From Minisyncoccota bacterium (GTDB lineage: Bacteria; Patescibacteriota; Minisyncoccia; Phycocordibacterales; Phycocordibacteraceae), in assembly GCA_041664265.1 (NCBI GenBank), contig JBAYLD010000001.1, positions 40,051-104,050 of the forward strand: 64,000 nucleotides of DNA. The letters run 5' to 3'. This document shows positions 1-64,000 of the stretch, one piece after another. How positions within the stretch are numbered: position 1 is the stretch's first letter; every line of letters begins with the position of its first letter. The notes beneath the pieces are model-generated. The model was not told where the DNA came from. It did not search any database and saw only the letters and a list, made by a program, of their open reading frames with translations. Both the position numbers and the translations under genes were made by a program.

Positions 1-28
1 CCACTCCCCGTTCTTTTTCCTCGCATTC

Positions 29-916
29 GTGATGCTCACAGAACCCCTCACGATGCCGTCCACGCGTTTGGGAAGGCTGGCATTTGGAGCAATCATCGGC
101 TTCTTGTTCGCTCCGAACATCCACATCGGCTCGTTCTATTTCACACCAGAAATCGCGCTTCTCGTCGGTAATCTCTTCGCCTACTTCGTGAGCCCCGAGG
201 GTCGCTTCACCCTGACGCTGATAGGGAAAAATAAAATCGCCTCGGGCATGTACGATTTTGTGTTCAAGCCCGATTGGCTTTTTAACTTCTATCCGGGGCA
301 ATATCTCGAATGGACGATCCCGCACCGCTCCTCCGATAACCGCGGCAATCGCCGGTACTTCACGATTGCCTCATCGCCAACTGAAGAAGAGGTGCGCCTC
401 GGTGTGAAGTTTTACGAGCCGAAGAGCAGTTTTAAACAAGCACTCGACGGTCTGCAAATAGGTGATACTGTCTCTGTCTCGCAACTCACAGGAGACTTCG
501 TCCTCCCGAAGGATCCTGCACAAAAGCTCGTGTTTATCGCAGGCGGTATCGGCATCACGCCCTTCCGTAGTATGGTGCGCTATCTCGTGGATACAAACGA
601 TACACGTTCGATCGTGTTGCTGTATTCAAATAAATTCTCCTCCGAGATCGCATACAAAGAAACCTTTGACGAAGCTGCACAAAAGATCGGTATGAAAACA
701 GTGTACGTACTCACGGGCGAACCGCATCCTGTGCCCGGGACATACGCGGGGAGAATACATGAAGGGCTGATCGCGAACGAAATTCCTGATTATAAAGAGC
801 GCACGTTCTATATTTCCGGGCCCCCTGCCATGGTTTCAGCAACAGCGCGTGGCCTCCACACCATGGGCGTCTCTCGTTCCCGTATCAAGACCGACTACTT
901 CCCCGGTTTCGCGTAG
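29..916 (+). CDS. FAD/NAD(P)-binding oxidoreductase, ferredoxin-NADP-reductase-like domain. The gene may extend upstream of the window; the membrane part may be missing.
   Basis: FAD motif 'RYFTIASSP' and NAD(P)-binding 'VFIAGGIGITPF'. There is no in-frame stop between the window start and the first Met, and the N-terminus is hydrophobic. Confidence 0.6.
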   Translation: MMLTEPLTMPSTRLGRLAFGAIIGFLFAPNIHIGSFYFTPEIALLVGNLFAYFVSPEGRFTLTLIGKNKIASGMYDFVFKPDWLFNFYPGQYLEWTIPHRSSDNRGNRRYFTIASSPTEEEVRLGVKFYEPKSSFKQALDGLQIGDTVSVSQLTGDFVLPKDPAQKLVFIAGGIGITPFRSMVRYLVDTNDTRSIVLLYSNKFSSEIAYKETFDEAAQKIGMKTVYVLTGEPHPVPGTYAGRIHEGLIANEIPDYKERTFYISGPPAMVSATARGLHTMGVSRSRIKTDYFPGFA

Positions 917-1080
917 GTTTGATACATGCGCCAACGCGTGTGTCGATCTTAACCAAAACTCCACGAATCAATTGGTATGTTACCGGTAGCGCGTTGCAAA
1001 GCAAAAGAGGGATGCGCGAGGATATTTTACGAGCCGATCGCTAACATAGGAAAAACTATGATGCAGATCAACGCGTAGTT

Positions 1081-1127
1081 GGCCGGAGAAGCTGCACAGA
1101 GCTGCAGCTTCTCCGGCCCTTTTTATC
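1081..1127 (+). terminator. Perfect 16-bp inverted repeat hairpin followed by a T-tract; candidate rho-independent terminator or REP-like palindrome.
   Basis: ggccggagaagctgca-cagagc-tgcagcttctccggcc followed by cttttta. Lies in the 245-nt gap between the oxidoreductase gene and mltG. Confidence 0.4.
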
Positions 1128-1160
1128 CTAAGCAAATAAGTGATGGTATAGTGGAGCAAT

Positions 1161-2183
1161 ATGAGACGCGCGTTCGAGATATCAGGCATTATAGTGCTCG
1201 TCGGCATCGTCTCTGGGAGCGTTATTCTCTCATTTCCCGGGATAGTCGCTTGGCACGCACAGCAGGAGAAGCAGCAAACGGCTTCCACAATGCAAGAGCA
1301 ATTTCCTGTTACTGTCGACCCTAAAAACAAGACCATCATCGAAGACGTGGCGGTAAACGCATTCCTCGAGAGCCCCCATTCCCCGCTCCAAGCGGCGGCC
1401 ATAAACGCCGAGAATGCCGTATGGAGCGTGCTCGAATGGATCGCAAGCGCCATCGCCGAAGCTTCCTGGTACCAGAGCGTCGCTGCGGTAGCCGGCGTAG
1501 ACAGCCGCATCGTCACCATCACGCCGGGGATGCGGAAGGAGCAGGTGGCAAAGACGTTTGCAAAAACGCTTGCGTGGGACGCTGCTCAGGCGAAAGAGTT
1601 TACCACAGCGACCGCATCATCTTCACTCCCCTTACCCGAGGGCTCGTTTGTGCCGGGGACGTACCCGGTGAATAAAAAGATGACACCGCTTGCGGTACAA
1701 GCACTCGTGAACGAGCGATTTTCAGAAGAAATCCTCTCGCATTACGGTCCGGAGACCGCCGCGGTCGTACCGCTCGACCAAGCGCTCACGATCGCCTCGC
1801 TCCTCGAGCGCGAAGCGGGAGGGGCTGATGACATACGCATCATATCAGGCATCATTTGGAATCGACTCTTCATCGGCATGCGACTTCAGATAGATGCCAC
1901 GGTCCAATATGCAAAAGCGAATAACGCATCGGTAGCCAGCTGGTGGCCCAAGATCGCGCCCGGAGACATCTTCCGCAAATCGCCCTACAACACGTACCTA
2001 CACCCCGGACTGCCACCGACACCCATAGCCAACCCCTCGGTCGCCGCAGTGCTGGCCGCTCTGAATCCGAAGCAGACGCCCTGCCTCTTCTACTTCCACG
2101 ACAACGCGGGACAATTCCACTGCACCGAGACCTACCCCGAGCACGTCGCGCTCCTCAAAAAATATTTTGGCCGCGGGAAATAG
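1161..2183 (+). CDS. mltG: Endolytic murein transglycosylase MltG (YceG-like)
   Basis: N-terminal TM anchor and conserved C-terminal YceG-type motifs ('YNTYLHPGLPPTPIANPS', 'CLFYFHD'). Confidence 0.75.
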   Translation: MRRAFEISGIIVLVGIVSGSVILSFPGIVAWHAQQEKQQTASTMQEQFPVTVDPKNKTIIEDVAVNAFLESPHSPLQAAAINAENAVWSVLEWIASAIAEASWYQSVAAVAGVDSRIVTITPGMRKEQVAKTFAKTLAWDAAQAKEFTTATASSSLPLPEGSFVPGTYPVNKKMTPLAVQALVNERFSEEILSHYGPETAAVVPLDQALTIASLLEREAGGADDIRIISGIIWNRLFIGMRLQIDATVQYAKANNASVASWWPKIAPGDIFRKSPYNTYLHPGLPPTPIANPSVAAVLAALNPKQTPCLFYFHDNAGQFHCTETYPEHVALLKKYFGRGK

Positions 2184-2187
2184 ACAA

Positions 2188-2207
2188 CCCCGACGTTACC
2201 GTCGGGG
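2188..2207. terminator. GC hairpin between convergent mltG and pyrC; possible bidirectional terminator.
   Basis: ccccgacg-ttac-cgtcgggg sits 5 nt after the mltG stop and about 15 nt after the pyrC stop. The T-tract is weak. Confidence 0.35.
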
Positions 2208-2222
2208 CTGAGTGAAAGAACA

Positions 2223-3287
2223 TTAATCAACGAGTTTCCAACCGACATACTGCCCGACTCCGAAGGGTAACGCAGTTTGTGTACCTATCCGATAAGACCG
2301 CGGTACATACCATGATTCCCCTCGAACAAGCGTAAGCGTGCGTGACGATTCGGGTAAGAGGTAGAGCCTCCTCGCATTTCGGCTCGTGAAGTTCACGAAG
2401 GTCTGGATACCATTTTCAGTAGCGATAATTTTATCCAGAGCATGTGCGTACAGCGGCATCAGGAACGGGCCAGTGTACGCACCACAGGCACAGGTTCCCT
2501 CTTCTACCTGTTTTGCAGACTTGTCGTGGAAGGCTGAGTCACCGCCGGCCATGACCCACGAATAATCTTTGGCGACCAGATCAATCAGCCCGCGACGATC
2601 ATCTTCCGTCTTGACCGGCGGCTTGCACACTGAGCGAACATCACCAAAGGACAGATCTTCATTCGTCGCCAAATGGTGAGCGGTCAGAGTCAAAGCGAAT
2701 CTGCCGGTCAGAGCCATATTCTCCCAATGCGGGATGCACCGCGCATCAGTACCATGCTCCCAGATGATGATCGCATCGGTCTCTTCAAGGAAGATCCGTG
2801 CGATCGGCAAGAATGCGAACTCTGCATCGCGATTATTGAAGATCATAGAGGGATGTTCGGGATGAAAGTGAACTCTCATCCCAACTTTGCCGCAGTGTTT
2901 TACGATCGGGAGAATCCGCCCATAGTGCTTCACGCCGTAGAGCGCGTTGGTCGTCCGTAGGAATGGATATACCTTCCCGTCCCTGATTCCAGCCTTTACA
3001 CATTCATCAATGTCCTTCTTCGTGGTTTCTTCTGTGATCAGAACGGACGGGATGAACGAAACACCTTTCCCGGAGACGAAAAACTGCTGATGTCCCGCCT
3101 GTGTCAAACCGTTCACGTACTTGGATACCTCTTGTTCTGTTCGTAAGCCCTTTTTCGTGTTCGGCATAGCGCCGAGCACGTCCGCCCCACCCGCGATAGC
3201 ATTCACAATGAGCGGCGCGATCAACTCCCCTTCTCGCAAGTGCGTGTGCACATCTGCGAGAGCATCAACTTCGATCATTTGATTCAT
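2223..3287 (-). CDS. pyrC: Dihydroorotase (homodimeric type)
   Basis: 'DVHTHLREG' metal-binding HxH, 'DSAFHDKS...CACGAYTGP' matching the E. coli PyrC 'GTDSAPH...CGCAG' region. The ORF extends to 3326; the start at 3287 (MNQM) has a GGAG SD and fits behind the pyrD stop. Confidence 0.75.
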   Translation of the reverse strand: MNQMIEVDALADVHTHLREGELIAPLIVNAIAGGADVLGAMPNTKKGLRTEQEVSKYVNGLTQAGHQQFFVSGKGVSFIPSVLITEETTKKDIDECVKAGIRDGKVYPFLRTTNALYGVKHYGRILPIVKHCGKVGMRVHFHPEHPSMIFNNRDAEFAFLPIARIFLEETDAIIIWEHGTDARCIPHWENMALTGRFALTLTAHHLATNEDLSFGDVRSVCKPPVKTEDDRRGLIDLVAKDYSWVMAGGDSAFHDKSAKQVEEGTCACGAYTGPFLMPLYAHALDKIIATENGIQTFVNFTSRNARRLYLLPESSRTLTLVRGESWYVPRSYRIGTQTALPFGVGQYVGWKLVD

Positions 3288-4251
3288 GAGGCGTTTTCTC
3301 CTTTCTCTTTTTTTCTTCTGCTTCATACCGCTCGACGAACTTCGTCGGCTTGCAGGGGTTGGTAAACAGAGTCCGCCAGAACTCGCCCTTGGTGGGCAAA
3401 TGGATCGTGCCGAAGCTTACGGCTCCTGCACCAAGCATCTCTCTTACATAGTCGAGATTCTTAAATTCCATGATGTCCGGACAAATGACCGGAAGTGCCC
3501 CTTGTCGGGCCAGTTTACCGACAACCGGCCAATTCAGCAGTTGCGCCAGCTCGCCCGACACACCGCCCCCACCTCCTCCGACTCTCTTTTCGAGCCGCCA
3601 GAGGGGGCTTTTTGCTTGGCCGAAGATCACTTCCCACGGCACGCTGTTGAGGCTGATCGCCTCGGCGATACCTTTGAGACTTTCCGCTATCTTCTCGTAC
3701 GCCTGGACGACCGACACTTTGACGATGACCGGATGCCGCGTGACTGCCTTGACAGCCTTCACGCTGTCGATCACCTCATCAGCAGAAGGCATCCCGTGGC
3801 CTGTGTTCGGGCACGAGGGGTTAAGTTCGATCGCGGCCAGTCTCAATTGATTGAGGAATTCGGTCATGTACACCAGCTCTTTGGTCGTCCCATACAGCGA
3901 CACAATGATCGAATACCGATCGAAGTCTATCTTCGGCGCGACATTAAGCCACCACCATTTGAATCCTTTATTGGTGAGGCCGACTTTGTTGACCGCACCC
4001 CCAGTGATGAGCTTCATACAGCTCCATGGACTTATCAGGAGCCAAGTCAGTGGATTCCACCACTGAAAGTTTCCTCTCCGCGATTTAAGCGTTAAGGTCT
4101 TCAACACGACCTCGAATAACTCGGGCTTGATGAAGCCGAGCTTCACCAGCCACTTCTCCCAGGGCCAGCCCTTGCCGTCGAAGGCGAGGGCGCCGCTCGC
4201 GACCACATACCGCAGTACATGGCCGTTTGACAATGTTATTCCTTTCATCAC
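3265..4251 (-). CDS. pyrD: Dihydroorotate dehydrogenase (class 1-like)
   Basis: 'IELNPSCPNT' matches the DHOD catalytic-loop signature 'ELNLSCPNV'. A Gly-rich FMN-phosphate loop lies near the C-terminus. Adjacent to pyrC. Confidence 0.7.
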   Translation of the reverse strand: MMKGITLSNGHVLRYVVASGALAFDGKGWPWEKWLVKLGFIKPELFEVVLKTLTLKSRRGNFQWWNPLTWLLISPWSCMKLITGGAVNKVGLTNKGFKWWWLNVAPKIDFDRYSIIVSLYGTTKELVYMTEFLNQLRLAAIELNPSCPNTGHGMPSADEVIDSVKAVKAVTRHPVIVKVSVVQAYEKIAESLKGIAEAISLNSVPWEVIFGQAKSPLWRLEKRVGGGGGGVSGELAQLLNWPVVGKLARQGALPVICPDIMEFKNLDYVREMLGAGAVSFGTIHLPTKGEFWRTLFTNPCKPTKFVERYEAEEKKRKEKTPHESNDRS

Positions 4252-4359
4252 GAGACACCTCCTTTTCTTTGTTTTATTGTTGTATTTCTTTCAATACCTA
4301 TAAAGGGCATGTCGATTCTCTCGACTCCGTGGCAACCCTAACTGAAAAAAGGACAGAAA

Positions 4360-5862
4360 TCAAACTCCGGCACCGTACCGCTCTTTCAGGTACTCGATAA
4401 AATAACGGCTGTTCGGATATTCTCCCGTCGCCCGCTTCACCAGGTCGGCGACGCGATATCGCCTACCGTGGCGATAAATGTTTTCCCGAAGCCATTCGCG
4501 CGGCGTCGCAAAGTCGCCTGCCGCTATTTTTTCAGACAAATCGGGAACGGCTCGCTGCATGGCGGTGTAGAACTGGGCAGCATAGAGCGTACCAAGCGTA
4601 TACGCGGGGAAGTTGCCGATATCCCCGACCGCCCAATGCATATCCTGCAAGACGCCGAGCCGATCATTCGGAACACTGATACCGAGATATTTTTTCATCT
4701 TGGCGTTCCAGATCGCAGGCAAGTCCTCAAGAGGGAGCGTCCCCTCGATCATCTCCTTCTCAATCTCGAAACGAAGGATGACGTGGAGATTATAGGTTAC
4801 TTCGTCTGCCTCGGTGCGAATAAGAGACGGCTCGACCCTGTTGATGATCCGCATAAATTCACTAAGGGGAATTTTCTTGAACGGCTCTGGGAATTCTTTC
4901 CGGATCTTCGGGTAAAAATACTTCCAAAATGCCGTGCTTCTGCCGATATTATTCTCCCAGAGCCGCGACTGCGACTCATGGATGCTTGCAAATGACGACT
5001 CCCCGAGCGGCGTGCCGAAGTGCCGGAGAGGCAATCCTTGTTCATAGAGCCCGTGGCCGGTCTCGTGAATCGTCGAGCCGAGCGCATACATGAGATCATC
5101 TTCTCGCATCCGCGTCGTGATGCGGACATCCTGCGTATGGAAGGACGCGGTAAACGGATGCGGGCTCTGGTCCAGCCGCCCTGCGGCATAATCGAAGCCC
5201 ATCTGCTCAGAGACAAATCGGTTGAACGCCAACTGTTGGTCGAGCGGGAACGCACCGAGGATACGCGCCGGGTCGACTTTGTCACCGGAGCGCACGAGCG
5301 CACCGATAAAAGGGACGAGGAACTGTTTTAGATCACTGAACAAAGCTTCAATACTTTGAACGGTCGAGCCCGGCTCATACTCGTCGATTAACGCGTCGTA
5401 GGGGGAATCATTGAAGCCGACGAGTCCTGCTTCTTCACGCTTCAGATCCACAATCTTCTTCAACCAGGGGAGAAACATGCCGAAATCGCTCTCCTCCCGC
5501 GCGCGCACCCAAGCGGCATAGGCTCTCGACGTTGTTTCTGACATCTGTGCGACAAACGCTTCCGATAGTTTCTTCTGGCGTGCATAGGTACGCCACGTCT
5601 CGGTAACAATCGCTGCGTTCCCTCCCGAGAGTTTTTTCGCATCGACTTGTTTCTTCAGCTTCGAGAGCAGCCGGTCATCATCGATCGCGGACAGCTTCTG
5701 ATGCGTGATGCCGTTGATGCATGCGAGTGCGTTCGCGCGCGCTTCGACCCCCTTCCTCGGCAGATACACTTCTTGATCCCAACTTAATACATCGCCGACC
5801 GAAGCAAGACGCGCAATCTCGATGAGGCGCTTTTTTAAGATCTTGAGAGAATCTGCCGCCAT
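4360..5862 (-). CDS. M32-family carboxypeptidase (carboxypeptidase Taq-like)
   Basis: 'HETGHGLYEQG' HExxH zinc motif typical of M32. Length about 500 aa. Confidence 0.75.
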   Translation of the reverse strand: MAADSLKILKKRLIEIARLASVGDVLSWDQEVYLPRKGVEARANALACINGITHQKLSAIDDDRLLSKLKKQVDAKKLSGGNAAIVTETWRTYARQKKLSEAFVAQMSETTSRAYAAWVRAREESDFGMFLPWLKKIVDLKREEAGLVGFNDSPYDALIDEYEPGSTVQSIEALFSDLKQFLVPFIGALVRSGDKVDPARILGAFPLDQQLAFNRFVSEQMGFDYAAGRLDQSPHPFTASFHTQDVRITTRMREDDLMYALGSTIHETGHGLYEQGLPLRHFGTPLGESSFASIHESQSRLWENNIGRSTAFWKYFYPKIRKEFPEPFKKIPLSEFMRIINRVEPSLIRTEADEVTYNLHVILRFEIEKEMIEGTLPLEDLPAIWNAKMKKYLGISVPNDRLGVLQDMHWAVGDIGNFPAYTLGTLYAAQFYTAMQRAVPDLSEKIAAGDFATPREWLRENIYRHGRRYRVADLVKRATGEYPNSRYFIEYLKERYGAGV

Positions 5863-5872
5863 ATACTTATTC

Positions 5873-7342
5873 TTATTTCCCTAAATCAAGGATGTCGTCA
5901 ATGCGGATCTGTGCGACGAACTCGGGCACATGCGAGACAAGGATCATCGCGCCTGCATACTGGTCGAGCGCCTTGGCGATAACGGGTAGATGGCGGAAGT
6001 TAATATGGTTTGTCGGCTCATCGAGAATAAGGAGGCCTGGCCGCTCTAAGACGAGGGAGGCAAAGGCGACCAGACCCTTCTGCCCTTCAGAGAGGCTCCC
6101 GATCTTCGTCTGCATAACTTCTGCAGTGAGCAAGAAGCCCGCAGCCGTCGCGCGGAGTTTCTGCTCATCGGGTTGCCCCATCGCCTTTATGAGTGCAGCG
6201 AACACGGTTTGGTCGAAATCAAGAGTGGAAAAATCTTGGCGATAGTAGCCGATCTTCACTCCTTCGGTTATGTGCGCACCTTCTGGCGAGCCGAGGACAA
6301 GCCGTTCGAGCAAGGTGCTTTTGCCGATGCCGTTTGGTCCCCGCAAAAGCAAATGCTGATTTTTCCGTAGCGAGATATTCGCCTTTTTCTTCACCGGCTT
6401 TTTGCCACCATGCAAGGTGTACGAAGACAGCGCCAGGACCACACCGCCCAAATCCGGCTGTGCGGGAATCGTGAACGGCCGGATAGTCTTATCCTCTTTG
6501 CGCACCTCCACCTTCTCTTCTTCCATTTCCTCTACCTCGGTGCGCATCTTCTTCGCGACGAGGCGCATCTTGCCACCCTTCTGCGCAAAGAAGTTCGCCT
6601 TGTCCTTGTTCTCCTGGATCTTCTTTGCGAGCTGTGCGTTCTTCTTGTTCTCCCGATCAATGCGCGCCACGATGTCGCGCTGCACATCGTTATAATTCCC
6701 GTTGTACTGCTCAACCTTGCGCGTGAAGACATCGAGGTAGAGCACGCCGGTGGTGAATGCGTTCAAAAATTGCGCATCGTGCGAGATAACAATACAGGTC
6801 CCCGTATAGTCGACCAAAAACTTTGTGAGATGTGCGATGCCGGCGGCATCGAGATTATTCGTCGGCTCATCCAAGAGAAGCAGATCGGGATTCTGGATAA
6901 GCGCCGAGGCGAGCAAGAGGCGCGCCTGCTGGCCGCCTGAGAAGCTGCTCATGACCCGCTCATGCAGCTTCTCATGCTGCTCTAGATTCACCACCTCAAG
7001 CACGGCATCAATCTTTGGATCAATATCATAGACTGGCTTGTCGAAACATTTTTGGAAAAATTCGCGCACTGTGAGCCCGAGCGCCGCGCGCGGAACCACC
7101 TGCGGCGCGGTCGCTATCGTCACACCGCGCGAGACGTGTATCTCGCCGCTTTCAGGCCGCAACGTCCCTGCCATCAAAGCGAAGAGAGTCGACTTCCCCG
7201 CGCCGTTTTGGCCCATGACCGCCATCTTCATCCCCCGGCGCACAGGGAAATCAACCTCATCGAGAATCGGCTTGTTGTGCCCATAGTCAAACGAAACTTT
7301 CTCAAAGCGCAGGACGCTCTCTTCTCGGCTCATGAAAGCCAC
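5873..7342 (-). CDS. ABC-F family ATPase (two ABC domains, no TM domain)
   Basis: Two Walker A motifs (GQNGAGKST, GPNGIGKST) and two ABC signatures (LSGGQQ, LSEGQK) joined by a charged linker. Confidence 0.8.
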   Translation of the reverse strand: MAFMSREESVLRFEKVSFDYGHNKPILDEVDFPVRRGMKMAVMGQNGAGKSTLFALMAGTLRPESGEIHVSRGVTIATAPQVVPRAALGLTVREFFQKCFDKPVYDIDPKIDAVLEVVNLEQHEKLHERVMSSFSGGQQARLLLASALIQNPDLLLLDEPTNNLDAAGIAHLTKFLVDYTGTCIVISHDAQFLNAFTTGVLYLDVFTRKVEQYNGNYNDVQRDIVARIDRENKKNAQLAKKIQENKDKANFFAQKGGKMRLVAKKMRTEVEEMEEEKVEVRKEDKTIRPFTIPAQPDLGGVVLALSSYTLHGGKKPVKKKANISLRKNQHLLLRGPNGIGKSTLLERLVLGSPEGAHITEGVKIGYYRQDFSTLDFDQTVFAALIKAMGQPDEQKLRATAAGFLLTAEVMQTKIGSLSEGQKGLVAFASLVLERPGLLILDEPTNHINFRHLPVIAKALDQYAGAMILVSHVPEFVAQIRIDDILDLGK

Positions 7343-7391
7343 AGTAGCTTACTTTTCGCCAAAATGGAAAATTCCTAAACAGAAGCGGGAT

Positions 7392-8435
7392 TCATTCCTG
7401 GCGCGAAACGTCAGCATAAATCGAGAGAAGCGCAAAAAAGAGGCTCAGCGACAGCGGGCCGAGGAAGACACCCGAGGGGCCGAAGAATACGAGCCCGCCG
7501 AGAACCGAGAGCAGCACGAGCAGCGGATGAAGTTTCATTTTACTTCCGATAAGTTTGGGACCCAAGAGATTGTCGATAAGCCCGACGCCAAGGGCACCCC
7601 ACACAAGAAGTCCCAGTGCCGAGACGGTCGACCCGGTGATGAAGAGGAACGCGACGACGGGGATAAAAACGAGCGCTGTCCCTATACCAGGGATAAGCGC
7701 GGCGACTGCGGTGACCGTTCCCCAGAGGATGGCGTTCGGCACCCCGAAGAGCGTGAAGCCGATCGTCGTGAGGACTCCCTGCACCAAGGCGACCACGAGA
7801 CTCCCCTTTATAACCGAATTAACCGCGAGTTCGAGCCGATCGAAGATCCCCGCGTCTTCACTATCATTCAAAGGAGAGAGTTCGATAAGCATCTGTCGCA
7901 CGCGCTTCCCGTCGCGCAGGAGATAATACAGGGCGATGAAAAAAATAAAGAAAGAGAGGAGGAGCTGGGAAACGCTTGAGAAGATTTCTCCTGCATGCCC
8001 CGTGATCCACTGCAGCACTTCTTTTGCATACGTGTCGATATCCACCGAGACGTCGCGAGAAAATTCTTCAAGTCCCGGGATGCTCCCGCCAAAAAGCTCA
8101 TCGACGCGGAGGAACGTCTGTGAGACAGCGCTTTGCCCACCCCCCGCTTCGATCGAGGCATACAAGTCGCGCGCCTCGTTCCCGACCAACACACCGACAA
8201 CAGAGATCGGAATAAGTATAAGCAAAACACTGAGAGCAATAGTAAGGAGCGCCGAGGCGCTCGGCCAGCCGCCGAGCAGTTTAGAAACTCTGCTATAGAG
8301 CCCTTGGAGCACGACCGCGAACACCGAAGCGAGAGCCAAAGGCTTCAAAAATGGCCAGAAAATCGCGGTCGCAAGGGCAAGCGCCCCACTGAGGAAAAGC
8401 ACCAAGAAATACGGTCGAAGTTTCTGGCTCTGCAT
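7392..8435 (-). CDS. AI-2E family transporter (PerM/UPF0118-like)
   Basis: Polytopic membrane protein of about 350 aa with an AI-2E-like helix arrangement and Gly-rich C-terminal helices. Confidence 0.6.
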   Translation of the reverse strand: MQSQKLRPYFLVLFLSGALALATAIFWPFLKPLALASVFAVVLQGLYSRVSKLLGGWPSASALLTIALSVLLILIPISVVGVLVGNEARDLYASIEAGGGQSAVSQTFLRVDELFGGSIPGLEEFSRDVSVDIDTYAKEVLQWITGHAGEIFSSVSQLLLSFFIFFIALYYLLRDGKRVRQMLIELSPLNDSEDAGIFDRLELAVNSVIKGSLVVALVQGVLTTIGFTLFGVPNAILWGTVTAVAALIPGIGTALVFIPVVAFLFITGSTVSALGLLVWGALGVGLIDNLLGPKLIGSKMKLHPLLVLLSVLGGLVFFGPSGVFLGPLSLSLFFALLSIYADVSRQE

Positions 8436-8526
8436 ATAAGAGTTAAGTATAGCAGAAATCTGATAGCTTCGATTGGGGATGCGCTTGCTTCGACGACCGC
8501 CCGGTTTTCATGATAAAATCTAGGGC

Positions 8527-10203
8527 GTGGACAACGTCTTTCTCCAGATAAGCATTCTTCTCGCACTAACAACGGTAGTCGCTTTTTTTGTGCGTCTCCT
8601 GAAACAGCCCCTCATAATCGGCTATATCATAGCGGGTATCATTGCGGGACCGCTCTTTTTCAACATCGTGCACGGCGGGAAGGAGATGTATGACGCGTTC
8701 GCTCAGTTCGGTGTCATCCTCCTGCTGTTCGTCATCGGACTGAATCTGAATTTAAATCACCTCAAAGAGATAGGCAGAGCATCTTTTATCACCGGTATCG
8801 GACAGATCGCCTTCACAATCGTTTTCGGCTCGGCCATCCTGTTGTGGCTCGATTTTTCTCTATGGACTTCACTATTCCTTGCTGGGGCGATCACGTTCTC
8901 AAGCACGATTATCATCATGAAGCTCCTGTCGGAGAAGAAGGACACCGAGACCGTATACGGCAGACACACCATCGGATTGATGATTGTACAGGATCTCATC
9001 GCCGTGGCGATGATCGTCGCGCTCGGGCTGCTGCGTACCGGCTCCAGCATCTCGGGCGAGCTTGCGCTCCTCGCTTTGAAGGTCGCTCTCCTCTCGATCG
9101 CCGTCGTCCTGTGCTCACGCTACATTCTGCCCGGCTTCTTGAGGAGAATATCGCATTCAAGCGAGATGCTCTTTCTCTTCACGGTCGCCTGGTGTTTCGG
9201 CGTGGCGAGCGCTTTTTTTGCCGCCGGTCTCTCCATCGAGATAGGAGCCATTGTAGCCGGGGTGTCACTGGCTTCTTCGCCCTTCAAGCTTGAGATCGGG
9301 AGCCGCATCCGGGCTTTGCGCGATTTCTTCCTGGTGCTGTTCTTTATAGTCCTCGGGACGCAAATGGGCATGAGCCCCCTCTCGGATATCTGGCTGCCAA
9401 GCATTGTGCTCTCCTTGTTTATCCTTATCGGCAACCCGCTCATACTGTATGTCCTGTTCCGCTTGCTTAAATTCACGAGGAGGAACAGTTTCCTCGCCGG
9501 GCTCACCGCGGCCCAAGTGAGCGAATTCGGTTTTGTCCTTCTCTATGCGGGGGCGAATCTCGGTTTCGTCTCAGGACGGGAACTCTCCATCTTTACGATG
9601 GTCGCGCTCCTGACCATCTTCACCTCTTCATATCTCATACTCTACAACGAGCGCATATACCGCTTCTTGCTCCCGTGGTTCAACCTGTTCGGCGCTGATC
9701 GCCATCGCCAGGCAGAAAAAGTCTCCGAGATGTTTGACGTCTGGATCGTCGGGTATCACCGCATCGGTAGGTACGTCGCCGAATCATTGCATGAAGCGGG
9801 CTTGAAAATCGCCGTGGTTGATTACGATCCGGATGCGACACGCCGTATACACGACAAGCACATCTCCCTATTCTTCGGCGACGCATCAGATCTCGAGTTC
9901 ATAGAGAACCTCCCGCTCGCACAAGCGAAGCTTGTGGTACTCACCATACCGGCGCTGGACGACCAGCTGACGGTGCTGCAGCACATGCGCCAATCGCGCT
10001 CGGGAACATTCATCGTCGCGAACGCATACCAGTATGCAGAAATAAAGGAGCTGTACGCAGCAGGGGCAGACTACGTCATGATGCCGCATCTTGTCGGCGG
10101 CAACTGGATAGCTGGCGTCCTGAAGAAGGGCGAATGGACGATGGACGCCTTTACGCAGTTGCGCGATGAGCAGGCCGAGATGCTTGCACCCGGCTCAAAA
10201 TAA
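8527..10203 (+). CDS. CPA2 cation:proton antiporter with C-terminal RCK/TrkA-N domain (KefB-like)
   Basis: About 380-aa polytopic antiporter domain followed by a Rossmann 'VWIVGYHRIGRYVAESL' RCK domain. Confidence 0.75.
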   Translation: MDNVFLQISILLALTTVVAFFVRLLKQPLIIGYIIAGIIAGPLFFNIVHGGKEMYDAFAQFGVILLLFVIGLNLNLNHLKEIGRASFITGIGQIAFTIVFGSAILLWLDFSLWTSLFLAGAITFSSTIIIMKLLSEKKDTETVYGRHTIGLMIVQDLIAVAMIVALGLLRTGSSISGELALLALKVALLSIAVVLCSRYILPGFLRRISHSSEMLFLFTVAWCFGVASAFFAAGLSIEIGAIVAGVSLASSPFKLEIGSRIRALRDFFLVLFFIVLGTQMGMSPLSDIWLPSIVLSLFILIGNPLILYVLFRLLKFTRRNSFLAGLTAAQVSEFGFVLLYAGANLGFVSGRELSIFTMVALLTIFTSSYLILYNERIYRFLLPWFNLFGADRHRQAEKVSEMFDVWIVGYHRIGRYVAESLHEAGLKIAVVDYDPDATRRIHDKHISLFFGDASDLEFIENLPLAQAKLVVLTIPALDDQLTVLQHMRQSRSGTFIVANAYQYAEIKELYAAGADYVMMPHLVGGNWIAGVLKKGEWTMDAFTQLRDEQAEMLAPGSK

Positions 10204-10273
10204 GGCGGCTTCTGAGGCGTCGCCTTAGGAGTTATATTGAATAAACGTGCTCGATATCGTATTGTTTCCCTAT

Positions 10274-10344
10274 TGCGGGTTCGTCTAATGGTAGGACACA
10301 TCCCTCTGGAGGATGGTATTGGGGTTCGAGTCCCTGACCCGCAG
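10274..10344 (+). tRNA. tRNA-Gln (anticodon CUG)
   Basis: Cloverleaf drawn by hand: acceptor TGCGGGT/ACCCGCA, anticodon stem CATCC/GGATG with loop CTCTGGA, T-loop TTCGAGT. No CCA encoded. Confidence 0.65.
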
Positions 10345-11958
10345 CAATCGTGGATTTTCATGTGCGATGACTGCGTAATCCTCTTTCGTTAAGCCGTCGT
10401 TTGTCGGTTCTAACGTCCCTTTTTCTTCCTCAACGGCAGATGACACTTTCGATATGCGCTCAAGCAGAATATCCGCATTAACCCTCAGCATCTTGTCGAT
10501 TACCTCGTGGTTCGAACCTAAATTGGCGAGAATGCTTCTTCGGGCCTTGCGATCATCGGAATCGTCTTTCTCAAAGGCGATCAATGCGCGCTCAGCGAAG
10601 TTGAAACCGCGCTCAGCGACTGCGAGCCAATCCCCGGCTCCATCATCGCTTGCCGCCATTTCAGCTTCCATGCGTTGTTTGTCCGCTTTGAGTGCCGCAG
10701 ACTTCGCGCGGAAGACATCCTCTGGGATCTCATCATTCATTCTCATGTTCACAAGAGCATCCATCCGGCGCACGCAATCAGCGAGGGCCTTCTTCTGGTT
10801 CTCGGATACTGCTTTGGTTTCCTGGCCTTCCTCCTTATCCATTTCGCGCAGTGCATCAAGCGCCCATGCTTTGAACTCGGGAGGAACGCTGTAATCCACA
10901 AGACTGCTCATCACCTGTGCTTCGAGGACTTTCTCTTCGATGGATCCTTGTGTGCAAACATAATCCTTGTGATGGGTACAATGATAGAAGATGTAGGAAC
11001 GCACCTCGCCTGAGGCGAGTTTCTTATACTTCCTCTCTGCTGTGATTGCCGCCCCACACACACCACATCGCATGTGACCACGATACGCGAACTCGTGCGT
11101 CTTCGGACGTGGGCGATCAGCCCTGCCAAGCAGGAACTGTACGCGATCGAATTCATCCTTGGTGACCATCGCAACGTGGTTACCCTTGCACCAATTGCCA
11201 CTCCCTAGAGGAAATTCATACTCGCCGTAATAGAACGGGCGAATGAATGTCAGGTAGACCAGACTGCGAGGGAGCGGTTTGTTGCCGTTGCTCTTTCCTC
11301 CTCTTGCGTGCGCACGAAGGCCCCACTCCTCGCCCGCAATCTTCCAGATTTGCGGCACGGTGTACTTGCCTGTAAGCATGAGGTCCCACATCTTACGCAC
11401 GAGATCGAATCGCTCTGGATCGACTAGGATTCGCTTCTTTCCGCGTTCGGCGAACTTCTCATTTAGATAACCAAGCGGAGCAGAACTTGGATAATCTCCA
11501 TTCCGAGCCTTCATGCTCGTACCGCGCTTCACATCCTGGCCCTTCTTCGCCGATTCATACTGAGACTGCGAGAGCGCCATTTGAAGCATCCATATGCCTG
11601 CTGGATTGTTCTCGAAGTGATAGACACAGAAACGTAATTCCTTCAGGTTACCGTCACGCAGCATATAAGTGATGTTCCCCGCGTCTATTTCGTTTCGTGA
11701 TAGCCGATCCGGTTGCCACGCCAAAAGACCTCGGCGTTCGCCCTTGCTGATGCGTTCCAGCATTTCAGAGAATGCCGGACGGTTGAATGGTTTGAATGCG
11801 CTTCTCTCTTCAACGATAAACTCGACGTCGAATCCAGGGAATGCTTTGAGTACTTGTTCTTTTTGCGCAGGGATTGATATCGCCTGACGTTCTTTATCCT
11901 CGCTGGATTTTCTCAGGTACGCGAAATACCGGATAGCTGCCTCTTTTGTCTTGGTCAT
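10285..11958 (-). CDS. Large serine recombinase (phage-type integrase)
   Basis: N-terminal resolvase domain 'YLRKSSEDKERQ', recombinase domain, zinc ribbon 'CGVCGAAITAE...YHCTHH', coiled-coil. 557 aa. Confidence 0.85.
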   Translation of the reverse strand: MTKTKEAAIRYFAYLRKSSEDKERQAISIPAQKEQVLKAFPGFDVEFIVEERSAFKPFNRPAFSEMLERISKGERRGLLAWQPDRLSRNEIDAGNITYMLRDGNLKELRFCVYHFENNPAGIWMLQMALSQSQYESAKKGQDVKRGTSMKARNGDYPSSAPLGYLNEKFAERGKKRILVDPERFDLVRKMWDLMLTGKYTVPQIWKIAGEEWGLRAHARGGKSNGNKPLPRSLVYLTFIRPFYYGEYEFPLGSGNWCKGNHVAMVTKDEFDRVQFLLGRADRPRPKTHEFAYRGHMRCGVCGAAITAERKYKKLASGEVRSYIFYHCTHHKDYVCTQGSIEEKVLEAQVMSSLVDYSVPPEFKAWALDALREMDKEEGQETKAVSENQKKALADCVRRMDALVNMRMNDEIPEDVFRAKSAALKADKQRMEAEMAASDDGAGDWLAVAERGFNFAERALIAFEKDDSDDRKARRSILANLGSNHEVIDKMLRVNADILLERISKVSSAVEEEKGTLEPTNDGLTKEDYAVIAHENPRLLRVRDSNPNTILQRDVSYH

Positions 11959-11975
11959 ATTGTTTGGTTGATTTG

Positions 11976-12191
11976 TTAATTTGCTAACTGCGAATCGAGT
12001 CGTTTAGTGGGTGTGACTGTCGCGCTTTCAATGTGACGCGCGGATTCTTTGAGAACCACCCCGATAAGAGAGACGAAGCGAATGGCTTTATCGAGAGCCT
12101 CTTGGTCGCTAAGTGTAATCCCATACCGCTTGCTGTAGAGTTGTTTGAACGTGCTAACGCGTTCTGGCGCTAAACGCATGAACGTTTTCAT
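11976..12191 (-). CDS. Hypothetical small protein
   Basis: ORF only. Confidence 0.25.
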   Translation of the reverse strand: MKTFMRLAPERVSTFKQLYSKRYGITLSDQEALDKAIRFVSLIGVVLKESARHIESATVTPTKRLDSQLAN

Positions 12192-12609
12192 TAATCTCTT
12201 CGCTGTTCTGCTTCATCACTGTAGTGAAGTTCATTAACGCTAGGATCTCTTCGGTTGGATCGAAGGACGATAGCTCCTTAATGTCGTCTAAGCGCCAAGA
12301 TCGTCCGATTGCAAATCTCTTTCCTTGCTCCCTTATCCCTCTCCAAGTCCAATACGTTCTCAGGGCCACATCGACGGATACGAGGAGTTTTACTTCGTTT
12401 TTCCGTTTGAATGCAACCTTAATCGCTTCGACTATCGTCGGAACATCTACTTCCCGAAGTACACACAACACTTCAAACTTCTCCTTGTCGCATTGTCTGC
12501 GCAAAAAGGTCTCCTGATCGTCAAGATACTGTTCATCACCATCTGCCCGTACATAGACAAACGCACCAATCCTCCTTTGCTCCGAACCTGACTTTCTCGA
12601 CTTTTTCAT
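12154..12609 (-). CDS. Resolvase N-terminal-domain-like protein with the catalytic Ser replaced by Ala (degenerate small serine recombinase, or a recombination accessory factor)
   Basis: 'IGAFVYVRADGDEQ' aligns with the resolvase 'IGYVRVSTxxQ'. 'KLLVSVDVALRTY' resembles the resolvase 'LVVtklDRLgR' region. Confidence 0.35.
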   Translation of the reverse strand: MKKSRKSGSEQRRIGAFVYVRADGDEQYLDDQETFLRRQCDKEKFEVLCVLREVDVPTIVEAIKVAFKRKNEVKLLVSVDVALRTYWTWRGIREQGKRFAIGRSWRLDDIKELSSFDPTEEILALMNFTTVMKQNSEEINENVHAFSARTR

Positions 12610-13037
12610 AGTCGTATATTTTTTGTGGCGCGAGGGACAAAGGGCATTCGTCGTTCCGAATCCGCGTCTAATAATTCCTACTCCGTCGTACTGGGGTATT
12701 TAAAAACGCCCCCATTCTAATAAGAAAAGTCGTACCAATGTTAGGTATAACTGCTCTTATTAAACTAGGGACGTTACACAAGTCACTGCTCTAAGGAAGC
12801 AGGCTTGGGTGACAAAACGGCCAAATATCACCTTTATCTGAGTGAGATCATTGCTGATCTGATTACTTCATTTGCCACGAGTGTTTTCATCGCTGTTGAT
12901 GATCTCGCTGCGGACCCGAGTAGCCTAGAGGTTCGCATTGTCCGGTCATTTCCGGTAGAGGGCTAGTTATTTCAATGTGCAACGTGTGGGATTGTCCCGC
13001 ACGGAGGTATTCTAGCATCATGTGATTTAAAATAGCA

Positions 13038-13200
13038 ATACGCGACTTACGGCATTTGTGGACACTTGCGATAAGGCCGTCACCCATCTGTTCACACACA
13101 AAGAGAGGTAGAGGGAGGAGTGAGGCGTTGCGAGCTGTTTGTGATCACCCATTCACACATCGCTACCCGTACATAGCCCACAAATAGCGTAAGTCGCGCC
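13038..13200. repeat. About 22-bp imperfect inverted repeats 115 nt apart in a 590-nt non-coding region downstream of the primase gene
   Basis: aatacgcgacttacggcatttgtgg (13038-13061) versus ccacaaatagcgtaagtcgcgcc (13178-13200). Confidence 0.5.
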
Positions 13201-14988
13201 CTATCCTAGTCGTGGCATTTTGCTGATGGCTATATTTCGGTCATTGCCATCGCTGCTAGATACAACGCGTATTCCAGTCTCTTCAAGTGGAGTCTTTAAT
13301 CTGTTGATTTCACGCGTTAGAGCAGACGGACTCGCTGGAAGACGGTTATCCGCGATTTTGTCGTCCATGGCCTGGTCCTTGAATGCCTTAAACAGTTGTC
13401 TCGGGCTGCCTTCCCACATGCCATCGTGCGCATTGACGATGGCAACAAGGATAGTGGCAACGGTATTGTCGTTGATTAGTTCCTCGCTCTGACTGTTTAT
13501 GTTGTGGAAGTACGCGGCAAGGAACGCTTCTTGGCCGATTCCCAGTGCTTCGGCGACTGCGCAACCCCACAATGCAAAATCTGCCATTCGTGGAAGCTCG
13601 TCCACCTTGATGTTAGGTTTTAAGGCCATCGCTTTCGCAACAGTGTCGTAAATTGCTCCGAGGATGCGAGGTCTAGCAACCTCGAAGTCAGCCATTAGAT
13701 CGTACTCCTGTCTGCGGTTGCTTTTGTCCATGCGTTCGAGCTTGAGCAGGAGGCTTCGTTCGAGCAGGTCCGCGCGGTTGGATGCGACGTTTATGCCGTT
13801 TATGCCTATGCTAGCCATGACGTAGCGGATCACGTCGTCATCGTTCGTGTACAGCTCGCGCTTGCTGAACCCTCCGCCGGTTATTGCCCGGCAGAGAAGA
13901 TCAGAAATCCAGTCAGGCATCTCCGATACGTTGTCGAAGAAGAGAAAGGCGTGATGGCCGAGCTGCTGGGCCAGGTCTCCCTCGTGGCGAGTCAGACTCA
14001 CGACCTCGATCTTGGAAGGGTCGATGAGCTTGCGCACGATGCGACTGAGCGTGGACTTCGCAGATCCCTGAGAACCGTACACATAGAGTGCTGGATGAGG
14101 CCAACCTGGAATATATGAAGCGACTAAATGCACGAGGAAGAGTGTTTGCTGTTCTGGATCGGTGATATTCACGAATTTCAGGACATCCCGCACCGATCCT
14201 CCCCGCACTGGTTCTACTTGCGGGGCAAGGTGCGAAAAGCGGCGAAAGAGCATCGGGACATCTGTCACAATGCTCCACCCCTCTTGTGTTATTCGAACCG
14301 CACGCCACTTCTTGTCGGCGAGGTCGTACCACACGGCTTCAGGTGTCTGAGCTATGCGATTAAAGAGTCGGTGTTCCTCGCACTCGTTGATGGCGCGGCC
14401 TTCGAGCAGACTAACGGCGTCTTTCATGCTCTCTCTGCCGGCTACGGTCTTTCCGCGCGTTAGGCGGTAGAATTCGCCACCGAGCCAGCGAGTGAGTGCG
14501 CCACTCCTGCAGGGCCAAACTTCCGAATGATCTTCAACAGGAATCCTAATATGAGCGACGTCATACTCGTCCTTAAACAAAGTGACGTTTGGGTTCTCCA
14601 GGATCATATTTACGAGTCGCGTAGACTGCGATGGTCCTTTTCCACCTTCACCGCTGTTCGCTTCTGCTAACTGAGCGAGTTTCTCGCGATTTCTCTCATG
14701 AGCAATCGATTCAATTAACGCATCAAACGTTTCGCGCAGATATTCATCATTAGGATACGGGAGTTTAGCCGTGGTATTCCATAACTGGACCTTCGGCCAT
14801 AATGCATCTACCGACTGTTTGTCTTCGGCTTCAATTCCTTTCATCAACCCATGCACGTATTCGTCAAAGAGATCTAGGCGCTCGAATTCTGGAATACGAA
14901 CTCCTTCGGGGACATCGGAAAAATGATAGAACGGATCGAACTTTTCATTTGGATTTAAAGTGCCGTTAGAGGCGATAATGTCTTTCAT
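13201..14988 (-). CDS. Phage/plasmid primase-helicase-like P-loop NTPase (P4/D5/VirE-family C-terminal domain)
   Basis: Walker A 'VYGSQGSAKSTL'. About 600 aa, with a domain order reminiscent of the D5_N plus primase-C/SF3 helicase type. On an integrative element. Confidence 0.5.
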   Translation of the reverse strand: MKDIIASNGTLNPNEKFDPFYHFSDVPEGVRIPEFERLDLFDEYVHGLMKGIEAEDKQSVDALWPKVQLWNTTAKLPYPNDEYLRETFDALIESIAHERNREKLAQLAEANSGEGGKGPSQSTRLVNMILENPNVTLFKDEYDVAHIRIPVEDHSEVWPCRSGALTRWLGGEFYRLTRGKTVAGRESMKDAVSLLEGRAINECEEHRLFNRIAQTPEAVWYDLADKKWRAVRITQEGWSIVTDVPMLFRRFSHLAPQVEPVRGGSVRDVLKFVNITDPEQQTLFLVHLVASYIPGWPHPALYVYGSQGSAKSTLSRIVRKLIDPSKIEVVSLTRHEGDLAQQLGHHAFLFFDNVSEMPDWISDLLCRAITGGGFSKRELYTNDDDVIRYVMASIGINGINVASNRADLLERSLLLKLERMDKSNRRQEYDLMADFEVARPRILGAIYDTVAKAMALKPNIKVDELPRMADFALWGCAVAEALGIGQEAFLAAYFHNINSQSEELINDNTVATILVAIVNAHDGMWEGSPRQLFKAFKDQAMDDKIADNRLPASPSALTREINRLKTPLEETGIRVVSSSDGNDRNIAISKMPRLG

Positions 14989-15244
14989 GATTAACAGTAA
15001 AATTAATAAAACCCGTAGAGGGATAGTGGCGGCGTGTCGATTGGAATACGAGACTTTCCGCTACCCCTCTTCGGGCTCTATGAACACTACTGTGCGCCGG
15101 GTTAGTCTCGTATTCCATAGAAGTCACTATGCCAGAGTACGCAAATTGGCTTGTGTCAATCTCTGGCCGCTATGCATCCGATGTTGAGGCAAAATACGTT
15201 TATGCCGCCGAAAAGCCATTACTCTAGATACAACTAACGTACCT

Positions 15245-15272
15245 TTAGTACCTTCACGCCACGTGGTAAAAT
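15245..15272 (+). promoter_or_regulatory. Candidate sigma70-type promoter (TTAGTA-16-TGgTAAAAT, extended -10) for the Cys-rich secreted protein operon
   Basis: -35 at 15245-15250 and extended -10 at 15264-15272 put the TSS near 15280, about 205 nt upstream of the ATG at 15488. Confidence 0.3.
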
Positions 15273-15282
15273 TGCTATGTGC

Positions 15283-15487
15283 GACAACAAAGGGCTAAAC
15301 GCAGGAGGAATCCCGCGCATGCCCGGAATAACAAAGTCTCGTCGAGAGTACTGAACCCCACGTTCAGCGTCTCTCGACGAGCCGTACTCCGAAAGGATGT
15401 TACGAGACCGCAAGGTCTGCTGGCGTGGGGTTCAGTGCTGTCATATGACTCCGCGCCGGTAATTACCAACATGACCGCCGGAGTCGT
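15283..15487 (+). promoter_or_regulatory. About 200-nt structured 5' leader with mutually exclusive helices (riboswitch/attenuator-like), ending in a hairpin that covers the SD of the downstream gene
   Basis: Helix 15334-15347/15367-15380. Segment 15350-15360 can pair either locally (15361-15366) or distally (15423-15434). The terminal helix 15446-15484 overlaps GGAG at 15479-15482. Confidence 0.35.
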
Positions 15488-16237
15488 ATGAAATATAAAC
15501 ACATCATCGCGGGCGTATTTGGATTATTCCTCCTCTTTCCTTTCCATCATGCCTCCGCCAGCCTTCTTTGGTGTGATCCACTGTTAGGAGGCTGTAGCAA
15601 TCCATTCAGTGGAGTGGATCAGAGCATTCAGCAACAGCAATCACAGGCCCAAGCACAACAACAGTCGTGGCAACGAATACAAGACAAAGAGAGCGCACTA
15701 AAGTCGCAGTATGGCTATGCTGCATACACGTCCTGCACAGCTAATATGCTACATATCGACGGTGGAGACATTGCTCAAGTCACAATGTATCTCAATGCGG
15801 ATGAGCCGTGCATGGCGAGCTACAAATCGAAACAAGAACAAGCGGCAAGCACGCAATGCACATCACTGGGAAACGGTCGCTATAGTGGCAATTGCACATG
15901 CGGTGCTGGATACACGTTTAAAAATAACGTATGCACGCCAATCACCTGTGATGCGGGCTACATTTTAAGGGATAGCACCTGTGTATTAGGAACTCAGTTC
16001 TGCACCAGTAAATTTGGCTCCAACAGCGTATTTAACGGCAAGCTGTGCGACTGCGCATCCGGGTACAAGTTTAATGAATTCTTTGACTCGAGAGCACAGT
16101 GCGTAGCAGTCACTCCGGCTAAGACAACCGGCTCTCATCTTGCGGCTAATCAAATCGCCGCGATCCTCTCGCTGTTGCAGTCCTTCGGTGCCGATGCAAA
16201 AACAATCGCTAGTGTAAAAGCTGCGCTCGGGCAATAA
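15488..16237 (+). CDS. Secreted cysteine-rich protein with repeated C-x-C-x2-GY-x(n)-C modules and a Gln-rich linker
   Basis: Signal peptide 'MKYKHIIAGVFGLFLLFPFHHASA'. Modules 'CTCGAGYTFKNNVCTPITCDAGYILRDSTCV' and 'CDCASGYKFNE'. Confidence 0.55.
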   Translation: MKYKHIIAGVFGLFLLFPFHHASASLLWCDPLLGGCSNPFSGVDQSIQQQQSQAQAQQQSWQRIQDKESALKSQYGYAAYTSCTANMLHIDGGDIAQVTMYLNADEPCMASYKSKQEQAASTQCTSLGNGRYSGNCTCGAGYTFKNNVCTPITCDAGYILRDSTCVLGTQFCTSKFGSNSVFNGKLCDCASGYKFNEFFDSRAQCVAVTPAKTTGSHLAANQIAAILSLLQSFGADAKTIASVKAALGQ

Positions 16238-16247
16238 TCATCGTGGC

Positions 16248-16607
16248 ATGCCGTACAAAAGCACTAAGCACGCATTCGTATGGATCGGTGGGTTAATAAT
16301 CATCGCGACGACAGCGTACGGAGCATCAAGGCTCTACGCGCCTAAGCCGCCAATATCAGAGGAACAATCAGCGGGTCAGCGAGTTTGCGATAAGATCAAC
16401 GACCTCATGGCGAAGACTGGCGGCACGATAGACCCTTCACTCACTGTTGCCGTCTGCATCGAGGCGAATAAAGACTGTGAGAATCGTTTGGGACCCCACT
16501 CTATATGGGCAGGAGCTGCTGATGTGAACAATGTCCCACATTGCGACTGCGACGATGGGTATCACTGGGCTACTGATGGTTCAGGAAAATGTGTTGCGTG
16601 GCAGTAA
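16248..16607 (+). CDS. Membrane-anchored or secreted cysteine-rich protein, paralogous module to the preceding gene
   Basis: N-terminal TM/signal segment. 'CDCDDGYHWATDGSGKCVAWQ' is the same CxCxxGY module. Confidence 0.5.
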   Translation: MPYKSTKHAFVWIGGLIIIATTAYGASRLYAPKPPISEEQSAGQRVCDKINDLMAKTGGTIDPSLTVAVCIEANKDCENRLGPHSIWAGAADVNNVPHCDCDDGYHWATDGSGKCVAWQ

Positions 16608-16617
16608 CGATGACGCT

Positions 16618-16884
16618 ATGAAATCACGTAAAAATCGCACAAAGGACATTGCCGTTACATACGAATATATCGAACCAAAAACGGAGGAAGAGAAAAGAGA
16701 GGCCGAGCGAAGACTGGTGCAGACCTACGACATTATCTTCGCCGCCATGCGTCGTAAAATAAAGAGGGAGATGGAAGGAGACATAACGCTAATTCCAGAA
16801 AGGAGGCTCAAAATGTACAAGTGGTTCGTCTATTGGTTTGATGCAACACAGCAAAATAGGGCCGCCGGTAGGACGACCCTATAA
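16618..16884 (+). CDS. Hypothetical charged small protein
   Basis: ORF downstream of the Cys-rich genes. The start at the internal Met 16618 avoids overlap with the upstream gene. Confidence 0.25.
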   Translation: MKSRKNRTKDIAVTYEYIEPKTEEEKREAERRLVQTYDIIFAAMRRKIKREMEGDITLIPERRLKMYKWFVYWFDATQQNRAAGRTTL

Positions 16885-17081
16885 TGCTACTGCCTAGATC
16901 TCATCATCTGCGAGCCCGAATCTTTCCTCCTCGCCAAGCACGTTGTCTAGCACCAAGACATCGCGGAAGATGTGGTCCTCCGGTTCGGCAGCCTCTTCGT
17001 AATGCTTCTTCTCGTCTCGGTACAGGTAATTAACGATGCGGGTGAGAGCTTTGTGTTCAGATAGGTACATACCTATATCAG

Positions 17082-17591
17082 TTAGTCCCACCAGAAGCGG
17101 AACTCCTCTCGGGCGACCTCGAACGGCATCCCCGGTTGTGGAGGGGACACGGTAACTATCTCGCTCCACTCCCGACCATTGAAGCGTTTCTGCGTCTCGT
17201 TCTCTATCTCGAGCTCATACGACACCTCGTCAGCCTTTGCGACACGCGCGAACTGCTCTATTGCCTGTACGTCTCCTTCACTTAATGGAGAATCTCCGGT
17301 ATGTAGGTAGCGACGTATATACAGCACGGGGGAACCTTCGCGCCCGACCTCCAGCGTGTAGGTTCGTTTGCCGTTGTTAGGGTTAGGATGCCCGCTCACA
17401 TCAGCGAACTTGGCACGAGGGATAATGCGGTCTATCTCTAACAGCATCTCGCCGACATCCGAGCCTATAAGCTCATTGTACCCGCCAAGCGTACGCAGGA
17501 ACTCGATAGCGACTGGTAGAGGCACCTCTGCTCTCATACGCAGCGTGTCCTCAAAGACTGACAACAGGGCGTAGGTAGAGGCACGACTCAT
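17082..17591 (-). CDS. Hypothetical protein (island cargo)
   Basis: ORF only. Same strand as the flanking small ORFs at 16894-17169 and 17588-17779 (possible 3-gene operon). Confidence 0.3.
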   Translation of the reverse strand: MSRASTYALLSVFEDTLRMRAEVPLPVAIEFLRTLGGYNELIGSDVGEMLLEIDRIIPRAKFADVSGHPNPNNGKRTYTLEVGREGSPVLYIRRYLHTGDSPLSEGDVQAIEQFARVAKADEVSYELEIENETQKRFNGREWSEIVTVSPPQPGMPFEVAREEFRFWWD

Positions 17592-17779
17592 ACTTCGACT
17601 GGGAACATCTTCCGTCTTGCATTCGTTAAGGCTTCGTCCCTTGTCTCTCCGAAGCCAAGCACAGCACCGGTTGTCTTGCTCACCACGCGATACCCAATGA
17701 GCGTGCCGTCTCCCATATCGTCCTCATCTCCCCAAACAGCACCGTGTCCGAAGACCGGTTCAATTGTCATAGTTTGCAT
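17588..17779 (-). CDS. Hypothetical small protein
   Basis: ORF only. 4-nt overlap with the downstream ORF. Confidence 0.25.
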   Translation of the reverse strand: MQTMTIEPVFGHGAVWGDEDDMGDGTLIGYRVVSKTTGAVLGFGETRDEALTNARRKMFPVEV

Positions 17780-18109
17780 TCGTTCTAACTAATAAGCGAA
17801 CACTCGCCGAGTCGTGAGGGGGGCGGGGCTGTGGTTCCACTTCGACTACCTCTACTTTCGTTTGGTGCCATACAGTACTAAACCTGCGCGGAGGGCGGAC
17901 AAAATCTCCATCGTTTTAGAAACGACAAGCCATTCTGAAAACGCAAGCCTGAAAAAAATTCCGCGCCATTTTCTGGATACTTTGCTGTCCATGCGGCATG
18001 CATAATTGCGTTATCCCCAACTAGGCAAACACTATTTCGCGGCTCAGATAAGCCGCGGATTGGGAAACTCTCCCGATTTCAATATCTTGCGGTCCAAACA
18101 GCGTGTACA

Positions 18110-19165
18110 ATGCAAAATATGCAGACTCTACAAAAACCAATAGTCAGAGTCGCGCCCGCCATTAAGATAAAACGGGAAGAGACAAAGAAGAGCAAACCGC
18201 TTCGTATCGTCTCGCTTTTTTCCGGATCTGGAGGGATGGACCTAGGATTCCAACAGGAAGGATTTGAACTCGCATGGGCGAACGATGTGAACCATTGGGC
18301 TTGCGAGACCTTCAGGAAGAACTTTGGCGACCACATCGCAGAAGGCAGCATTGTCGACATCGAAAATAAAAAGATACCGAGCTGCGACGTTGTGCTTGGA
18401 GGATTTCCTTGTCAGGACTTTTCAATGCTGTGGAAGCGCATGGGGCTTAAAACGGACCGCGGGAATCTCTATCGGCAATTCGTGCGCGTTGTCCTCGACA
18501 AGAAGCCGAAGCTATTCGTTGCCGAGAATGTGAAAGGCATCATGAGCGCCAATGGAGGCAAGGCCGTGGAACAGATAAAAAAGGACTTCGAGAAAGTCGG
18601 CTATAGCGTAAGCGTCAATCAGATCAACTTTGCCAATTACGGAGCACCGCAGCTGCGCGAGCGCGTGTTGATTGTAGGCGTGCGCAAGGATCTTAAGAAG
18701 GAATTCAAGCTGCCCGCCCCGACGCACTCTCCAGGCAACTATGTTACTGCCAAGGAGGCCTTAAAAGGCGTCCAGCGGGTGCCCTTTAACAATGAACATC
18801 AGAACATTGCTCCTTCAACCATTGCGAAATTGAGGATCATACCTCCAGGCGGAAACTTCACAGACATTCCGAAGAGTTCCCCTCACTACGTGAAAGGCAT
18901 GATATCCCACGTTTATCGGCGTTTGCATCCGGACAAACCTTCGACTACCATCATCGCAGGCGGCGGTGGCGGCACATGGGGTTACCACTATGAAGAGCTG
19001 CGCCCTCTCACAAACAGAGAGCGCGCCCGCTTGTTTGGCTATCCCGACGACTTTGTCTTTGTTGGATCGATAACAGAGGTCAGGCGGCAGATTGGAAACT
19101 CTGTGCCCCCTGCCGGGATTAGGCCTATTGCTAAAGCAATAAAACAATTTTTAGATGAACTATAA
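18110..19165 (+). CDS. DNA cytosine-5 methyltransferase (Type II R-M methyltransferase)
   Basis: Motif I 'LFSGSGGMDLGF', motif IV 'GGFPCQDFS', motif VI 'ENVKG', motif X 'QIGNSVPP'. Confidence 0.9.
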   Translation: MQNMQTLQKPIVRVAPAIKIKREETKKSKPLRIVSLFSGSGGMDLGFQQEGFELAWANDVNHWACETFRKNFGDHIAEGSIVDIENKKIPSCDVVLGGFPCQDFSMLWKRMGLKTDRGNLYRQFVRVVLDKKPKLFVAENVKGIMSANGGKAVEQIKKDFEKVGYSVSVNQINFANYGAPQLRERVLIVGVRKDLKKEFKLPAPTHSPGNYVTAKEALKGVQRVPFNNEHQNIAPSTIAKLRIIPPGGNFTDIPKSSPHYVKGMISHVYRRLHPDKPSTTIIAGGGGGTWGYHYEELRPLTNRERARLFGYPDDFVFVGSITEVRRQIGNSVPPAGIRPIAKAIKQFLDEL

Positions 19166-19176
19166 AATCAGATTGC

Positions 19177-20229
19177 ATGGAGCTCCTGTACTCGAACATC
19201 AAACCGTGCGAGTCTGATAACTCGTCGTTTAGCGAAGCCTTTGAGGCCGGCGTTGTAAAGTCTGACAGCATAAAGATCGCGACAGGCTACATAACAGAAG
19301 AGTCTCTTTTGGAATTGAAATCGATTCTGTCGTTTTATTTTGACGAGGGAAAAATCAAGAAGTGCAGCCTGGTGCTTGGCATGCACGGCAGAGAGGGTTT
19401 TACTCAGGCGCAATACGAAGCTGCAATAAATCTAGCTATGCTCCTTAAGGAAAGGGACATCGGCGCAGTATACGTTTGCACCGCCTTTAAATTCCACGGC
19501 AAGACCTATGTGTTTTATAAAGCCGATGAGCCTGTCTCTGCTGTGATGGGATCGTCGAACTTGAGCAATATCGTCGACAGCCGCGTATGGGAAGTCGACG
19601 CTCTTTTTACCGAGGCGAAGATCCTCTCGGAACTCGATGCGCTGCACTCCAGTCTGGTTGACAAGGCTTGCCACAACATTCTCGAAATGGAAAAGCCTTC
19701 CACGTTTAACCACGCGAGAGACTTGCTGAAGGACAGGATAGGAGTCACTAAAGCTGACCCCGAGACATACCGCGAAGCTGAAAACTCCGTAACTGATAAG
19801 GTCTTCGACTTGCCGCTGAAACCGGAAGCAAAAAGCAACTTGAACGCTTACTTCGGCAAAGGCAGAATGTCCAAGGCAACCGGGGCAATTCGTCCCCGCC
19901 ATTGGTATGAAGTCGAATTGATTGTTCCGATAGAGATAACATCCTCGCCGTCATATCCGAAAAACGGGTCCGTCTTCCACGTCTTCACCGACGACGGGTG
20001 GTCCTTTAACTGTAAAGTCGAAGGACAGAACGGAAAGAACTTTAGATCGGAGAATGACCTGAGGACTCTGGGCCGATGGATAAAGGGGCGGCTGGAAAAT
20101 TCCGGCTGCCTCAAAGTCGGGCAGCCAGTGACCGAGGAAGTTCTGAAAAACTACGGGCGCCGCACGCTGTCTCTCAAGCAGACAACTAAACCGGATGTGT
20201 GGCTGTTGGATTTCTCAAACAAAGCATGA
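19177..20229 (+). CDS. PLD-family restriction endonuclease (R.CglI/R.NgoAVII-like: N-terminal HKD nuclease plus C-terminal DNA-binding domain)
   Basis: HKD-like motif 'HGKTYVFYKADEPVSAVMGSSNLS' (H-x-K ... GS-x-N). About 350 aa. Immediately after the m5C methyltransferase and translationally coupled to the next gene. Confidence 0.55.
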   Translation: MELLYSNIKPCESDNSSFSEAFEAGVVKSDSIKIATGYITEESLLELKSILSFYFDEGKIKKCSLVLGMHGREGFTQAQYEAAINLAMLLKERDIGAVYVCTAFKFHGKTYVFYKADEPVSAVMGSSNLSNIVDSRVWEVDALFTEAKILSELDALHSSLVDKACHNILEMEKPSTFNHARDLLKDRIGVTKADPETYREAENSVTDKVFDLPLKPEAKSNLNAYFGKGRMSKATGAIRPRHWYEVELIVPIEITSSPSYPKNGSVFHVFTDDGWSFNCKVEGQNGKNFRSENDLRTLGRWIKGRLENSGCLKVGQPVTEEVLKNYGRRTLSLKQTTKPDVWLLDFSNKA

Positions 20230-22109
20230 CCTTCCTAGAAAACTACCTGCAGCGAGTTGAAGCCGACAAGCCCGGCCTCGCGCTAGCTTTGAAGAAGAGC
20301 GCGGAGGAATTTGCGAGTCTCCACATCGACAGCTTTGACTTCAATAGCCATAAGTCGGGACTGCTCTACGGACATGTGCAGAGCGGCAAGACGGGACAAA
20401 TGCTTGCAATCGCGGCAGCCGCGGCGGATCGCGGGTTCAAGTTTTTCATATTATTCACGACCGACAATGTAATACTGCACAAGCAGACCCTTGAACGCGC
20501 GCAGCAGTATCTCGGCGGATTTATGGCGGGCTTCAATGTGCTCGGCGAGATGGACGAGGAGGCATTCTTGACCCGCAGCTTGGCGATGCCCACGATGCTC
20601 GTGCTCAAAAAGAATACGAGCGTTCTCAAGACCTGGTGCAACAACATTGAAAGCAATAAAACCTACAAAGACGAACCTCTGTTCCTCTTGGATGACGAGG
20701 CAGATGCGTCGAGCCTCAATACAAAAGTAAATCAGAATGACCAGAGCACAATAAACCAACTGCTCGAAAGAATCGACGGGCAAGCCCCATCAAGCATGTA
20801 CCTCCATGTAACAGCTACGCCACAATCGCTCGTCCTCCAGGTATCTAATTCCATGTGGAAACCGGAGTTCTCCTTCTACCTGCCACCCGGGGAGTCGTAT
20901 CTCGGCGGGGACTTTTTCTACGGCGAGAATTCACAAAGCCTCGTTATGACAGAAGACAACGAGCGCGATGATTTATTGAAGGCGGAACACGTTCCTGTCG
21001 GCCTGCGCGAGGCCGTGCTGCACTTCCTCGTTGCCGCTTCGGAGTTGTTCCTTACGAAAGAGAAACCGGTATGCACACTGCTAATCCATCCTGGAGCAAA
21101 AATCAGCGAACACGCGACCGTAAGAACGAAAATAGAAAAGTTCCTCGAAGGAGTAAAAAGCGACCTGATAGCAAACTCATCGACTCTCGAATTCGCCATC
21201 CGGGACGCATGGGAGGAACTTAAGAAAACGAAACCGGACATTCACAGCTTCGAAGAGATACTCGGGTTCCTCAGAACGCGGATGCCGAATGTGAACATCA
21301 TCGTCCTGAACTCGAAAACTCCAGTTGGTTCTGTGTATGACAAGGGTCTTAATATCGTCATCGGAGGCAATACTCTCGGCCGAGGAGTCACTTTCCCAGG
21401 CCTGCAGGTGGTCTACTACTGCCGAAGCGCAAAAACACCGCAGGCTGACACCTCGTGGCAGCACGCGCGCATATTCGGCTATGACCGGGAACCTGGGTTG
21501 TGCAGGATCTTCAGCCCCCGCCCACTAATGAAGCTGTTCCAGGAGTTGAATGACGCAAACAATGCTCTGTTTGAAACGTTGAGGATTAAGGGTCCGCAAG
21601 CAGTAAGCATTCTTACGCCGGCAGGGGCGCGTCCAACCAGAACAAATGTGGTTTCTCGGGAAGACCTAATCGTTATTTCAGGAGGAGTAAACTACTTCCC
21701 GCTGCTTCCAACCGCGGCAAGCATTAAGAGCTTAGATGCCGAACTTGGCTCTGCGGATGATGAGCGCGAAATTACACTCGCAGAGGCTGAAAAGATTTTG
21801 AGGCTTGTAAGCGTGGAGAAAGAAGACTTGTGGAATCAACACTCGTTCCCTGATTGCGTTGAGACTCTAAAGAAGAGCAAAAAGTATTCCTGCCGACTCA
21901 TAGTTCGGACCAATAGAAGTATTGGCAAAGGAACGCGAACACTCCTCTCTGAGAACGATCGAGAACTCGGCAGCAGATACGTCGATCAGATTGTCCTCTC
22001 TATGTACCGCCTGAACGGAGAAGCAAGCAAGGGATGGGAAGATAGGCCTCTATGGGTGCCGAACATAAAGTTCCCCGATGGTACTTATTTCCACTACCAA
22101 TTAAAATAA
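20226..22109 (+). CDS. Helicase-like ATPase with C-terminal Z1-type domain (H/N subunit of a CglI/NgoAVII-type ATP-dependent restriction system)
   Basis: Walker A 'GHVQSGKTGQM', DEAD-box 'FLLDDEADAS'. ATGA start/stop overlap with the R gene. About 627 aa, the size of H.CglI. Confidence 0.55.
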   Translation: MTFLENYLQRVEADKPGLALALKKSAEEFASLHIDSFDFNSHKSGLLYGHVQSGKTGQMLAIAAAAADRGFKFFILFTTDNVILHKQTLERAQQYLGGFMAGFNVLGEMDEEAFLTRSLAMPTMLVLKKNTSVLKTWCNNIESNKTYKDEPLFLLDDEADASSLNTKVNQNDQSTINQLLERIDGQAPSSMYLHVTATPQSLVLQVSNSMWKPEFSFYLPPGESYLGGDFFYGENSQSLVMTEDNERDDLLKAEHVPVGLREAVLHFLVAASELFLTKEKPVCTLLIHPGAKISEHATVRTKIEKFLEGVKSDLIANSSTLEFAIRDAWEELKKTKPDIHSFEEILGFLRTRMPNVNIIVLNSKTPVGSVYDKGLNIVIGGNTLGRGVTFPGLQVVYYCRSAKTPQADTSWQHARIFGYDREPGLCRIFSPRPLMKLFQELNDANNALFETLRIKGPQAVSILTPAGARPTRTNVVSREDLIVISGGVNYFPLLPTAASIKSLDAELGSADDEREITLAEAEKILRLVSVEKEDLWNQHSFPDCVETLKKSKKYSCRLIVRTNRSIGKGTRTLLSENDRELGSRYVDQIVLSMYRLNGEASKGWEDRPLWVPNIKFPDGTYFHYQLK

Positions 22110-22218
22110 CATTATGACCAAACAGGAGAGGGATTAAAGGAGGAAACGAGTAAGGGCGAATGAGTTGGGCTCGCGGTTTTTATGGCAAATGATAGGCTTT
22201 TCATGAAAACCTCCTTAT

Positions 22219-24501
22219 ATGGCGATAGAGAAAATCATTTCCATAGAGAACATAGGGCGCTTACGGGCATATAAGGCTCGGGGCGACCTCTCTTTCAAGC
22301 GCTATAACCTCGTCTTTGCTGAGAATGGGCGTGGCAAGTCGACCTTGAGCGCAATACTCCGCTCGATGCGAGACGGAGACGACTCCCATATCAAAGCGAG
22401 GTACTCAGTAGGAGCGACTGCCCCCGCGAAAGTTGACGTGCGAATAAATGGTTTGAACGTCAAATACGACGGCAAGTCGTGGGACACAACTGTACCGAAC
22501 CTCGCAATTTTTGACGCTCTATTCACGAGTGAGAATGTACATTCTGGTGACTCAGTCGGAACGAGCCATCGTCGCAACCTATTGCAGATCATGCTCGGTG
22601 CGCAAGGTGTTAACCTTGCAAAGAAGGTTGGTGAACTTGATGAGCAGATTCGGAATGCAAATACGAGTATCACCGAGCGCAAGCGTGCGATCGCTAGGTA
22701 TCTAGAACCTCATGCCGATGTTGACGACTTCGTGCGTCGTCCGGTTGTGGGTGGCATCGCTACACAGATAAAAAATAAGAAGGCTGCACTAGAAGCTGCG
22801 CGCCAAGCAGGTGAGATACAGACACGCACGTCTATCGAAACCATTCCGTTGCCGTCACTGCCTGAGAAGTTCGACGAACTCCTTGATCGGGGCTTGAAGC
22901 AAGTATCTACTGATGCGGAGAAGAAGGTTCGTGAGCAAATAGAACATCACCACATGGGTGAGGATGGTGAGGAGTGGCTTTCACAGGGGCTTGCATACGT
23001 CGTGGACGACAAGTGTCCTTTCTGTGGCTCTGCTATAGCGAGGGGCGACCAAGTGAAGCTATACAAGGAATATTTCAGTGATGCTTACGACACGCACAGG
23101 TCCGCGATTTCCGATGCTCGTAGTGTAGTCATCGGATCTCTCGGCGATACTGCTCGTGCTCGGTTCGTAAGCGGAAAAATAGAACGCAACAAGACTGCCA
23201 TGGAGTTCTGGAAGGCGTATGTGCCAGGTCCTTTCCCCGTATTCAAGGACGAGGGTGTGGTTATAGAGGCACTTGAGGGCGTGTATACGGAAGGTCTGCG
23301 ACTCATAGATAAAAAACTTGGGGCACCGCTCGATACTGTCAATCCCGATAAGCCGTACAAAGATGCGGTAGCGAAGTATGAGACCGTGCGAGCGATGTTC
23401 GATGCATATAACGAGGTGGCAAATAATGCAGACAAAAGCATCGCAGAAGTAAAGCGTACGAGTCGTTCCGCAGACCCACGAACTATACAAGCTGAACTCA
23501 AGGACCTTGAACTGACCGAGCGTCGGCACGCCGATCCAGTGAAGACCTTGTGCGAAGAATACGTTGCCGAAGTTGTGGCAAAGAAGACCCTCGACACACA
23601 GAAGGATACTGCGAAAGATGCTCTTGATGCATATGCCGAAACGGCGCTCAATGGATACCAAGAGGAAATCAATCGGTTGCTATCTCAGTTCGGAACAGGC
23701 TTCACCATTCATAGTACGGTGCGCAGCTATGTTGGTGGTGCACCAACTTCGTCCTACCAACTCATGATTGATAGCTGCCTCATTGATTTGGGTGACGATA
23801 ACACAACAGGCAAGCCCTGCTTCAAGACCTCTATGAGTTCAGGAGACAAGAGTGCACTCGCGCTTGCTTTCTTCCTTGCTCATCTCGACAAAGATGCATC
23901 CAGGTCGCAGAAGATAGTCGTCTTCGACGACCCGTTCACCAGCTTTGACCGTTCGCGTCGTGAGCAGACCGTGCAGTTGATAAAGAAGTTTGGGGAGTCA
24001 TGCGCGCAAGTTGTCGTACTCTCTCATGATCCCTCGTTCTTGAAGCTTCTCTCTGACCGTCTAGACAAGGCAGATACGAGACAGATGCAGATTTCGCGAG
24101 CAGGAGTTAACTCCACTCTCGAAGACTGGGATGCAGACAAGGAAAACCAAGGTCTCTACTTCAAGGATCGCGATGATCTACGAGCCTACATTGATGGCAC
24201 TTCGACCACAGCACTTCAGGATGTGGCGAGAAAGATACGTCCGGTGCTCGAAGGATACATGCGAATTCGCTTCGCAGGAGGATTCCCCGACAACATGTGG
24301 CTAGGCGACATGATCGGGCATGTGCGCACGGCAGGAGCAACGCACCCGCTGTTTCCGGAACTCCAAAATCTATCGGAAATAAACGATTACTCGAAACGCT
24401 ACCACCACGAGACGAACCCAAACTGGAACGCGGAACCCATCTCCGACGGTGAGCTCAAAACGTTCGTGAACAGGACTCTCTTCCTGGTAGGAGGGTACTA
24501 G
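22219..24501 (+). CDS. RloC-like ABC-type ATPase with zinc hook (candidate restriction-linked anticodon nuclease)
   Basis: N-terminal Walker A 'ENGRGKSTL', CxxC hook 'CPFCGS' within predicted coiled coils, ABC signature/D-loop 'SSGDKSALALAF...IVVFDDPFTSFD', about 150-aa C-terminal extension. Located right after the R-M genes. Confidence 0.45.
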   Translation: MAIEKIISIENIGRLRAYKARGDLSFKRYNLVFAENGRGKSTLSAILRSMRDGDDSHIKARYSVGATAPAKVDVRINGLNVKYDGKSWDTTVPNLAIFDALFTSENVHSGDSVGTSHRRNLLQIMLGAQGVNLAKKVGELDEQIRNANTSITERKRAIARYLEPHADVDDFVRRPVVGGIATQIKNKKAALEAARQAGEIQTRTSIETIPLPSLPEKFDELLDRGLKQVSTDAEKKVREQIEHHHMGEDGEEWLSQGLAYVVDDKCPFCGSAIARGDQVKLYKEYFSDAYDTHRSAISDARSVVIGSLGDTARARFVSGKIERNKTAMEFWKAYVPGPFPVFKDEGVVIEALEGVYTEGLRLIDKKLGAPLDTVNPDKPYKDAVAKYETVRAMFDAYNEVANNADKSIAEVKRTSRSADPRTIQAELKDLELTERRHADPVKTLCEEYVAEVVAKKTLDTQKDTAKDALDAYAETALNGYQEEINRLLSQFGTGFTIHSTVRSYVGGAPTSSYQLMIDSCLIDLGDDNTTGKPCFKTSMSSGDKSALALAFFLAHLDKDASRSQKIVVFDDPFTSFDRSRREQTVQLIKKFGESCAQVVVLSHDPSFLKLLSDRLDKADTRQMQISRAGVNSTLEDWDADKENQGLYFKDRDDLRAYIDGTSTTALQDVARKIRPVLEGYMRIRFAGGFPDNMWLGDMIGHVRTAGATHPLFPELQNLSEINDYSKRYHHETNPNWNAEPISDGELKTFVNRTLFLVGGY

Positions 24502-24625
24502 GAGTTTAACCAATAGTACTCTCACCACGCCACCTTCGCAGTCCGAAACACCGTATCCTTGCTCCTCGCGGCGGTTCTAACGTCCTTTAGGCACTGCAGC
24601 TCTTCGTCGCTCTGTAATTTTTTTG

Positions 24626-24895
24626 CTAAAACCCCTGCACCGCTTGAGCCGAGGCGGCCGCGTCTTGGTCGAGCGCAGCGGAGTCATCGGGGGTCTGATT
24701 GAGGTCGGCCGATATGTCTGCCGTAGTATCGCCAGTTGAGAGCGCGGGCAGCTGCGTCTGTTCAATGGCCGAGGATTGCGTGTCAATGACTGATTCCTGC
24801 TTCCCGTAGAAGTACCAGAGCCCGAGTGCGAGGATGATGACCGTGCCGATGAGGTACCACCGCAGCGATGAGCCCTGATCCATTGTTTGATCCAT
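24626..24895 (-). CDS. Small single-pass membrane protein
   Basis: One TM helix 'WYLIGTVIILALGLWYFY' and an acidic tail. Confidence 0.3.
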   Translation of the reverse strand: MDQTMDQGSSLRWYLIGTVIILALGLWYFYGKQESVIDTQSSAIEQTQLPALSTGDTTADISADLNQTPDDSAALDQDAAASAQAVQGF

Positions 24896-24914
24896 AGTGA
24901 TTTCGATTTAGGGA

Positions 24915-25712
24915 TTATTGGTTTGAGTTACTGGTCGTGGTTGCGGTCGCGGTGTCATCGTCGACTCCAGGGATCGCCGTAAGTGTTTGTAGCGCACGCT
25001 GCACCGCCGTGCGCGCGCTTCTCATCGAGCCGTCGCGAAGCGCGAAGAGATCCTGGAAGAGTGCTGCGTGGAGATTCTTAAACGACGCTCGCAGAGCCTT
25101 CACGATGTCGCCCTGATTCGCTGGAGTGGTGGTCGCGGCCGTTGCGACAGTGGTAGTCGAAGTGTCGGGTGTATACGTCTTTGCCGCTTGGGCGGTCACC
25201 GCAGTGCGCGCGCTCGCGATCGCGGTATTCGCTGCTTGAATGGCTGCCGTGGTGGAGGCGATATCCTTCCCTTTTGACGCAGCAGTAGTGGCACGATTCT
25301 GGATCTTCTGCATGATGGCATCGTGGCGATCGAGCAGGTCCATAAAGTGGTCAGTCCACTTCTCGTTAAGGTTCTCGAATTGCCCGGCGAGTCGCTCTGC
25401 CTTCTGTTGTGTGGCCTTGTCTTTAATCTCTGCAACACGCTGCGTTACCTTCTCGCGCTGCGCCTCCATGCGCTCTTTCGCATCTTCGCGGACGGCCTCC
25501 ATACGCTCGCGCGCAGCTTCTCTTCCTTCTTTTTGTTTTTCTCTTTGCGCTTGGGTCGTTGACGCCGTTTTAATGCGAGATTCGACAACCGCGCGCGTAC
25601 GGTTCGCCGCCGGTACTTCCCTTCCCGATCGATCTTCTGCAAACACGGCATTTGCCGAGATGAAGAATATCGCGACAATGCCAACAATCCCTATGGTCTT
25701 CAGTGTGCGCAT
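24915..25712 (-). CDS. Secreted Ala/Thr/Glu-rich coiled-coil protein
   Basis: Signal peptide 'MRTLKTIGIVGIVAIFFISANAVFA', low-complexity charged repeats. Confidence 0.4.
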   Translation of the reverse strand: MRTLKTIGIVGIVAIFFISANAVFAEDRSGREVPAANRTRAVVESRIKTASTTQAQREKQKEGREAARERMEAVREDAKERMEAQREKVTQRVAEIKDKATQQKAERLAGQFENLNEKWTDHFMDLLDRHDAIMQKIQNRATTAASKGKDIASTTAAIQAANTAIASARTAVTAQAAKTYTPDTSTTTVATAATTTPANQGDIVKALRASFKNLHAALFQDLFALRDGSMRSARTAVQRALQTLTAIPGVDDDTATATTTSNSNQ

Positions 25713-25828
25713 ATGTGTATATAAGTGGTTATGACAACTACTACGCTCGCACCTACCGCATTCTTTCCAACATAATTATATCACCACCACCTGCCGAGAG
25801 CGCGGATGAAGTGCGTTATGATGAGCAC

Positions 25829-26581
25829 ATGATCCGCAGCGTCGCGCATCCGCAGAGCTCCGCATGGCACCGCGCCCACCTCGCGCGCCATCGACGCGCA
25901 TGGGTACTCATGGCTGGCGTCGTAATTGCGGTCGCGTTTCTGCTTGTCTCCGGCTATTTTAAGGGAGTCTCATGGCCCACGCTCGGCATGGCGGTCGTCA
26001 ACACCACCTACCGCCTCGCGCTCGCGTACGGCATCGCGCTTATGCTCGGCGTCTCCCTCGCTCTTCTCGTCGGTTGGAGCCCGTTCGCCGACGCGCTCTT
26101 CCCCGTCTTCGATATCCTACAGAATATCCCCTCATTTGCGCTGATCCCCCTCTTTATTTATTTTTTTGGCTACACGACGCAGATGATTATCCTCTTCGCG
26201 ATAAGCTCCATCGTGTGGCCTATCCTCTTCTCAATCCTGACCGCCATTAAAAACGCCCATCGAGATTTGAACGACGCGGCGACTATCTTCGGTGCGCGCG
26301 GGTTCCGACGCATCTTCGCCTATCTCGCACCACTCTCCCTCCCCGCCATCCTCACCGGCTCTATCGTCGGTATCGCCATCGGGTGGGAGTCGGTCATCGG
26401 CGCTGAAATAATCGTGAACAACATTTCTGGCTTTGGCGCATTCATCAGGAGCGCGGGCATCTCGGGCATCAACCAATCCGCGATTGCCGGCATATTCGTC
26501 ATCCTCATCATCGTATTCGCGGTCAATCGCATGGTTTGGGCGCCACTCCTTGTCGAGAGCAGCAGGCGATACGCCGAATAG
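25829..26581 (+). CDS. ABC transporter permease (NitT/TauT nitrate/sulfonate/bicarbonate family)
   Basis: 6-TM permease with an EAA-like loop. The start at the internal Met 25829 avoids overlap with the divergent gene. Confidence 0.7.
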   Translation: MIRSVAHPQSSAWHRAHLARHRRAWVLMAGVVIAVAFLLVSGYFKGVSWPTLGMAVVNTTYRLALAYGIALMLGVSLALLVGWSPFADALFPVFDILQNIPSFALIPLFIYFFGYTTQMIILFAISSIVWPILFSILTAIKNAHRDLNDAATIFGARGFRRIFAYLAPLSLPAILTGSIVGIAIGWESVIGAEIIVNNISGFGAFIRSAGISGINQSAIAGIFVILIIVFAVNRMVWAPLLVESSRRYAE

Positions 26582-26583
26582 AT

Positions 26584-27333
26584 ATGCCGCACGAATCACC
26601 AGAGATGGCACTAGTTTTTTCGCGAGTCTCCGCTCGATTTGATGATGAGGGAGACAAGAGCGTATCGGTTCTCAAAGAGGTTTCTTTTTCTATCCCCACC
26701 GGGTCATTCATGTCCCTTATCGGTCCGTCAGGCTCTGGCAAGTCAACCCTCATGCGCGTCCTGCTCGGCCTCATGCCGCATGAGAACGGCACGATTGTGC
26801 GCAACTTCTCGCGAAGCGCGATGGTATTCCAGAATTATGCCCTCTTCCCGTGGCTCTCCGCACTTGATAATGTCGCCTTCGGTTTACGCATGGAGGGGAT
26901 GCCGCGCAAAGAGCGCGAGCGTATCGCGCGCGAAAAGCTCCAAGAGGTGGGGCTCGAACACCTTGAGAAGCATTATCCGGCCGCCCTCTCGGGCGGCCAG
27001 CGCCAACGCGTCGGCCTCGCGCGCGCTCTCGCGATAGCGCCCGACCTCCTCATTATGGACGAGCCGTTCTCGAATCTCGATACCATCACCGTCGAGGCGC
27101 TCAAGACAGACTTGCTAAAAATATGGCGGAATTACGGCATGACGATCCTAATGGTGAATCACCTGATCCCCGACGCGATCGAGCTCTCTGATCAGATTAT
27201 CGTTATGGGCGCGCATCCAGGCTGTATAAAAGAAACCATTTCCATCAACCTCCCGCGCCCGCGCGATCCGCGCTCCGAGCGCTTTTTCAAAGAAGTCGAC
27301 TACCTCACCTCAATCATCCGCAGCGTCTCTTAA
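26584..27333 (+). CDS. ABC transporter ATP-binding protein (NitT/TauT family)
   Basis: Walker A 'GPSGSGKSTL', signature 'LSGGQRQRVGLARAL', Walker B 'LLIMDEPFSNLD'. Confidence 0.8.
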   Translation: MPHESPEMALVFSRVSARFDDEGDKSVSVLKEVSFSIPTGSFMSLIGPSGSGKSTLMRVLLGLMPHENGTIVRNFSRSAMVFQNYALFPWLSALDNVAFGLRMEGMPRKERERIAREKLQEVGLEHLEKHYPAALSGGQRQRVGLARALAIAPDLLIMDEPFSNLDTITVEALKTDLLKIWRNYGMTILMVNHLIPDAIELSDQIIVMGAHPGCIKETISINLPRPRDPRSERFFKEVDYLTSIIRSVS

Positions 27334-27425
27334 AATATCCTTATTATTTCCGGTCGGTAAAGATAAGGATATTTGTAATTACATAATAATTACATAGGAC
27401 TGCCCTATGTATATTTATTTCTTTC
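27334..27425. terminator. Convergent-gene intergenic region with two hairpins and AT-rich palindromes; probable bidirectional terminators
   Basis: aatatccttat...ataaggatatt (27334-27373); perfect palindrome tgtaattaca (27374-27383) followed by an overlapping second copy of taattacata; acatagg-actgc-cctatgt (27392-27410) followed by atatttatttcttt. Confidence 0.4.
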
Positions 27426-29073
27426 TCCTATGTGCAATCGCCGCCTTGAGGAACTCGGTAAAGAGAGGATGCGGAGAGAGCGGGCGAGCTTGCAATTCAG
27501 GATGGAATTGTGTGCCGAGCATAAAGGGGTGCACTGTGTGTGGGAGCTCGGCAATTTCCATGAGGATTGAGTCGGGAGAGGTGCCCGAGAAGACGAGCCC
27601 GGCATCCATAAGCTGTTTTACATAATTGGGGTTGATCTCGTAGCGATGGCGGTGGCGCTCGTCAACCATTTCTTTTTTATACGCAGCGCGCGCGATGGTT
27701 CCCTTCTTCAAGTAACAGGGATACGCGCCAAGGCGCATCGTACCGCCATAAGTCTTATCGGAGAGGTGCTTCTTTTGCTCCAGCATGATATCCACCACCG
27801 GGTCTTCTGAATTTTTTTGTATCTCGGTCGTGTGCGCATTCTTGAGCTTCAAAACATTGCGCGCGTACTCGATCACCATGAGTTGCATCCCGTAGCAGAG
27901 GCCGAGATAGGGGATCTTGTGCTCGCGCGCATATTGGATCGCTTTAATCTTCCCTTCTATGCCACTCTCGCCAAAGCCGCCCGGGACAATAATGCCTTGA
28001 TACTTCGAGAGCTCTGCGAGCGCCTTCTTATCGCCCTTCTCGATATGCTTCGCATTCAGCCAGGTGATCTTAGCTTTTTTGCCGAGCTTCGCACTTGAGA
28101 ATTTAATAGCCTCGATGACTGATAAATACGCATCCGAGAGAACGAAGTCACCGGTATCAAAATATTTCCCCACGATCGCGATGTTGACCTCGGGCGCCCT
28201 CTCGTTCATCGCTGCAGTGACAAACTTCTTCCACGCCGCGAGCGACGTCTTCCGCTTCTCGGGGAGATTGAGTGCATCAAGGAGCTCGTCGCCCAGGTGA
28301 TCTTTCTCGAGATTGAGCGGCACTTCATAAATGCTCCTAATATCGGGTGCGGCGATCACGCGATCGGGGCGCACGCTGCATTGGCTCGCCAACTTCTCCT
28401 TCCGCTTATCGTCGATCGCGTGCGTCGAGCGTGCGACGATGAAGTCCGGCTGGATACCGTAGCTGTTCAAAGCGCGCACCGCCGTCTGCGTCGGCTTGGT
28501 CTTCATCTCGCCCAGGGTGCCCGGGACCGGCAGATACGAGACCATGACGAAGAGCACATCGCCCGGATAGCGCATCTTGATCACGCGCGCCGCCTCGATA
28601 AAGAGCGCATTCTGGAAGTCGCCTATGGTGCCGCCGATCTCGATAACCGAGATGCGCCCGCCATTACGAGCCGCGGCGGCCTCGATGCGATTCAAGATCT
28701 CGTCGCGCACATGCGGGATCGCCTCCACGCACTTGCCGCCATAGCCAAGCGCGCGTTCGCGAGCGATGACCGACTGGTAGACCATACCACTCGTCATATA
28801 GTCTTCGTTCGTGAGATCGCGGTCGAGGAAGCGCTCGTAGTTGCCCATGTCTTGATCGGTCTCGAGCCCGCTCCGGAGTACGAACGTCTCGCCATGCTCG
28901 GTCGGATTCATCGTACCCGCGTCGACGTTGAGATACGGATCGACCTTCACCAGATTGACCAGATAGCCCTTCTGCTGGAGCAGGAGCCCAATCGAGCTTG
29001 CGACCACGCCCTTCCCCACGCCGCTCATGACGCCGCCGAGGACGAATATATATTTGTGACCCTCCTTCGCCAT
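27415..29073 (-). CDS. pyrG: CTP synthase
   Basis: N-terminal 'YIFVLGGVMSGVGKGV' and the C-terminal glutamine amidotransferase 'GLCYGMQ' catalytic-Cys motif. The start at MAKEG (29073) matches the canonical N-terminus. Confidence 0.9.
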   Translation of the reverse strand: MAKEGHKYIFVLGGVMSGVGKGVVASSIGLLLQQKGYLVNLVKVDPYLNVDAGTMNPTEHGETFVLRSGLETDQDMGNYERFLDRDLTNEDYMTSGMVYQSVIARERALGYGGKCVEAIPHVRDEILNRIEAAAARNGGRISVIEIGGTIGDFQNALFIEAARVIKMRYPGDVLFVMVSYLPVPGTLGEMKTKPTQTAVRALNSYGIQPDFIVARSTHAIDDKRKEKLASQCSVRPDRVIAAPDIRSIYEVPLNLEKDHLGDELLDALNLPEKRKTSLAAWKKFVTAAMNERAPEVNIAIVGKYFDTGDFVLSDAYLSVIEAIKFSSAKLGKKAKITWLNAKHIEKGDKKALAELSKYQGIIVPGGFGESGIEGKIKAIQYAREHKIPYLGLCYGMQLMVIEYARNVLKLKNAHTTEIQKNSEDPVVDIMLEQKKHLSDKTYGGTMRLGAYPCYLKKGTIARAAYKKEMVDERHRHRYEINPNYVKQLMDAGLVFSGTSPDSILMEIAELPHTVHPFMLGTQFHPELQARPLSPHPLFTEFLKAAIAHRRKK

Positions 29074-29074
29074 A

Positions 29075-30001
29075 CTACACTTTGAGATATCTACGAATAG
29101 CGAGCACCGAAGCGGTCGCGCCAAGCGCGATGCCCGAGATCATGATGATAAGGAAGACGATCAAGAAGCGATCGCCATAATAGCTCGCCACATTGAAGCC
29201 GCCGAACCATCCGGCAGTTTTTACCCCTACATACCAGGTCGTCGGCCAGAGGAGGAACAAAACCAAAACCGCTGAGATGACGCCGGTGATAATACCCGCA
29301 ACGATAAAGGGTCCTCGAATATAGGCGTTGCTGGCGCCAACAAGCCGCATAACGCCGATCTCATCGCGGGCGGTGTAGATCGCGAGGCGGATAGTCGCAA
29401 AAGCGATAAGGATCGAGGCGATGGCGAAGAGGATAACCACCGCAATGCCGATGTCGCGCGTGGCACTAATCGCGAGTGAGAGGCGATCAATGACCTCTTT
29501 GTTCTGCGCATAATTAATGCGATCAACTATCGACGCACCGCCCGAGGAGAGTGTGGGAGAAGCCTCCAAGAAGCTCACGATGCTCTCGTATTGTGAAGGA
29601 TCCTTCGCCTGCACCTCAAGCGAGGCATCGAGCGGATTGCCGCCGAGCTCGTCGAGAGCTTGGAGCGTGAGCCGGTCATTCGCGTGCCGCTCTCGGAATG
29701 CCGCAAGAGCCTCCTCTGCCGAGGTGTAGGTGATGCTCGCCACCTGCGGCAGCTTCTCAAGCTGATCCTTCACGGCGAGAATCTCGGCCTCGCTCGCCGT
29801 GGTAACAAAGTAGACCGAGACGTCAACTTTATCCCTGATGGTATTGAGCGTATAAGAAAGGAGTGCGGAGAGGAAGATGAGAGAACCGATGATTGCGAGC
29901 GTCACCGTCATGATGAGCACCGTCGCCGCGGAGACCGCGCCACCGCGGGCAAAATTTTTCCCTCCAGCAGTGAGCACTCGTTTGATGATCATCCAATCCA
30001 T
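29075..30001 (-). CDS. ftsX: Cell-division ABC transporter permease FtsX
   Basis: FtsX topology: one TM, periplasmic domain, three C-terminal TMs. Directly downstream of ftsE. Confidence 0.8.
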   Translation of the reverse strand: MDWMIIKRVLTAGGKNFARGGAVSAATVLIMTVTLAIIGSLIFLSALLSYTLNTIRDKVDVSVYFVTTASEAEILAVKDQLEKLPQVASITYTSAEEALAAFRERHANDRLTLQALDELGGNPLDASLEVQAKDPSQYESIVSFLEASPTLSSGGASIVDRINYAQNKEVIDRLSLAISATRDIGIAVVILFAIASILIAFATIRLAIYTARDEIGVMRLVGASNAYIRGPFIVAGIITGVISAVLVLFLLWPTTWYVGVKTAGWFGGFNVASYYGDRFLIVFLIIMISGIALGATASVLAIRRYLKV

Positions 30002-30018
30002 AGCGTATCCATTAATTA

Positions 30019-30720
30019 TTATAGGACGTATTTCCCGTCCGCATCATCGCGCACAACCTTCCCGCGATCGATAGTGATCACGCGCTTATCAATGGCGTCA
30101 ACAACGCCCTTATTGTGCGTCGCGATGATGATGGTGGTACCGAGTTCGTTGATCTTCTTTAGAATCTCCACCACCTCGTAGGTGTTGATCGGATCGAGAT
30201 TGCCCGTCGGCTCGTCGGCGATGATAAGCTCCGGCTGATTGATGATTGCGCGGCCGATCGCGACGCGCTGCTTCTCGCCACCTGAGAGCTGGTCAGGGAA
30301 GTGGAGCGCCTTCTCGCCGAGATTTATCAACTCCAAGATGTAGGGCACGTCGCTTGCGATCTCGCTATCAGTGCGCCCTGCCGCCTCCATCGCAAATGCG
30401 ATGTTCTCATAAGCGGTTTTGTTGGGGATGAGGCGGAAGTCTTGGAACACCATGCCGATCTTGCGGCGATAGTGGTGAAGCGCCGAGAGCGGCAGGTCAT
30501 TCACGTCCATCGATTCAAAAAAGACGTTACCTTCGGTCGGGCGCTCTTCGGCGAGGAGAAGCTTCAGCAGAGTCGTCTTCCCTGCGCCCGAGTGACCGAC
30601 GACGGAGACGAACTCTTTGGGGGCGATGGAGATAGTGATTCCCTCGAGTGCCGCTGTATTCCCGTATCGTTTCGTCACCTGGTCGAAATAAATCATGCTT
30701 CGCTGCCCATTGTACCCCAT
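30019..30720 (-). CDS. ftsE: Cell-division ATP-binding protein FtsE
   Basis: Walker A 'GHSGAGKTTL', signature 'LSGGEKQRVAIGRA'. The start at 30720 has a GGAGGTG SD 6 nt upstream; the ORF extends to 30816. Confidence 0.8.
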   Translation of the reverse strand: MGYNGQRSMIYFDQVTKRYGNTAALEGITISIAPKEFVSVVGHSGAGKTTLLKLLLAEERPTEGNVFFESMDVNDLPLSALHHYRRKIGMVFQDFRLIPNKTAYENIAFAMEAAGRTDSEIASDVPYILELINLGEKALHFPDQLSGGEKQRVAIGRAIINQPELIIADEPTGNLDPINTYEVVEILKKINELGTTIIIATHNKGVVDAIDKRVITIDRGKVVRDDADGKYVL

Positions 30721-30837
30721 GGGCTTCACCTCCGTCCAGAAAGTGGATAAGTTCGCAAAGCCGACCTTCCTCCCTGCGCTTGCCTCGGGCGAATCAAGTA
30801 AGAACTTGTTCGTCACTCGGCTCGCTTGGTAGTAACC

Positions 30838-30858
30838 CCGTAAGGTGACACCTTACGG
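30838..30858. repeat. Perfect 10-bp-arm palindrome CCGTAAGGTG-A-CACCTTACGG at the prfB/ftsE junction; a related copy lies at 41056-41086
   Basis: Read directly. The motif GTAAGGTGACACCTT recurs after the 2-hydroxyacid dehydrogenase stop. Confidence 0.5.
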
Positions 30859-31725
30859 TTGTTGGGCCGCCGCAGCATCTATGAATTCGTCCAGATCGCC
30901 TTCTAAGACCTTGTCGGGGTTGCCCGATTCAAAATCGGTGCGATGGTCCTTGACCATCTTGTAGGGGTGGAGGACATACGAGCGTATCTGGCTCCCCCAC
31001 TCATTTGCCGTGGTCGCGGCGATAGAGCGACCCTTCGCTTCTGCCTCCTGCTCCTGCTCCTGCTTCCTGAATAATTTTGCCTTCAAGAGCTCGAGCGCTT
31101 TCTCGCGATTCGCCTGCTGGCTCCGCTCGCTTGAGACGTGCACCGAGAGATTGGTCGGCTTATGGATGATGCGCACCGCCGTCTCGCGCTTGTTCACATT
31201 TTGCCCGCCCGCGCCGCCCGAACGCGCAAATTGCATCTCAAGATCGTCCGGCTTCAATTCAACCTTATCGCTCGCGACCAAGGTCGGCAACACTTCAACA
31301 AGCGCAAAGCTGGTCTGCCGCTTCGCGTTCGCGTTAAAGGGAGATTGGCGCACCAAGCGGTGTACGCCCGCTTCATGTTTGAGGCGGCCATACGCGCCCG
31401 AGCCCGTTATCTCCAACAGCACGTTGCGATACCCGCCTTGATCATTTTCGTTGGCATGGAGCTCGCGCACGCGCCAGCCCTTATTTGTCGCGTAGCCCTC
31501 ATACATGCGCCGGAGCATGCGCGCGAAGTCTTCAGCATCGTCGCCACCGGCGCCTGCGAGGATCGCCAAGGTCGCATTGCCGGAGTCATGCAGATCACCA
31601 CCGCCTCCCTCTTTTAAATTCTGATATTCCTGCACAAGCTGTTGCGCCTGCTCCTTGTCCACCCAGAACTCGGGCGATGCCATCATCGCTTCGAGTTCTT
31701 CGAGACGCTTCGTATGATCGTCCAT
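30853..31725 (-). CDS. prfB: Peptide chain release factor 2, lacking the N-terminal frame-0 leader segment
   Basis: SPF tripeptide '[11 protein letters not shown]', GGQ '[11 protein letters not shown]'. The N-terminus '[13 protein letters not shown]' aligns with E. coli RF2 residues about 26-36, just after the programmed-frameshift site. The start abuts tRNA-Thr and no CTT TGA C site lies upstream. Confidence 0.75.
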
Positions 31726-31730
31726 GTTTC

Positions 31731-31806
31731 TGGAGCCGCCTCTCAGATTCGGACTGAGGACCTACCCCTTACGAAGGGGTTGCTCTACCAACTGAGCTAA
31801 GGCGGC
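31731..31806 (-). tRNA. tRNA-Thr (anticodon CGU), CCA encoded
   Basis: Hand-folded: acceptor GCCGCCT/AGGCGGC, D-stem GCTC/GAGC, anticodon stem ACCCC/GGGGT with loop TTCGTAA, T-stem CTCAG/CTGAG. Confidence 0.8.
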
Positions 31807-31975
31807 GAGTGAGGAAACACGAATGTGCGTCCTCGAACGTTTGTGTTCTCCGAACGAGCCGACTACAAGCGTGCAAGCAATACTTTAGGCGGCGTCCTTC
31901 ATTTTTAACACATAATCTCTCTATACAAAAGAAGGCTCCGACGATCAGACAATCGCCGGAGCCCCTATGATGTAC

Positions 31976-32395
31976 TCATGACAAAGAGCTCGAGGAGCCA
32001 GAAGAAATGGGGCTGACCAATCGCACCTGAATAGCCTTCACCCGTTCGGCCCAAATGATCTCTTCTCCCATTTGCAGAGCGACCCGTTCGAGGTCACTCT
32101 GTAGCGACCTGAGCCGTCTCCTAGCCGTGAGCCAGTCAACAGCCTCATCGTCAGGATTGAGCTTGTCGATCTGGAAGAACTTTGTCTTCAGTTCCCCCAG
32201 ATCCCTTAAGGATTCCTCTCGCACAGCAGAATTTTCGGCAAGCCAACCCATCACTAACGTTAACCGACGCGCAAAGTCTGTCCTCTTATCAAGGACATAT
32301 TCACGCGCCCGTTCCCGCCGAGCCGAAGGCCTCAGAAGAAATATTGCGAGGAAAATGACAGTTACCAGAAAACACCTTATCACCCACTGTTCCAT
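31976..32395 (-). CDS. Hypothetical membrane-anchored protein
   Basis: N-terminal TM 'VIRCFLVTVIFLAIFLL' and a charged coiled segment. Confidence 0.3.
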   Translation of the reverse strand: MEQWVIRCFLVTVIFLAIFLLRPSARRERAREYVLDKRTDFARRLTLVMGWLAENSAVREESLRDLGELKTKFFQIDKLNPDDEAVDWLTARRRLRSLQSDLERVALQMGEEIIWAERVKAIQVRLVSPISSGSSSSLS

Positions 32396-32494
32396 GGCTC
32401 TCCCTCCTTAAACGTTAAGAACTATTAAGCACCACATCGGCGCCGATCCAAATACTGTTATACCAGATTATCTTAATGAATCAATTGTCTGCGG

Positions 32495-32567
32495 AGCCGT
32501 TGGTCAGGATCGGACTGACGACCTGCGCCTTACCATGGCGCTGCTCTACCAACTGAGCTACAACGGC
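32495..32567 (-). tRNA. tRNA-Thr (anticodon GGU)
   Basis: Hand-folded: acceptor GCCGTTG/CAACGGC, anticodon stem GCGCC/GGCGC with loop ATGGTAA. Confidence 0.7.
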
Positions 32568-32607
32568 TTATTGCACTTCTTGAGACTACGTTATTTCCCT
32601 TCCCTTT

Positions 32608-32838
32608 TCAATACAACACTACACCGATTACGACCGCGAGGTTGAAGAACATCATGAGTATGTTCGCGAAGAAGATGTGCCTGTCTTTGTGTACCGCGCC
32701 ATAGGTCGCCCAGAGGACGTTGATACCGGCAAGTAAGGACCACGTGAGGAAGGAGATGCCCGCGGCGCTCCGGGAGCTATAAATCTGGAGAATCTGCGGC
32801 ACAAGCGCCAAGGGTGCGAGAATACCGACACCATACAT
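32608..32838 (-). CDS. SemiSWEET / PQ-loop family small sugar transporter (3 TM)
   Basis: 'LAPLALVPQILQIY' PQ motif in TM1. About 76 aa from Met 32838; the ORF extends to 32937. Confidence 0.55.
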   Translation of the reverse strand: MYGVGILAPLALVPQILQIYSSRSAAGISFLTWSLLAGINVLWATYGAVHKDRHIFFANILMMFFNLAVVIGVVLY

Positions 32839-32963
32839 ACAGTAATCGAGAAAACGCTTCCCCGCGTTCACCGCCGGGAAGGGCTCCAGGCCTTGTGTGG
32901 CGTGTGCTCGCGCGCGCATGTGATGGAAGCCGATCATGGAGAAAATAGTGCTATAGTTATAGC

Positions 32964-33320
32964 ATGGAAGGCCTTGCCAGTTATGAAAAAGTGGAGCGCC
33001 CGTGGGGAAACTTCGAACGCTTCACGCTAAACGAAGCGACGACGGTGAAGATTCTCACGGTCAACGTTGGAGAGGAGTTGAGCCTCCAGACGCATGCACA
33101 CCGCGACGAATTCGGTCGCGTCTTGAAGGGTTCCGGCATCGTGCACATTGCTGAACAAGACAAGGGCGTGCACGAAGGCGACACGTTTTTTATCCCGCGC
33201 GGGACGAAGCATCGCGCCCTGGGCGGCCCCGAGGGGCTCACCTTTCTCGAGATATCCTTCGGCGACTTCGCTGAAGACGACGAGACGCGCCTTGAAGACG
33301 AGTACGGTCGCGTGCCATGA
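32964..33320 (+). CDS. Cupin-domain protein (mannose-6-phosphate isomerase type II C-terminal-like)
   Basis: 'ERPWGNFERF', 'LSLQTHAHRDEF', 'GDTFFIPRGTKHR' cupin motifs. Confidence 0.55.
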   Translation: MEGLASYEKVERPWGNFERFTLNEATTVKILTVNVGEELSLQTHAHRDEFGRVLKGSGIVHIAEQDKGVHEGDTFFIPRGTKHRALGGPEGLTFLEISFGDFAEDDETRLEDEYGRVP

Positions 33321-33333
33321 GAGCCTGAAGCGC

Positions 33334-34080
33334 TCACCGCAACCGTTTGATAAGCTCTAGAATCCAACTGGTATTGCACTGTATTCTTTTTGAGACCGGC
33401 TGCACCAACGGTGTCTCCGTACAACAAGAGAAAGTGCTGCGCCCGCGATGCGACATATAGTCCTCAGCGGTGCCGTCATGGAGCTCATAGACGGCCCCTT
33501 TCTTCACTTCCAGACCATCAAACGGCCCGTCTTTCAGAATGGGAAAGTGGTTCTTGCCGGCCTGCAGCAAATATTTTTCATACGTCCTATCGCCAAACGA
33601 ATAGAAGTAGAAACTTCCTTTCGTATCAGAATCTTCATGCATACTGATGAAGATCTTGGGCGCATATTTCTTCATATCCTTTTTAATCACGGCTATCTCT
33701 TTTGTCGGGCTCATCCTGTCGGGGTGAATCCAGTTTGTGTTACAACTTAAGCCTTGTCGATTAAAACGCTTGTCCCTGCTGAACCCCCACGGGTTTACCA
33801 GCGGATAGATGATTACGTTTACGCGATATTTTTCCGCGGCTTCTGCGATAAGCCGGTAATTCTTAAAGAGGGCGAGCGGCGGTGCCGGCTCTTCGCCATG
33901 GCAGCCGGCCATGATCATCAGCGTAGGAGAGGCATCAGAAATGTGTTTGGCGAACGTTACCAATTTGAACTCCTCATCAGGCACCTCGAGCCACGCCACG
34001 GTAAAATACCTTTGGATCTTGGGAACTTCTGTAAGGAGCTCCTGATAGGTTGGATGGTTGATTTTCATCGATTGACTCAT
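33334..34080 (-). CDS. Zinc-dependent M14-like peptidase/deacylase (AstE/AspA or gamma-D-glutamyl carboxypeptidase-like)
   Basis: 'AGCHGEEP' (HxxE) and 'ISMHEDSD' second metal-ligand region. Start at MSQSM (34080). Confidence 0.45.
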   Translation of the reverse strand: MSQSMKINHPTYQELLTEVPKIQRYFTVAWLEVPDEEFKLVTFAKHISDASPTLMIMAGCHGEEPAPPLALFKNYRLIAEAAEKYRVNVIIYPLVNPWGFSRDKRFNRQGLSCNTNWIHPDRMSPTKEIAVIKKDMKKYAPKIFISMHEDSDTKGSFYFYSFGDRTYEKYLLQAGKNHFPILKDGPFDGLEVKKGAVYELHDGTAEDYMSHRGRSTFSCCTETPLVQPVSKRIQCNTSWILELIKRLR

Positions 34081-34090
34081 GGTAGCACTG

Positions 34091-34131
34091 CAAAAAGAAC
34101 CCCGCACTACGTCGTGCGGGGTTCTTTTTTT
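34091..34131. terminator. Bidirectional rho-independent terminator (A-tract, 11-bp GC stem, T-tract) between tRNA-Asp and the peptidase gene
   Basis: caaaaa-gaaccccgcac-tacgtc-gtgcggggttc-ttttttt. Confidence 0.65.
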
Positions 34132-34137
34132 CAAATG

Positions 34138-34211
34138 CGCGGTCGATGGGACTTGAACCCACAACCTCCCGCGTGACAGGCGGGTGCTCTAACCAGTTGA
34201 GCTACGACCGC
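34138..34211 (-). tRNA. tRNA-Asp (anticodon GUC)
   Basis: Hand-folded: acceptor GCGGTCG/CGACCGC, anticodon stem CCCGC/GCGGG with loop CTGTCAC, T-loop TTCAAGT. Confidence 0.8.
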
Positions 34212-34331
34212 AAAGTGAGGTAAACGAGCGCGAAGCGCGGCACGCAAGAGCGGCGGAAAAATCGTTGGGCTTAAATGATTTTTCCACCGGTCGCGCGGGC
34301 CGGTGCCGAAGGCATCGTTTCGCCGAACGCC

Positions 34332-34359
34332 GCGGTCGTATGGTAATCCATACGACCGC
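34332..34359. repeat. Perfect 12-bp-arm hairpin gcggtcgtatgg-taat-ccatacgaccgc in the intergenic region between the tRNAs
   Basis: Read directly. The arm begins with the same 9 nt (GCGGTCGTA) as the tRNA-Asp 5' end. Confidence 0.5.
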
Positions 34360-34397
34360 ACTTCTGTACTTTACCAAATTCTTCTCAAAATGTCTCT

Positions 34398-34412
34398 TGT
34401 GCCGACGGAAGG
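34398..34412 (-). repeat. 15-nt direct repeat of the 3' end of tRNA-Met (att-site-like scar)
   Basis: tgtgccgacggaagg at 34398-34412 is identical to 34533-34547 (tRNA-Met acceptor 3' strand plus T-stem). Confidence 0.55.
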
Positions 34413-34534
34413 CTTGGTCAGGAATAATTTGTTCGCCGTCGCTCACAAATTTTCACGACCCTGCCTCGCGGTTTCGCCTGCTGGCGAAACATCGCTCCGG
34501 CGTGCAAGTCCTTCCCATTTCACTTCGTTCAATG

Positions 34535-34609
34535 TGCCGACGGAAGGACTTGCACCTTCGACCTTGGGTTTATGAGTCCCATGCTCTAACTACCTGAGCT
34601 ACATCGGCG
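34535..34609 (-). tRNA. tRNA-Met (anticodon CAU; initiator, elongator or tRNA-Ile2 not resolved)
   Basis: Acceptor GCCGATG/CGTCGGC, anticodon loop CTCATAA, T-loop TGCAAGT. One A-A mismatch closes the anticodon stem. Confidence 0.65.
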
Positions 34610-34728
34610 AGTGAGGGTACACAAAACGCATGTCTTCATGTGTTTTGTGTCGCCCGAGCGAGCCGAATGAAAGCCGACCAAAGGGAGGCTTACATCGGCG
34701 AGCTCTTCAAAACACTAACACGAATCTG

Positions 34729-35028
34729 CTAATTCGTCAGTTCGAGAATCACCTCAAAATCATCCTCCTTTGAGGCTTTATTTTTTCGCTCGAAGCCACA
34801 CACCACACAGCGATGCAGGATCACCTGCCCCTCGCCCTCAAGCGCCGCATCCACCGGCTCCATAAGCCCCTTGCAAGTGGCGGCGCGGTCACCCGGATTA
34901 ACATCTACATGTTTGCACCAGAGGCACCTTGGGCAATGGTTGGTGTACCCATTCCCCACTACTTCAAACCCGCACCGCTCGCAGGTGAAGTCCTCTTTAT
35001 TCCTTTGGAATTTCTTAGATAGGGTCAT
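34729..35028 (-). CDS. RNHCP-domain zinc-ribbon protein
   Basis: 'CERCG...YTNHCPRCLWCKH...CVVCG' Cys clusters including the NHCP signature. Confidence 0.45.
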   Translation of the reverse strand: MTLSKKFQRNKEDFTCERCGFEVVGNGYTNHCPRCLWCKHVDVNPGDRAATCKGLMEPVDAALEGEGQVILHRCVVCGFERKNKASKEDDFEVILELTN

Positions 35029-35050
35029 CCCTTTGGTATACTATGAGCCA

Positions 35051-36391
35051 ATGGGACATAGTATACAGAACTTTGACGCGCTCGCAGAGAGTGAACAGAG
35101 ACGCGACGCGCTCGCGATAGCCGAGGCCGGCTACGAGGCAATAAACATCGGCAATGCCCTGCGACGCAAATTGAAAATCGAAAATGCTGCCCTGCAAATT
35201 GATGGACACGGAGTGTCCATCAATTTGCAAAACAGAAAAGTGTTTTTTGTCGGCATCGGGAAGTGCGCGTTTGTAGCTGCTCAAGCAATCGAACAGTTAC
35301 TTGGTGAACGCCTGACTGCCGGTATCGCGTTTGATGTGTCCGATCTGTCGAGATCAGATGTCGACAACAACTGTCGACATCTGATCTCGACTTCGAGAAT
35401 TGAGAAAATTGTCGGCACGCATCCCTTGCCGAACGAGGTGAACGTACAAGCGACAGAACATATCCTGCAATTTCTTTCAGAACGCACTGAAGAAGATCTG
35501 ATCATCATGCTCATCTCCGGCGGCGGCTCTACCTTGATCTGTGCCCCCGAAGCCCCCATGACATATCAGGATGAAGTTACCCTCTTTAAAGAACTAACGG
35601 CAAAAGGCGCGACCATACAAGAGATGAATACGGTGCGCAAGCATACCTCCCGCGCGCGCGGCGGTGGCCTCGCGCGCGCCGCCTTCCCTGCCGAAGTTAT
35701 TTCTCTGATTGTGTCTGACGTACCAGGGAACGACATTGCATACATCTCTTCCGGCCCGACGGTACGAGACGCCTCGACGATCGCCGAGGCCGAGACGGTG
35801 TTTGCGCGCTATGACATTACTCCGCCAGCGAACACCGTGTTCACAGAAACACCAAAAGAAGAGAAGTTTTTTGAGCGCGTAACCAACGTCCTCTTCCTCA
35901 CCAATCAAGACGCGCTCGCTGCGATGCAGGGCGAAGCAACGCGCCTCGGCTATACGGCCGAAGTGGTTGACGACCACTTTTCTGGCGAGGCGCGCACTAT
36001 CGGCCACAGTATTGTGGAAAAACTTCACGCTGCACCATCAAAAACTGCCCTCCTCTACGCCGGCGAAAGCACTGTAATGATGGACACTCCGTGTCCATCA
36101 ATTTCTGGGACTGGTGGACGGAACCAAGAAATGGCACTCGCTGCGCTCGAGGACGTACGCGGTGACGAGCTTGTCCTACCTTTCGCTTCAGATGGCCACG
36201 ACAACACTGACCACGCCGGGGCGATCGCTGATGCGGTCACTATCGCACATGCACGGGCAAGAGATATCTCGTCTGTAGAGTATCTCGCGGCACACCGTTC
36301 GTATGATTTTTTCAAAACAACCGGCGACGCACTTCAGACGGGGTATACTGGATCAAACGTGTCTGACCTTATCGTCGCACTCAAACTTTAA
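35051..36391 (+). CDS. Glycerate kinase (glycerate 2-kinase; MOFRL/GckA-TtuD family)
   Basis: 'GGGSTLICAPE', 'IQEMNTVRKHTSRARGGGLA', 'LIVSDVPGND', C-terminal MOFRL 'GGRNQEMALAAL...SDGHDNTDHAGA'. Start at MGHSI (35051); the ORF begins at 34871. Confidence 0.8.
   Translation: MGHSIQNFDALAESEQRRDALAIAEAGYEAINIGNALRRKLKIENAALQIDGHGVSINLQNRKVFFVGIGKCAFVAAQAIEQLLGERLTAGIAFDVSDLSRSDVDNNCRHLISTSRIEKIVGTHPLPNEVNVQATEHILQFLSERTEEDLIIMLISGGGSTLICAPEAPMTYQDEVTLFKELTAKGATIQEMNTVRKHTSRARGGGLARAAFPAEVISLIVSDVPGNDIAYISSGPTVRDASTIAEAETVFARYDITPPANTVFTETPKEEKFFERVTNVLFLTNQDALAAMQGEATRLGYTAEVVDDHFSGEARTIGHSIVEKLHAAPSKTALLYAGESTVMMDTPCPSISGTGGRNQEMALAALEDVRGDELVLPFASDGHDNTDHAGAIADAVTIAHARARDISSVEYLAAHRSYDFFKTTGDALQTGYTGSNVSDLIVALKL
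35193..35229. repeat. Family-A palindromic element, full copy (17-bp arms, 3-nt spacer), inserted in-frame in the glycerate kinase gene
   Basis: tgcaaattgatggacac-gga-gtgtccatcaatttgca. Encodes 'QIDGHGVSINLQ'; the antisense frame also reads IDGHSVSIN. Confidence 0.7.
35347..35391. repeat. Family-B palindromic element (20-bp arms, 5-nt spacer, two SalI-like GTCGAC cores), inserted in-frame in the glycerate kinase gene
   Basis: gtcgagatcagatgtcgaca-acaac-tgtcgacatctgatctcgac. Encodes 'RSDVDNNCRHLIS'. Confidence 0.7.
36075..36104. repeat. Family-A palindromic element, degenerate copy in inverted orientation, in-frame in the glycerate kinase gene
   Basis: aatgatggacac-tcc-gtgtccatcaattt. The spacer tcc is the reverse complement of gga in copy A1. 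The antisense frame encodes EIDGHGVSI. Confidence 0.65.
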
Positions 36392-36414
36392 ATCTTTAAA
36401 TATTTAAATAGCAT

Positions 36415-38802
36415 ATGACCACACCCTTTATTCTCTGGATGAAAGATATCGGCATGGAGGATGTCCCCCAAGTGGGCGGCAAGAATGCGTCGCTGGGAGA
36501 GCTGATCCGCTCGGTGGTGCCCAAGGGCGTGCGCGTGCCAGAGGGATTCGCCGTCACTGCCGAAGCGTACTATCATTTTCTCAAACAAACGGGTCTCGAT
36601 ACTTTTATTGCAAAAACGCTTGAGGGATTGAACACGCAGAATCTCAAAGAACTCTCGCGGTGCGGCAAGCTGGTGCGCGACGCAATGCGCTCCACTCCCC
36701 TCCCGACCGATCTTGAGAAAGCGATCAACGAAGCCTACGCACAGATGGAAAAAGAATATGGGAAGAATGTTGACGTGGCAGTACGCTCGAGCGCGACCGC
36801 CGAGGACTTACCGGGTGCGTCGTTTGCCGGCGAACACGAGACGTATCTCAACATCCGCGGAGCTAAGGATGTTGCGCGCGCGACCGTCTGGGCGATGGCA
36901 TCCCTCTTCACCGACCGTGCCATCTCGTATCGGGCCGATAAAGGCTTCGCGCATACGAAGGTAGCCCTCTCGGTGGGTGTGCAGAAGATGGTGCGAAGCG
37001 ACACCGGCGCCTCGGGCGTCATGTTCACCGTGGATACCGAAAGCGGATTCCGCGATCTCGTGCTCATTAACGCCGTGTGGGGATTGGGCGAGATGATCGT
37101 ACAGGGCCATGTAACGCCCGACGAATATCTGGTGATGAAGTCGCACATCGGTGTGGCGAAGAACCCGCTCATAACCAAAAAACTCGGCGTGAAGAATAAG
37201 AAGATGCTCTACGCTCACGGGAAGATCGGTGTCATTCAGACAAAAGTCGTGAAGACATCGACGAAGGAGCAGGAAAGTTTCGTCCTTACCGAAGCTGAGG
37301 CGGTAGAGCTCGCACGCTGGGCCGCGCTTATTGAGAAACATTATTCCGAGCGGGCGAAGACATGGACACCCATGGATATGGAGTGGGCGAAGGATGGCGA
37401 GACAAACGAACTGTATATCGTGCAGGCGCGCCCCGAGACGGTGCAGGCGCGCCGCGACTTCTCGAAGCTCATCGAATACACGGTTACGGGCCAGGGCAAG
37501 ACACTCGTGCAGGGTATCTCGGTCGGCTCAAAGGTCGCCATCGGCACGACGCGCACCATACTAGATCCGAAGCAGATACGAGAGTTTAAGAAGGGCGAGG
37601 TACTCGTCACCACCATGACCGATCCCGATTGGGAGCCGATTATGAAGATGGCATCCGCTATTGTTACGGACCAAGGTGGGCGTACTTCTCATGCGGCAAT
37701 CGTCTCGAGAGAGCTCGGGCTCCCAGCAATCGTGGGTGCGGGCAACGCCACGCGAGTATTAAAAACGGGCACGCTCGTGACGGTCGATACGACTGGAAGC
37801 GTCGGGGTGATTACTGCAGGAAAAGCAAAAATAACAACGCACGAGCACGACATCGGCGCTTTACCAGAGACGAAGACGAAGATCATGGTGAACATCGCAT
37901 CGCCAGATATCGCCTTCGAAACTTCGTTCCTGCCGGTCAAGGGCGTCGGACTCGCGCGTGAAGAATTCATCATCGCCTCCAACATCGGCATCCATCCGCT
38001 CGCCATTCTCAACTTCAAGAAACTCACGCCGAAGTTGCGTGCCGCTATCCAGAAGAAGACGGTCGGATGGAAGAATTCCGTTGACTACTATGTCGATAAT
38101 CTCGCCTACGGCATCGCTAAGATCGGTGCCGCTTTTGCACCGCGCCCCGTTATCGTCCGCTTTTCTGACTTCAAGACGAATGAGTATTCAACGCTCCTCG
38201 GCGGCGAGGCCTATGAGCCAAAAGAGGAGAACCCGATGCTCGGCTGGCGCGGCGCCTCCCGCTACTACGACCCGAAGTTCAAGGATGCGTTTGTATTGGA
38301 GTGCCGTGCTCTCGTAAAGGTGCGCGAAGAAATGGGTCTCGACAACGTCATCCCCATGATCCCCTTCTGCCGCACCGTAGCAGAGGCCGAACAGGTGTTG
38401 GATATCATGAAGAAAAACGGCATTACCGCGCCAATCTACATGATGTGTGAAATCCCCTCGAACGTTATCTTGGCAGAAGAATTCCTCGATCTCTTCGACG
38501 GCATGTCGATCGGTTCGAATGATCTCACCCAGCTCACACTCGGGCTCGATCGCGATTCGGGCATCGTAACGCACATTAGCAACGAAAATGACGAGGCCGT
38601 GCGCGCGTTGATCAGCATGATCATCCGCAAGTGCGCCGCACGCGGGAAGTATCTCGGCATCTGCGGACAAGGTCCTTCAGACCTCCCTGATTTCGCCGAG
38701 TTCTTGGTGAAGGAAGGGATCCCAAGCATGTCGCTCAATCCCGACTCGGTGATAAAAACTTTAGAGAGTATCGCCGAGGTCGAAGAACGGCTGTCCCGCT
38801 AG
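36415..38802 (+). CDS. ppsA: Phosphoenolpyruvate synthase (pyruvate, water dikinase)
   Basis: N-terminal 'VGGKNASLGE', phosphohistidine 'GGRTSHAAIVSRELG', C-terminal PEP-utilizing 'NDLTQ'. 795 aa. Confidence 0.9.
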   Translation: MTTPFILWMKDIGMEDVPQVGGKNASLGELIRSVVPKGVRVPEGFAVTAEAYYHFLKQTGLDTFIAKTLEGLNTQNLKELSRCGKLVRDAMRSTPLPTDLEKAINEAYAQMEKEYGKNVDVAVRSSATAEDLPGASFAGEHETYLNIRGAKDVARATVWAMASLFTDRAISYRADKGFAHTKVALSVGVQKMVRSDTGASGVMFTVDTESGFRDLVLINAVWGLGEMIVQGHVTPDEYLVMKSHIGVAKNPLITKKLGVKNKKMLYAHGKIGVIQTKVVKTSTKEQESFVLTEAEAVELARWAALIEKHYSERAKTWTPMDMEWAKDGETNELYIVQARPETVQARRDFSKLIEYTVTGQGKTLVQGISVGSKVAIGTTRTILDPKQIREFKKGEVLVTTMTDPDWEPIMKMASAIVTDQGGRTSHAAIVSRELGLPAIVGAGNATRVLKTGTLVTVDTTGSVGVITAGKAKITTHEHDIGALPETKTKIMVNIASPDIAFETSFLPVKGVGLAREEFIIASNIGIHPLAILNFKKLTPKLRAAIQKKTVGWKNSVDYYVDNLAYGIAKIGAAFAPRPVIVRFSDFKTNEYSTLLGGEAYEPKEENPMLGWRGASRYYDPKFKDAFVLECRALVKVREEMGLDNVIPMIPFCRTVAEAEQVLDIMKKNGITAPIYMMCEIPSNVILAEEFLDLFDGMSIGSNDLTQLTLGLDRDSGIVTHISNENDEAVRALISMIIRKCAARGKYLGICGQGPSDLPDFAEFLVKEGIPSMSLNPDSVIKTLESIAEVEERLSR

Positions 38803-38803
38803 T

Positions 38804-40036
38804 ATGCGCATCGATCACGTTGAAGCCAAACAGATTCTCGACACGCGCGGCCGCGCGACGTTAGAGACAACACTCCTCGCGAACACACTTTCTGCGACTG
38901 CTTCGGTACCGTCGGGCAAAAGTACTGGCTCACACGAGGCACTTGAACTGCGCGACCCCGACGGGAGCGTCGCGCAAGCAATCGGGAATGTGAATGGAGA
39001 AATCGCGAAAGCGATCGTCGGCCGCCGTTTCGATACGCCCGGTGACCTTGACGCATTTCTCATTGAGCTTGACGGCACTCCGAATAAGTCACGGCTCGGC
39101 GCGAACGCGATTCTCTCGGTCTCTATCGCCGCGATGCGACTCTCCGCCTTTCTGCAGGACATCCCGCTCTGGAGCGCCATCGCGAAGCGTGGCGGTTTCA
39201 CCGCCACAGCACCGCGGCTCTACGTGAACGTGATGAATGGCGGCGCCCATGCCGATTTTAAGCTCCCTTTTCAAGAATATCTTCTGGTGATCGAGGGGAA
39301 GACGAGTGAAGCATTTCCTCTCGCGCAAGAGCTATTCGCGAAGCTTGGTGAACTTCTGTCGAAATCAGATGTCGACAGCAACTGTCGACATCTGATTTCG
39401 ACAAACGGGGTGCCGATGGGCGACGAAGGCGGCTATGCCCCGACCTTCGACACGATCGAGAAGCCGTTTGAGATCCTCTCGTCACTTATCGCCGGACACC
39501 CAAATGTTTCGCTCGCGATCGATGCCGCCGCGAGCGAACTCCTCCATGGTGGCGTATATCAACTGCTTGGAAAATCGTATTCGCCTGACGAGCTCGCAAC
39601 GCTTTACCGTGAGCTTGTCGAACGGTTTCCTATTCATAGCATTGAAGACCCGTTTGCTGAAAATGCGCCCGATGATTTTGCCCAGCTAAACACAACTCTT
39701 GGGCAACAGATCCTCATTATTGGCGACGATCTCACAGTTACTGATCCTGTGCGCATCAAAGATGCTGCTGAACACAAAGCAATAAATGCGGTACTGATTA
39801 AGCCGAACCAGATCGGCACGGTGCGCGAGGCGCTCGAGGCCGTCAAAGAGACATACGTCGCGAGCTTCCAAGCGGTGGCGTCGCACCGCTCGGGCGAAAC
39901 AGGCGACACCTTCATCGCGGACTTCGCCTATGGCGTCGGTGCTCACGGACTCAAGGCCGGCGGCTTCGCACAAAAGGAACGTCTCGTGAAGTATGAGCGC
40001 CTCATGGCGATAGAGCGCGAGACTGCAGCTGTCTAG
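38804..40036 (+). CDS. eno: Enolase (phosphopyruvate hydratase), carrying an in-frame family-B palindromic insertion
   Basis: 'ILDTRGRATLE...SVPSGKSTGSHEALELRD', 'GDEGGYAP', 'IKPNQIGTV'. An extra 'SKSDVDSNCRHLIS' loop lies before GDEGG. Confidence 0.85.
   Translation: MRIDHVEAKQILDTRGRATLETTLLANTLSATASVPSGKSTGSHEALELRDPDGSVAQAIGNVNGEIAKAIVGRRFDTPGDLDAFLIELDGTPNKSRLGANAILSVSIAAMRLSAFLQDIPLWSAIAKRGGFTATAPRLYVNVMNGGAHADFKLPFQEYLLVIEGKTSEAFPLAQELFAKLGELLSKSDVDSNCRHLISTNGVPMGDEGGYAPTFDTIEKPFEILSSLIAGHPNVSLAIDAAASELLHGGVYQLLGKSYSPDELATLYRELVERFPIHSIEDPFAENAPDDFAQLNTTLGQQILIIGDDLTVTDPVRIKDAAEHKAINAVLIKPNQIGTVREALEAVKETYVASFQAVASHRSGETGDTFIADFAYGVGAHGLKAGGFAQKERLVKYERLMAIERETAAV
39357..39403. repeat. 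Family-B palindromic element (22-bp arms, 3-nt spacer) inserted in-frame in eno
   Basis: tgtcgaaatcagatgtcgacag-caa-ctgtcgacatctgatttcgaca. Shares its core with the copy at 35347-35391. Confidence 0.7.
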
Positions 40037-40050
40037 TGTAAGATACGGTT

Positions 40051-41055
40051 ATGAACATTCATTATTTTGGCGGCGAGGAGTGGGAGGAGACATACGTGCG
40101 GGAGAAGTTGGTTGGAGAAGATATCACCTTTCACAAGAATTCTCTTGCTGATTCTCCAGAGATAACCGACCCAGAGGCAGAAGCGCTCTGCACATTTGTT
40201 GAATCGCCGATCGGCGAAACTGAGCTCGCGCGCTTCCCTTCGCTCAAGATTATCGCGACGCGTTCGACCGGCTTCGACCACATCGACCTCGCGGCAGCCA
40301 AGGCGCGCGGCGTCAGTGTGGTGAATGTCCCCTTCTATGGCGAAAACACGGTTGCTGAATTCGCCTTCGCGCTCCTGCTCGCGCTCTCGCGACGCGTCAT
40401 TGACGCCGATGAACACGTACGCGAAACAGGGAACTTTTCACACGACAATCTCCGCGGCTTTGACCTCGCTGGCAAGACGATCGGCGTCGTCGGTTGCGGC
40501 CACATCGGCGCCCATGTTATCCGCATGGCACACGGCTTCGACATGAAGGTGCTCTGCTTTGACGCCCATCAGGACGCTGCACTCACCGAAAAACTCAATT
40601 TTACCTACACACCTCTCGATGATCTCCTCGCAACCTCTGACATTGTCACCATTCACGTTCCCTACAATGAGCACACACATCATCTCATCAATAAAAGCAA
40701 TATCGGCAAGCTGAAGAAGGGAGCCTATCTCATCAACACCGCGCGCGGCGCAGTCGTCGAGACTGACGCGCTCGTGGAGGCGTTGAAAGCGGGTGTCATC
40801 GCCGGCGCCGGGCTCGACGTGCTCGAAGAGGAGGGCGATATGAACGACGAACTTGCACTCCTCACTAATCCGCATCCAAAAGAAGCTGAATTAAAAATCG
40901 CGCTCGAGAATCATTATCTCATCAACCATCCGCGCGTTATCGTCACGCCGCATGTCGCCTTTAACACCACCGAGGCAGTCACCCGCATCCTCGACACCAC
41001 CATCGAGAACTTAAAGGCATTTGCCGCCGGCTCTCCCACCAACCTCGTAGCATAA
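40051..41055 (+). CDS. D-isomer-specific 2-hydroxyacid dehydrogenase (candidate hydroxypyruvate/glycerate dehydrogenase)
   Basis: NAD-binding 'GVVGCGHIGAHV', catalytic 'NTARGAVVE' and 'TPHVAFNT'. Adjacent to the glycerate kinase-ppsA-eno cluster. Confidence 0.75.
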   Translation: MNIHYFGGEEWEETYVREKLVGEDITFHKNSLADSPEITDPEAEALCTFVESPIGETELARFPSLKIIATRSTGFDHIDLAAAKARGVSVVNVPFYGENTVAEFAFALLLALSRRVIDADEHVRETGNFSHDNLRGFDLAGKTIGVVGCGHIGAHVIRMAHGFDMKVLCFDAHQDAALTEKLNFTYTPLDDLLATSDIVTIHVPYNEHTHHLINKSNIGKLKKGAYLINTARGAVVETDALVEALKAGVIAGAGLDVLEEEGDMNDELALLTNPHPKEAELKIALENHYLINHPRVIVTPHVAFNTTEAVTRILDTTIENLKAFAAGSPTNLVA

Positions 41056-41133
41056 GGTGTTTCCTTACGGAGTAAGGTGACACCTTCTGCTTCCTCAAGC
41101 AAGGAGACTCCTCGCTGCGAGGAGTCTCCTTGC
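41056..41133. repeat. Intergenic structured region: a nested partial copy of the GTAAGGTGACACCTT motif plus a 16-bp-arm hairpin gcaaggagactcctcg-ctg-cgaggagtctccttgc
   Basis: Read directly. Lies between the 2-hydroxyacid dehydrogenase stop and infB. No T-tract follows. Confidence 0.45.
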
Positions 41134-41187
41134 CGGCTCTTCCGCGCGATTGCGGAAAACCAATTTTTGTGATGAAATGGAGGCACT

Positions 41188-42657
41188 ATGGCGCGGACAG
41201 CACGACCGCCCATCATCGCGGTGATGGGCCATATAGATCACGGCAAGTCATCGCTTTTGGATTATATCCGCAAGGCGAACGTTGTCGCGGGCGAAGCGGG
41301 CGGCATCACCCAGCATGTCGCCGCCTATATTGCTCTTCATAACGACCGACCAATCACCTTCTTGGACACCCCAGGCCACGAGGCGTTTAAGGCACTCCGC
41401 ACGCGCGGCGCGGCAGCTGCCGACATTGCGATACTGGTCGTCGCGGCTGACGAGGGCGTGATGCCGCAGACGCTTGATGCGCTCGCCGCGATTAAGGACG
41501 CGGGCATCCCTTTCATCGTCGCGATCACCAAGATTGATAAAAATAATGCCGATATCGAGCGCACCAAAAATTCGCTTCTTGAGCACGAGATATTCCTCGA
41601 AGGTATCGGTGGCGACATCGCCTACATGCCGATATCCTCAAAGATCGGCGAAGGGATCCCTGAATTGCTCGATCTCGTGATTCTCGCGACTGATCTCGCG
41701 GAGATAACCGCTGACGCCGACGCGAGCGCGACCGGCTTCGTGTTGGAGTCGACCCAAGATCCGAAACGCGGCTCTTCAGCAACACTCGTCATCAGAGACG
41801 GCTCGCTCGAGACCGGGCGTTTTGTCGTCGCGGGCGATGCGTATGCTCCGATCCGCTTTATTGAAGACTTCCGCGGCAAACGCATAGAAAGAGCTGGCCC
41901 CTCCGAGCCGGTGCGCATATCAGGGTTTAGTAAGCTCCCTGCGGCTGGTTCGCTCTTCAGCATTACAAAAAGCAAGAAGGAGGCGGAGACACTTGCAAAA
42001 GAAGCACGGCTCACAGCTCCGACGCTTTCGGTCGGAGCCCCGACCCCAGAGGGCGTCGGGGAGCTCCCACTCGTCGTGAAGGCAGACGTTGCCGGCTCGG
42101 TAGATGCCATTATCCACGAGCTCTCAAAAATTACCCACGAACGCGGCATCGTCTGCGTAATCGCGTCGGGTGTCGGGAGCGTTTCAGAAAATGATGTCAA
42201 AGTCGCCCACGCCGCCGATGGTGTGATCATCGCCTTCAACGTCGGCACTGACGCCATCGCCCGCGAACTCGCCGACCGCGATTCTGTTGCCATCTTTCCT
42301 TTCTCGATTATTTACGAGCTCTCAGCGAAAGTGCAAGAGCTCCTCACGGCGCGTATACCGGCGATCGAGACAGAAAAGGAGCTCGGCAAAGCGAAGGTGC
42401 TCAAAACCTTTTCATCTGGCGGGAAAAAACATGTACTGGGTCTGCGCTACCTCTCTGGCGTTCTCACGCTCGGGGATCGGGTGAAGATCGTGCGACAGGG
42501 CGTTGAGATAACGAGGGGGACGATAACAAACCTCCAGCAAGCGCGCGCGGATGTGAAAGAAATTAAGGTTGAAGGCGATTTCGGCGCTGAGATTGAGGCG
42601 CGAGAAAACGCAACCTATGGCGACGAGCTCATCGCCTTCGTCGTCACCGAATCATGA
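41188..42657 (+). CDS. infB: Translation initiation factor IF-2, minimal form (G2 domain to C-terminus only)
   Basis: 'RPPIIAVMGHIDHGKSSLLDYIR', 'DTPGHEAF', 'NKIDK' GTPase motifs. 489 aa. rbfA follows with an ATGA overlap. Confidence 0.85.
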   Translation: MARTARPPIIAVMGHIDHGKSSLLDYIRKANVVAGEAGGITQHVAAYIALHNDRPITFLDTPGHEAFKALRTRGAAAADIAILVVAADEGVMPQTLDALAAIKDAGIPFIVAITKIDKNNADIERTKNSLLEHEIFLEGIGGDIAYMPISSKIGEGIPELLDLVILATDLAEITADADASATGFVLESTQDPKRGSSATLVIRDGSLETGRFVVAGDAYAPIRFIEDFRGKRIERAGPSEPVRISGFSKLPAAGSLFSITKSKKEAETLAKEARLTAPTLSVGAPTPEGVGELPLVVKADVAGSVDAIIHELSKITHERGIVCVIASGVGSVSENDVKVAHAADGVIIAFNVGTDAIARELADRDSVAIFPFSIIYELSAKVQELLTARIPAIETEKELGKAKVLKTFSSGGKKHVLGLRYLSGVLTLGDRVKIVRQGVEITRGTITNLQQARADVKEIKVEGDFGAEIEARENATYGDELIAFVVTES

Positions 42658-42998
42658 TGCCGACCCCTCGCGCCGGCAGTTCACACCAGAAGAGCGACCG
42701 CGCTGCCGAGATCGTCGCGCGCGAGGCCGCACAATTCATTGCACGCGAGGCGGGCAGTGAATCCCTTATTACCGTCATCCGCGCGCAAAGCGTCGCACAC
42801 GGTGATCGCATTATGGTCTTTGTCAGCGTCTTTCCTATCGAGAAAGCGCGTGCGGCGATGAGCTTCCTCGAGCGACAACGTGAGGCGTTCTCCGACCATC
42901 TGAAGAGCCATGCGCGCCTACGCCTCCCACGCATCGACTTCATGCTTGATAACGGCGAAGAGAGCGGCGCGCCGCTTGGAGATCAAAGTGTGCGATAG
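42654..42998 (+). CDS. rbfA: Ribosome-binding factor A
   Basis: Follows infB as is typical. 'LITVIRAQSVAHGDRIMVFVSV' and 'LRLPRIDFMLD' match the RbfA KH-like pattern. Confidence 0.55.
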   Translation: MMPTPRAGSSHQKSDRAAEIVAREAAQFIAREAGSESLITVIRAQSVAHGDRIMVFVSVFPIEKARAAMSFLERQREAFSDHLKSHARLRLPRIDFMLDNGEESGAPLGDQSVR

Positions 42999-43012
42999 TA
43001 GTATTAAGAGAC

Positions 43013-43084
43013 GGCCAGATGGCGAAGTGGTAACGCGACGGTCTGCAAAACCGTTATGCGCGGGTTCAATTCCCGCTCTGGCCT
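43013..43084 (+). tRNA. tRNA-Cys (anticodon GCA)
   Basis: Acceptor GGCCAGA/TCTGGCC, anticodon stem ACGGT/ACCGT with loop CTGCAAA, T-loop TTCAATT. Confidence 0.75.
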
Positions 43085-43104
43085 CTGGTAAGATATAGAT
43101 GTTT

Positions 43105-43192
43105 GCCGAGATGGTGGAATGGTAGACACGCGACGCTTAAAACGTTGTAAGCTTTAAATCGGCTTGTGTGGGTTCGAGTCCCACTCTCGGCA
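43105..43192 (+). tRNA. tRNA-Leu (anticodon UAA), type II with long variable arm
   Basis: Acceptor GCCGAGA/TCTCGGC, anticodon loop CTTAAAA, about 19-nt variable arm, T-loop TTCGAGT. Confidence 0.8.
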
Positions 43193-43208
43193 CTGAAGTA
43201 GCATATTA

Positions 43209-44381
43209 TTACCCTTTGATTTCATGAGGCAAATCAAGGATATTTTCGGCTGTCTCCATACTTCCCCGCTGTTTCCTTTGAATTTCCAGCCACCGGTTGA
43301 CCACCGGTTGCCCAAAATCCGCCGCAAGAGCAGCTCTCGGATTCAAGAGATCTATCGCTGCCCGGTAGGAGGAAGGTGCCACATGCGCGTATCGCATCGT
43401 GGTCATGATAGAGGTATGCCCCAAGAGTTCTTTTATTGTGTTCAGGGGCACGCCCTTCATGGAGAGGTGCGAGGCGAACGTGTGCCGCAAGGCGTGCCAG
43501 GTTATCCTCCTGATCCCTGCTTTTTTACATGCTCGCGTCAGTGCGGCACCTAAGCGGCATGCGCTGAAAGGATGCTGCCGTTCATCAGCAAAGACAAACC
43601 CTGATTTTCGCTGCCTTCTGAGCAGGATATCGTAGACATCAACATCAAGCGGAATGGGACGCTCTCGGTTGCTCTTTGGAGATGTCAGCGTCTTGGCACG
43701 ATCGACAAGCGAGTGCCGCACCACCAGGTTTTGGTTTTGCCAGTCGATGGATGTCCACTGGAGCCCCCGCAACTCCCCCAGCCGCATGCCGGTCCGAAGG
43801 CCGGTGAGAATTAAGTCGTACAACACGCCATTCAGCATTCCCTTCGCTCCTATAAGCAACAACTTGGCATCCGCTTCGGAGAGATAGTTTGTCTCAGGCG
43901 GCGGGCACACGAGCCGCTTTATCCGCGGAGGCGTTGATTCAAGCTGTAGCCATTCGTAGGCCGTGGTGAGGCAGGTGTTCAACACGGTTAGGCGATTGTT
44001 CACTGTCTTCCTCGCCGCCCCCTTTTGAAGCGCGTGTGCCTTGTACCGTTCAACATCATGCGCTGTGATTTGCCCGAGGGGCATCTTGCCGAAGAATGGC
44101 AGGAGCGATGATCTGAGGATGTATCTCTTGGTTTGGCATTCCGAAGCCTTGTTATTAGAGATTACGTACTCGTCAAACCAACGTTGGGCAAATTGCGCAA
44201 ATGTCTGTCCTGATTCGTTCGGTTTGGCATTTATGTCCTCACCGTGAGCCAATTTTCGCCGCAAGACAACTTCGTATGCAAGCGCTGCCGCTCTTGAATT
44301 CTCGGGACTTCGCTTTCGATAACGGACATAGTTGAACCAGAAGTCGATCCACCAGGAATTCTTTATCTTTCGTACTGCCAT
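43209..44381 (-). CDS. Tyrosine-type site-specific integrase
   Basis: C-terminal catalytic region 'HALRHTFASHLSMKGVPLNTIKELLGHTSIMTTMRYAHV' (R..HxxR...Y). tRNA-adjacent. Confidence 0.85.
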   Translation of the reverse strand: MAVRKIKNSWWIDFWFNYVRYRKRSPENSRAAALAYEVVLRRKLAHGEDINAKPNESGQTFAQFAQRWFDEYVISNNKASECQTKRYILRSSLLPFFGKMPLGQITAHDVERYKAHALQKGAARKTVNNRLTVLNTCLTTAYEWLQLESTPPRIKRLVCPPPETNYLSEADAKLLLIGAKGMLNGVLYDLILTGLRTGMRLGELRGLQWTSIDWQNQNLVVRHSLVDRAKTLTSPKSNRERPIPLDVDVYDILLRRQRKSGFVFADERQHPFSACRLGAALTRACKKAGIRRITWHALRHTFASHLSMKGVPLNTIKELLGHTSIMTTMRYAHVAPSSYRAAIDLLNPRAALAADFGQPVVNRWLEIQRKQRGSMETAENILDLPHEIKG

Positions 44382-44387
44382 ATTATT

Positions 44388-44651
44388 TCAGCCTATGGAC
44401 TCAACCCGGTGCTTCTGAAGGAACAACAGCAGGCCCCTTCTCGCGAAGCGGACGCTACCGCCCACTTTGTAGAACGGAATGCGCCGCTGTTCTTGTAATC
44501 GTCGTACGCTTGATACGGATATTTTTAGGAATTTCGCAGCTTCAACAACGGTTAGCAATTCCGGCACCGGGTCGAATCCTGTCGGTTTATTTACATCTGT
44601 CAAAGAGCAGTGCGCGGTCGGTGCGACCGGCGGGCTTTGTAATCCTACCAT
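44388..44651 (-). CDS. Excisionase / AlpA-family HTH DNA-binding protein
   Basis: 'LLTVVEAAKFLKISVSSVRRL...IPFYKVGGSVRF' Xis/MerR-like winged HTH. Directly upstream of the integrase. Confidence 0.6.
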   Translation of the reverse strand: MVGLQSPPVAPTAHCSLTDVNKPTGFDPVPELLTVVEAAKFLKISVSSVRRLQEQRRIPFYKVGGSVRFARRGLLLFLQKHRVESIG

Positions 44652-44760
44652 AAGACCAATCTATAGCTTCATGTGGCGGGTGTAAGAAGGGATATTTGGG
44701 CTGAAGGGACAAGGCGCACAACAACGAGTATGTGTATCGCACCTGTCAGGCGGATTTTGC

Positions 44761-44789
44761 TTGACAAGCAAAAAAGGTCTCCCTATACT
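44761..44789 (+). promoter_or_regulatory. Near-consensus sigma70 promoter TTGACA-17-TATACT driving the 5-gene operon
   Basis: -35 at 44761-44766 and -10 at 44784-44789, with the ATG at 44823. Confidence 0.5.
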
Positions 44790-44822
44790 TTGAGCCATAA
44801 AAAGCAATGTCATATTAATAAT

Positions 44823-45416
44823 ATGAAACAAAGCAAGCCTATAGACGAACTCCCGAAAAACGCTAAATTTGTCCTGCCTCCATTTGCTATCGTGATGAAG
44901 GTTGGGCCTCATTCTGGGATGTCGTTAAACGAGATTGTTGAATCGAAGCACAAAGAAGAGGCGCTATACGGAGTACATTATTGGGGGTACTCCGGCAATC
45001 TTTGTCATCCCAGGCGTGTCCTTGATTTTGTTTCGTATGTTTTATCATTCAAGCAAGGGCCACCTAGTTTGCTGCTTATTGAAACAGAAAGTAATTACAG
45101 TACAAGTATTGGTCATATCAACTGCTTCTCAATAGATAGTAAAAACTATGAAAAGTTTGATGGCCCAATTCAACTGCAAGGAGCTCAATATGCATTTGTC
45201 GCACGAAACCTTCACAGGGTGGATCGTGATTTTCAACTCGACCGTTATTCAGTCATAAGTGGCAAGAACGATGGCAAGCCGCTAAGCTTTCATCTCCGGC
45301 AACGAGTCAATAAGGCCTTTGTTAAGAGGACCCCGCGAGCCAAGACATCTCACATATCGCATCTTGCGTACATGGCACAACTTTCTGCGCCGTATGTGTT
45401 TTGGCTAAAGGAATAG
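44823..45416 (+). CDS. Hypothetical protein (first gene of the island operon)
   Basis: ORF with no recognised motifs. Start at MKQSKP (44823) downstream of the consensus promoter. Confidence 0.4.
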   Translation: MKQSKPIDELPKNAKFVLPPFAIVMKVGPHSGMSLNEIVESKHKEEALYGVHYWGYSGNLCHPRRVLDFVSYVLSFKQGPPSLLLIETESNYSTSIGHINCFSIDSKNYEKFDGPIQLQGAQYAFVARNLHRVDRDFQLDRYSVISGKNDGKPLSFHLRQRVNKAFVKRTPRAKTSHISHLAYMAQLSAPYVFWLKE

Positions 45417-45419
45417 GCT

Positions 45420-46262
45420 ATGAATAAGCGAGGATTAATACTAGACCTCGATAATACATTATACAATTGGGTCGATGCTTTTCTTCCTAGTTTCCGAGCT
45501 ATGATTCACAAGTTATCACACGAGCTTAGCATAGAGGAAGAGGAGATACTTGACGATTTCCGTGATGTATATCTAAAGCACGGCACCGTAGAGTACCCCA
45601 GAGCTGTCAATGAGCTAACCCTTTGGGACAGAAACAAGATCTCTGATAAAGAAAGAAAACGAATTTCTGAGATTGTCGACAAAGTCTTCTCCATCAATTA
45701 CCGGAGTCATTTACGTCTTTTTCCCAATGTACGAGAAGTTTTAATGTGGACTCGAGAAGAAGGGATCCCGGTAATAGGTCTTTCTGATGCTCTTGAACGT
45801 TGGGTCTGTTATCGGCTCAGAATCCTTGGAATCGAGAAGTACTTTGCAGGCCTCTATACATGGCAGCATGATCAATGGTTTGATGATCGTCATCCGCATC
45901 ATAGTTCTATAAAAACACGCGTCCAGCTTAATAGCAACGAATTGAAACCAAATTTGGAAGTTGTTAATCGAGTTCTTGCGGATTTCTCATTAAACAGGGA
46001 AACCACATTCATGGTGGGAGATAGCCTATCAAAGGATATCGCTGTAGCACAGACTGCTGGGGTCAATGATGTCTGGGCCCGATATGGCACACGCCCGCAT
46101 GAGCTAAATCTTAATACTCTTCGACGGATTACTCCTTGGTCTGAGTCGGAGAAGGCTAAGGAGAAGAACGCCAAGTTACACATTGTACCTACTTTCATAA
46201 TTGATGACTTTCATGAACTAATCGGCCTGATCGGCACTCGTAGACCAAAGCTTTTTGACTAG
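45420..46262 (+). CDS. HAD-superfamily hydrolase (phosphatase-like)
   Basis: Motif I 'LILDLDNTLY' (DxDxT), motif IV 'MVGDSLSKDI'. Confidence 0.7.
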   Translation: MNKRGLILDLDNTLYNWVDAFLPSFRAMIHKLSHELSIEEEEILDDFRDVYLKHGTVEYPRAVNELTLWDRNKISDKERKRISEIVDKVFSINYRSHLRLFPNVREVLMWTREEGIPVIGLSDALERWVCYRLRILGIEKYFAGLYTWQHDQWFDDRHPHHSSIKTRVQLNSNELKPNLEVVNRVLADFSLNRETTFMVGDSLSKDIAVAQTAGVNDVWARYGTRPHELNLNTLRRITPWSESEKAKEKNAKLHIVPTFIIDDFHELIGLIGTRRPKLFD

Positions 46263-46268
46263 GAAAGA

Positions 46269-47351
46269 TTGATGCACTTCGGAAATGTGGAACTTGATGC
46301 AGCATTTATAGATGCAGAGGATATCGTCGCCAAGCTGCATTTCCTCGACCAAATGGAAAGACGATGGCCATATAATCCTGCAAAGGGCGTCTCTTTGTCC
46401 GAGCGTGTGGCCTGCTCCCTAACCCAACTTCCACCTGAACTACAGCAATTCGCTCTCGCCGTGTTCACTAATGTAATATACCTCCCAGATACACTCCTAA
46501 GAGAGTCATGGAGCTACCTGGCAAGCAAGATCGCTAGAGACCTCGGTATCACAGTATGTAACCTTTTCGAGCAATCTCACCTCTTGGAAGTTGATCCTAG
46601 TGGCCTTATCCCGACTTTTCTCCATGAAAATAAAGTGCATGGCCGCCTCGATACAGATCACTTCTCTCGTCTGCAGTCAATTGATGAATTGGCTAACAAT
46701 CTGCGGCTTATTGGTTTATCTGACAAACAAGAAGAGGGATCTGTACATGGAATTCGTTTGGCTTTTAGTCGACCATTTTGGCTACTTCTCTCAGATAACG
46801 TTCTCAGCGGAACCTCGGTCGCATCCGATCTAAGCCGCTGTGACCGTCTGATTAATGCTTACTCGAAGCTCGGTACTCCAAAGATAATCCCAGTAACGCA
46901 AGTTCTTACGTCCTCAGCCGAATCCTCCGTGCTTTCATCCTGGACCACTACATTCGCTCTCCGCTTTGACAAACAGTTTCAAGTTCTGCCTGGTAATGAA
47001 GATTGTAGCCTATTTAGCAGACGGGATACATTAGACGGAGCCATACGTCTTTGTGACTGGTTTGCTAGCCAAGATTGGTTTTCTAAGGACGATCGCTTAA
47101 CCGCGACCTTACAGAAGAGCGGAGACAACATGGCATATGGTTATAAAAGGGGAGGATGGACTATTGTCACTCCAAACTGCCCCACAAACTCACTTCCAAT
47201 TCTATGGTATGAGCGGGAAGGTGTATATAAGGCCCCCTTTCCAAGGATAATGTCAAGGACATCTCAAATGAAAGGGCACGGAGAGGAGTTGACGGAGGAC
47301 GCCATCTCCTTGGCGCCCCGAGTTCTCAAGAAGTTAGGGGTGGTTGACTAA
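46269..47351 (+). CDS. Hypothetical protein, paralog A (N-terminal 'FxNVELDAAF' motif)
   Basis: ORF only. Shares an N-terminal motif with the next gene. Confidence 0.4.
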   Translation: MMHFGNVELDAAFIDAEDIVAKLHFLDQMERRWPYNPAKGVSLSERVACSLTQLPPELQQFALAVFTNVIYLPDTLLRESWSYLASKIARDLGITVCNLFEQSHLLEVDPSGLIPTFLHENKVHGRLDTDHFSRLQSIDELANNLRLIGLSDKQEEGSVHGIRLAFSRPFWLLLSDNVLSGTSVASDLSRCDRLINAYSKLGTPKIIPVTQVLTSSAESSVLSSWTTTFALRFDKQFQVLPGNEDCSLFSRRDTLDGAIRLCDWFASQDWFSKDDRLTATLQKSGDNMAYGYKRGGWTIVTPNCPTNSLPILWYEREGVYKAPFPRIMSRTSQMKGHGEELTEDAISLAPRVLKKLGVVD

Positions 47352-48409
47352 TGCGCACTTACTTTGATGGAGTCGAACTAGATGCAATATTCCATTCCAT
47401 CCGAGATATGCCAATTGTCCTTGTTGCTACACCAAACTATGAGGAACGTTCGATTGGGTTCTCGCAATGGTTTCTCCATACTTGTCACTCTCAAAAGATT
47501 GATCCAGCAAAAATATTCGCTCAATTCTTGTGGCCTCAAGGAACCTCTTCGCGAGTCGATCTTCTGGAAAAATTAAAAATATCTCAGATTGATAAGCTTT
47601 CTGAACAGCTTCAGTATTGCGCATGGACCCGATCTGTCTTCAGCTACCCAGATGACTTTAATGAAAGACAGGTTATTGATTTAATTCATGAAGCAACTAA
47701 TAAATTTAGCGATGAGCCCTTTAGTCTGATTATAGATATTTCCTGTATGCCTAGGCGAGTAATAGTATCTGTGTGTGATGCTGTTGTCGAGAAAATTAGA
47801 TGTGTTGATAAAGCAGTCCGCCCCCTAGTTTTTTTCGTATACGCGTCGCCGAAAAAGTATGCGGCGATGCGGTACGCGCAGAATATCGGCAATGTTAAAG
47901 GTTATTTCTCTGGCCGTCCCATTCACAATTGCCCTTCCGATCATGTGACCGCTCTGATTTTTGCAAGTTTACAGGGGTACGAAGGCAAAGTGCTCTATGA
48001 TGAGGTCCGAAGCAGGATCAGAAGCTCGGTAACTACATTCGTGGCGGTAAGTGGAGCAGATTACCAAACATCGCTCGCGACAATGAGAGCAAACCAATTC
48101 CTTATGGAGCAGAGAGACATAGACGTCTCGTACTATTTTTCTTTAATGGATGGAATGGAGAAATTAGCAAAACGCATCGAAGCCGAAGGTTTGGTGGGGG
48201 GAGGGAGTGGACTTTCTAGAATGGTGTTAGTCGCTCCCTTCGGCCCAAAGGTTTTTACACTTGGGGCATATTTCATGCTTTCTAACCTACGCTCAGTCAA
48301 TGACTCCATCCAAACTGAAATTGCCCACGTCAGCGGCTTTCAGTATCTTTCATTGTACTCGCTCGGGCTAAGTCATTTTAACGTATTTAAACTATGTGTG
48401 GAGATCTGA
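47351..48409 (+). CDS. Hypothetical protein, paralog B (N-terminal 'FDGVELDAIF' motif)
   Basis: ORF only. Start overlaps the stop of the previous gene. Confidence 0.4.
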   Translation: MRTYFDGVELDAIFHSIRDMPIVLVATPNYEERSIGFSQWFLHTCHSQKIDPAKIFAQFLWPQGTSSRVDLLEKLKISQIDKLSEQLQYCAWTRSVFSYPDDFNERQVIDLIHEATNKFSDEPFSLIIDISCMPRRVIVSVCDAVVEKIRCVDKAVRPLVFFVYASPKKYAAMRYAQNIGNVKGYFSGRPIHNCPSDHVTALIFASLQGYEGKVLYDEVRSRIRSSVTTFVAVSGADYQTSLATMRANQFLMEQRDIDVSYYFSLMDGMEKLAKRIEAEGLVGGGSGLSRMVLVAPFGPKVFTLGAYFMLSNLRSVNDSIQTEIAHVSGFQYLSLYSLGLSHFNVFKLCVEI

Positions 48410-49067
48410 TTCTGTGACGGTAATAAAAATCTGCGATGTGAGAAAGCCGGAGGTAGCATCTTTTTGTGCTTCATGCGGTGCAGAAATGATTGGCCTACAC
48501 TGTATTTGGCACCCTCCGTCCGGAGAGAAATTAGCAACTTTCCAGGATATTTTTAGAGTAGTGCAAGGGCGATGCAAGTGTGTTTTAGTTACCCGTCAAA
48601 AGGATATTCCAACAATCATAGACATGATACAAGGGATGGCATGGGACTATATCCAACTGCATTCGGACTGGGCCCTTAGCAGTATCAATCAGCTTAGGGC
48701 GAGACTGAGTGAAAGCGGCAGATCACTTGGCTTAATCGGTGTTATTGAGATCAGTATGCAAGGCATAACACGAATTAAAAAAATTGCAGAAGCTACAGAT
48801 ATTCTTCTTCTTGATAGCTCGATTCGTGGTGGAAGTGGGACATCCGCGTCATCTGCATTACTTGAACAGGCGGTATCGCATATTCAATCCAAGCCCTTTT
48901 TAATTGCCGGGGGACTTCGAGAAGAGAATGTTTCTCATATAATAGAAAAATATCACCCGTGGGGAGTCGATGTTCAGTCCGGGGTTGAGAAGCCCGGCGG
49001 CAGCAGAGAAAAAGATTTCGACATGATACGGGGGTTCATCTCTACCGTGCGATCCCCAACACGATGA
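48396..49067 (+). CDS. Phosphoribosylanthranilate-isomerase-like (TrpF-fold) TIM-barrel enzyme, standalone with no other trp genes
   Basis: 'IKICDV' (compare IKICGI), 'YIQLHSD' (LHG), 'LLDSSIRGGSGTS', 'LIAGGLREENV...WGVDVQSGVEKPGGSREKD' match the TrpF C-terminal phosphate-binding pattern. Confidence 0.5.
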   Translation: MWRSDSVTVIKICDVRKPEVASFCASCGAEMIGLHCIWHPPSGEKLATFQDIFRVVQGRCKCVLVTRQKDIPTIIDMIQGMAWDYIQLHSDWALSSINQLRARLSESGRSLGLIGVIEISMQGITRIKKIAEATDILLLDSSIRGGSGTSASSALLEQAVSHIQSKPFLIAGGLREENVSHIIEKYHPWGVDVQSGVEKPGGSREKDFDMIRGFISTVRSPTR

Positions 49068-49762
49068 TATGCAAGATCTGTATTTAACTCCTCTTTAACA
49101 GTTGAAAAAGTATGTTTAGCGATATTGGGAACATAGGTAACATAAAAATAGTCTTGGCACTACACTTTGATCTTTGACGTGACACCGTGACACTATGCGC
49201 TATCGCAAGGTAAGCACGACACCGGAAGGACACGAAGGACGCGAGAATTGGACATCTGTACCTCGTGGTTATTCCGATGAAATCGGCCAGTCGTTCCGAT
49301 TCAAATCGGCCACCCTGTCGGAGCGAAGCGACGCCGGCTTTTTAATTCTGTCTCATAATGACTTTCTCAGGTCAAGCCGGAATGTTTTTTTCTCATGGAT
49401 CCTCCCTTCATTTTTATTTTATGGGCGTTGTGAATCAGACGATCGAGGATGGCGTCGGCGATGGTAGAATCACCGATATGCTCATGCCAGTTCTCTATCG
49501 GTAACTGACTGGGAATGATCGTTGAGGCCTTTTAGGGAGGCGTACCGACGCTGGATAATTTAAGCTGAAGCTGAAGCCATTAAGTCACCGGTCAAAATTT
49601 ACCGGAGGGGTTCAATGGCAGCAGAAAGGTTATCCATGCGCACCATCAGAGAGATTTTAAGACTGCACTGGGAGCACCATCTTTCCCAGAAGCAGATAGC
49701 CATAAGGAAGAGGATTTGGAGTGTATCGTAACTTTCGTCGGAGCTCGCTTTTTGTCGGAGGA

Positions 49763-50497
49763 TTAAACTTCCTTTTCCACGCTCGCGATGATATCTCGAA
49801 CAAGACCATCCAAATTCCAGAACGGGTCACCGGTATGGAACCGCGAAAGCTTCTCCACAATTTTTTTGTGTTCGGGCGCACACATTGATGGTAATCCGAA
49901 AACTGACAGCCATGGTTGGGAGTTTTGTACAACATTATTGAAAATTTCCGAGACATGCCATGAAAACATGTCGTAGTCATCTCCGCGATATCGTGGGTAA
50001 TGTTCGAAGAAATATTCGTAAAAAATAAAATGTAATAATTCGTGCGCAATGACAACATTTACGTACCGTTTGTTGCGGTGGCGATATGGAACTTGGAAGG
50101 TTTTATCATCAAGAAATCGCGGATAAATACCCCAGATCGTAGAATATGCGATGTACTTCCCTTTTGGCCAAGGATAATCGCCGAAGATTTGTCGAACGAG
50201 TTCATCAAACTTTGGTTCAATGTCCCGCCATTTGCGCTCATAGTGTGCAAGATTTGAGGCAATACTTTGGGCCAAATCTTCATACTTGTTTTTTACGAAT
50301 CGAATGACATCGGTACGGCAACCGACAAAGCGTACGCCTTGAAACCACTTTTTGCACGTTTGATATTTATCGAGTACGGCCCATTTTAAACTTCTACCGC
50401 TATTATATTCTGCATCTGAGACAAATCTGAAAAAGCTGGCGACATCCTTATTTGCGTCAGCTCTAAATATTATCCGTTTGCGTAATCTATATCCCAC
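49763..50497 (-). CDS. Hypothetical protein with HExxH motif ('VVIAHELLHFIFYEYFFEH'); candidate metallopeptidase downstream of the radical-SAM gene
   Basis: HELLH plus a downstream Glu. Same strand, 57 nt after the rSAM stop. Confidence 0.35.
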   Translation of the reverse strand: MGYRLRKRIIFRADANKDVASFFRFVSDAEYNSGRSLKWAVLDKYQTCKKWFQGVRFVGCRTDVIRFVKNKYEDLAQSIASNLAHYERKWRDIEPKFDELVRQIFGDYPWPKGKYIAYSTIWGIYPRFLDDKTFQVPYRHRNKRYVNVVIAHELLHFIFYEYFFEHYPRYRGDDYDMFSWHVSEIFNNVVQNSQPWLSVFGLPSMCAPEHKKIVEKLSRFHTGDPFWNLDGLVRDIIASVEKEV

Positions 50498-50554
50498 AAA
50501 ATTGAGTGGCAGAGATTATTTAATCTCTGCCACTCAATAATAACATCAAGCGAA

Positions 50555-51940
50555 TTAAGCGGCAATTGACGTGCTATACGTTTGCCAAATTAACCACTCA
50601 AGCGAAAGGTTACTGTGTGGGCAAATTCTCCGATCGATATTCCATCGGTCACCGGTCTTCAGTTCAGCACTGGCCGGGCAGCCACCACCACAAATGCCTA
50701 ACGACTTACAATCCAAGCATCCTTCCATGAAGATTGGAGAGCGTTTCTTCCAATTCTCGAAAAGACCATCTTGAACCGGATCATAAGTCGGGTCAAGAAC
50801 TGATCCTCGGAAGTATGTCCTGGGTTTTACGAAGTCCTGGCAAGCACCGATCCGCCCATCAGGAGCAATGACGATCTGACTTCCATTGACGCCACAATCA
50901 ATAAAAATAGGCTCTCGTTTAACAAACGCCCGAGCCTTTCGCATCATCCGTTCTTCGTAAATGCCACGTTCACGAAAAACTTCGAATGCTTTTATGAGGC
51001 AAATTGCCGCAGCCTGATAATAATCTTCCCCTGTAGACATCTGCGGACTGTAATGTAGAATGTTAAAACTCAGACCATCCCGAATCCCGAGTTCCTCTAC
51101 AAAGTATGTGAGAACCTCATCGAAGTTTTCCACCACTTCCGGCGTGAGGGTTGCAGAAAGGCCAACCATTGCTCCGCATTCGCGCCCTAACTTGTACGCT
51201 CGTTCAGCTTTTTCGAAAGTTCCGCCTTTCCCTCGTTTTGCGATTCGGTGCAAATCATTGAGATGCCGAGGGCCATCCAACGAAATACCAATCGTGACCT
51301 GATGATCTGCAAGAAACTGTGCCATATCGCGTGTCAATAATGCGCCATTGGTCACTATCACCATTTTCGTCGTTTCCGGCAATGAACCAGACGACTTCAA
51401 CTCTTCTGTCCTCGTGACTGCTTTTTGCACTCCGGGCGAATTTAAGAGCGGCTCACCGCCATAGAGATGGATTACGCGTTTCGCCGATTTGCTGTCGCCA
51501 TACCGCGTAGTAAGGCGGGCGAACGTCTCTAGACCGTGAGAAATTACTTCGTCGCTCATCTTTGATGCCTTGAACGATAGTGCCTTTGGCGTGTCCTCAA
51601 AACAGTAGCGACACTGGAAATTGCAGCCATCGGTCAAAAGCAAATAACAGAGATTCATACGAACGTTTTCAACCAGAGACAGACGGGATTGAGCCAGTAG
51701 ATCATCATCCTGCGTCGCTGTACTCACCAACAACTGTTCGGCGATTAATTGATCAATCACATCACCGAATACCGATTTTAGTAGCGTTCGGGAGGGTGTG
51801 CTGTGTACAGCTGAGAGCAAACAATTTCCCTGCTCCTCCGGGAGGAATACCAGATTCAAGGTAAGAGAATTTATCAACGCCATCACCCCTTCACGTACCG
51901 ACGATTTACACCAACGAGATACGCATAATTCTTCTGACAT
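50555..51940 (-). CDS. Radical SAM / SPASM-domain peptide maturase
   Basis: 'CNFQCRYC' CxxxCxxC about 100 aa from the N-terminus, with an RRE-like extension before it. C-terminal SPASM Cys cluster 'CLDCKSLGICGGGCPASAE'. 461 aa. Confidence 0.8.
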   Translation of the reverse strand: MSEELCVSRWCKSSVREGVMALINSLTLNLVFLPEEQGNCLLSAVHSTPSRTLLKSVFGDVIDQLIAEQLLVSTATQDDDLLAQSRLSLVENVRMNLCYLLLTDGCNFQCRYCFEDTPKALSFKASKMSDEVISHGLETFARLTTRYGDSKSAKRVIHLYGGEPLLNSPGVQKAVTRTEELKSSGSLPETTKMVIVTNGALLTRDMAQFLADHQVTIGISLDGPRHLNDLHRIAKRGKGGTFEKAERAYKLGRECGAMVGLSATLTPEVVENFDEVLTYFVEELGIRDGLSFNILHYSPQMSTGEDYYQAAAICLIKAFEVFRERGIYEERMMRKARAFVKREPIFIDCGVNGSQIVIAPDGRIGACQDFVKPRTYFRGSVLDPTYDPVQDGLFENWKKRSPIFMEGCLDCKSLGICGGGCPASAELKTGDRWNIDRRICPHSNLSLEWLIWQTYSTSIAA

Positions 51941-52055
51941 TTCCCCTCTCCAGATAATAGAACGCGGAGGTTTTTGACCCTCCCGCTCAAATTATGAAGC
52001 AACTATGGGAATTACTCGGCTTCTGTTTCTGGGTTCGCATGATCGAGGAGGCGAG

Positions 52056-52193
52056 TTATCTGGGACAATATGAGCAATCGGTGTAGCAGCATTTCATGTC
52101 ATTATTGGTCATCCCAGAGAGTTTTCTAAGTACTTCGGATCGAATCTTCTTCGTAGCCACAACAACTTCGAGACTGTTTTTTTTCTTTTCCAC
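52056..52193 (-). CDS. Unannotated 45-aa precursor peptide with a Cys-rich C-terminal core (SCIFF/ranthipeptide-like RiPP precursor)
   Basis: Hand-translated minus strand: GTG start 7 nt after GGAGGTG. VEKKKNSLEVVVATKKIRSEVLRKLSGMTNNDMKCCYTDCSYCPR*. Sits 115 nt upstream of the rSAM gene on the same strand. Confidence 0.45.
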   Translation of the reverse strand: MEKKKNSLEVVVATKKIRSEVLRKLSGMTNNDMKCCYTDCSYCPR

Positions 52194-52473
52194 AAATTTT
52201 CACCTCCTTTCTTACTTAGATTTGCTGGATCTTATTATAAAACACCATGATATTCCGAATACCTACTAAATACCACCGAACATATTATGGCACAGCGACC
52301 TAAAGAACACAAGAATATGTACATTAATACCCATATTGACCCTTTCTAAATTTTCAAAAACCTACCTTGGACAGATGTGATACCAATATTATTGTCACGA
52401 ACCCAATGAAAGCCCCCGACCTTAAAAGTCAGGGGCTGTGGATAACCGGCCACGCCGGTAATGTTTAATATCC

Positions 52474-52689
52474 TCAATCGTGGCAATTCGACCCGCCATC
52501 GGCATAGATAATCATAGTCTTGCCGTACCCTCCCTTGTTGAGGGAATATTTATGCCCGCAATCGAGGACAACGGTTTTGCCTTTCAGGAAATCCACCACT
52601 TCCCGGGTCGTCACCTGCTTCTTTCCTTTCACCACTGGACAGAAGTCCAGCGGCAAGTGTTCCAGTTGCATCGCTGGCCTCCTTTCCAA
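52474..52689 (-). CDS. Hypothetical small protein (degenerate zinc-ribbon-like)
   Basis: ORF followed (minus strand) by a hairpin plus T-rich stretch at about 52410-52440. Confidence 0.25.
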   Translation of the reverse strand: MERRPAMQLEHLPLDFCPVVKGKKQVTTREVVDFLKGKTVVLDCGHKYSLNKGGYGKTMIIYADGGSNCHD

Positions 52690-52704
52690 AATGACTTGGT
52701 GGGA

Positions 52705-53448
52705 TTAATTGGCTATCTTGAGGATGGTGTTATGAAGCTGGATAAGCTTTTCCATAATGGATATGGGTGGGCTGGATTTCAGGCATTCAGTGCCTGCATT
52801 GTAGAAGCTCCATATGTTGCGGGGCCGGAATTCCTCAAAGCTCGGCCTCAACCATTCAGCTTTCAAGACTGGCAGTTGCCGGGGACTGATGATGTTGTTT
52901 CCGAACAATACCCCCATCAACTGGAAGGCTTCCAGGTTGTCCAGTGGCAGGGCCTTGAATGCCGCCGCGTCCGCCACGATCTGCTCGTAATTCTTCTGGC
53001 TTCTATAGATAGTGGCGATGGCGGTTTCTTCCAGTTCCATCCAGACATTCTTGGTGTGCTTTCTCATTACGACAATTTCGCCGCTTAAGGCCAGGTTGTC
53101 GCAGACGAAGACCGTAGCGCCAATCGCCATCCCGATGGCCATGGAGCGGTCGTAGGAATTACGGAACGCGATTGACAGGCCCAAATCTGCCTTGTCGTTC
53201 TTGAACTTCAAGACCGCAAAGAGCTGGTTTCCCTGGCGGGCAATGCCGTAATTCTCTCCGATCAGGACGTAATCCCGCAGAATGTCCTGGCTGATGGTCA
53301 GGAATTTGTCGGCCAGGTGATAATGGCTGACCGGCACATAGCTTTCCGTGGGCTCAGGCAGGGGGATCAGGTCCAGGCGATCCCTGGTGACCAATTCCCC
53401 GCCCCGGTGCATCAATATCTCGTTCATTTTTTTCCTCCTTTCTCTCAT
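52705..53448 (-). CDS. DUF932-like phage/plasmid-associated protein
   Basis: 'LGLSIAFRNSYDRSMAIGMAIGATVFVCDNLALSGE' resembles the conserved core of DUF932 proteins found with RadC on mobile elements. Confidence 0.35.
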   Translation of the reverse strand: MRERRKKMNEILMHRGGELVTRDRLDLIPLPEPTESYVPVSHYHLADKFLTISQDILRDYVLIGENYGIARQGNQLFAVLKFKNDKADLGLSIAFRNSYDRSMAIGMAIGATVFVCDNLALSGEIVVMRKHTKNVWMELEETAIATIYRSQKNYEQIVADAAAFKALPLDNLEAFQLMGVLFGNNIISPRQLPVLKAEWLRPSFEEFRPRNIWSFYNAGTECLKSSPPISIMEKLIQLHNTILKIAN

Positions 53449-53891
53449 ATGAGACCCTCTTCCCGGAAGGAAAAGGTCCGGTCGCCGATGATGACATGAT
53501 CCAAGACGTCTATGCCGATGATGGCGCCGGCGTCCTTTAACTGCTTGGTCAGTCTGATATCCTCCTGACTGGGCTTGCAGTTTCCCGACGGGTGGTTATG
53601 ACCGACAACGATAGAGCAGGCGCCGCGCTTAATGGCCCGGCGGAAGACTTCGCGGGGATGGACCAGACTGGCATTCAACGTGCCCAGGCTGACCAGCTCC
53701 ACGAATTTAACCCTGTTGTTGGTGCTGAGCGTGATGACCCAGAAATGCTCTCTTTCCCGCGCAAGGCAGTCGCCCTTTTTGAGGATCTTCCGCAAATGCT
53801 CGGCCACCGCGCCGGAACTGCTCAACTCAACCTTCTCTCTCGACACAATCATAGGCGCCTCCGTTCCTGGTTTGCCTGCTCGCTTCCTCAA
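53445..53891 (-). CDS. RadC-like JAB/MPN-domain protein
   Basis: JAMM motif 'HNHPSG' followed by 'S..D' ('SQEDIRLT'). Confidence 0.7.
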   Translation of the reverse strand: MRKRAGKPGTEAPMIVSREKVELSSSGAVAEHLRKILKKGDCLAREREHFWVITLSTNNRVKFVELVSLGTLNASLVHPREVFRRAIKRGACSIVVGHNHPSGNCKPSQEDIRLTKQLKDAGAIIGIDVLDHVIIGDRTFSFREEGLI

Positions 53892-54156
53892 ACATCCTGA
53901 CGATTTTGTTTTTCGTCAGTCTGTTCTTGCTGCGGATGAGCCGGTTCAGATACTCTGAGATTTCGGCAAATTCCCGATCCTCAGCCTTCATAGCCTCCCA
54001 TTCCGTCAGCAACTCTTTGTTCATCAGGGATTCGACTACGCCGCCGATAATCTGGTTCACTACCTGGGTCATGGGTAGGCCCAGGTAGTGTGCCAAGAAG
54101 TAAAGAAACGGGATGTAATCCGCCCTGATCTTGGGGCTGTAATGTCCTTTGCACAT
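53827..54156 (-). CDS. Hypothetical protein
   Basis: Start at MCKGH (54156) with a GGGAGG SD. Confidence 0.3.
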   Translation of the reverse strand: MCKGHYSPKIRADYIPFLYFLAHYLGLPMTQVVNQIIGGVVESLMNKELLTEWEAMKAEDREFAEISEYLNRLIRSKNRLTKNKIVRMFEEASRQTRNGGAYDCVEREG

Positions 54157-54172
54157 ATTCAGCCTCCCTTCT

Positions 54173-55021
54173 TCAAGCGTACGCGGGAATCGGTTCGTCC
54201 CCACTTCGCTTTTCCACCGGCCCGATTTCCAGATTGCCTTTCCATTCCCCGCAGGGCCGCTCATACTCGCAGTCATTGCAAATGAAGGACTGCCGGGGGA
54301 AGAAGATGCCTGATCTGATCCCTCGGAGCACCTCCTTGGCGAGGTGGAAGAGCCGCGCATAGTCCTGTGGTTTCCGGGCTGCCGCGTCCAGCACATTGAG
54401 CTTGGGCGTCCGGGTCTTCACGAAATTGACCACTTTGAGACGCTGCGGGTCCCTCCCGAAGAGAACGCGGTAGGCGTAGCTGTAGGTGGTGAGTTGGAGC
54501 AGGTCGTCGACGCTGTCCGCATCCAGGGACCTGGCCGAGGTCTTGAACTCCGTGATCGTGTCATTCGCCTCAATCAGGTCGATGAAGCCGTCCAGGGGTG
54601 CGCCCAGGTTCTCGCCGGTGAGCGGGTTGACCAGGGGTACCCGGAAGGGTAATTCCGCCTGCACCATGCCGTTCAGAGGCGAGTGGTAATAGAGGCCGAG
54701 TAATTCCCTGGCCATGACCAGGAGCTTGCTTGCGTCCTCCCCATCCTTGAATCTGATTTTCTCCTCGCACTGCTGGCTGTACCAGTCCGCTTCCAGAATC
54801 CGGTACAGTTGGTCCAGGGTGACTTGGCGCTGTTCGATCCGGTGCTTGTGGAACCAGTCGATCGTAGAATGGATCACGCTGCCGAAAGCCAGGCCCGAAG
54901 ACTTGAAGGGCTTGGGCAGCCGGTCTACATACTGGAAACGATACTTGAGGCCGCAAAGCAGATACACGTTGATCTGGCTTGCCGAGAGGTGGTCGGGTTC
55001 ATAAGCTACCATTGCCGCCAC
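54173..55021 (-). CDS. PD-(D/E)xK nuclease, Cas4/RecB-exonuclease-like, with C-terminal Cys cluster
   Basis: 'GFIDLIEANDTITEFKTS' (D...E-x-K) and C-terminal 'CNDCEYERPCGEW'. Confidence 0.5.
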   Translation of the reverse strand: MAAMVAYEPDHLSASQINVYLLCGLKYRFQYVDRLPKPFKSSGLAFGSVIHSTIDWFHKHRIEQRQVTLDQLYRILEADWYSQQCEEKIRFKDGEDASKLLVMARELLGLYYHSPLNGMVQAELPFRVPLVNPLTGENLGAPLDGFIDLIEANDTITEFKTSARSLDADSVDDLLQLTTYSYAYRVLFGRDPQRLKVVNFVKTRTPKLNVLDAAARKPQDYARLFHLAKEVLRGIRSGIFFPRQSFICNDCEYERPCGEWKGNLEIGPVEKRSGDEPIPAYA

Positions 55022-55385
55022 CTCCCTTCTGCCGGGCCAGCCGTCGTTCTATTTCCCGGCTCGCTTCCATTTTGGTTACCTGCTTGAGATTACCCACCCC
55101 GAAGGTCTTCTTCAGTTCTTCATGGGCCGCGTCCTTCTCGATCCCTTTTTCCGCCAGCAGGCGGAAGAGATACCGCTTCTGCGCATCCGTCATGGGCGCA
55201 TAGTTGCCACCGTCCGCCGGCGGTCTTTCCCCGTTGCCATTGCCTCCTTTCTCACTGTCGCCTTTATCCTCCTTTCCTCCCTGCTGCCCCGTACTGGGAT
55301 CGCCTTTCACGATCAGCCGGATACGGCAGAGCAGCTCTCCGGACTCCGTCCGGAACTCCAAAATCCTTCTTGCTTCCTCGTCCAT
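54999..55385 (-). CDS. Hypothetical protein
   Basis: Start at MDEEARR (55385) with an AGGAGG SD. Confidence 0.3.
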   Translation of the reverse strand: MDEEARRILEFRTESGELLCRIRLIVKGDPSTGQQGGKEDKGDSEKGGNGNGERPPADGGNYAPMTDAQKRYLFRLLAEKGIEKDAAHEELKKTFGVGNLKQVTKMEASREIERRLARQKGGGGNGSL

Positions 55386-55434
55386 AACTTCCTCCTTTCC
55401 TGTCAAAGAACTGTCTGCCTTCAGCGTAGCGAGC

Positions 55435-56883
55435 ATGGGGAAACGGGAAAGGAGGGACGATTTGGCGAAAGAGACAACTCTGATAGACGAGCGGCATTCG
55501 GCTTCAGGCCATAAATACCACTCTTGGCAGGCGCAATCCGGGAACAATAATGGCCGTATGGAACCCGCAAATGACCCCGAGGCCGTGACTTATTTCGCCG
55601 TTACCGACTTCCGGAATATAAGGCAGCGCTTCGGCATCAAGGAAAGGGACCGTTCGGGACATCTCTACATTCTCGGGAAAACGGGCACGGGCAAATCGAC
55701 CTTGATTCAGACCATGGCCGCCTGTGATATAGGGCGAGGGCAGGGCATGGCGCTGATCGATCCCCACGGAGATCTCGCTGAGGCGGTTTTGTCCCAAGTT
55801 CCCGAAAACAGGATAAACGACGTTATTTTTTTCAACCCTTCCGACCTGGACTACCCTATCGCCTTCAATCCCTTGGAAAAGGTCGCGCCGGACAAACATC
55901 ACTTGGTCGTGTCCGGACTCATCTCGGTATTCAAAAAGATATGGAGCGACTTTTGGGGGCCCCGTACGGAGCACCTACTGAGGAACTCCATTCTAGCCCT
56001 TCTGGAGCAACCTGAGGGCACCCTTCTGGATATTCCCTTGCTCCTGACGGACAGAGATTTTCGAGGTCGGGTGTTAGGGAGGGTGACGGACCGGAGCGTG
56101 CGGAACTTCTGGCTCCTGGAATTTGAAGGATACGGCCTGCGGCTCAGGTCAGAAGCCACGGCGCCCATATTGAATAAGATCGGGCAATTCCTGGCCACGC
56201 CCCTGGTCCGCAACATCGTCGGGCAGCCCAGGAGTTCCTTTGACCTTCGCCAAATCATGGACGAGGGGAAGATACTCATTGCCGATTTAGCCAAGGGCCG
56301 GATCGGCGACGACAACTGTTCGCTGCTCGGCTCTCTCCTGGTTACCAAGCTCCAACTGGCGGCCTTAAGCCGGGCCGATATACCGGAAGAGAGTCGGCGG
56401 CCATTTCACCTGTTCATTGACGAAATCCAGAGCTTCCTGACCATGAGTTTTACCGATATTCTGTCAGAGGCCCGCAAATACAAGCTCTATCTGACTATGA
56501 GCCACCAATATATCGGACAGCTCGACGAGCGGATCAGGGCGGCCATTTTCGGCAACGTGGGCACGGTCATATCTTTTCGCGTGGGCGCCGAAGACGCGAA
56601 ATACCTCGCGAGAGAATTTTATCCCACATTCGATGAAACGGACCTGGTGAATATCCCCAACCATCATATCTATCTCAAGATGATGATTGACGGGCAAACC
56701 TCTAAGGCGTTCAGTGCCGTGACCATGCCGCCGGCAGGGAGGACGGCCTCTCATAAAGATGAGATTCTGGCCCTCTCCAGGGCAAGTTTCGGCACGCCCC
56801 GAGCGACGGTAGAGCGACAGATACTCCTTGCTCAAAAGCAAGACGACAGGACACCCGTGCCGAAACAGTCATCCTTCTTTTGA
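55435..56883 (+). CDS. P-loop ATPase of the TraD/VirD4/TrwB coupling-protein or HerA-FtsK type, with no TM segment (ICE remnant)
   Basis: Walker A 'ILGKTGTGKSTL', Walker B 'FHLFIDEIQSF'. About 480 aa. Confidence 0.4.
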   Translation: MGKRERRDDLAKETTLIDERHSASGHKYHSWQAQSGNNNGRMEPANDPEAVTYFAVTDFRNIRQRFGIKERDRSGHLYILGKTGTGKSTLIQTMAACDIGRGQGMALIDPHGDLAEAVLSQVPENRINDVIFFNPSDLDYPIAFNPLEKVAPDKHHLVVSGLISVFKKIWSDFWGPRTEHLLRNSILALLEQPEGTLLDIPLLLTDRDFRGRVLGRVTDRSVRNFWLLEFEGYGLRLRSEATAPILNKIGQFLATPLVRNIVGQPRSSFDLRQIMDEGKILIADLAKGRIGDDNCSLLGSLLVTKLQLAALSRADIPEESRRPFHLFIDEIQSFLTMSFTDILSEARKYKLYLTMSHQYIGQLDERIRAAIFGNVGTVISFRVGAEDAKYLAREFYPTFDETDLVNIPNHHIYLKMMIDGQTSKAFSAVTMPPAGRTASHKDEILALSRASFGTPRATVERQILLAQKQDDRTPVPKQSSFF

Positions 56884-56966
56884 GGGAGGAGCCGGTTAAA
56901 AGATGCCTGCTAAACTCTTTTTTTATACTCCCCACTTGTTGTTCGATAACGGCTTTCAATGAACGA

Positions 56967-58391
56967 TCAAAACTGCCCTTGTTTGAAGCCACCAGGGCCG
57001 AGTGATGCAGTAACGGTATTATTGCTGGCATCAAAGAAGACCTGAATCATCTTTAGTCCTCCGTCATACCAGATGTAGACGATGTAAGGGCTAATATACA
57101 TAGTTTGACTCGGAAGGTATTGGCATCCCATCGTCTGGTTCACTTGTTGAAGGGTCATTCCAATGGCAATGGCATTGTAATTTGCTAAGGTGAAATTACT
57201 TTGGCTGCACGTAGGAGCAATATGTGTACTGCCCGCCACCACAAAATTCGTACCAGTAATATTTGCTCCGCTCACCGTTACGCTTCTACTGGTTGGTGTG
57301 AAGGTGTACCCTGTCAGGGATGGTGTCACCATATAGTCGCCGTTTGCAATATTTGAGAAACTGTAATTTCCGTTTGCGTCAGTGGTTTTGGAATTAGTTG
57401 TGCTGCCGCTCAATACAATCGTCACGCCCGACAGTGCAGCTCCACTCACTGCACCGGAGATGCTGTATGTCGGTGTAACGCCTGTGGAGCCTCCTGATGA
57501 GCCGCTGCAAATGATAGCGGAAAGAGACCCGTCCGAAGCCAGCGTCTGCAAAGCGGTATTCCCAAAGCTTGCCGTGTAAGTCACAATTTCGTTTTTTAAA
57601 TCCGTAGCCATGCTGGCAACAGCATAGGTCGCTGTTCCAGTCACTGTGGCGCTGCCATTCTTTCCGTCTATCACACCATCCTTATAATCATCCGCAAGTT
57701 GCTTGGTAATAGCCAGTGCCGGGCTAGTTAATATTGACGCTCCACCTGTCGCTTTTGCCATTTTTGCCAATGCGGCAAGCTTCGCCGCGTATTTGGAGGG
57801 ATTGCTCGTATCAAGAGCGCCACTTGTTGTGTTTTGGCTTATTAGCTGAGGTGGAGTAGTGATGTCGGTGATCTCGCTCGCCAGCGCCTGCCGAATGGCT
57901 TCATTGGCTGTCTGGATAGCCGTCGTAGTCAATAAAGTAGTTGAGCCCGCAAGGGCTTCTGCACGTTGCAGTGCAATTTCCGTGAGCGCCGTAACACCCA
58001 CTTGAGCTTTGATGCTGTCCAGCGCCACACGCAGCTTTTCTCCAGCCCCGAATGCTGTGTTGGTACCTAAAGCCTCGTCGAAATAAGTCGCAGTGGCATT
58101 GCCTGCAACCTCTACGATTACTGGACCGCTATAGTCAGGAAAGATGAGCGTCGCCTTACCGCTATTATCTGTTTTGACCGTGTTGCCTAGTTGCGTACCG
58201 TCGAGCTTGGTTGCTTTCACGTCAGCACCGTTGATCAGCCCCAAAGACGGCGTGACGACCATAGAGGAATTGGATGCAGGCGGAGCTGCACTAATACCAC
58301 TTGACGAACCGCCACCTCCGCCACATGCGATCAGGCTGATCAGCAGCCAACCCAGAAATGACGTTACCCAGAACAATCTCTTGTTTTCCAC
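56967..58391 (-). CDS. Surface lipoprotein with Cna-B/CarboxypepD_reg-like beta-sandwich repeats
   Basis: Lipobox 'LISLIAC' then a Gly/Ser linker. 'DANGNYSFSNIANGDYMVTPSLTGYTFTP'. Confidence 0.45.
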   Translation of the reverse strand: MENKRLFWVTSFLGWLLISLIACGGGGGSSSGISAAPPASNSSMVVTPSLGLINGADVKATKLDGTQLGNTVKTDNSGKATLIFPDYSGPVIVEVAGNATATYFDEALGTNTAFGAGEKLRVALDSIKAQVGVTALTEIALQRAEALAGSTTLLTTTAIQTANEAIRQALASEITDITTPPQLISQNTTSGALDTSNPSKYAAKLAALAKMAKATGGASILTSPALAITKQLADDYKDGVIDGKNGSATVTGTATYAVASMATDLKNEIVTYTASFGNTALQTLASDGSLSAIICSGSSGGSTGVTPTYSISGAVSGAALSGVTIVLSGSTTNSKTTDANGNYSFSNIANGDYMVTPSLTGYTFTPTSRSVTVSGANITGTNFVVAGSTHIAPTCSQSNFTLANYNAIAIGMTLQQVNQTMGCQYLPSQTMYISPYIVYIWYDGGLKMIQVFFDASNNTVTASLGPGGFKQGQF

Positions 58392-58495
58392 TGGAACACC
58401 TCCTTGAATGCCTGCCTATTTGCAGTTAACCGCTCTTTCTGAACACCAGGCGGTTTGGACAATATTGCTTCTGCGCCTTATGATCGAAAATAGCT

Positions 58496-58511
58496 CCTCT
58501 TTACAAAGAGG
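58496..58511. repeat. Near-perfect 16-bp palindrome cctcttt-ac-aaagagg just 3' of the small serine recombinase gene; a related copy (ctcttt-gt-aaagg) lies at 59303-59316, 5' of it
   Basis: Read directly. The central dinucleotides AC and GT are reverse complements. Confidence 0.4.
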
Positions 58512-58521
58512 CGCTGAGCGC

Positions 58522-59274
58522 CTAAATCATGATTAAATCTTGGTTTTGCCCCCTGACCTCCCCGTAAGTAATAAGCCCCTTTCGGTAAAGGTGTTCCCGG
58601 CCCAAGATCGCGCTTACTTGCCTTTGTGTCCAGGATTTACCATTCCTTCTCAGGTAGCCGCACTCATTTAGAAAGGCGGCGATTTCCCCGGCGCCTTTAT
58701 TTTGCGCATGCAGAGAAAATATGTGTTTTACAACGTCCGCTTCCTGGGGATTCTTCTTTATCTCCCGGCCGTACCTCGTATATCCATAAGGCAACGTCCC
58801 ACCGGCCATCAAGCCTTTTCTTATCCGCTCTTCCCTTCCCTTTTTCAACCGTTCAATGATTTCTTTCCGATTTTCCTCGGCAATGGCAGCCTTGATCTGC
58901 CGTATGAGGACGTCTTTCCTGTTATTACCGTCATAATTTGGCATATCTCCTATGAATATTTTCACCCCGAGATTCTGAAAATCATAGATTAAATTCTCCG
59001 TAAACCGCAGGTTTCTCGATAGGCGATCGAGAGACGAAACAACGACCGCCCCAATCTTACCCGCCTTGCAATCACGGACCAGCCGGCGTAGTTGGTTCCG
59101 GCGTTCCGATGCTCCGCTCTGCGCTTCATCAATGTAATAATCCTCGACGGGCAAGCCGAAAACTTCCGCGTATCGTTCAATATCCCTTCTCTGAATATCA
59201 ATCCCATAGCCTTTCTTTTTTTGTTCCAGGGTGCTTACCCGGCAGTAGGCAGCCACAATTTTCCTTTTCTCCAT
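58522..59274 (-). CDS. Small serine recombinase (resolvase/invertase family)
   Basis: 'VAAYCRVSTLEQ' catalytic Ser, 'VVSSLDRLSRN', C-terminal recombinase/HTH region. 250 aa. Confidence 0.85.
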   Translation of the reverse strand: MEKRKIVAAYCRVSTLEQKKKGYGIDIQRRDIERYAEVFGLPVEDYYIDEAQSGASERRNQLRRLVRDCKAGKIGAVVVSSLDRLSRNLRFTENLIYDFQNLGVKIFIGDMPNYDGNNRKDVLIRQIKAAIAEENRKEIIERLKKGREERIRKGLMAGGTLPYGYTRYGREIKKNPQEADVVKHIFSLHAQNKGAGEIAAFLNECGYLRRNGKSWTQRQVSAILGREHLYRKGLITYGEVRGQNQDLIMI

Positions 59275-59567
59275 GCAATCCGACAGTTAGCCGATTATCG
59301 CAGCTTCTCTTTGTAAAGGGGAACCGAAGGTTAAAGACCTATATTGCTATGGGGCAAGGATGTCAAGCAAAATGTCAAGCCAAAATTGAGCATCATTTGC
59401 CAAATATTTCGACCTTGGTAACCATCCCATCGTCGAAAACTTTGCCAAAACTTCTAACTGCTTTATTAAAAAACTTAAAACCCACGTTTAAAATTCATTT
59501 CATCCTTATAAATGCGACTGTTTTAGACTACATTCCCTCAACTTTACAAAGTTGCATAGAGGGGCTA

Positions 59568-59813
59568 ATGGTTCATTCTTTTCGGTCCGATGAACTACAG
59601 AAAATTGTCTCAGAGGCCGTCGAATATTTTCTAAAAGGTCCCATTGAATCTTTCCCGACCTTCAAACCATTCATAGGTGGGGGCGTATACACCCTTTATT
59701 ACATGGGCGACTTCCCTATTTACAGCAATATCAAAGTAGCGGAGGTTAAGCCGGGCTCCGTTCCTATTTACATGGGAAAATCAATCCAAGCGGCTGGCGA
59801 ACGGCAAGAATAA
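59568..59813 (+). CDS. Hypothetical small protein
   Basis: ORF only. Internal Met of a longer ORF (59109-59813) that overlaps the recombinase on the opposite strand. Confidence 0.2.
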   Translation: MVHSFRSDELQKIVSEAVEYFLKGPIESFPTFKPFIGGGVYTLYYMGDFPIYSNIKVAEVKPGSVPIYMGKSIQAAGERQE

Positions 59814-59946
59814 GCACAACCTCCAAGAAAGGTCTTTATGGTCGAATCAATGAACACTATAGAAATGTTGTCGCCGCTGAAAATCTATCCCAAAGATTTC
59901 AAGTTTGGAAAGTCAATGCTATCTTCATTTGCTCCTTAAAGTCGTG

Positions 59947-59975
59947 ATAAAATTTCCTTGACATGAAAGACTGCT
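59947..59975 (+). promoter_or_regulatory. Candidate promoter TTGACA-17-TATCCT upstream of the ubiquitin-like operon
   Basis: -35 at 59947-59952 and -10 at 59970-59975, about 170 nt before the first gene. Confidence 0.3.
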
Positions 59976-60146
59976 TTCCGTATCCTCAACCCATGCAAAA
60001 GTAAGCTCTTATCAATGTGGCTCCTCGGGCAGCGCATAAAACAATTCACACCCTGAAAAGGGCTTTGGAGCATTCCCGCCATCTTGTTAGGCAAGTGGAC
60101 GCGCATGCGTGATTACCAAGCTTCCGGGAATCGGTAAGGTATAGGT

Positions 60147-60443
60147 ATGGCAATGACAAACCAAGACGCAGCAACAGCGAGCAAGGCTAAACCTGGCGAC
60201 AACAACGAAAAGTATTTCTATTTCGTGGACGGGGAAAAGTTTGACTCCGAGAATGAATTTACCACGGGTGCGATTATCAAGTCCCGGCTGGCGGAAGCAA
60301 AGCGTAGCTATGCGTTGTTCCTCGAGGGCCACGACAACGATCCCGACACATTGATCGGCGATGACACCAGCATCGACCTGGGAAAAGAAAAAGGCCCGAA
60401 GCGATTTTACACCGTTCCACCCGCCAGTTTTGGCAGCCCATGA
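60147..60443 (+). CDS. Multiubiquitin-domain (bacterial Ubl, beta-grasp) protein
   Basis: 'KYFYFVDGEKFDSENEFTTGAIIKSRL...YALFLEGHDNDPDTLIGDDTSIDLGKEKGPKRFYTVPPASFG' fits the Multiubiquitin-family pattern. First gene of the operon. Confidence 0.5.
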   Translation: MAMTNQDAATASKAKPGDNNEKYFYFVDGEKFDSENEFTTGAIIKSRLAEAKRSYALFLEGHDNDPDTLIGDDTSIDLGKEKGPKRFYTVPPASFGSP

Positions 60444-60817
60444 CTCCTGTCGAAGAGCAGTTCGAGATTCTTCGAGGTTATGAAAATGGTGCCGTCCTAC
60501 AAAAGTTACCGGACGGTTCTCATCTGATCACCATCGGAGGAGTCAAACTCCCTTCCGGCTGGTCCAAGGCGTTTGTTGGCGTTAAATTCCTCGCTCCTGT
60601 CGGCTATCCTTTCTCCAAGCCCGACTGCTTCTGGACAGACCCAGATTTGCGCTTGGCCAATGGTAACCCCCCAATGAACACAGGCTCAAACCCTATACCT
60701 CACGTCAATTCTGGAGGTCTGTGGTTCTCGTGGCACGTGGCATCGTGGAATCCCAATTTTGACAATCTCCTAACGTACTGGTACGTCATTAAACGGAGGC
60801 TCTGTGATCCCCGATGA
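60440..60817 (+). CDS. E2-like (UBC-fold) ubiquitin-conjugating enzyme homolog (Prok-E2 type)
   Basis: 'PVGYPFSKPDCFW' parallels the eukaryotic E2 'YPFKPP' core. Overlapping start/stop with its neighbours. Confidence 0.45.
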   Translation: MTPVEEQFEILRGYENGAVLQKLPDGSHLITIGGVKLPSGWSKAFVGVKFLAPVGYPFSKPDCFWTDPDLRLANGNPPMNTGSNPIPHVNSGGLWFSWHVASWNPNFDNLLTYWYVIKRRLCDPR

Positions 60818-62139
60818 GCCGACTCGTCCTCACATCTGACTTCCTCGCCAGTTTGAGAGGAAATCTCCTCAAGCACGAGGAGGAGACCTGCGCCATTCTC
60901 TATGGTCGCCCCGTAGAAATCTCTGGCCGATTGGCCCGCATCGTGGTTCACGAGTCCACCTACCCGCAGGCAGAGGCCTACAACGCTCGCACGTCCATCC
61001 GCGCACAACTCAAGCCTGAGTTTGTCTCCGAAGCAGTTCAGCGTGCGCGGCGCAACGGTGAATCGGTCATTTTTGTTCATTCGCACCCATTTCCCTTCAA
61101 CCAATTTTCGGAGACCGACGACGCAGGCGAGCGGGAGTTGGTGCCTTTTCTGAGTGGTCGCATCCCTGATGTCCCGCATGCAGCGATGCTGCTTACCCCC
61201 GAAACAAGCATTGCTCGTGAGATCGGCACAAAGAAACCGCTTCGCGTGGTTGGGGTTGGTGAGAACATCATTTGGGGAGAAGCTGCTGGAGGTGAAAAGC
61301 CGGCCGAACGCTACGATCGGCAAATCAGAGCATTCGGCACCGCTGGGCAGGATGTGCTCAGATCAATTTGTGTTGCTATTGTCGGATTGGGCGGCACTGG
61401 CTCGGTAGTTCTCCAAGAATTGATGTATCTCGGCGTACGTGACTTCATCCTGCTCGATCCTGACACCGTTGAAGAAACGAACCTCAACCGCCTCGTTGGC
61501 ACAGTTCCCTCCGACATCGGGAAGGCTAAAGTTGATGTTGCGGAAAAATGGGCAAAGCGAATCAATCGAACGCTTCGCATTGGCGCGAGAAAAGAAAGTG
61601 CCCTCAAAGCCGATGTCGCGAGGTCTCTGGCGGAGGCCGATTTTCTGTTTTGCTGTACAGATTCCCACGGCAGTCGCGCCGTTTTGAACCAGTTTGCGTA
61701 TCAGTATCTCGTACCGGCAATTGATATGGGCGTGGTGATCGCGACAGCCAAGGGACGAGTCACCCATGTTGCCGGCCGCACACAAATGCTTGCTCCCGGA
61801 CTTGCCTGCATGGCGTGCGGAAATCTCTTGGATGCAGAACGGGTGCGCCGGGATCTAATGACTGATTTTGAAAGACAGCAGGACCCATATATTGTCGGTC
61901 AACCGGAACCGGCTCCAGCCGTCATCTCTCTGAACAGTACCGTGGCATCGCTCGCGGTAACGATGTTCCTCAACGCCACGGTCGGCATTCCCGGCTCCGC
62001 ACGATTTCTCAATTACAACGGTATGACCGGAACCTGCCGCCCAGTTCTGAGCATCCCACACCCTTCATGCATTGTTTGCTCGCCCCGCGGTGCGATAGCT
62101 CGCGGCGACGAGTGGCCGCTACCCGCGCGACAGGACTGA
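60814..62139 (+). CDS. JAB/MPN deubiquitinase-like domain fused to an E1-like ThiF/MoeB adenylyltransferase
   Basis: N-terminal JAMM 'IFVHSHPF...S..D'. C-terminal 'RQIRAFGTAGQDVLRSICVAIVGLGGTGSVVLQELMYLGV', 'LLDPDTVEETNLNRL', 'CMAC'. Confidence 0.75.
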   Translation: MSRLVLTSDFLASLRGNLLKHEEETCAILYGRPVEISGRLARIVVHESTYPQAEAYNARTSIRAQLKPEFVSEAVQRARRNGESVIFVHSHPFPFNQFSETDDAGERELVPFLSGRIPDVPHAAMLLTPETSIAREIGTKKPLRVVGVGENIIWGEAAGGEKPAERYDRQIRAFGTAGQDVLRSICVAIVGLGGTGSVVLQELMYLGVRDFILLDPDTVEETNLNRLVGTVPSDIGKAKVDVAEKWAKRINRTLRIGARKESALKADVARSLAEADFLFCCTDSHGSRAVLNQFAYQYLVPAIDMGVVIATAKGRVTHVAGRTQMLAPGLACMACGNLLDAERVRRDLMTDFERQQDPYIVGQPEPAPAVISLNSTVASLAVTMFLNATVGIPGSARFLNYNGMTGTCRPVLSIPHPSCIVCSPRGAIARGDEWPLPARQD

Positions 62140-62142
62140 CCT

Positions 62143-63666
62143 GTGCATCCAGAACGTAAAACCGTACTCCAAATCGGCTCCGCCACAGTTGAAGAGGAAT
62201 TCTTCCATAAACTTCAAAAACATTTTATTGAACATGGACTTCGTCTGACCCCTTCCGCCCTGACTCAGATCCCGAGTGAGGCAAATTCGGCGTGCGGCAT
62301 TCTGATTGCCGAAATGTCCGGCAAGATTGGTTTTATACGATCGTGCTTCGAGACGTTGAGCGACACCGCAGAGGATTCAGGGCTAGCGTTTGCCGTTCTC
62401 GTTCCCACCTCGGATGGGCTTGGCGTGGTGGAGCGGCTTATTTGCGAGTTACGCATGGAATCGCGGGCCACCGTTAGCCTCACCGAGGATGCAGGGAACG
62501 CTGCCGAATATCTCGCCCGCTGGACTCCGGGACCGCCCTTAGGTAAACCGACGGTTCTCCCGCCAGGTTTCGGCCTGCCGCCTCGAACGGAGCTGCTACT
62601 TCAAAGGTCATTCCATGACTGCGATCGAATTTACCTGCAGCCACTCAGTGGCGGGCGAGACGCGTCGGGCGTTTTTTGCGTCCATGCCTGGCTTAGGAAA
62701 TCGATCGTTGGGCCGAGACCCTTGCCATTCTTCATCAAGTTCTCTACGCCGGACAAAATAAAAGGGGAGCGATCTAACTATGAGGACTATGCCGACTTTT
62801 ATATCCCCTTTTATCTCAGGCCCAACATCGTTCCTATGCGATGTGCTCAGGTCAAGGATTTGGCCTCTCTTGTGGGCAATTTTGTGGAGGGCGCGATACC
62901 GCTAAGGGCCGCACTCCGGGCGTGCCAGAGCCCTGGAATTATCTTCTCACTTTTTGAGATCAGCTTGAGGGGATTTAGATCCCAGCCAGCCAGCGGGCCA
63001 ACTGCGAGTTGGGATGAGCCATTGGAAGCCTTCGTGCGCGAACGTGTCCGGGCGGCAGAGGTTGAGGCGGATACTGTTGATCTCGCCCGGTCCTCCTTCG
63101 GTTTGAAGTTCACGCCGATAGAAATCGAAAATCGCCTATGTGCTGCCATTGGACCAGTCAAACGAAACTTCAGCCCATACCATGGCGATCTGCATACTGG
63201 AAACATCATGGTTCGTGGTAGGGATGCCATCCTAATTGATTTCAGCGCCGTTAAGAAGGGGCCACTCACCGCCGATCCCGCCACCTTGGAAGCAAGCCTT
63301 GTTTTCGGAACCGACGCTGAGGACGATAGCGCTGAGTTTGAGGAATGGAAGAAAGCTGTGGATGTGATTTACGACGGTGTTCTAATCCACGAACCACCCT
63401 CTCTCGGAACCGGTCCAGGTCCCTTCGCTTGGCTTTACATGGCGCTCCGGGAAATTCGGCACGTCCTACTCGGATGCGATTGCAAACAGGAGGAAGCTGC
63501 GGAGGTGCTCGCAGCGTACCTGCTTCGTTTTGGGCGTCTGCCCGCCGACAAATTTGAGGATAAGACGCTTTCGGAACTGGCACGTTCAAGACGTGCGTAC
63601 GCCTTGGTGGTAGCCGAGAGAATCGTGGACTCGCTGGTTGCAAAGAAAGGAACAGCAGCGACGTGA
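62143..63666 (+). CDS. Protein with C-terminal protein-kinase-like/APH-fold domain; last complete gene of the ubiquitin-like operon
   Basis: Catalytic-loop-like 'HGDLHTGNIM' followed by 'ILIDFSAV' (DFG-like). Confidence 0.4.
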   Translation: MHPERKTVLQIGSATVEEEFFHKLQKHFIEHGLRLTPSALTQIPSEANSACGILIAEMSGKIGFIRSCFETLSDTAEDSGLAFAVLVPTSDGLGVVERLICELRMESRATVSLTEDAGNAAEYLARWTPGPPLGKPTVLPPGFGLPPRTELLLQRSFHDCDRIYLQPLSGGRDASGVFCVHAWLRKSIVGPRPLPFFIKFSTPDKIKGERSNYEDYADFYIPFYLRPNIVPMRCAQVKDLASLVGNFVEGAIPLRAALRACQSPGIIFSLFEISLRGFRSQPASGPTASWDEPLEAFVRERVRAAEVEADTVDLARSSFGLKFTPIEIENRLCAAIGPVKRNFSPYHGDLHTGNIMVRGRDAILIDFSAVKKGPLTADPATLEASLVFGTDAEDDSAEFEEWKKAVDVIYDGVLIHEPPSLGTGPGPFAWLYMALREIRHVLLGCDCKQEEAAEVLAAYLLRFGRLPADKFEDKTLSELARSRRAYALVVAERIVDSLVAKKGTAAT

Positions 63667-64000
63667 TGCCAACACCCGTAAATAAGGTCTTATTTCGAGG
63701 AAAGGTCCAGCGGCGCGACTTGGGCACACCACTCCTTCAGGCACCTGGCGATGCGGTGCTCGTCGAGAGAGGCAAACCCAGGCTGTTGATTCTTCGCTGT
63801 CCCTGTGGTTGCGGTGACGACCTGCTCGTCAATCTCGACAGGCGGACCGGAAAGGCATGGTATCTCTATCGAAGTCGGAAGGGACTGAGTCTGTATCCGT
63901 CATATTGGCGAGACGACGGCTGCGGCTCCCATTTCATTGTATGGAACGACCACATCTATTGGTGTCGCGGCTGGGGGGCTGACGAAAGCGATGATTGGCA
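63666..64000 (+). CDS. Cys-rich small protein (CPCGCGD...CGSH...C), truncated at the window end
   Basis: Hand-translated from the ATG overlapping the upstream TGA: MPTPVNKVLFRGKVQRRDL...RCPCGCGDDLLVNLD...DGCGSHFIVWNDHIYWCRGW. No stop before the window end. Confidence 0.3.
   Translation, partial: MPTPVNKVLFRGKVQRRDLGTPLLQAPGDAVLVERGKPRLLILRCPCGCGDDLLVNLDRRTGKAWYLYRSRKGLSLYPSYWRDDGCGSHFIVWNDHIYWCRGWGADESDDW

Follow-up and report, generated by a model that had tools for sequence, protein, structure and literature searches.

A LOOT-family RNA as a probable cis-acting leader switch of a cargo operon in a CPR integrative element

The DNA considered here is a stretch of 64,000 nucleotides, hereafter the window, and it is Patescibacteria (CPR) DNA. 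Within it an element of about 14 kb is integrated at a tRNA-Gln gene, and in this element, between a rep gene of the PrimPol-helicase type and a cargo operon, we find a member of the LOOT RNA family (Rfam RF03000). Our conclusion is that LOOT is probably a cis-acting leader switch of the cargo operon of a CPR integrative element, built as a four-strand attenuator. According to the mechanism that we propose, LOOT would have a promoter of its own and would be made as the 5' leader of the element's accessory-gene operon, and its 3' tail would be the pivot of the attenuator. The features on which this proposal is based are collected in Table 1.

Table 1. Positions of the LOOT RNA, its proposed switching strands and the neighbouring genes, numbered from the first letter of the window
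Feature	Position	Strand	Details and basis
tRNA-Gln	10274-10345		
Large serine recombinase	10285-11958		
Divergent rep gene (helicase part of PrimPol-helicase proteins)	13201..14988	-	595 aa; 2250 homologues
Putative promoter	15244..15272	+	-35-like TTTAGT 15244-15249, 17-nt spacer, extended -10 TGGTAAAAT 15264-15272
5' leader motif	15284..15290	+	ACAACAA (relatives ACAAC[T/A]NAATA), just before P1; upstream regions of 35 loci aligned on the motif
LOOT RNA core (RF03000), P1-P4	15292..15418	+	cmscan; compensatory changes in 35 homologues
P1	15292-15295/15321-15324 and 15300-15306/15311-15317	+	loop GGAA 15307-15310
P1 internal loop	15295-15300/15317-15321	+	CUAAAC/GCAUG
P2 base	15338-15348/15371-15381	+	11 bp, perfect
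P2 apex hairpin	15351-15356/15362-15367	+	
P3	15383-15390/15395-15404	+	loop GAAA 15391-15394
P4	15405-15409/15414-15418	+	loop GCAA 15410-15413
Strand 1 (5' half and loop of P2 apex, partner of 3' tail)	15349..15362	+	inverted repeat I1; alignment columns 78-91
Strand 2 (3' tail, outside Rfam model)	15419..15437	+	14-bp helix of 15424-15437 with 15349-15362, extendable to 15442/15344
Strand 3 (5' arm of predicted SD/AUG-occluding hairpin, also complementary to tail)	15441..15460	+	inverted repeat I2; RNAduplex, RNAfold
Strand 4 (3' arm of that hairpin)	15473..15491	+	SD GGAG 15480-15483, ATG 15488-15490
First gene of the LOOT-led operon	15488..16237	+	249-aa Cys-rich protein with signal peptide; ORF list, gene call of source contig

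When the whole 64-kb window was scanned with cmscan, LOOT was the only Rfam family other than tRNA to exceed its threshold, scoring 56.4 bits where the gathering score is 46.4 (E = 6e-8), and the match extends over positions 1-121 of the 121-position model. All of the features that define membership are present in this copy: the full-length score, four covarying hairpins, GNRA loops on P1, P3 and P4, and the CUAAAC/GCAUG internal loop. What distinguishes the RNA described here from the Rfam description lies beyond the ends of the model, namely a helix formed by the 3' tail, a 5' leader motif and a downstream expression platform. The window copy belongs to a low-scoring subtype (56 bits, compared with 70-99 for most relatives) with the apex sequence ACUGAACCCC and no U tract, and it is a genuine but divergent member of the family. 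A permissive Rfam scan of the region yielded no other credible family, and in particular no riboswitch family and no antitermination family. The LOOT motif comes from the survey of intergenic regions by Weinberg, Breaker and colleagues (PMC5737381), was displayed in the Rfam 14 paper as a "metagenomic-based RNA" (PMC7779021) and was revised in Rfam 15 by 2 covarying pairs of its structure (PMC11701678). In the portions of this literature available to us it is a metagenome-derived motif for which we found no function and no experimental work, and the family description contained in those portions includes neither a CPR host, nor a genomic setting, nor a cis-regulatory reading.

The thermodynamic and comparative data agree with this assignment. 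A stretch of 218 nt containing LOOT folds at -96.2 kcal/mol, compared with -62.4 +/- 4.8 for dinucleotide shuffles (z = -7.1), and 0 of 200 shuffles folded as well. Across 35 homologues, 94.6% of the cells in helices P1-P4 are paired, compared with 65.5% after shuffling; pairing in the five nested helices taken singly is 87.5-98.5%, and of the 35 pairs in these helices 33 are changed on both sides. RNAalifold, applied to 8 sequences, agreed on P1-P3. The first-pass annotation had described this region as a structured RNA leader and not a gene, and had proposed to check this by an Rfam covariance scan and by a search for homologous leaders with compensatory changes; the full-length match above the gathering score and the covarying relatives bear the description out. 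The helices that it listed are all present, displaced by 1-5 nt, so that a long helix placed at 15334-15347/15367-15380, for instance, is the P2 base of Table 1. It did not recognise the RNA as a known family. It had also suspected of being artefacts two ORFs that overlap LOOT, one at 15279-15491 on the plus strand and the other at 15275-15502 on the minus strand. One may ask whether either of these is instead a real gene, or whether the hairpins are simply the chance product of GC-rich DNA. Both ORFs do appear in a mechanical ORF list. Nevertheless, among the closest relatives no ORF of at least 50 aa crosses LOOT in L088 or L091, no gene is called there in the three source records, and neither chance nor a gene sits well with a z of -7.1, a match to a curated covariance model and covariation in 35 homologues. 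We therefore consider this explanation negligible, and the two spurious ORFs have been removed from the annotation.

The genes that surround LOOT identify the setting as a mobile element. Many of the 2250 rep homologues are proteins of 750-800 aa with the domains PF09250/PF08708 (Prim-Pol, PriCT_1) and the name "bifunctional DNA primase/polymerase", and those that are named come from Parcubacteria, Minisyncoccia and other CPR genomes; the protein in the window and its closest relatives are without the N-terminal PrimPol domain. The other genes of the element encode Cys-rich secreted proteins, a restriction-modification pair of the NgoFVII type, a Z1/helicase protein and an AAA_13 ATPase, and housekeeping genes start at about 24.9 kb in the window. 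Close relatives are laid out in the same way and carry an integrase, of the tyrosine or the serine type, and an HTH_17 protein. In L087, L088 and L091 the gene that follows LOOT is homologous to that of the window and shares its WCDPLLGGC motif. The Cys-rich protein of another locus, L010, has no significant homology to that of the window (E = 0.097), and the two have in common only a motif of the CxCxxGY type.

The rep gene served as the anchor for homologous loci, and all of the further LOOT copies, 37 beyond that in the window, were gathered through its homologues. Loci were retrieved by way of an alignment of 30 rep homologues, giving 80 from genomes and 80 from metagenomes, and the contigs of seven single homologues were added. 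Of the first 16 genome loci, 7 contain LOOT according to the Rfam model, in each case upstream of rep and on the opposite strand. Covariance models that include the 3' tail, which we built for this purpose, gave 35 distinct LOOT copies, and a search with filters off added three more (L091, L192 and L194). In total LOOT was detected upstream of rep in 15 of the 80 genome loci, together with a partial match at a contig end (L084), and in 20 more loci from metagenomes. Because the models missed L091 with default filters, the number of loci without LOOT is an upper bound; L090 and L009 gave no LOOT even with the filters off. All genome records with a LOOT match bear the label of a CPR lineage or of an unclassified "bacterium", and about 40 loci from other phyla gave no LOOT with default filters. 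In four loci (L140, L121, L149 and L159) LOOT lies on the same strand as rep and heads a tight string of genes that runs into it. Two IUPAC pattern scans of the viral contigs of IMG/VR returned 3 and 19 matches, none of which was LOOT according to Rfam or our own model; either LOOT is absent from IMG/VR in the form searched for, or the patterns were too narrow. A blastn search of phage and plasmid collections with the 218-nt region gave no match.

The position of LOOT relative to the gene that follows it is highly regular. An ORF of at least 45 codons follows on the same strand in all 34 of the 34 distinct LOOTs, and in 32 of these it starts between +2 and +47 nt past the tail. This regularity bears on the most obvious alternative to a cis-acting leader, which is that LOOT is a free-standing, trans-acting sRNA. 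On this account the pairing of apex with tail would be part of the mature fold and of its terminator, and any downstream hairpin would be an unrelated feature of a 5' UTR, with the gene expressed by read-through or from a promoter of its own. Rfam indeed lists LOOT under "Gene; sRNA". However, a spacing of 2-47 nt leaves no room for a separate promoter, and for this and further reasons given below we judge the sRNA explanation unlikely. As for the start of the transcript, the first-pass annotation had pointed to a plausible promoter. A simple scan for the sigma-70 consensus did not detect it in the window. We retain it as a putative promoter because an extended -10 (TGnTAnnnT) is conserved at the same position, some 7-12 nt before the ACAA leader, in most of the 35 homologues. 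The ACAACAA motif probably represents the first transcribed bases; a search for a pairing partner of this motif found none. The first genes after LOOT share no function, and include those for Cys-rich secreted proteins, small membrane proteins, N6 DNA methylases, an integrase and others. As a consequence of this heterogeneity no ligand is suggested, and the term "riboswitch" is applied to LOOT here only as a hypothesis.

The central structural result concerns the relationship between the P2 apex and the segment that follows P4. In the window the apical sequence CTGAACCCCACG (15351-15362) is matched at 15424-15435 by a perfect complement, CGTGGGGTTCAG, and the complementarity extends to 19 nt at 89% (15344-15362/15424-15442). 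By our own arithmetic, a perfect 12-nt complement would be expected by chance about 0.001 times within 200 nt. The first-pass annotation had noted this pair of segments, one base too low (15350-15361 and 15423-15434), and they turn out to form a conserved, covarying helix. Every homologue has, after P4, a segment complementary to the 5' strand and the loop of its P2 apex, while the sequences themselves vary. Thus, the common type has the apex AACCCAUCA and the tail UGUGGUGGG, L167 has AAGCUCCUAGUCAG and CUGGCUAGGAGCUU, and L066 has GCCCCAUAAU and AUUGUGGGGC. L091, with CGCUGAACCUCCAUA and UAUGGAGGUUCAGCG, is an independent variant, and L194 is a further one. In the alignment of 35 sequences the helix is 91% paired, with 9 of its 14 pairs changed on both sides; one pair, for example, is A-U in 15 sequences, C-G in 8 and G-C in 7, and another is A-U in 18 and G-C in 10. 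None of 500 shuffles reached the observed pairing or covariation score, and when the partner strand was slid by 1-3 columns the pairing fell to 28-55%. The columns of apex and tail are unpaired in the search model, so that this helix played no part in fitting the alignment. The pairing of apex with tail is a fifth conserved helix of LOOT, and the Rfam model stops before it.

The nature of the sequence changes also speaks to the possibility that selection acts here on DNA, as it would on an operator, an origin or a recombination site composed of inverted repeats beside rep. The divergent intergenic region does adjoin a replication gene, and copies of a P2 arm recur nearby in some loci. Against this, G-U pairs are frequent and strand-specific (U-G in 22 of 32 and 25 of 35 sequences at positions of the tail helix, and G-U in 14 in P3); on the other strand these would be A.C mismatches, and the pattern is therefore RNA-like. 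Further, the GNRA tetraloops are invariant, and stems that covary while their sequence is free are what is expected of an RNA and not of an operator. We regard a DNA-level element as very improbable.

Energetically, the helix of apex and tail is dominant. Its mean duplex energy among the homologues is -27.5 kcal/mol (z = -5.7), compared with -5.4 (z = -2.3) for the local apex hairpin, and the corresponding values for the window are -38.4 and -6.2. The 14-bp core of the helix in the window accounts for -25.1 kcal/mol, and the extended form for -33.3. Given this disparity the pairing of apex with tail should win once the tail has been made. The first-pass annotation had spoken of competing helices. 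This idea survives in the sense that mutually exclusive pairings are present, including one between the tail and strand 3 that had gone unnoticed. It fares less well for the local apex hairpin, which is weak (-6 kcal/mol, as against -25 to -38), so that its competition with the tail may be only a folding intermediate. If the base of P2 is retained when apex and tail pair, the predicted result would be a pseudoknot, which presupposes that the two helices fit sterically.

What follows the tail helix differs among the relatives. In 26 of the 35 copies a U tract, CUUUUUG, comes directly after the G+C-rich part of the helix; this type has a conserved A.C mismatch at the base of the stem and an A-rich strand opposite the U tract. 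By its sequence this arrangement looks like an intrinsic terminator with its 5' arm 70 nt upstream, in the P2 apex, and in most relatives the tail helix followed by the U tract would thus act as an intrinsic terminator in split form. In the window copy no run of U follows the tail (the longest run of T is 2), and no terminator-like site was found at 15283-15500. In the subtype to which it belongs, that with the apex ACUGAACCCC, Watson-Crick pairs extend the helix in place of the U tract, and a second hairpin follows. In L029 and L159 this second hairpin is a canonical terminator that ends 2 nt before the ATG. In the window and in L088, L091, L087 and L192 it is placed over the SD and AUG, and these five loci precede a gene for a Cys-rich protein with a signal peptide, four of them with the (W)CDPLLG motif. 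The first-pass annotation had described such a final helix over the GGAG of the window, and the recurrence of an SD/AUG hairpin in related elements with different sequences supports it. Its arms are CAUAUGACUCCG/CGGAGUCGUAUG in the window and AUACCACUC/GAGUGGUAU in L192, with a swap of G:C to C:G; those of L091 (CUACUGG/CCAGUGG) and L087 are wholly different from the window.

A third arrangement is found in five loci (L031, L066, L095, L098 and L111), in which a direct copy of 10-15 nt of the 5' strand of the P2 base ends 1-3 nt before the ATG. The copied sequence differs in each of the five, and two of the genes encode DNA methylases. With such a copy at the ribosome-binding site, the 3' strand of P2 could swap onto it. 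A 10-nt match in the window between the P2 5' strand and 15048-15057 was dropped, being close to chance level (0.2 expected, by our own estimate). When all LOOTs were compared with all translation-initiation regions by RNAduplex, the results were noisy and revealed nothing beyond the five loci with exact repeats; a general, trans-like complementarity of LOOT to ribosome-binding sites is not supported. These platforms may be weighed once more against a free-standing sRNA. The stem and U tract that end 26 of 35 copies resemble the terminator of an sRNA, a canonical terminator stands right after the tail in L029 and L159, and the tail helix, being thermodynamically dominant, may be constitutive. 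However, the window subtype is without any terminator, and both the copies of the P2 strand at ribosome-binding sites and the complementarity of the tail to the spacer tie the RNA to the adjacent message.

This last complementarity is the basis for proposing a switch with four strands. In the window, the occluding hairpin (15441-15453/15479-15491, 13 nt at 92%, -24.7 to -25.5 kcal/mol) covers both the GGAG and the ATG. The tail has an alternative partner in the 5' arm of this hairpin, and the two can form a helix of 14 bp between 15419-15432 and 15447-15460 (-27 kcal/mol, z about -4). Inspection of the shared nucleotides shows, in silico, that helices 1:2 and 3:4 on the one hand and helix 2:3 on the other are mutually exclusive. 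With apex and tail paired (1:2), 15441-15460 would be free to pair with 15473-15491 (3:4), the SD GGAG and the AUG would be buried and translation would be off. If the apex were unavailable, the tail would pair instead with 15447-15460 (2:3), the ribosome-binding site would be exposed and translation would be on. We infer the cis action, the assignment of the off and on states, and the existence of a trigger, which may be a ligand, a protein or the kinetics of folding. Complementarity between the tail and the 5' arm of the hairpin that follows it is found in seven loci (the window, L088, L091, L087, L029, L159 and L192), in sequences that change from locus to locus, with energies of -17 to -27 kcal/mol that are equalled by 0-1.6% of shuffles. 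Joint folding of tail and spacer abolished the SD hairpin of the window clade, or the terminator hairpin of L029 and L159. More generally, among the 24 loci whose spacers measure 24 nt or more, 12 show complementarity between tail and spacer at a shuffle fraction of <=0.033. In some loci of the U-tract type the partner of the tail in the spacer is downstream of the U tract, and in these there can be no classical antiterminator action. Helices 2:3 and 3:4 rest on about seven loci, several of them closely related, and on nearest-neighbour energies, and they were derived from folds of the individual sequences and pairings checked by hand and not from pair counts, a MAFFT alignment of tail and spacer from four window-clade loci being out of register.

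The predicted stabilities of the two states raise the question of how the on state might be reached. The minimum-energy fold, at -96.2 kcal/mol, is a nested approximation of state A (1:2 with 3:4). State B (the local apex hairpin with 2:3), when forced, has -88.2 kcal/mol, and the LOOT fold with a free tail has -81.6. In silico the off state is thus 8-15 kcal/mol more stable than the on state, and with such a gap it may take a factor or a kinetic trap for the on state to be populated at all. Folds of successive prefixes of the window sequence flip with length, being A-like at 15440, B at 15460, where the pairing of tail with strand 3 is in the minimum-energy structure, and A at 15495. In these calculations the behaviour fits a kinetic or factor-dependent switch. 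A mechanism based on a leader peptide was rejected, since a 5-codon ORF at 15445-15462 is shared with the near-identical L088 alone and is absent from L192 and L091.

The core of LOOT contains a further element that may be of functional interest. The 11-nt receptor for GAAA tetraloops has the sequence CCUAAG...UAUGG (PMC11381326). The internal loop of P1 resembles it, with CCUAA[A/C]C...G[C/U]AUGG in relatives and GCUAAAC...GCAUGC in the window, and the GAAA loop of P3 is invariant; the loop is not identical to the canonical receptor, and the likeness is one of resemblance only. From these sequences it is plausible that the GAAA loop of P3 docks into the internal loop of P1. A compact fold with three GNRA loops and a receptor-like CUAAAC/GCAUG loop would also suit a leader that does not switch at all, acting constitutively as a 5' stability element, a processing site, a dock for a protein of the element or a processive-antitermination RNA for a long cargo operon. 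Such a role is in keeping with the promoter-proximal location of LOOT in a mobile element, ahead of terminator-like structures, and with its place at the head of a rep-containing gene string in L140, L121, L149 and L159. It leaves unexplained, however, why the tail should have two partners in several loci with different sequences. Moreover, no candidate protein partner is conserved beside LOOT, and the RNA has no similarity to any antitermination family in Rfam. A constitutive leader therefore appears to us quite unlikely, somewhat more so than a free-standing sRNA.

The four-strand switch that we favour may usefully be compared with known regulatory RNAs. In the cobalamin regulatory kissing loop and in the pseudoknots of SAM-II and preQ1, the sensor domain of a riboswitch makes a long-range contact with the expression platform. 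LOOT is similar in three respects: its domain is compact and resembles a sensor, probably with a contact between tetraloop and receptor; a loop of this domain pairs with a 3' strand, which would thereby set a terminator or ribosome-binding-site helix; and several expression platforms stand behind one conserved domain. It differs in that it has no coherent regulon, few conserved unpaired nucleotides that could form a pocket, and no match to a riboswitch in Rfam. The combination expected of a riboswitch, a conserved structured domain with mutually exclusive platform helices, is thus found in silico only. The classical attenuators are those of the trp type, which act on transcription, and of the erm type, which act on translation. 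With these LOOT shares the logic of 1:2, 2:3 and 3:4 pairings, in which 3:4 is either a terminator (L029, L159) or an SD-occluding hairpin (the window, L088, L091, L192), and in the window the helices expected of a translational attenuator, one that occludes the SD and start and an alternative one that releases them, are both predicted. Unlike those systems, LOOT has no conserved leader peptide, and its strand 1, instead of being part of a leader ORF, is the apex of a large RNA that folds independently.

A broader proposal, to which we give rather less weight, is that LOOT is not an sRNA gene but an orphan cis switch specific to integrative mobile elements of CPR bacteria, with a pseudoknot-forming 3' tail that alternates between pairing with the P2 apex and with the expression platform. 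As such it might sense a signal, be it a metabolite, a protein of the element or the state of the host, and gate the cargo operon and, in some elements, the replication operon.

Since 2017 LOOT has been an orphan, a well-folded RNA known from metagenomes without a host, a context or a function. The present analysis provides a host and a setting, in the integrative elements of Patescibacteria that carry a PrimPol-helicase gene and an integrase. It adds a fifth helix, supported by covariation and missing from the Rfam model, and several alternative expression platforms that point to cis-regulation. It also proposes a mechanism, in which exchange of the tail's partner would set a terminator or a ribosome-binding-site hairpin, and it names the strands for mutation and restoration. 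If the switch is real, LOOT would join a very short list of regulatory RNAs described from CPR bacteria and their mobile elements, and would be a candidate for a new class of riboswitch or protein-responsive leader.

LOOT lies within an integrated element of about 14 kb that has tRNA-Gln as its insertion site and carries a large serine recombinase, a helicase-only homologue of the PrimPol-helicase proteins (the rep gene) and several further cargo genes, listed below together with the smaller features. A direct repeat of 17 nt, CGGTTCTAACGTCC[C/T]TT, is present in two copies, and these may mark the ends of the element.

Features of the LOOT-bearing element, in window coordinates
Feature	Position	Strand
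Integrated element	10274-24600	
Large serine recombinase	10285-11958	minus
17-nt direct repeat	10405 and 24572	
Helicase-only homologue (rep)	13201-14988	minus
Rep-leader hairpin	14994-15093	minus
Leader motif	15284-15290	
P1 loop region, AGGAGGAAT	15303-15311	
Five-codon mini-ORF	15445-15462	
Cys-rich secreted proteins (first genes)	15488-16607	
Site ATTCCTCCT	15526-15534	
NgoFVII-type C5-methylase/endonuclease pair	18110-20229	
Z1/helicase protein	20199-22109	
AAA_13 ATPase	22219-24501	

The leader of rep contains a long hairpin that overlaps a U-rich run and stops about 8 nt ahead of the ATG of rep. Over 150 nt this region folds with -52.8 kcal/mol (z = -4.5), and according to blastn it is kept in L087, L090 and L091, three of the loci fetched through rep homologues, of which L090 is without LOOT. 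This hairpin may be a second regulatory structure. The LOOT copy of L091 (733-886, minus strand) scored 38.4 bits with the Infernal filters off and was detected by neither of our own covariance models under the default filters, so that any number given for LOOT-free rep loci is an upper bound.

On the 5' side of LOOT, the motif ACAAC[T/A]NAATA is conserved at the same position in about 30 homologous loci, 3' of the extended -10 box and 5' of hairpin P1; no pairing partner for it was found. The P1 loop region is perfectly complementary to ATTCCTCCT, a site 38 nt into the 249-aa ORF, and this match could be due to chance. On the 3' side, a mini-ORF of five codons (AUG ACU CCG CGC CGG UAA) coincides exactly with strand 3 of the proposed attenuator. 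Because it is present in L088 but absent from L192 and L091, it is probably not functional.

In five loci (L031, L066, L095, L098 and L111) a direct copy of the 5' arm of the P2 base, 10-15 nt long and differing in sequence from locus to locus, lies 14-40 nt past the LOOT tail and stops 1-3 nt ahead of an ATG. This makes the 3' arm of P2 in these loci complementary to the ribosome-binding region. In two of the five, L066 and L095, the gene behind the copy encodes an N6 DNA methylase.

The first genes behind LOOT often code for Cys-rich secreted proteins in which CxCxxGY-like motifs recur, as in the window and in L010, L026, L114 and L133, and several of these proteins end in WY(E/Q)W/KxLNWF. 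Their only Pfam match, to cEGF, was sub-threshold, and the pairwise similarity of the window and L010 proteins was not significant (E = 0.097). In L140, L121, L149 and L159, LOOT and rep are on the same strand, and LOOT leads 2-4 small genes, tightly packed and running on into rep. In some elements, therefore, replication functions may also be under the control of LOOT.

Follow-up and report, generated by a model that had tools for sequence, protein, structure and literature searches.

A CglI/NgoAVII-family restriction-modification cassette on a probable island in a Candidatus Paceibacterota genome

Three co-oriented genes occupy positions 18110-22109 on the + strand of the 64,000-nucleotide stretch analysed here (the window), which comes from a MAG of Candidatus Paceibacterota. 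They encode a C5-cytosine DNA methyltransferase (M, 351 aa), a nuclease subunit (R, 350 aa) and a helicase-like subunit (H, 627 aa), in the order and at the sizes given by the first-pass annotation. A gap of 11 nt separates M from R, while the stop of R and the start of H share an ATGA, an overlap that had been described earlier and that we read from the sequence at 20226-20229. No promoter-like site came up in a consensus-based scan, and terminator hits were no more frequent than background. All three proteins are full length compared with their PADLOC profiles, and their homology to known proteins, judged by sequence, is strong and excludes chance (Pfam E-values of about 1e-27 to 1e-78; PDB match at 7e-77).

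The M gene (18110..19165, + strand) matched PF00145 (9.3e-78), TIGR00675 (8e-72) and PADLOC MTase_II (1e-116); gene callers also use an ATG at 18119, which gives a protein of 348 aa. The motifs FSGSG (37-41), PCQ (100-102), ENV (139-141), QLRER (181-185) and GNSVP (329-333) are present in M and invariant in 82 relatives. Over residues 19-344, a span that includes the target-recognition region, M and M.NgoAVII share 59% identity, and 61 of the 108 positions of the target-recognition domain (TRD) are identical between the two. Identity to M.CglI is about 60%, an approximate figure because the M.CglI sequence was read by OCR from a figure. The TRD core NFTDIPK...YVKGMISHVYRR...GGGGTWGYH is common to M, M.NgoAVII and M.CglI. 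On these alignments M belongs to the M.CglI/M.NgoAVII clade, whose site is GCSGC.

The R gene (19177..20229, + strand) encodes a restriction endonuclease subunit with PLD-nuclease and B3-like domains, matching PF09565 (6e-27), PF20731 (1.4e-34) and PADLOC REase_II (5e-100), and the protein is already annotated at NCBI. Full-length R matched the crystal structure of R.NgoAVII (PDB 4rct) with an E-value of 7.4e-77. The first-pass annotation had made its reading depend on a PLD fold and a C-terminal B3-like domain in R, and both were present in the AF2 model (pLDDT 83.7). The PLD nuclease domain at the N terminus (aa 1-167; 19177..19677, + strand) aligned to residues 3-164 of R.NgoAVII, and the B3-like domain, which carries the PF20731 match (19747..20226, + strand), is 52% identical to the B3 domain of that enzyme. 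Foldseek ranked 4rct first for R (TM 0.85), followed by the DNA-bound B3 domain (4rd5/4rdm; TM 0.93-0.94 and rmsd 1.6 A for the predicted B3 domain) and then by BfiI.

Residues H107, K109, N128 and E139 of R align to the catalytic H104, K106, N124 and E137 of R.NgoAVII, and these PLD positions vary little or not at all across 81 relatives. The HKD-like motif had been noted for its atypical spacing, and the motif H107-G-K109 ... G125-S-S-N128 indeed has a K-to-G gap of 15 residues; the gap of the canonical HxK(x)4D(x)6GSxN is 11. Because the gap in R.NgoAVII is 14, this spacing is a family trait. Five of the nine residues that contact bases or phosphates, namely those named in the text of the structural paper, were checked: K215, E245, E247, K280 and R290 correspond to R.NgoAVII K212, positions 241 and 243, K275 and R285, which provide the clamp and the central-base-pair contacts. 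The tip of the B3 N-arm (aa 228-241) is identical to R.NgoAVII at 6 of 14 positions and has a one-residue insertion.

The H gene (20226..22109, + strand) encodes a DEAD-Z1 helicase-like ATPase subunit that matched PADLOC Helicase_II end to end (2e-182). A mechanical ORF list starts H upstream at GTG 20199, giving 636 aa, but the ATG start is supported since residues 1-623 match the whole of the 621-position profile. H shares 37% identity with N/H.NgoAVII across residues 4-617. The DEAD (N-core RecA-like) domain (20313..20825, + strand; weak ResIII and SWI2_SNF2 Pfam matches at aa 30-200) contains the DEAD-box motifs ascribed to H in the earlier reading, with a Walker A of GHVQSGKT (49-56), DDEAD (156-160) and TATP (196-199). 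Q in place of G in Walker A is a variant described for H.CglI (PMC5861437). The Z1 (C-core) domain (21003..21584, + strand; PF10593 Z1, 8e-31 over aa 260-453) contains the H/H pair H288/H296, R386 of motif V and Q412-x-x-R415 of motif VI, which correspond to H282/H290, R379 and Q405/R408 of H.CglI, where mutation leads to loss of activity. The DEAD and Z1 motifs are invariant in 74 relatives. The C-terminal DNA-binding domain (21633..22085, + strand; aa 470-620) matched the C-terminal domain of H.CglI (PDB 6f1s, 3.5e-16).

BfiI is the next structural neighbour of R after NgoAVII and H has a weak match to MzaC, so we considered whether R could be a stand-alone Type IIS enzyme of the BfiI kind, with a Z1 helicase that belongs to another, for example MZA-like, system. 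This is barely credible. R is only 11% identical to BfiI, with a TM of 0.34, the H gene overlaps R by the ATGA, and the two genes are adjacent in every relative with a long enough contig; we therefore rejected a stand-alone Type IIS enzyme. Membership of H in MZA was rejected as well, since the match reached 71.7 bits compared with the NCBIfam MzaC equivalog cut-off of 1500 and covered the Z1 region only, while the C-terminal domain of H has a fold specific to H.CglI.

Linkage of the three genes extends well beyond this genome. M-R-H order was found in all of the best 80 related loci of a genome scan, with hosts from Patescibacteria, Bacillota, Pseudomonadota, Omnitrophota and Bacteroidota and one archaeon, and H was absent only at contig ends among these loci. 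Because M directly precedes R in 80/80, the methyltransferase is never an orphan in these relatives, in line with its original assignment to the system. The Neisseria and Corynebacterium loci are not among these 80, and the gonococcal NgoAVII locus used for comparison (L088) was taken from PLSDB entries that are chromosomes wrongly labelled as plasmids. Identical cassette proteins in the same gene order are encoded on contigs of four separate samples. Across very distant phyla the three genes move together as one M-R-H cassette, and its flanks vary even between close relatives.

Every catalytic and named DNA-contact residue of CglI/NgoAVII is kept in the cassette in the alignments, and the checked catalytic, contact and motif residues are nearly all invariant in 74-82 relatives. 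With a PLD and B3-like R, a DEAD-Z1 H and an M close to M.NgoAVII, the CglI/NgoAVII-type assignment proposed in the first-pass annotation holds. We consider it very likely that 18110-22109 holds a restriction-modification cassette of this family with all three genes intact, and that it works by the mechanism proposed below. A decaying cassette, in which the methyltransferase is active and R or H is dead, would fit the frequent decay of restriction-modification systems on islands and the lack of target-site avoidance: GCCGC and GCGGC (242 sites in the window) are not depleted, with observed/expected ratios of 0.86 and 1.01, a result that is neutral as to activity. Such decay is nevertheless highly improbable, since the three ORFs are full length against profiles, all catalytic motifs are intact and four independent samples yielded identical proteins.

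CglI and NgoAVII provide the basis of the proposed mechanism (PMC4267653, PMC5737866, PMC5861437). Their complex is an R2H2 heterotetramer, and cleavage needs ATP hydrolysis and one-dimensional translocation by H (PMC4267653, PMC5737866). In the cassette, M would act as a stand-alone methyltransferase shielding the GCSGC sites of the host, which read GCCGC on one strand and GCGGC on the opposite one. Two R subunits would pair through their PLD domains, creating a single nuclease active site, and would read the site through their B3-like domains, while H would serve as a helicase-like translocase on dsDNA. By analogy with CglI, the R2H2 complex would bind unmethylated GCCGC, hydrolyse ATP and move along the DNA, and cleavage would occur 6-7 nt downstream of the site when complexes meet. 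For the cassette we infer this stoichiometry of subunits, the need for ATP, the position of the cut and the GCCGC specificity. For the MAG, and for the transformation of related organisms, it is predicted that GCSGC carries 5mC and that unmethylated DNA meets an ATP-dependent barrier.

The first-pass annotation had expected a specificity of GCSGC or GCCGC. TRD comparison did place M in the GCSGC clade, but the two are not alternatives, being the same duplex site written in two ways. Which base lies at the centre of the site is nonetheless not certain, because homologous methyltransferases of the clade include GCWGC, GCAGC and GCNGC enzymes. Family and mechanism could thus be unchanged while recognition differs, either with W or N as the central base, as in the GCWGC of BceSIV, or altered via the N-arm tip. 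The family does include both GCCGC and GCWGC enzymes, related methyltransferases cover GCSGC, GCWGC, GCAGC and GCNGC, and the tip diverges from R.NgoAVII as described above. We still find a different site unlikely: R290 is the counterpart of R285, whose bidentate hydrogen bonds read the central G, and E245/E247, which contact the central C, are kept in R and in 81/81 relatives. On the methyltransferase side, the 59-60% identity of M to M.NgoAVII and M.CglI is comparable to the 62% between those two enzymes (a figure from the literature), and the TRD core is shared.

Together with a second candidate defence gene, the cassette lies within a segment of about 14 kb that has lower GC and probably represents an integrated island. 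Outside the restriction-modification system, a large serine recombinase marks its probable left edge (10285..11958, - strand; PF00239 3e-17, PF13408 2e-8, PHROG integrase 2e-54); at its 3' end, this ORF abuts and overlaps a tRNA-Gln(CTG) (10274..10345, + strand; ARAGORN, Rfam tRNA 53 bits). A 17-nt direct repeat, a candidate att core, has its left copy CGGTTCTAACGTCCCTT at 10405..10421 (+ strand) and its right copy CGGTTCTAACGTCCTTT at 24572..24588 (+ strand), 71 nt past the second candidate defence gene. There are just two copies in the window, and two matches were obtained in 0 of 100 shuffles. The earlier description of the cassette as cargo on a serine-recombinase island is supported by the recombinase, the tRNA-Gln, the repeat and the lower GC, but an empty site that would fix the boundaries was not found: contigs with identical flanking proteins, from four samples, all carry the island. 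PHROG and Pfam scans of the island proteins of 595, 249, 169, 151, 119 and 71 aa gave nothing beyond the recombinase, and the island is therefore not callable as a prophage. A tRNA-Gln(CTG) likewise lies upstream of the cassette in one relative (L007). L007 and the window cease to be similar at the tRNA, however, and the 14-nt repeat is absent from L007, so this locus does not provide a shared att site.

The second candidate defence gene (22219..24501, + strand) starts 110 nt downstream of H and encodes a 760-aa ATPase resembling AAA_13 and PDC-S06 (PF13166 2e-32; PADLOC PDC-S06 2e-70). PrrC is linked to a restriction-modification system. Given its position on the same strand close to H, its AAA_13 and PDC-S06 matches and a weak match to the PrrC ATPase domain, this ATPase might work with the restriction enzyme as a fourth component, for example as a PrrC/RloC-like fail-safe checked by the restriction-modification complex. 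We consider this very unlikely. The flanks of the best 80 related M-R-H loci carry no AAA_13 homologue (0/80, within 6 kb of the cassette), CglI and NgoAVII function with three genes, and PDC-S06 is listed as a stand-alone candidate. Also quite unlikely is a two-part reading in which the divergent N-arm tip could give this Patescibacteria clade a recognition or cleavage that differs from GCCGC, and the AAA_13/PDC-S06 ATPase could be coupled as a PrrC-like back-up. If true, either altered recognition or cleavage, or ATPase coupling, would make the cassette a variant of the family and no longer a plain member. As an intact three-gene cassette, it is an ordinary, further member of the already characterized CglI/NgoAVII family, in a candidate-phyla-radiation bacterium. 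Its significance lies mostly in annotation, and it opens no new mechanistic question.

Among known systems, NgoAVII of Neisseria gonorrhoeae FA1090 (PDB 4rct, 4rd5, 4rdm) has the same M-R-H order, with identities of 59% for M, 42% for R and 37% for H, each over nearly the full length. The two R proteins share the PLD and B3-like folds and the catalytic, clamp and central-base contacts, and differ at the N-arm tip. In Neisseria M and R share the ATGA overlap, with H directly after R, whereas in the cassette R and H share it; the hosts also differ, the cassette being in a Patescibacteria MAG. CglI of Corynebacterium glutamicum (R2H2; PDB 6f1s) shares with the cassette H the Q-containing Walker A, the DDEAD motif, the H/H pair with its 8-residue spacing, the motif V arginine, the short QxxR motif VI and a homologous C-terminal domain; its H was compared with ours through the described motifs and the 6f1s domain. 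CglI resides in prophage CGP3, and the cassette likewise lies on a probable mobile element; sensitivity to stress has been reported for CglI. BceSIV/Bce14579I of Bacillus cereus, likened by description, also combines a PLD nuclease with an ATPase and requires NTP hydrolysis. BceSIV has GCWGC as its site, with cuts reported on both sides of it, whereas R of the cassette retains the Arg and Glu with which NgoAVII reads a central C:G. Finally, the Type IIS enzyme BfiI (PDB 2c1l) shares with R the two-domain PLD and B3-like architecture but cuts alone, without ATP and without a helicase partner gene.

The first-pass annotation had described three adjacent genes of the CglI/NgoAVII type, an m5C methyltransferase (M), a PLD-family endonuclease (R) and a helicase-like ATPase (H), and the ORF list returned all three in place on the forward strand: M at 18110-19165 (351 aa), R at 19177-20229 (350 aa) and H at 20226-22109 (627 aa counted from the ATG). 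Public gene callers in some cases use an alternative M start at 18119, giving 348 aa. M and R are spaced by 11 nt, and the R stop overlaps the H start in an ATGA at 20226-20229, as had been claimed and as we read directly from the sequence. In the mechanical ORF list H begins at an upstream GTG (20199). With the ATG as start, however, residues 1-623 match the 621-position PADLOC Helicase_II profile along its whole length.

The two Pfam domains by which the NgoFVII/NgoAVII endonuclease family is defined are both present in R: PF09565 (PLD, 6e-27) and PF20731 (B3-like, 1.4e-34). PADLOC REase_II matched it end to end (5e-100), and it aligned over its whole length to the R.NgoAVII crystal structure 4rct (7.4e-77). 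We built an AlphaFold2 model of R from 13 homologues (mean pLDDT 83.7), for which the best Foldseek match was again 4rct (TM 0.85), while comparison with the DNA-bound B3 domain (4rd5/4rdm) gave TM 0.93-0.94 at an rmsd of 1.6 A. The PLD fold and the B3-like domain are thus both present. The next Foldseek matches were BfiI and then other PLD-family enzymes. A BfiI-like reading of R was ruled out by the linked, overlapping H gene and by the TM of only 0.34 to BfiI.

In the R.NgoAVII structure paper, H104, K106, residue 124 and E137 form the single shared PLD active site, K212 and K275 are phosphate clamps, the central G is read by R285 in bidentate fashion, and the central C is contacted through water by residues 241 and 243. 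At these positions the window R has H107, K109, N128 and E139 in the active site, K215 and K280 as clamps, and R290, E245 and E247 at the central pair. We noticed that the text of that paper prints D124, D241 and D243; the residues are N124, E241 and E243 in both the PDB chain and the translated gonococcal genome. The HKD-like motif of R had been described as atypically spaced, and this is real: 15 residues separate the K from GSxN, compared with 11 in the canonical motif, and there is no conserved Asp. The gap in R.NgoAVII is 14, so the unusual spacing is common to the CglI/NgoAVII family.

H matched PADLOC Helicase_II (2e-182) and the Z1 domain PF10593 (8e-31), with weak ResIII and SWI2/SNF2 matches in its N-terminal third. 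Its C-terminal 150 residues matched 6f1s (3.5e-16), the only solved piece of H.CglI. Mutating the features of H.CglI from Walker A to motif VI abolishes ATPase activity and cleavage (PMC5861437). All of them were found in the window H, which bears out the DEAD-box motifs first reported for this gene: Walker A with Q replacing G (GHVQSGKT, 49-56), the DDEAD Walker B (156-160), motif III (TATP, 196-199), the Z1-specific H/H motif (H288/H296, with the 8-residue spacing of H282/H290 in H.CglI), the motif V Arg (R386) and the shortened QxxR motif VI (Q412/R415).

M was identified by profile searches as a C5-cytosine methyltransferase (PF00145, 9e-78; TIGR00675, 8e-72; PADLOC MTase_II, 1e-116), and its motifs I, IV, VI, VIII and X are all intact. 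Its identity to M.CglI is about 60%, an approximate value since the M.CglI sequence is an OCR reading of the paper's supplement, and lies at the same level as the 62% likeness that the authors give for M.CglI and M.NgoAVII. All three proteins were compared over nearly full length with the NgoAVII locus L088, taken from gonococcal chromosomes filed as plasmids in PLSDB; identity was 59% for M (196/334), 42% for R and 37% for H (235/628). The records concerned, NZ_CP119142.1 (L088) and NZ_CP119140.1, are 2.17-Mb Neisseria gonorrhoeae entries in a plasmid collection and are evidently chromosomes. In alignments of 74-82 relatives, the functional residues of R, H and M were essentially all invariant.

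Scanning a genome collection with the R alignment found 188 loci, of which the best 80 were kept. Among these, M lay directly upstream of R in 80/80, so that it was never an orphan with other neighbours, and H lay directly downstream of R in each of the 77 loci on sufficiently long contigs. The hosts of these best 80 were Patescibacteria, Chloroflexota, Bacillota, Pseudomonadota, Omnitrophota, Bacteroidota, Campylobacterota and one archaeon. The closest relatives, from Patescibacteria, have only M, R and H in common and differ in their flanks, which indicates that the cassette moves as a unit. One related locus (L001, Giovannonibacteria) carries a second Z1-helicase-like gene at 2688-4757 (+), with 25% identity to H (E 3e-34). 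A tRNA-Lys/tRNA-Ser pair flanks it on one side and the M gene of that locus on the other, placing two DEAD-Z1 proteins side by side.

The cassette had also been called cargo on a serine-recombinase island. On the left flank, a Na+/H+ exchanger gene is followed by tRNA-Gln(CTG) (10274-10345, +) and a large serine recombinase of 557 aa (10285-11958, -). Then come several genes without a family match, together with a LOOT RNA match, the restriction-modification cassette and an AAA_13/SMC-like ATPase, beyond which lie ABC-transporter and CTP-synthase genes. GC is about 0.49-0.52 across 12-24 kb, lower than in the sequence to its left and right (about 0.55-0.57). The only two copies of a 17-nt direct repeat, CGGTTCTAACGTCC(C/T)TT, are at 10405-10421 and 24572-24588 (+), at the two sides of the segment running from the recombinase to the AAA_13 gene. 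Chance repeats of similar length occur elsewhere in the region, so only its placement is suggestive, and we regard it as a candidate att core. Of its two copies, the left one falls within the recombinase ORF (around codon 513 of 557), past the residues that match the integrase profile (3-489). Because the last ~20 codons of this ORF overlap the oppositely oriented tRNA-Gln(CTG), its C-terminal tail appears to read through into host DNA after integration. The recombinase is missing from the gene list of this contig's NCBI copy (L082).

In two Patescibacteria relatives, a serine-recombinase homologue (34% identity) is encoded 3-4 kb upstream of M, oriented relative to M as in the window (L003, 15-1649, -; L005, 355-1374, -). 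A third (L007) has tRNA-Gln(CTG) at 2395-2468 (+), 2.5 kb upstream of M, and shows no similarity to the window DNA beyond the tRNA. The window contig was found in GCA_041659725.1 and three other samples. Recombinase, tRNA, lower GC and bracketing repeat make cargo on a roughly 14-kb island with putative boundaries the likely reading, but it is unproven because no island-free contig was found among those of the four samples.

The AAA_13 ATPase (22219-24501, +, 760 aa) starts 110 nt downstream of H and matched PDC-S06, a candidate defence family of PADLOC (2e-70). It was linked to the cassette in none of the best 80 of 188 loci, and is therefore probably a second, independent defence gene of the island. 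The gap between the two genes is filled by a 30-codon mini-ORF at 22112-22204 (-; MKSLSFAIKTASPTHSPLLVSSFNPSPVWS) with a perfect AAGGAGG 5 nt ahead of its ATG, which may be chance. The LOOT RNA (RF03000; 15292-15418, +), scoring 56.4 bits where the gathering score is 46.4 (E 1.7e-8), falls within the probable island, overlaps an inverted repeat (15344-15362/15424-15442) and lies just upstream of a 249-aa ORF (15488-16237), which encodes a Cys-rich protein with a hydrophobic, signal-peptide-like N-terminus. A 595-aa island protein (13201-14988, -) contains a P-loop-like GSQGSAKST, matched nothing in Pfam, NCBIfam, PADLOC or PHROGs, and may be a replication or primase-helicase-type gene of the element.

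In CglI and NgoAVII, M works alone to methylate GCSGC, asymmetric GCCGC is bound by the B3 domains of R2H2, H hydrolyses ~170 ATP/s and moves along dsDNA, for the most part downstream, and DNA is cut 6-7 nt downstream upon collision of complexes, with one nuclease site per R2H2 (PMC4267653, PMC5737866, PMC5861437). Since every sequence feature that this scheme requires is present in the window cassette, we assign it the same mechanism by homology, with high confidence: M would methylate GCSGC as a stand-alone enzyme, R2H2 would bind asymmetric GCCGC through its B3 domains, H would hydrolyse ATP and translocate on dsDNA, mainly downstream, and cleavage would fall 6-7 nt downstream when complexes collide, again with one nuclease site per R2H2. 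GCSGC and GCCGC had been offered as alternative specificities; they amount to one, as the complementary strand of GCCGC reads GCGGC. Conserved central-pair contacts and a shared TRD core favour GCCGC as the probable recognition site. This is less secure than the mechanism because the N-arm tip, which in NgoAVII moves onto DNA, is divergent (aa 228-241; 6/14 identical to R.NgoAVII, with a one-residue insertion), because BceSIV, a member of the same family, reads GCWGC, and because related methyltransferases include GCWGC, GCAGC and GCNGC enzymes.

An MZA system was ruled out by an MzaC score of 71.7 bits, short of the cut-off of 1500. On all the sequence- and fold-level criteria examined, the cassette belongs to the CglI/NgoAVII family. 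The type label of that family has shifted: REBASE and PADLOC class it as Type II, while CglI is described as Type I in the 2018 paper. A protein 100% identical to R is recorded at NCBI from a MAG labelled 'Candidatus Paceibacterota bacterium', under the name 'restriction endonuclease PLD domain-containing protein'. The finding holds but is an ordinary one; structure and mechanism of the family have been characterised before, Pfam and PADLOC profiles exist for it, and NCBI already annotates the window R.

Follow-up and report, generated by a model that had tools for sequence, protein, structure and literature searches.

Palindromic hairpins read in frame by a patescibacterial glycerate kinase resemble REP elements associated with a Y1 transposase

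Most work on REP/RAYT systems, which comprise REP hairpins and REP-associated tyrosine transposases (RAYTs), concerns Proteobacteria and repeats that lie outside genes. Among the Rickettsia palindromic elements (RPEs), the classical RPE-1 is approximately 100–150 bp long and encodes 30–50 amino acids; we know of no transposase that accompanies it. Intragenic REPs have been documented in Opitutus, Rickettsia and others, and the short RPE-4 and RPE-6 have been re-classified as CGTC REPs (Di Nocera et al. 2013, PMC3733652). Our full-text literature searches for REP/RAYT systems or in-frame palindromes in CPR/Patescibacteria found nothing relevant. Here we describe a family of short palindromes (family A) with two in-frame copies in the glycerate kinase gene of a Minisyncoccota bacterium, located in a window of 64,000 nucleotides (the whole stretch of DNA analysed). 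Among the known kinds of selfish repeat, family A fits best as a REP/RAYT-type element, here in a new lineage, Patescibacteria.

The glycerate 2-kinase gene lies at 35051–36391 on the plus strand and encodes 446 amino acids with the Pfam domains DUF4147 and MOFRL (209 and 84 bits, respectively). Its reading frame, for which the ATG at 35051 is the likely start codon, is intact up to its end at 36391 and retains the conserved motifs. The protein is 100% identical to one from a Candidatus Paceibacterota MAG (P0001) and has solved homologues in the PDB (2B8N and 1X3L; E ≈ 1e-49). Three palindromes sit in frame in this gene, two of family A and one of a second family (family B). The first family-A copy (site 1; 35193–35229, plus strand) is a perfect 17+3+17 palindrome, TGCAAATTGATGGACAC-GGA-GTGTCCATCAATTTGCA, whose arms are 100% complementary and enclose the core T-GATGGACAC-GGA-GTGTCCATC-A (35200–35222); it encodes the peptide LQIDGHGVSINLQ, and the reading includes IDGHGVSIN. 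The 23-nt core returns at 36078–36100 (site 2, plus strand) as a perfect 10+3+10 palindrome, TGATGGACAC-TCC-GTGTCCATCA, with the loop reverse-complemented (GGA/TCC). This second copy is read in a different frame, as MMDTPCPSI, directly before the GGRNQE motif. The original prediction had described the pair as a perfect 37-bp palindrome and a degenerate copy at 36075–36104, in opposite orientations and both read through in frame by the kinase, with antisense reading frames that reproduce the same peptide. This description holds for the first copy, for the reading frame and for the antisense ORFs (35015–35284 and 36055–36315, both on the minus strand), which do encode IDGH(S/G)VSI; ‘opposite orientation’ is also correct, because TCC is the reverse complement of GGA. 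The degeneracy of the second copy is confined to its outer flanks (aa-TGATGG...CCATCA-attt, with one base missing on the left), the core being perfect. We found no evidence that the two inverted copies act as an inversion switch, and such an inversion would destroy the enzyme.

The pattern GATGGACACNNNGTGTCCATC, searched with up to 3 mismatches, had exactly 2 matches in the 64 kb, compared with 0.00 in 100 shuffles. Its 9-mer half-site was not enriched in the window (14 matches at ≤1 mismatch; 12.5 expected), and an uptake-signal or Chi-like motif was rejected on this basis. Folded as single-stranded DNA, copies 1 and 2 have predicted energies of −18.6 kcal/mol (z = −7.8) and −9.9 kcal/mol (z = −3.9), respectively, and none of 200 shuffled sequences was as stable as the two hairpins. 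Target-site duplications, which had been named as a feature to look for, are absent: the borders of both family-A copies lack direct repeats. In an AlphaFold2 model of the enzyme (pLDDT 84.6), site 1 forms a confident β-hairpin (strands 47–50 and 55–58, with the turn DGHG), site 2 (residues 346–354) lies in a low-confidence loop (pLDDT <50) and the third palindromic segment (residues 100–113) is likewise a low-confidence loop.

To compare the gene with its orthologues, we aligned 30 of them, made a codon alignment for nine genes and extracted the relevant segments from 120 by regular expression. Close orthologues are usually 429–432 amino acids long. The site-1 palindrome was found in 3 of the 120 (P0001–P0003 only) and the site-2 segment (MDTxCPS) in 4 (P0001, P0004, P0007 and P0033 only), leaving 117 and 116 orthologues, respectively, without them; a purely ancestral peptide is rejected on these counts. 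Together with the presence of the 21-nt unit in unrelated genes of many Patescibacteria, this bears out the predicted insertion of a repeat into a housekeeping enzyme. The loops are smaller than the additions of 12–13 residues that had been proposed: relative to the usual orthologue sequence at site 1 (EL-x-I-x-x-x-x-Y-x-L), carriers gain a net 2 residues, and the net gain at site 2 is 4 residues. A simple 21-nt insertion is thus not the whole story, and later trimming or a replacement mechanism is needed. As judged from the predicted structure, the site-1 element replaces or re-encodes a native β-hairpin, and site 2 is a disordered loop lengthened by those 4 residues.

The DNA of site 1 is closely kept among its carriers. 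P0003 has all 37 nt as in the window except that the loop is flipped to TCC, P0002 has a single mismatch, and third-codon-position identity reaches 12/13 inside the palindrome compared with 0.46–0.49 elsewhere in the gene. LQIDG-like residues at this site are also found in orthologues that lack the element. At site 2, the carriers share the same boundaries, and the loop codon/triplet is different in each. Carriers of the palindromes are scattered on a rough neighbour-joining tree of the orthologues, which is weakly resolved and does not separate repeated gain from repeated loss; the same site-2 boundaries in distantly related orthologues require many losses, recurrent precise hits or recombination.

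Family A is accompanied by other palindromes. The window contains 10 perfect palindromes with arms of ≥10 nt (approximately 0.65 expected), 4 of which are read in frame, within two genes that lie close together in a glycolytic gene cluster. The family-B palindrome of the glycerate kinase (35347–35391, plus strand; 20+5+20) encodes SRSDVDNNCRHLIST in frame and corresponds to an insertion of approximately 10–11 residues in a disordered loop. At this site, two orthologues (P0013 and P0022) have a variant palindrome with differences at 7 of 19 arm positions, every one of them compensated. The enolase gene (38804–40036) carries an in-frame family-B palindrome as well (39357–39403, plus strand; 22+3+22), a clean 45-nt (15-residue) insertion that is absent from L049 and L051 and has covarying variant palindromes in L048 and L050. 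Family B is the same phenomenon as family A, in a different repeat family. Across the nine glycerate kinase genes, perfect palindromes of several families occur almost only at three hot-spot loops; many other inserts fill the same loops among the 120 orthologues, and the pattern in RecR is alike.

Outside the glycerate kinase, family A behaves as a dispersed repeat. Its unit is T-GATGGACAC-NNN-GTGTCCATC-A, the 21-nt core of which equals 7 codons. When one genome was scanned for each GTDB species, the 21-mer was detected at 44 loci, approximately 31 of which belong to Patescibacteria as assigned by record titles and gene content (some titles read only ‘bacterium’). Genomes hold 2–8 exact copies each, and the loop triplet is usually constant within a genome, in either orientation: tac/gta in the 8 copies of JBBTSV, gac/gtc in the 6 of JACPGH, gga/tcc in the 4 of JAZDHA and tta in the 3 of DATEBU. 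A metagenome scan yielded 21 further loci with the GGA/TCC 21-mer of the window, and at least 9 family-A copies were present in a single sample (Ga0172379). The original prediction had called for a search of the whole genome for further copies; within 84 kb of the window’s own genome, no copy occurs beyond the two in the glycerate kinase. The extended arms of site 1 (GCAAATT..AATTTGC) recur in another genome as an intergenic 33–35-nt palindrome (L056), so the extended version is not a local product. Copies are singletons, with an extra adjacent arm in a few (L031, L034, L039 and L055). The flanking T (−1) and A (+1) are kept in 52 of 54 copies and other flanks vary between loci; beyond a weak AAWT bias at −5 to −2, no asymmetric flank or cleavage motif was conserved across the 54 oriented copies.

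By an approximate count, 60% of the Patescibacteria copies lie inside ORFs of ≥150 amino acids with recognizable function. In-frame hosts include Tgt, ScpB, TsaD, RecR, GlyRS, AtpG, Ung, an RNase J-like protein and the transketolase C-terminal subunit, and copies in several genomes often share orthologous positions (RecR, ScpB, TsaD and glycerate kinase). Because the T at −1 puts a TGA into the third frame of either strand, genic copies read only as DGHxVSI or MDTxCPS. Native RecR has 200 residues and reads RL-KNN-LKE at this position; carriers have 206–209 residues and read RL-S-DGHSVSI-K-LRE or KN-DGHxxSI, and a DGH-type insert is present in approximately 17 of 120 orthologues (an approximate count). 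The difference is consistent with a 21-nt, 7-codon insertion between the T and the A.

In two related genomes, family-A copies bracket a transposase gene. An ORF of 234 amino acids at locus L036 (3521–4222, minus strand) matches the Pfam family Y1_Tnp with 33 bits (cut-off, 23) and is bracketed at 3509–3531 and 4240–4262 by TGATGGACAC-tac-GTGTCCATCA, the tac loop being that of the other six copies of the same genome. A 72%-identical homologue at locus L027 is bracketed likewise by family A. A protein search retrieved 162 homologues, all apparently on CPR-type contigs, and an H-x-H motif and a tyrosine were invariant in 34 homologues. The transposase comprises approximately 230 residues with a helical C-terminal extension and scores 31–35 bits against the NCBIfam model of REP-associated tyrosine transposases (NF047646), below the cut-off of 80. 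Sequence searches of the PDB were uninformative (no meaningful phmmer match; a profile E value of only 0.36), so a fold search was needed. With the AlphaFold2 model of one homologue (P0210; pLDDT 94) as the query, the best PDB match by Foldseek was 4ER8 (E = 5.9e-5), an E. coli REP-associated tyrosine transposase in complex with a REP hairpin; the TnpA structures of IS608, ISDra2 and IS200 came next.

P0210 (56% identity) and the window’s glycerate kinase share a 213,202-bp contig, on which their genes lie 67 kb apart. Its flanks hold GTGTAGACACC-g-GGTGTCTACAC and, upstream, an imperfect hybrid GTGGACAC/GTGTCTAC hairpin, neither of which is family A; the link between the window’s genome and a transposase is therefore one of homology and relatedness, not identity. 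The sister hairpin of P0210 is of the GTAGACAC type, which has no copies in the window, and its inner GACAC..GTGTC stem is common with family A. The same inner stem is found in all the TGTAGACAC- or TTGACAC-type hairpins that flank other members of the clade. GTAG is present within the stem of the sister hairpins flanking P0210 and P0195. An r36-type transposase adjoined none of 28 loci with a GGA loop, and none was found next to the GGA-loop copies of the 21 metagenome loci. We also observed an r41-type gene, unrelated to the r36 type, downstream of recR with a REP of its own (AATGAAAGGTTT..AAACCTTTCATT). The neighbourhoods of the transposase vary by genome (pilin genes, murB–secA and gyrA), and no tnpB was found beside the gene in the 8–20 kb around each match.

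We infer, with a probability of about 0.72, that the family-A palindromes are non-autonomous REP-type hairpins that depend for their spread or maintenance on a Y1 HUH transposase of the IS200/IS605–RAYT superfamily acting in trans. The transposase would bind the folded hairpin on single-stranded DNA and cut and rejoin the DNA beside it, and the hairpin would thereby be copied to new sites without target-site duplication. A Y1-type mechanism predicts no such duplication, and the absence at both copies agrees with this. If the coding density of these compact genomes is taken as roughly 90%, many insertions would hit genes. Survival of such an insertion would demand a length that keeps the frame (21 nt), a frame that avoids the TGA arising from the conserved 5′ T, which leaves the two observed peptides, and a position at which the encoded 7–11 residues fall in a surface loop or substitute for a β-hairpin. 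In the glycerate kinase, the arms at site 1 would form the two strands and the loop the turn of the native N-terminal β-hairpin, and the element at site 2 would lengthen a flexible loop; neighbouring native residues may have been trimmed later to give the small net gains. The element is probably without function for the enzyme.

The strongest competing explanation, which we consider unlikely, is that family A represents the end-hairpin or a solo/miniature (PATE-like) derivative of an autonomous IS200/IS605-type insertion sequence, the transposase of which moves itself as well as the hairpins. The bracketing of the gene by hairpins is as in IS200, the equal loop orientation of the two L036 hairpins is that of LE and RE in IS200/IS605, and the transposase occupies differing neighbourhoods among genomes. 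Most transposase contigs are approximately 1–2 kb long, as when assemblies break at repeats, and the Foldseek scores for the TnpA proteins of IS608 and ISDra2 nearly equal that of 4ER8. However, the genome parts covered contain one r36-type copy per genome, bare hairpins of 21–37 nt far outnumber the transposase gene, the two flanking loops are inverted in L027, and the top structural and NCBIfam matches are RAYTs.

Considerably less plausible is a role for the palindromes as selected cis-elements, either bound by a dimeric chromosomal protein, as parS, matS or NBS sites are, or acting as regulatory hairpins in mRNA or DNA. Conservation of the DNA beyond the needs of the protein (12/13 third positions at site 1), the placement at orthologous sites of RecR, ScpB, TsaD and glycerate kinase in different genomes, the compensated arm changes of family B and a low copy number typical of such sites could all be read in this way. 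Identical copies nevertheless bracket a transposase gene in two genomes, and an asymmetric, genome-specific loop triplet is unexpected for a symmetric dimer site; moreover, most orthologues do without the element, many unrelated palindrome families fill the same protein loops, and half-sites are not enriched.

Formation in place, by template switching in a quasi-palindrome of the stretch encoding the native β-hairpin and without any insertion, is very improbable. The left arm of site 1 (CTG CAA ATT GAT GG, LQIDG) does resemble the element-free P0009 (CTT CAG ATT GAC GGC), the net length change at site 1 is small (+2 residues), that in transketolase is presumably about 0 (our estimate against consensus sequences), and the loop has opposite orientations in the window and P0003, and again in L007 and L032, the outcome expected of strand switching; yet this explanation is largely refuted by dispersed identical copies, given that the same 21-mer and loop occur in unrelated genes and intergenic DNA of the same genomes, the same 21-mer flanks a transposase, the extended 33–35-nt version of site 1 is also intergenic at L056, and the chance expectation is 0. 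An assembly or amplification artefact was rejected, as assemblies made independently (JGI, NCBI, ENA and Logan) place the same palindromes at identical codons.

Beyond the REP-type reading of family A itself, it is possible, if doubtful, that REP-like palindromes with RAYT-like transposases are a major source of lineage-specific loops in core enzymes, that unrelated families reuse the same hot spots and that the palindromes are actively kept perfect. If so, the reused hot spots would be the three loops of glycerate kinase, one of RecR and one of enolase, and active upkeep would consist of transposase-dependent re-copying or conversion, including the loop flips and the fully compensated arm changes. 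Such a system would generate and maintain diversity of protein surface loops, rather than being inert junk.

The REP-type reading would place a related REP/RAYT system in ultra-small, gene-dense CPR bacteria, with hairpins largely inside essential genes. It would account for odd insertions that are specific to a lineage and for the spurious antisense ORFs annotated in CPR genomes, and may explain assembly breaks at these repeats. The insertions would also serve as a natural experiment that shows where in a protein a fixed cassette of 7–15 residues is tolerated, and the short transposase and its defined hairpin substrate, as a candidate pair, are open to biochemistry. More interesting as a lead is that many palindrome families repeatedly use the same protein loops: the occurrence of different families in the same loops of orthologues points to a wider, undescribed mode of protein-loop evolution in CPR bacteria.

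Among the described systems, the original prediction had likened the palindromes to Rickettsia elements or MITEs. Its view of family A as an in-frame palindromic repeat stands; the closest class is instead REP/RAYT, given that the hairpin flanks a Y1 transposase in two genomes. MITEs have terminal inverted repeats around an internal region, measure 70–300 bp and come with a target-site duplication, whereas family A is a single 21–37-nt hairpin. Family A and RPEs are both palindromic repeats that functional housekeeping genes read in frame in bacteria with reduced genomes; both are kept at orthologous sites between species and are apparently tolerated in surface regions. The family-A unit differs in being only 21–37 nt (7–12 residues) long and in having a candidate Y1 transposase, and it probably has no sequence relationship to RPEs. 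With IS200/IS605 elements (IS608 and ISDra2), the system shares the Y1 HUH fold, a gene flanked by hairpins whose recognition would be as single-stranded DNA, and the lack of duplication; in contrast to them, its dispersed copies are bare hairpins without a gene, the flanking hairpins share one sequence, unlike LE and RE ends, and no tnpB was seen around the transposase matches. Measured against classical REPs, family A has 2–8 exact copies rather than hundreds, has neither a GTAG nor a CGTC head tetranucleotide in 54 oriented copies, is mostly intragenic rather than extragenic and showed no REPIN doublets, and its candidate transposase scores under the NCBIfam RAYT cut-off and resides in Patescibacteria. 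Like the hairpins of REP/RAYT systems, the family-A copies are stem-loop palindromes of 20–40 nt, dispersed in related genomes and genome-specific in sequence; identical copies bracket a Y1 HUH transposase gene in L036 and L027, and target-site duplication is absent. Like the intragenic REPs described previously (PMC3733652), some of them lie in frame in DNA repair, tRNA and housekeeping genes.

The window is rich in palindromic DNA: 10 perfect palindromes (arms of at least 10 nt, loops of at most 8 nt) were observed, against approximately 0.65 in Markov simulations. A second family of palindromes (family B) occurs within coding sequence, with one copy in frame in the glycerate kinase gene (35347–35391) and another in frame in the enolase gene (39357–39403). 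The family B arm reads TGTCGA[G/A]ATCAGATGTCGACA.., and a compensated G/A..C/T pair distinguishes the glycerate kinase copy from the enolase copy. The enolase copy represents a clean 45-nt insertion, with two orthologues lacking it, and covarying variants of the family (RKSDIHSSCGCLTSS and others) were found in orthologues.

Several other palindromes in the window lie outside these two genes. A perfect palindrome of 17+1+17 nt (GCAAGGAGACTCCTCGC-t-GCGAGGAGTCTCCTTGC; 41099–41133) occupies an intergenic position flanked by the genes for a 2-hydroxyacid dehydrogenase and IF-2; the glycerate kinase orthologue P0006 carries an imperfect palindromic insert at site 1 (GCGAGGAGTCACCTCAC..) that is similar to the arm of this palindrome. 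Two further palindromes (1081–1118 and 6932–6980), one perfect (16+6+16) and the other 88% complementary, have a common arm core (GAGAAGCTGC/GCAGCTTCTC) and may constitute another repeat family. Perfect palindromes with arms of 10–18 nt were also identified at 50501–50538, 34092–34129, 34332–34359 and 30838–30858, in intergenic or tRNA-adjacent positions. The window also contains a match to the LOOT RNA (RF03000; 15292–15418) that scored 56.4 bits (Rfam gathering score, 46.4).

Many other lineage-specific inserts occupy the same three glycerate kinase loops among the orthologues (P0005–P0120) and one RecR loop (for example, SARSHLTDAVRRHLA, GPSPRRSGLLPRE, AGPSIPLGA and SPREGRLTS), and the few inspected at the DNA level were palindromic. 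Some copies of the REP-like family A carry an additional adjacent arm (L031, ~4728–4763; L034, ~3408–3443; L039, 7164–7196; L055, ~1346–1380), as in GATGGACAT-GATGGACAC-gta-GTGTCCATC and in GTGTCCATCAAAGTGTCCATCAAA, which encodes VSIKVSIK. These extra arms suggest local arm duplication.

Hairpins also surround Y1 transposase genes. In locus L036, in which family-A copies bracket such a gene, a 23+3+23 palindrome (GCGCACGGCACAGTGAGGGACAC-tac-GTGTCCCTCACTGTGCCGTGCGC; 4292–4340) adjoins a family-A copy that flanks the transposase; its loop is identical to that of the family-A copy, and its inner stem is a variant (GGGACAC). On the contig carrying the window, approximately 67 kb separates the glycerate kinase gene from the Y1 transposase gene P0210, and six consecutive small genes matching T4SS_pilin (PF18895; L074, 5252–8024) are found ~2–5 kb upstream of P0210. 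A second Y1 transposase gene was detected approximately 1 kb downstream of recR in locus L041 (JBAYHD010000002.1). Its product is distantly related to the L036 transposase (35% identity), and the gene is bracketed by a hairpin type of its own (AATGAAAGGTTT-cgt-AAACCTTTCATT; 3833–3857, 4021–4050 and 4558–4584), one of the three copies being in frame within the transposase ORF itself.
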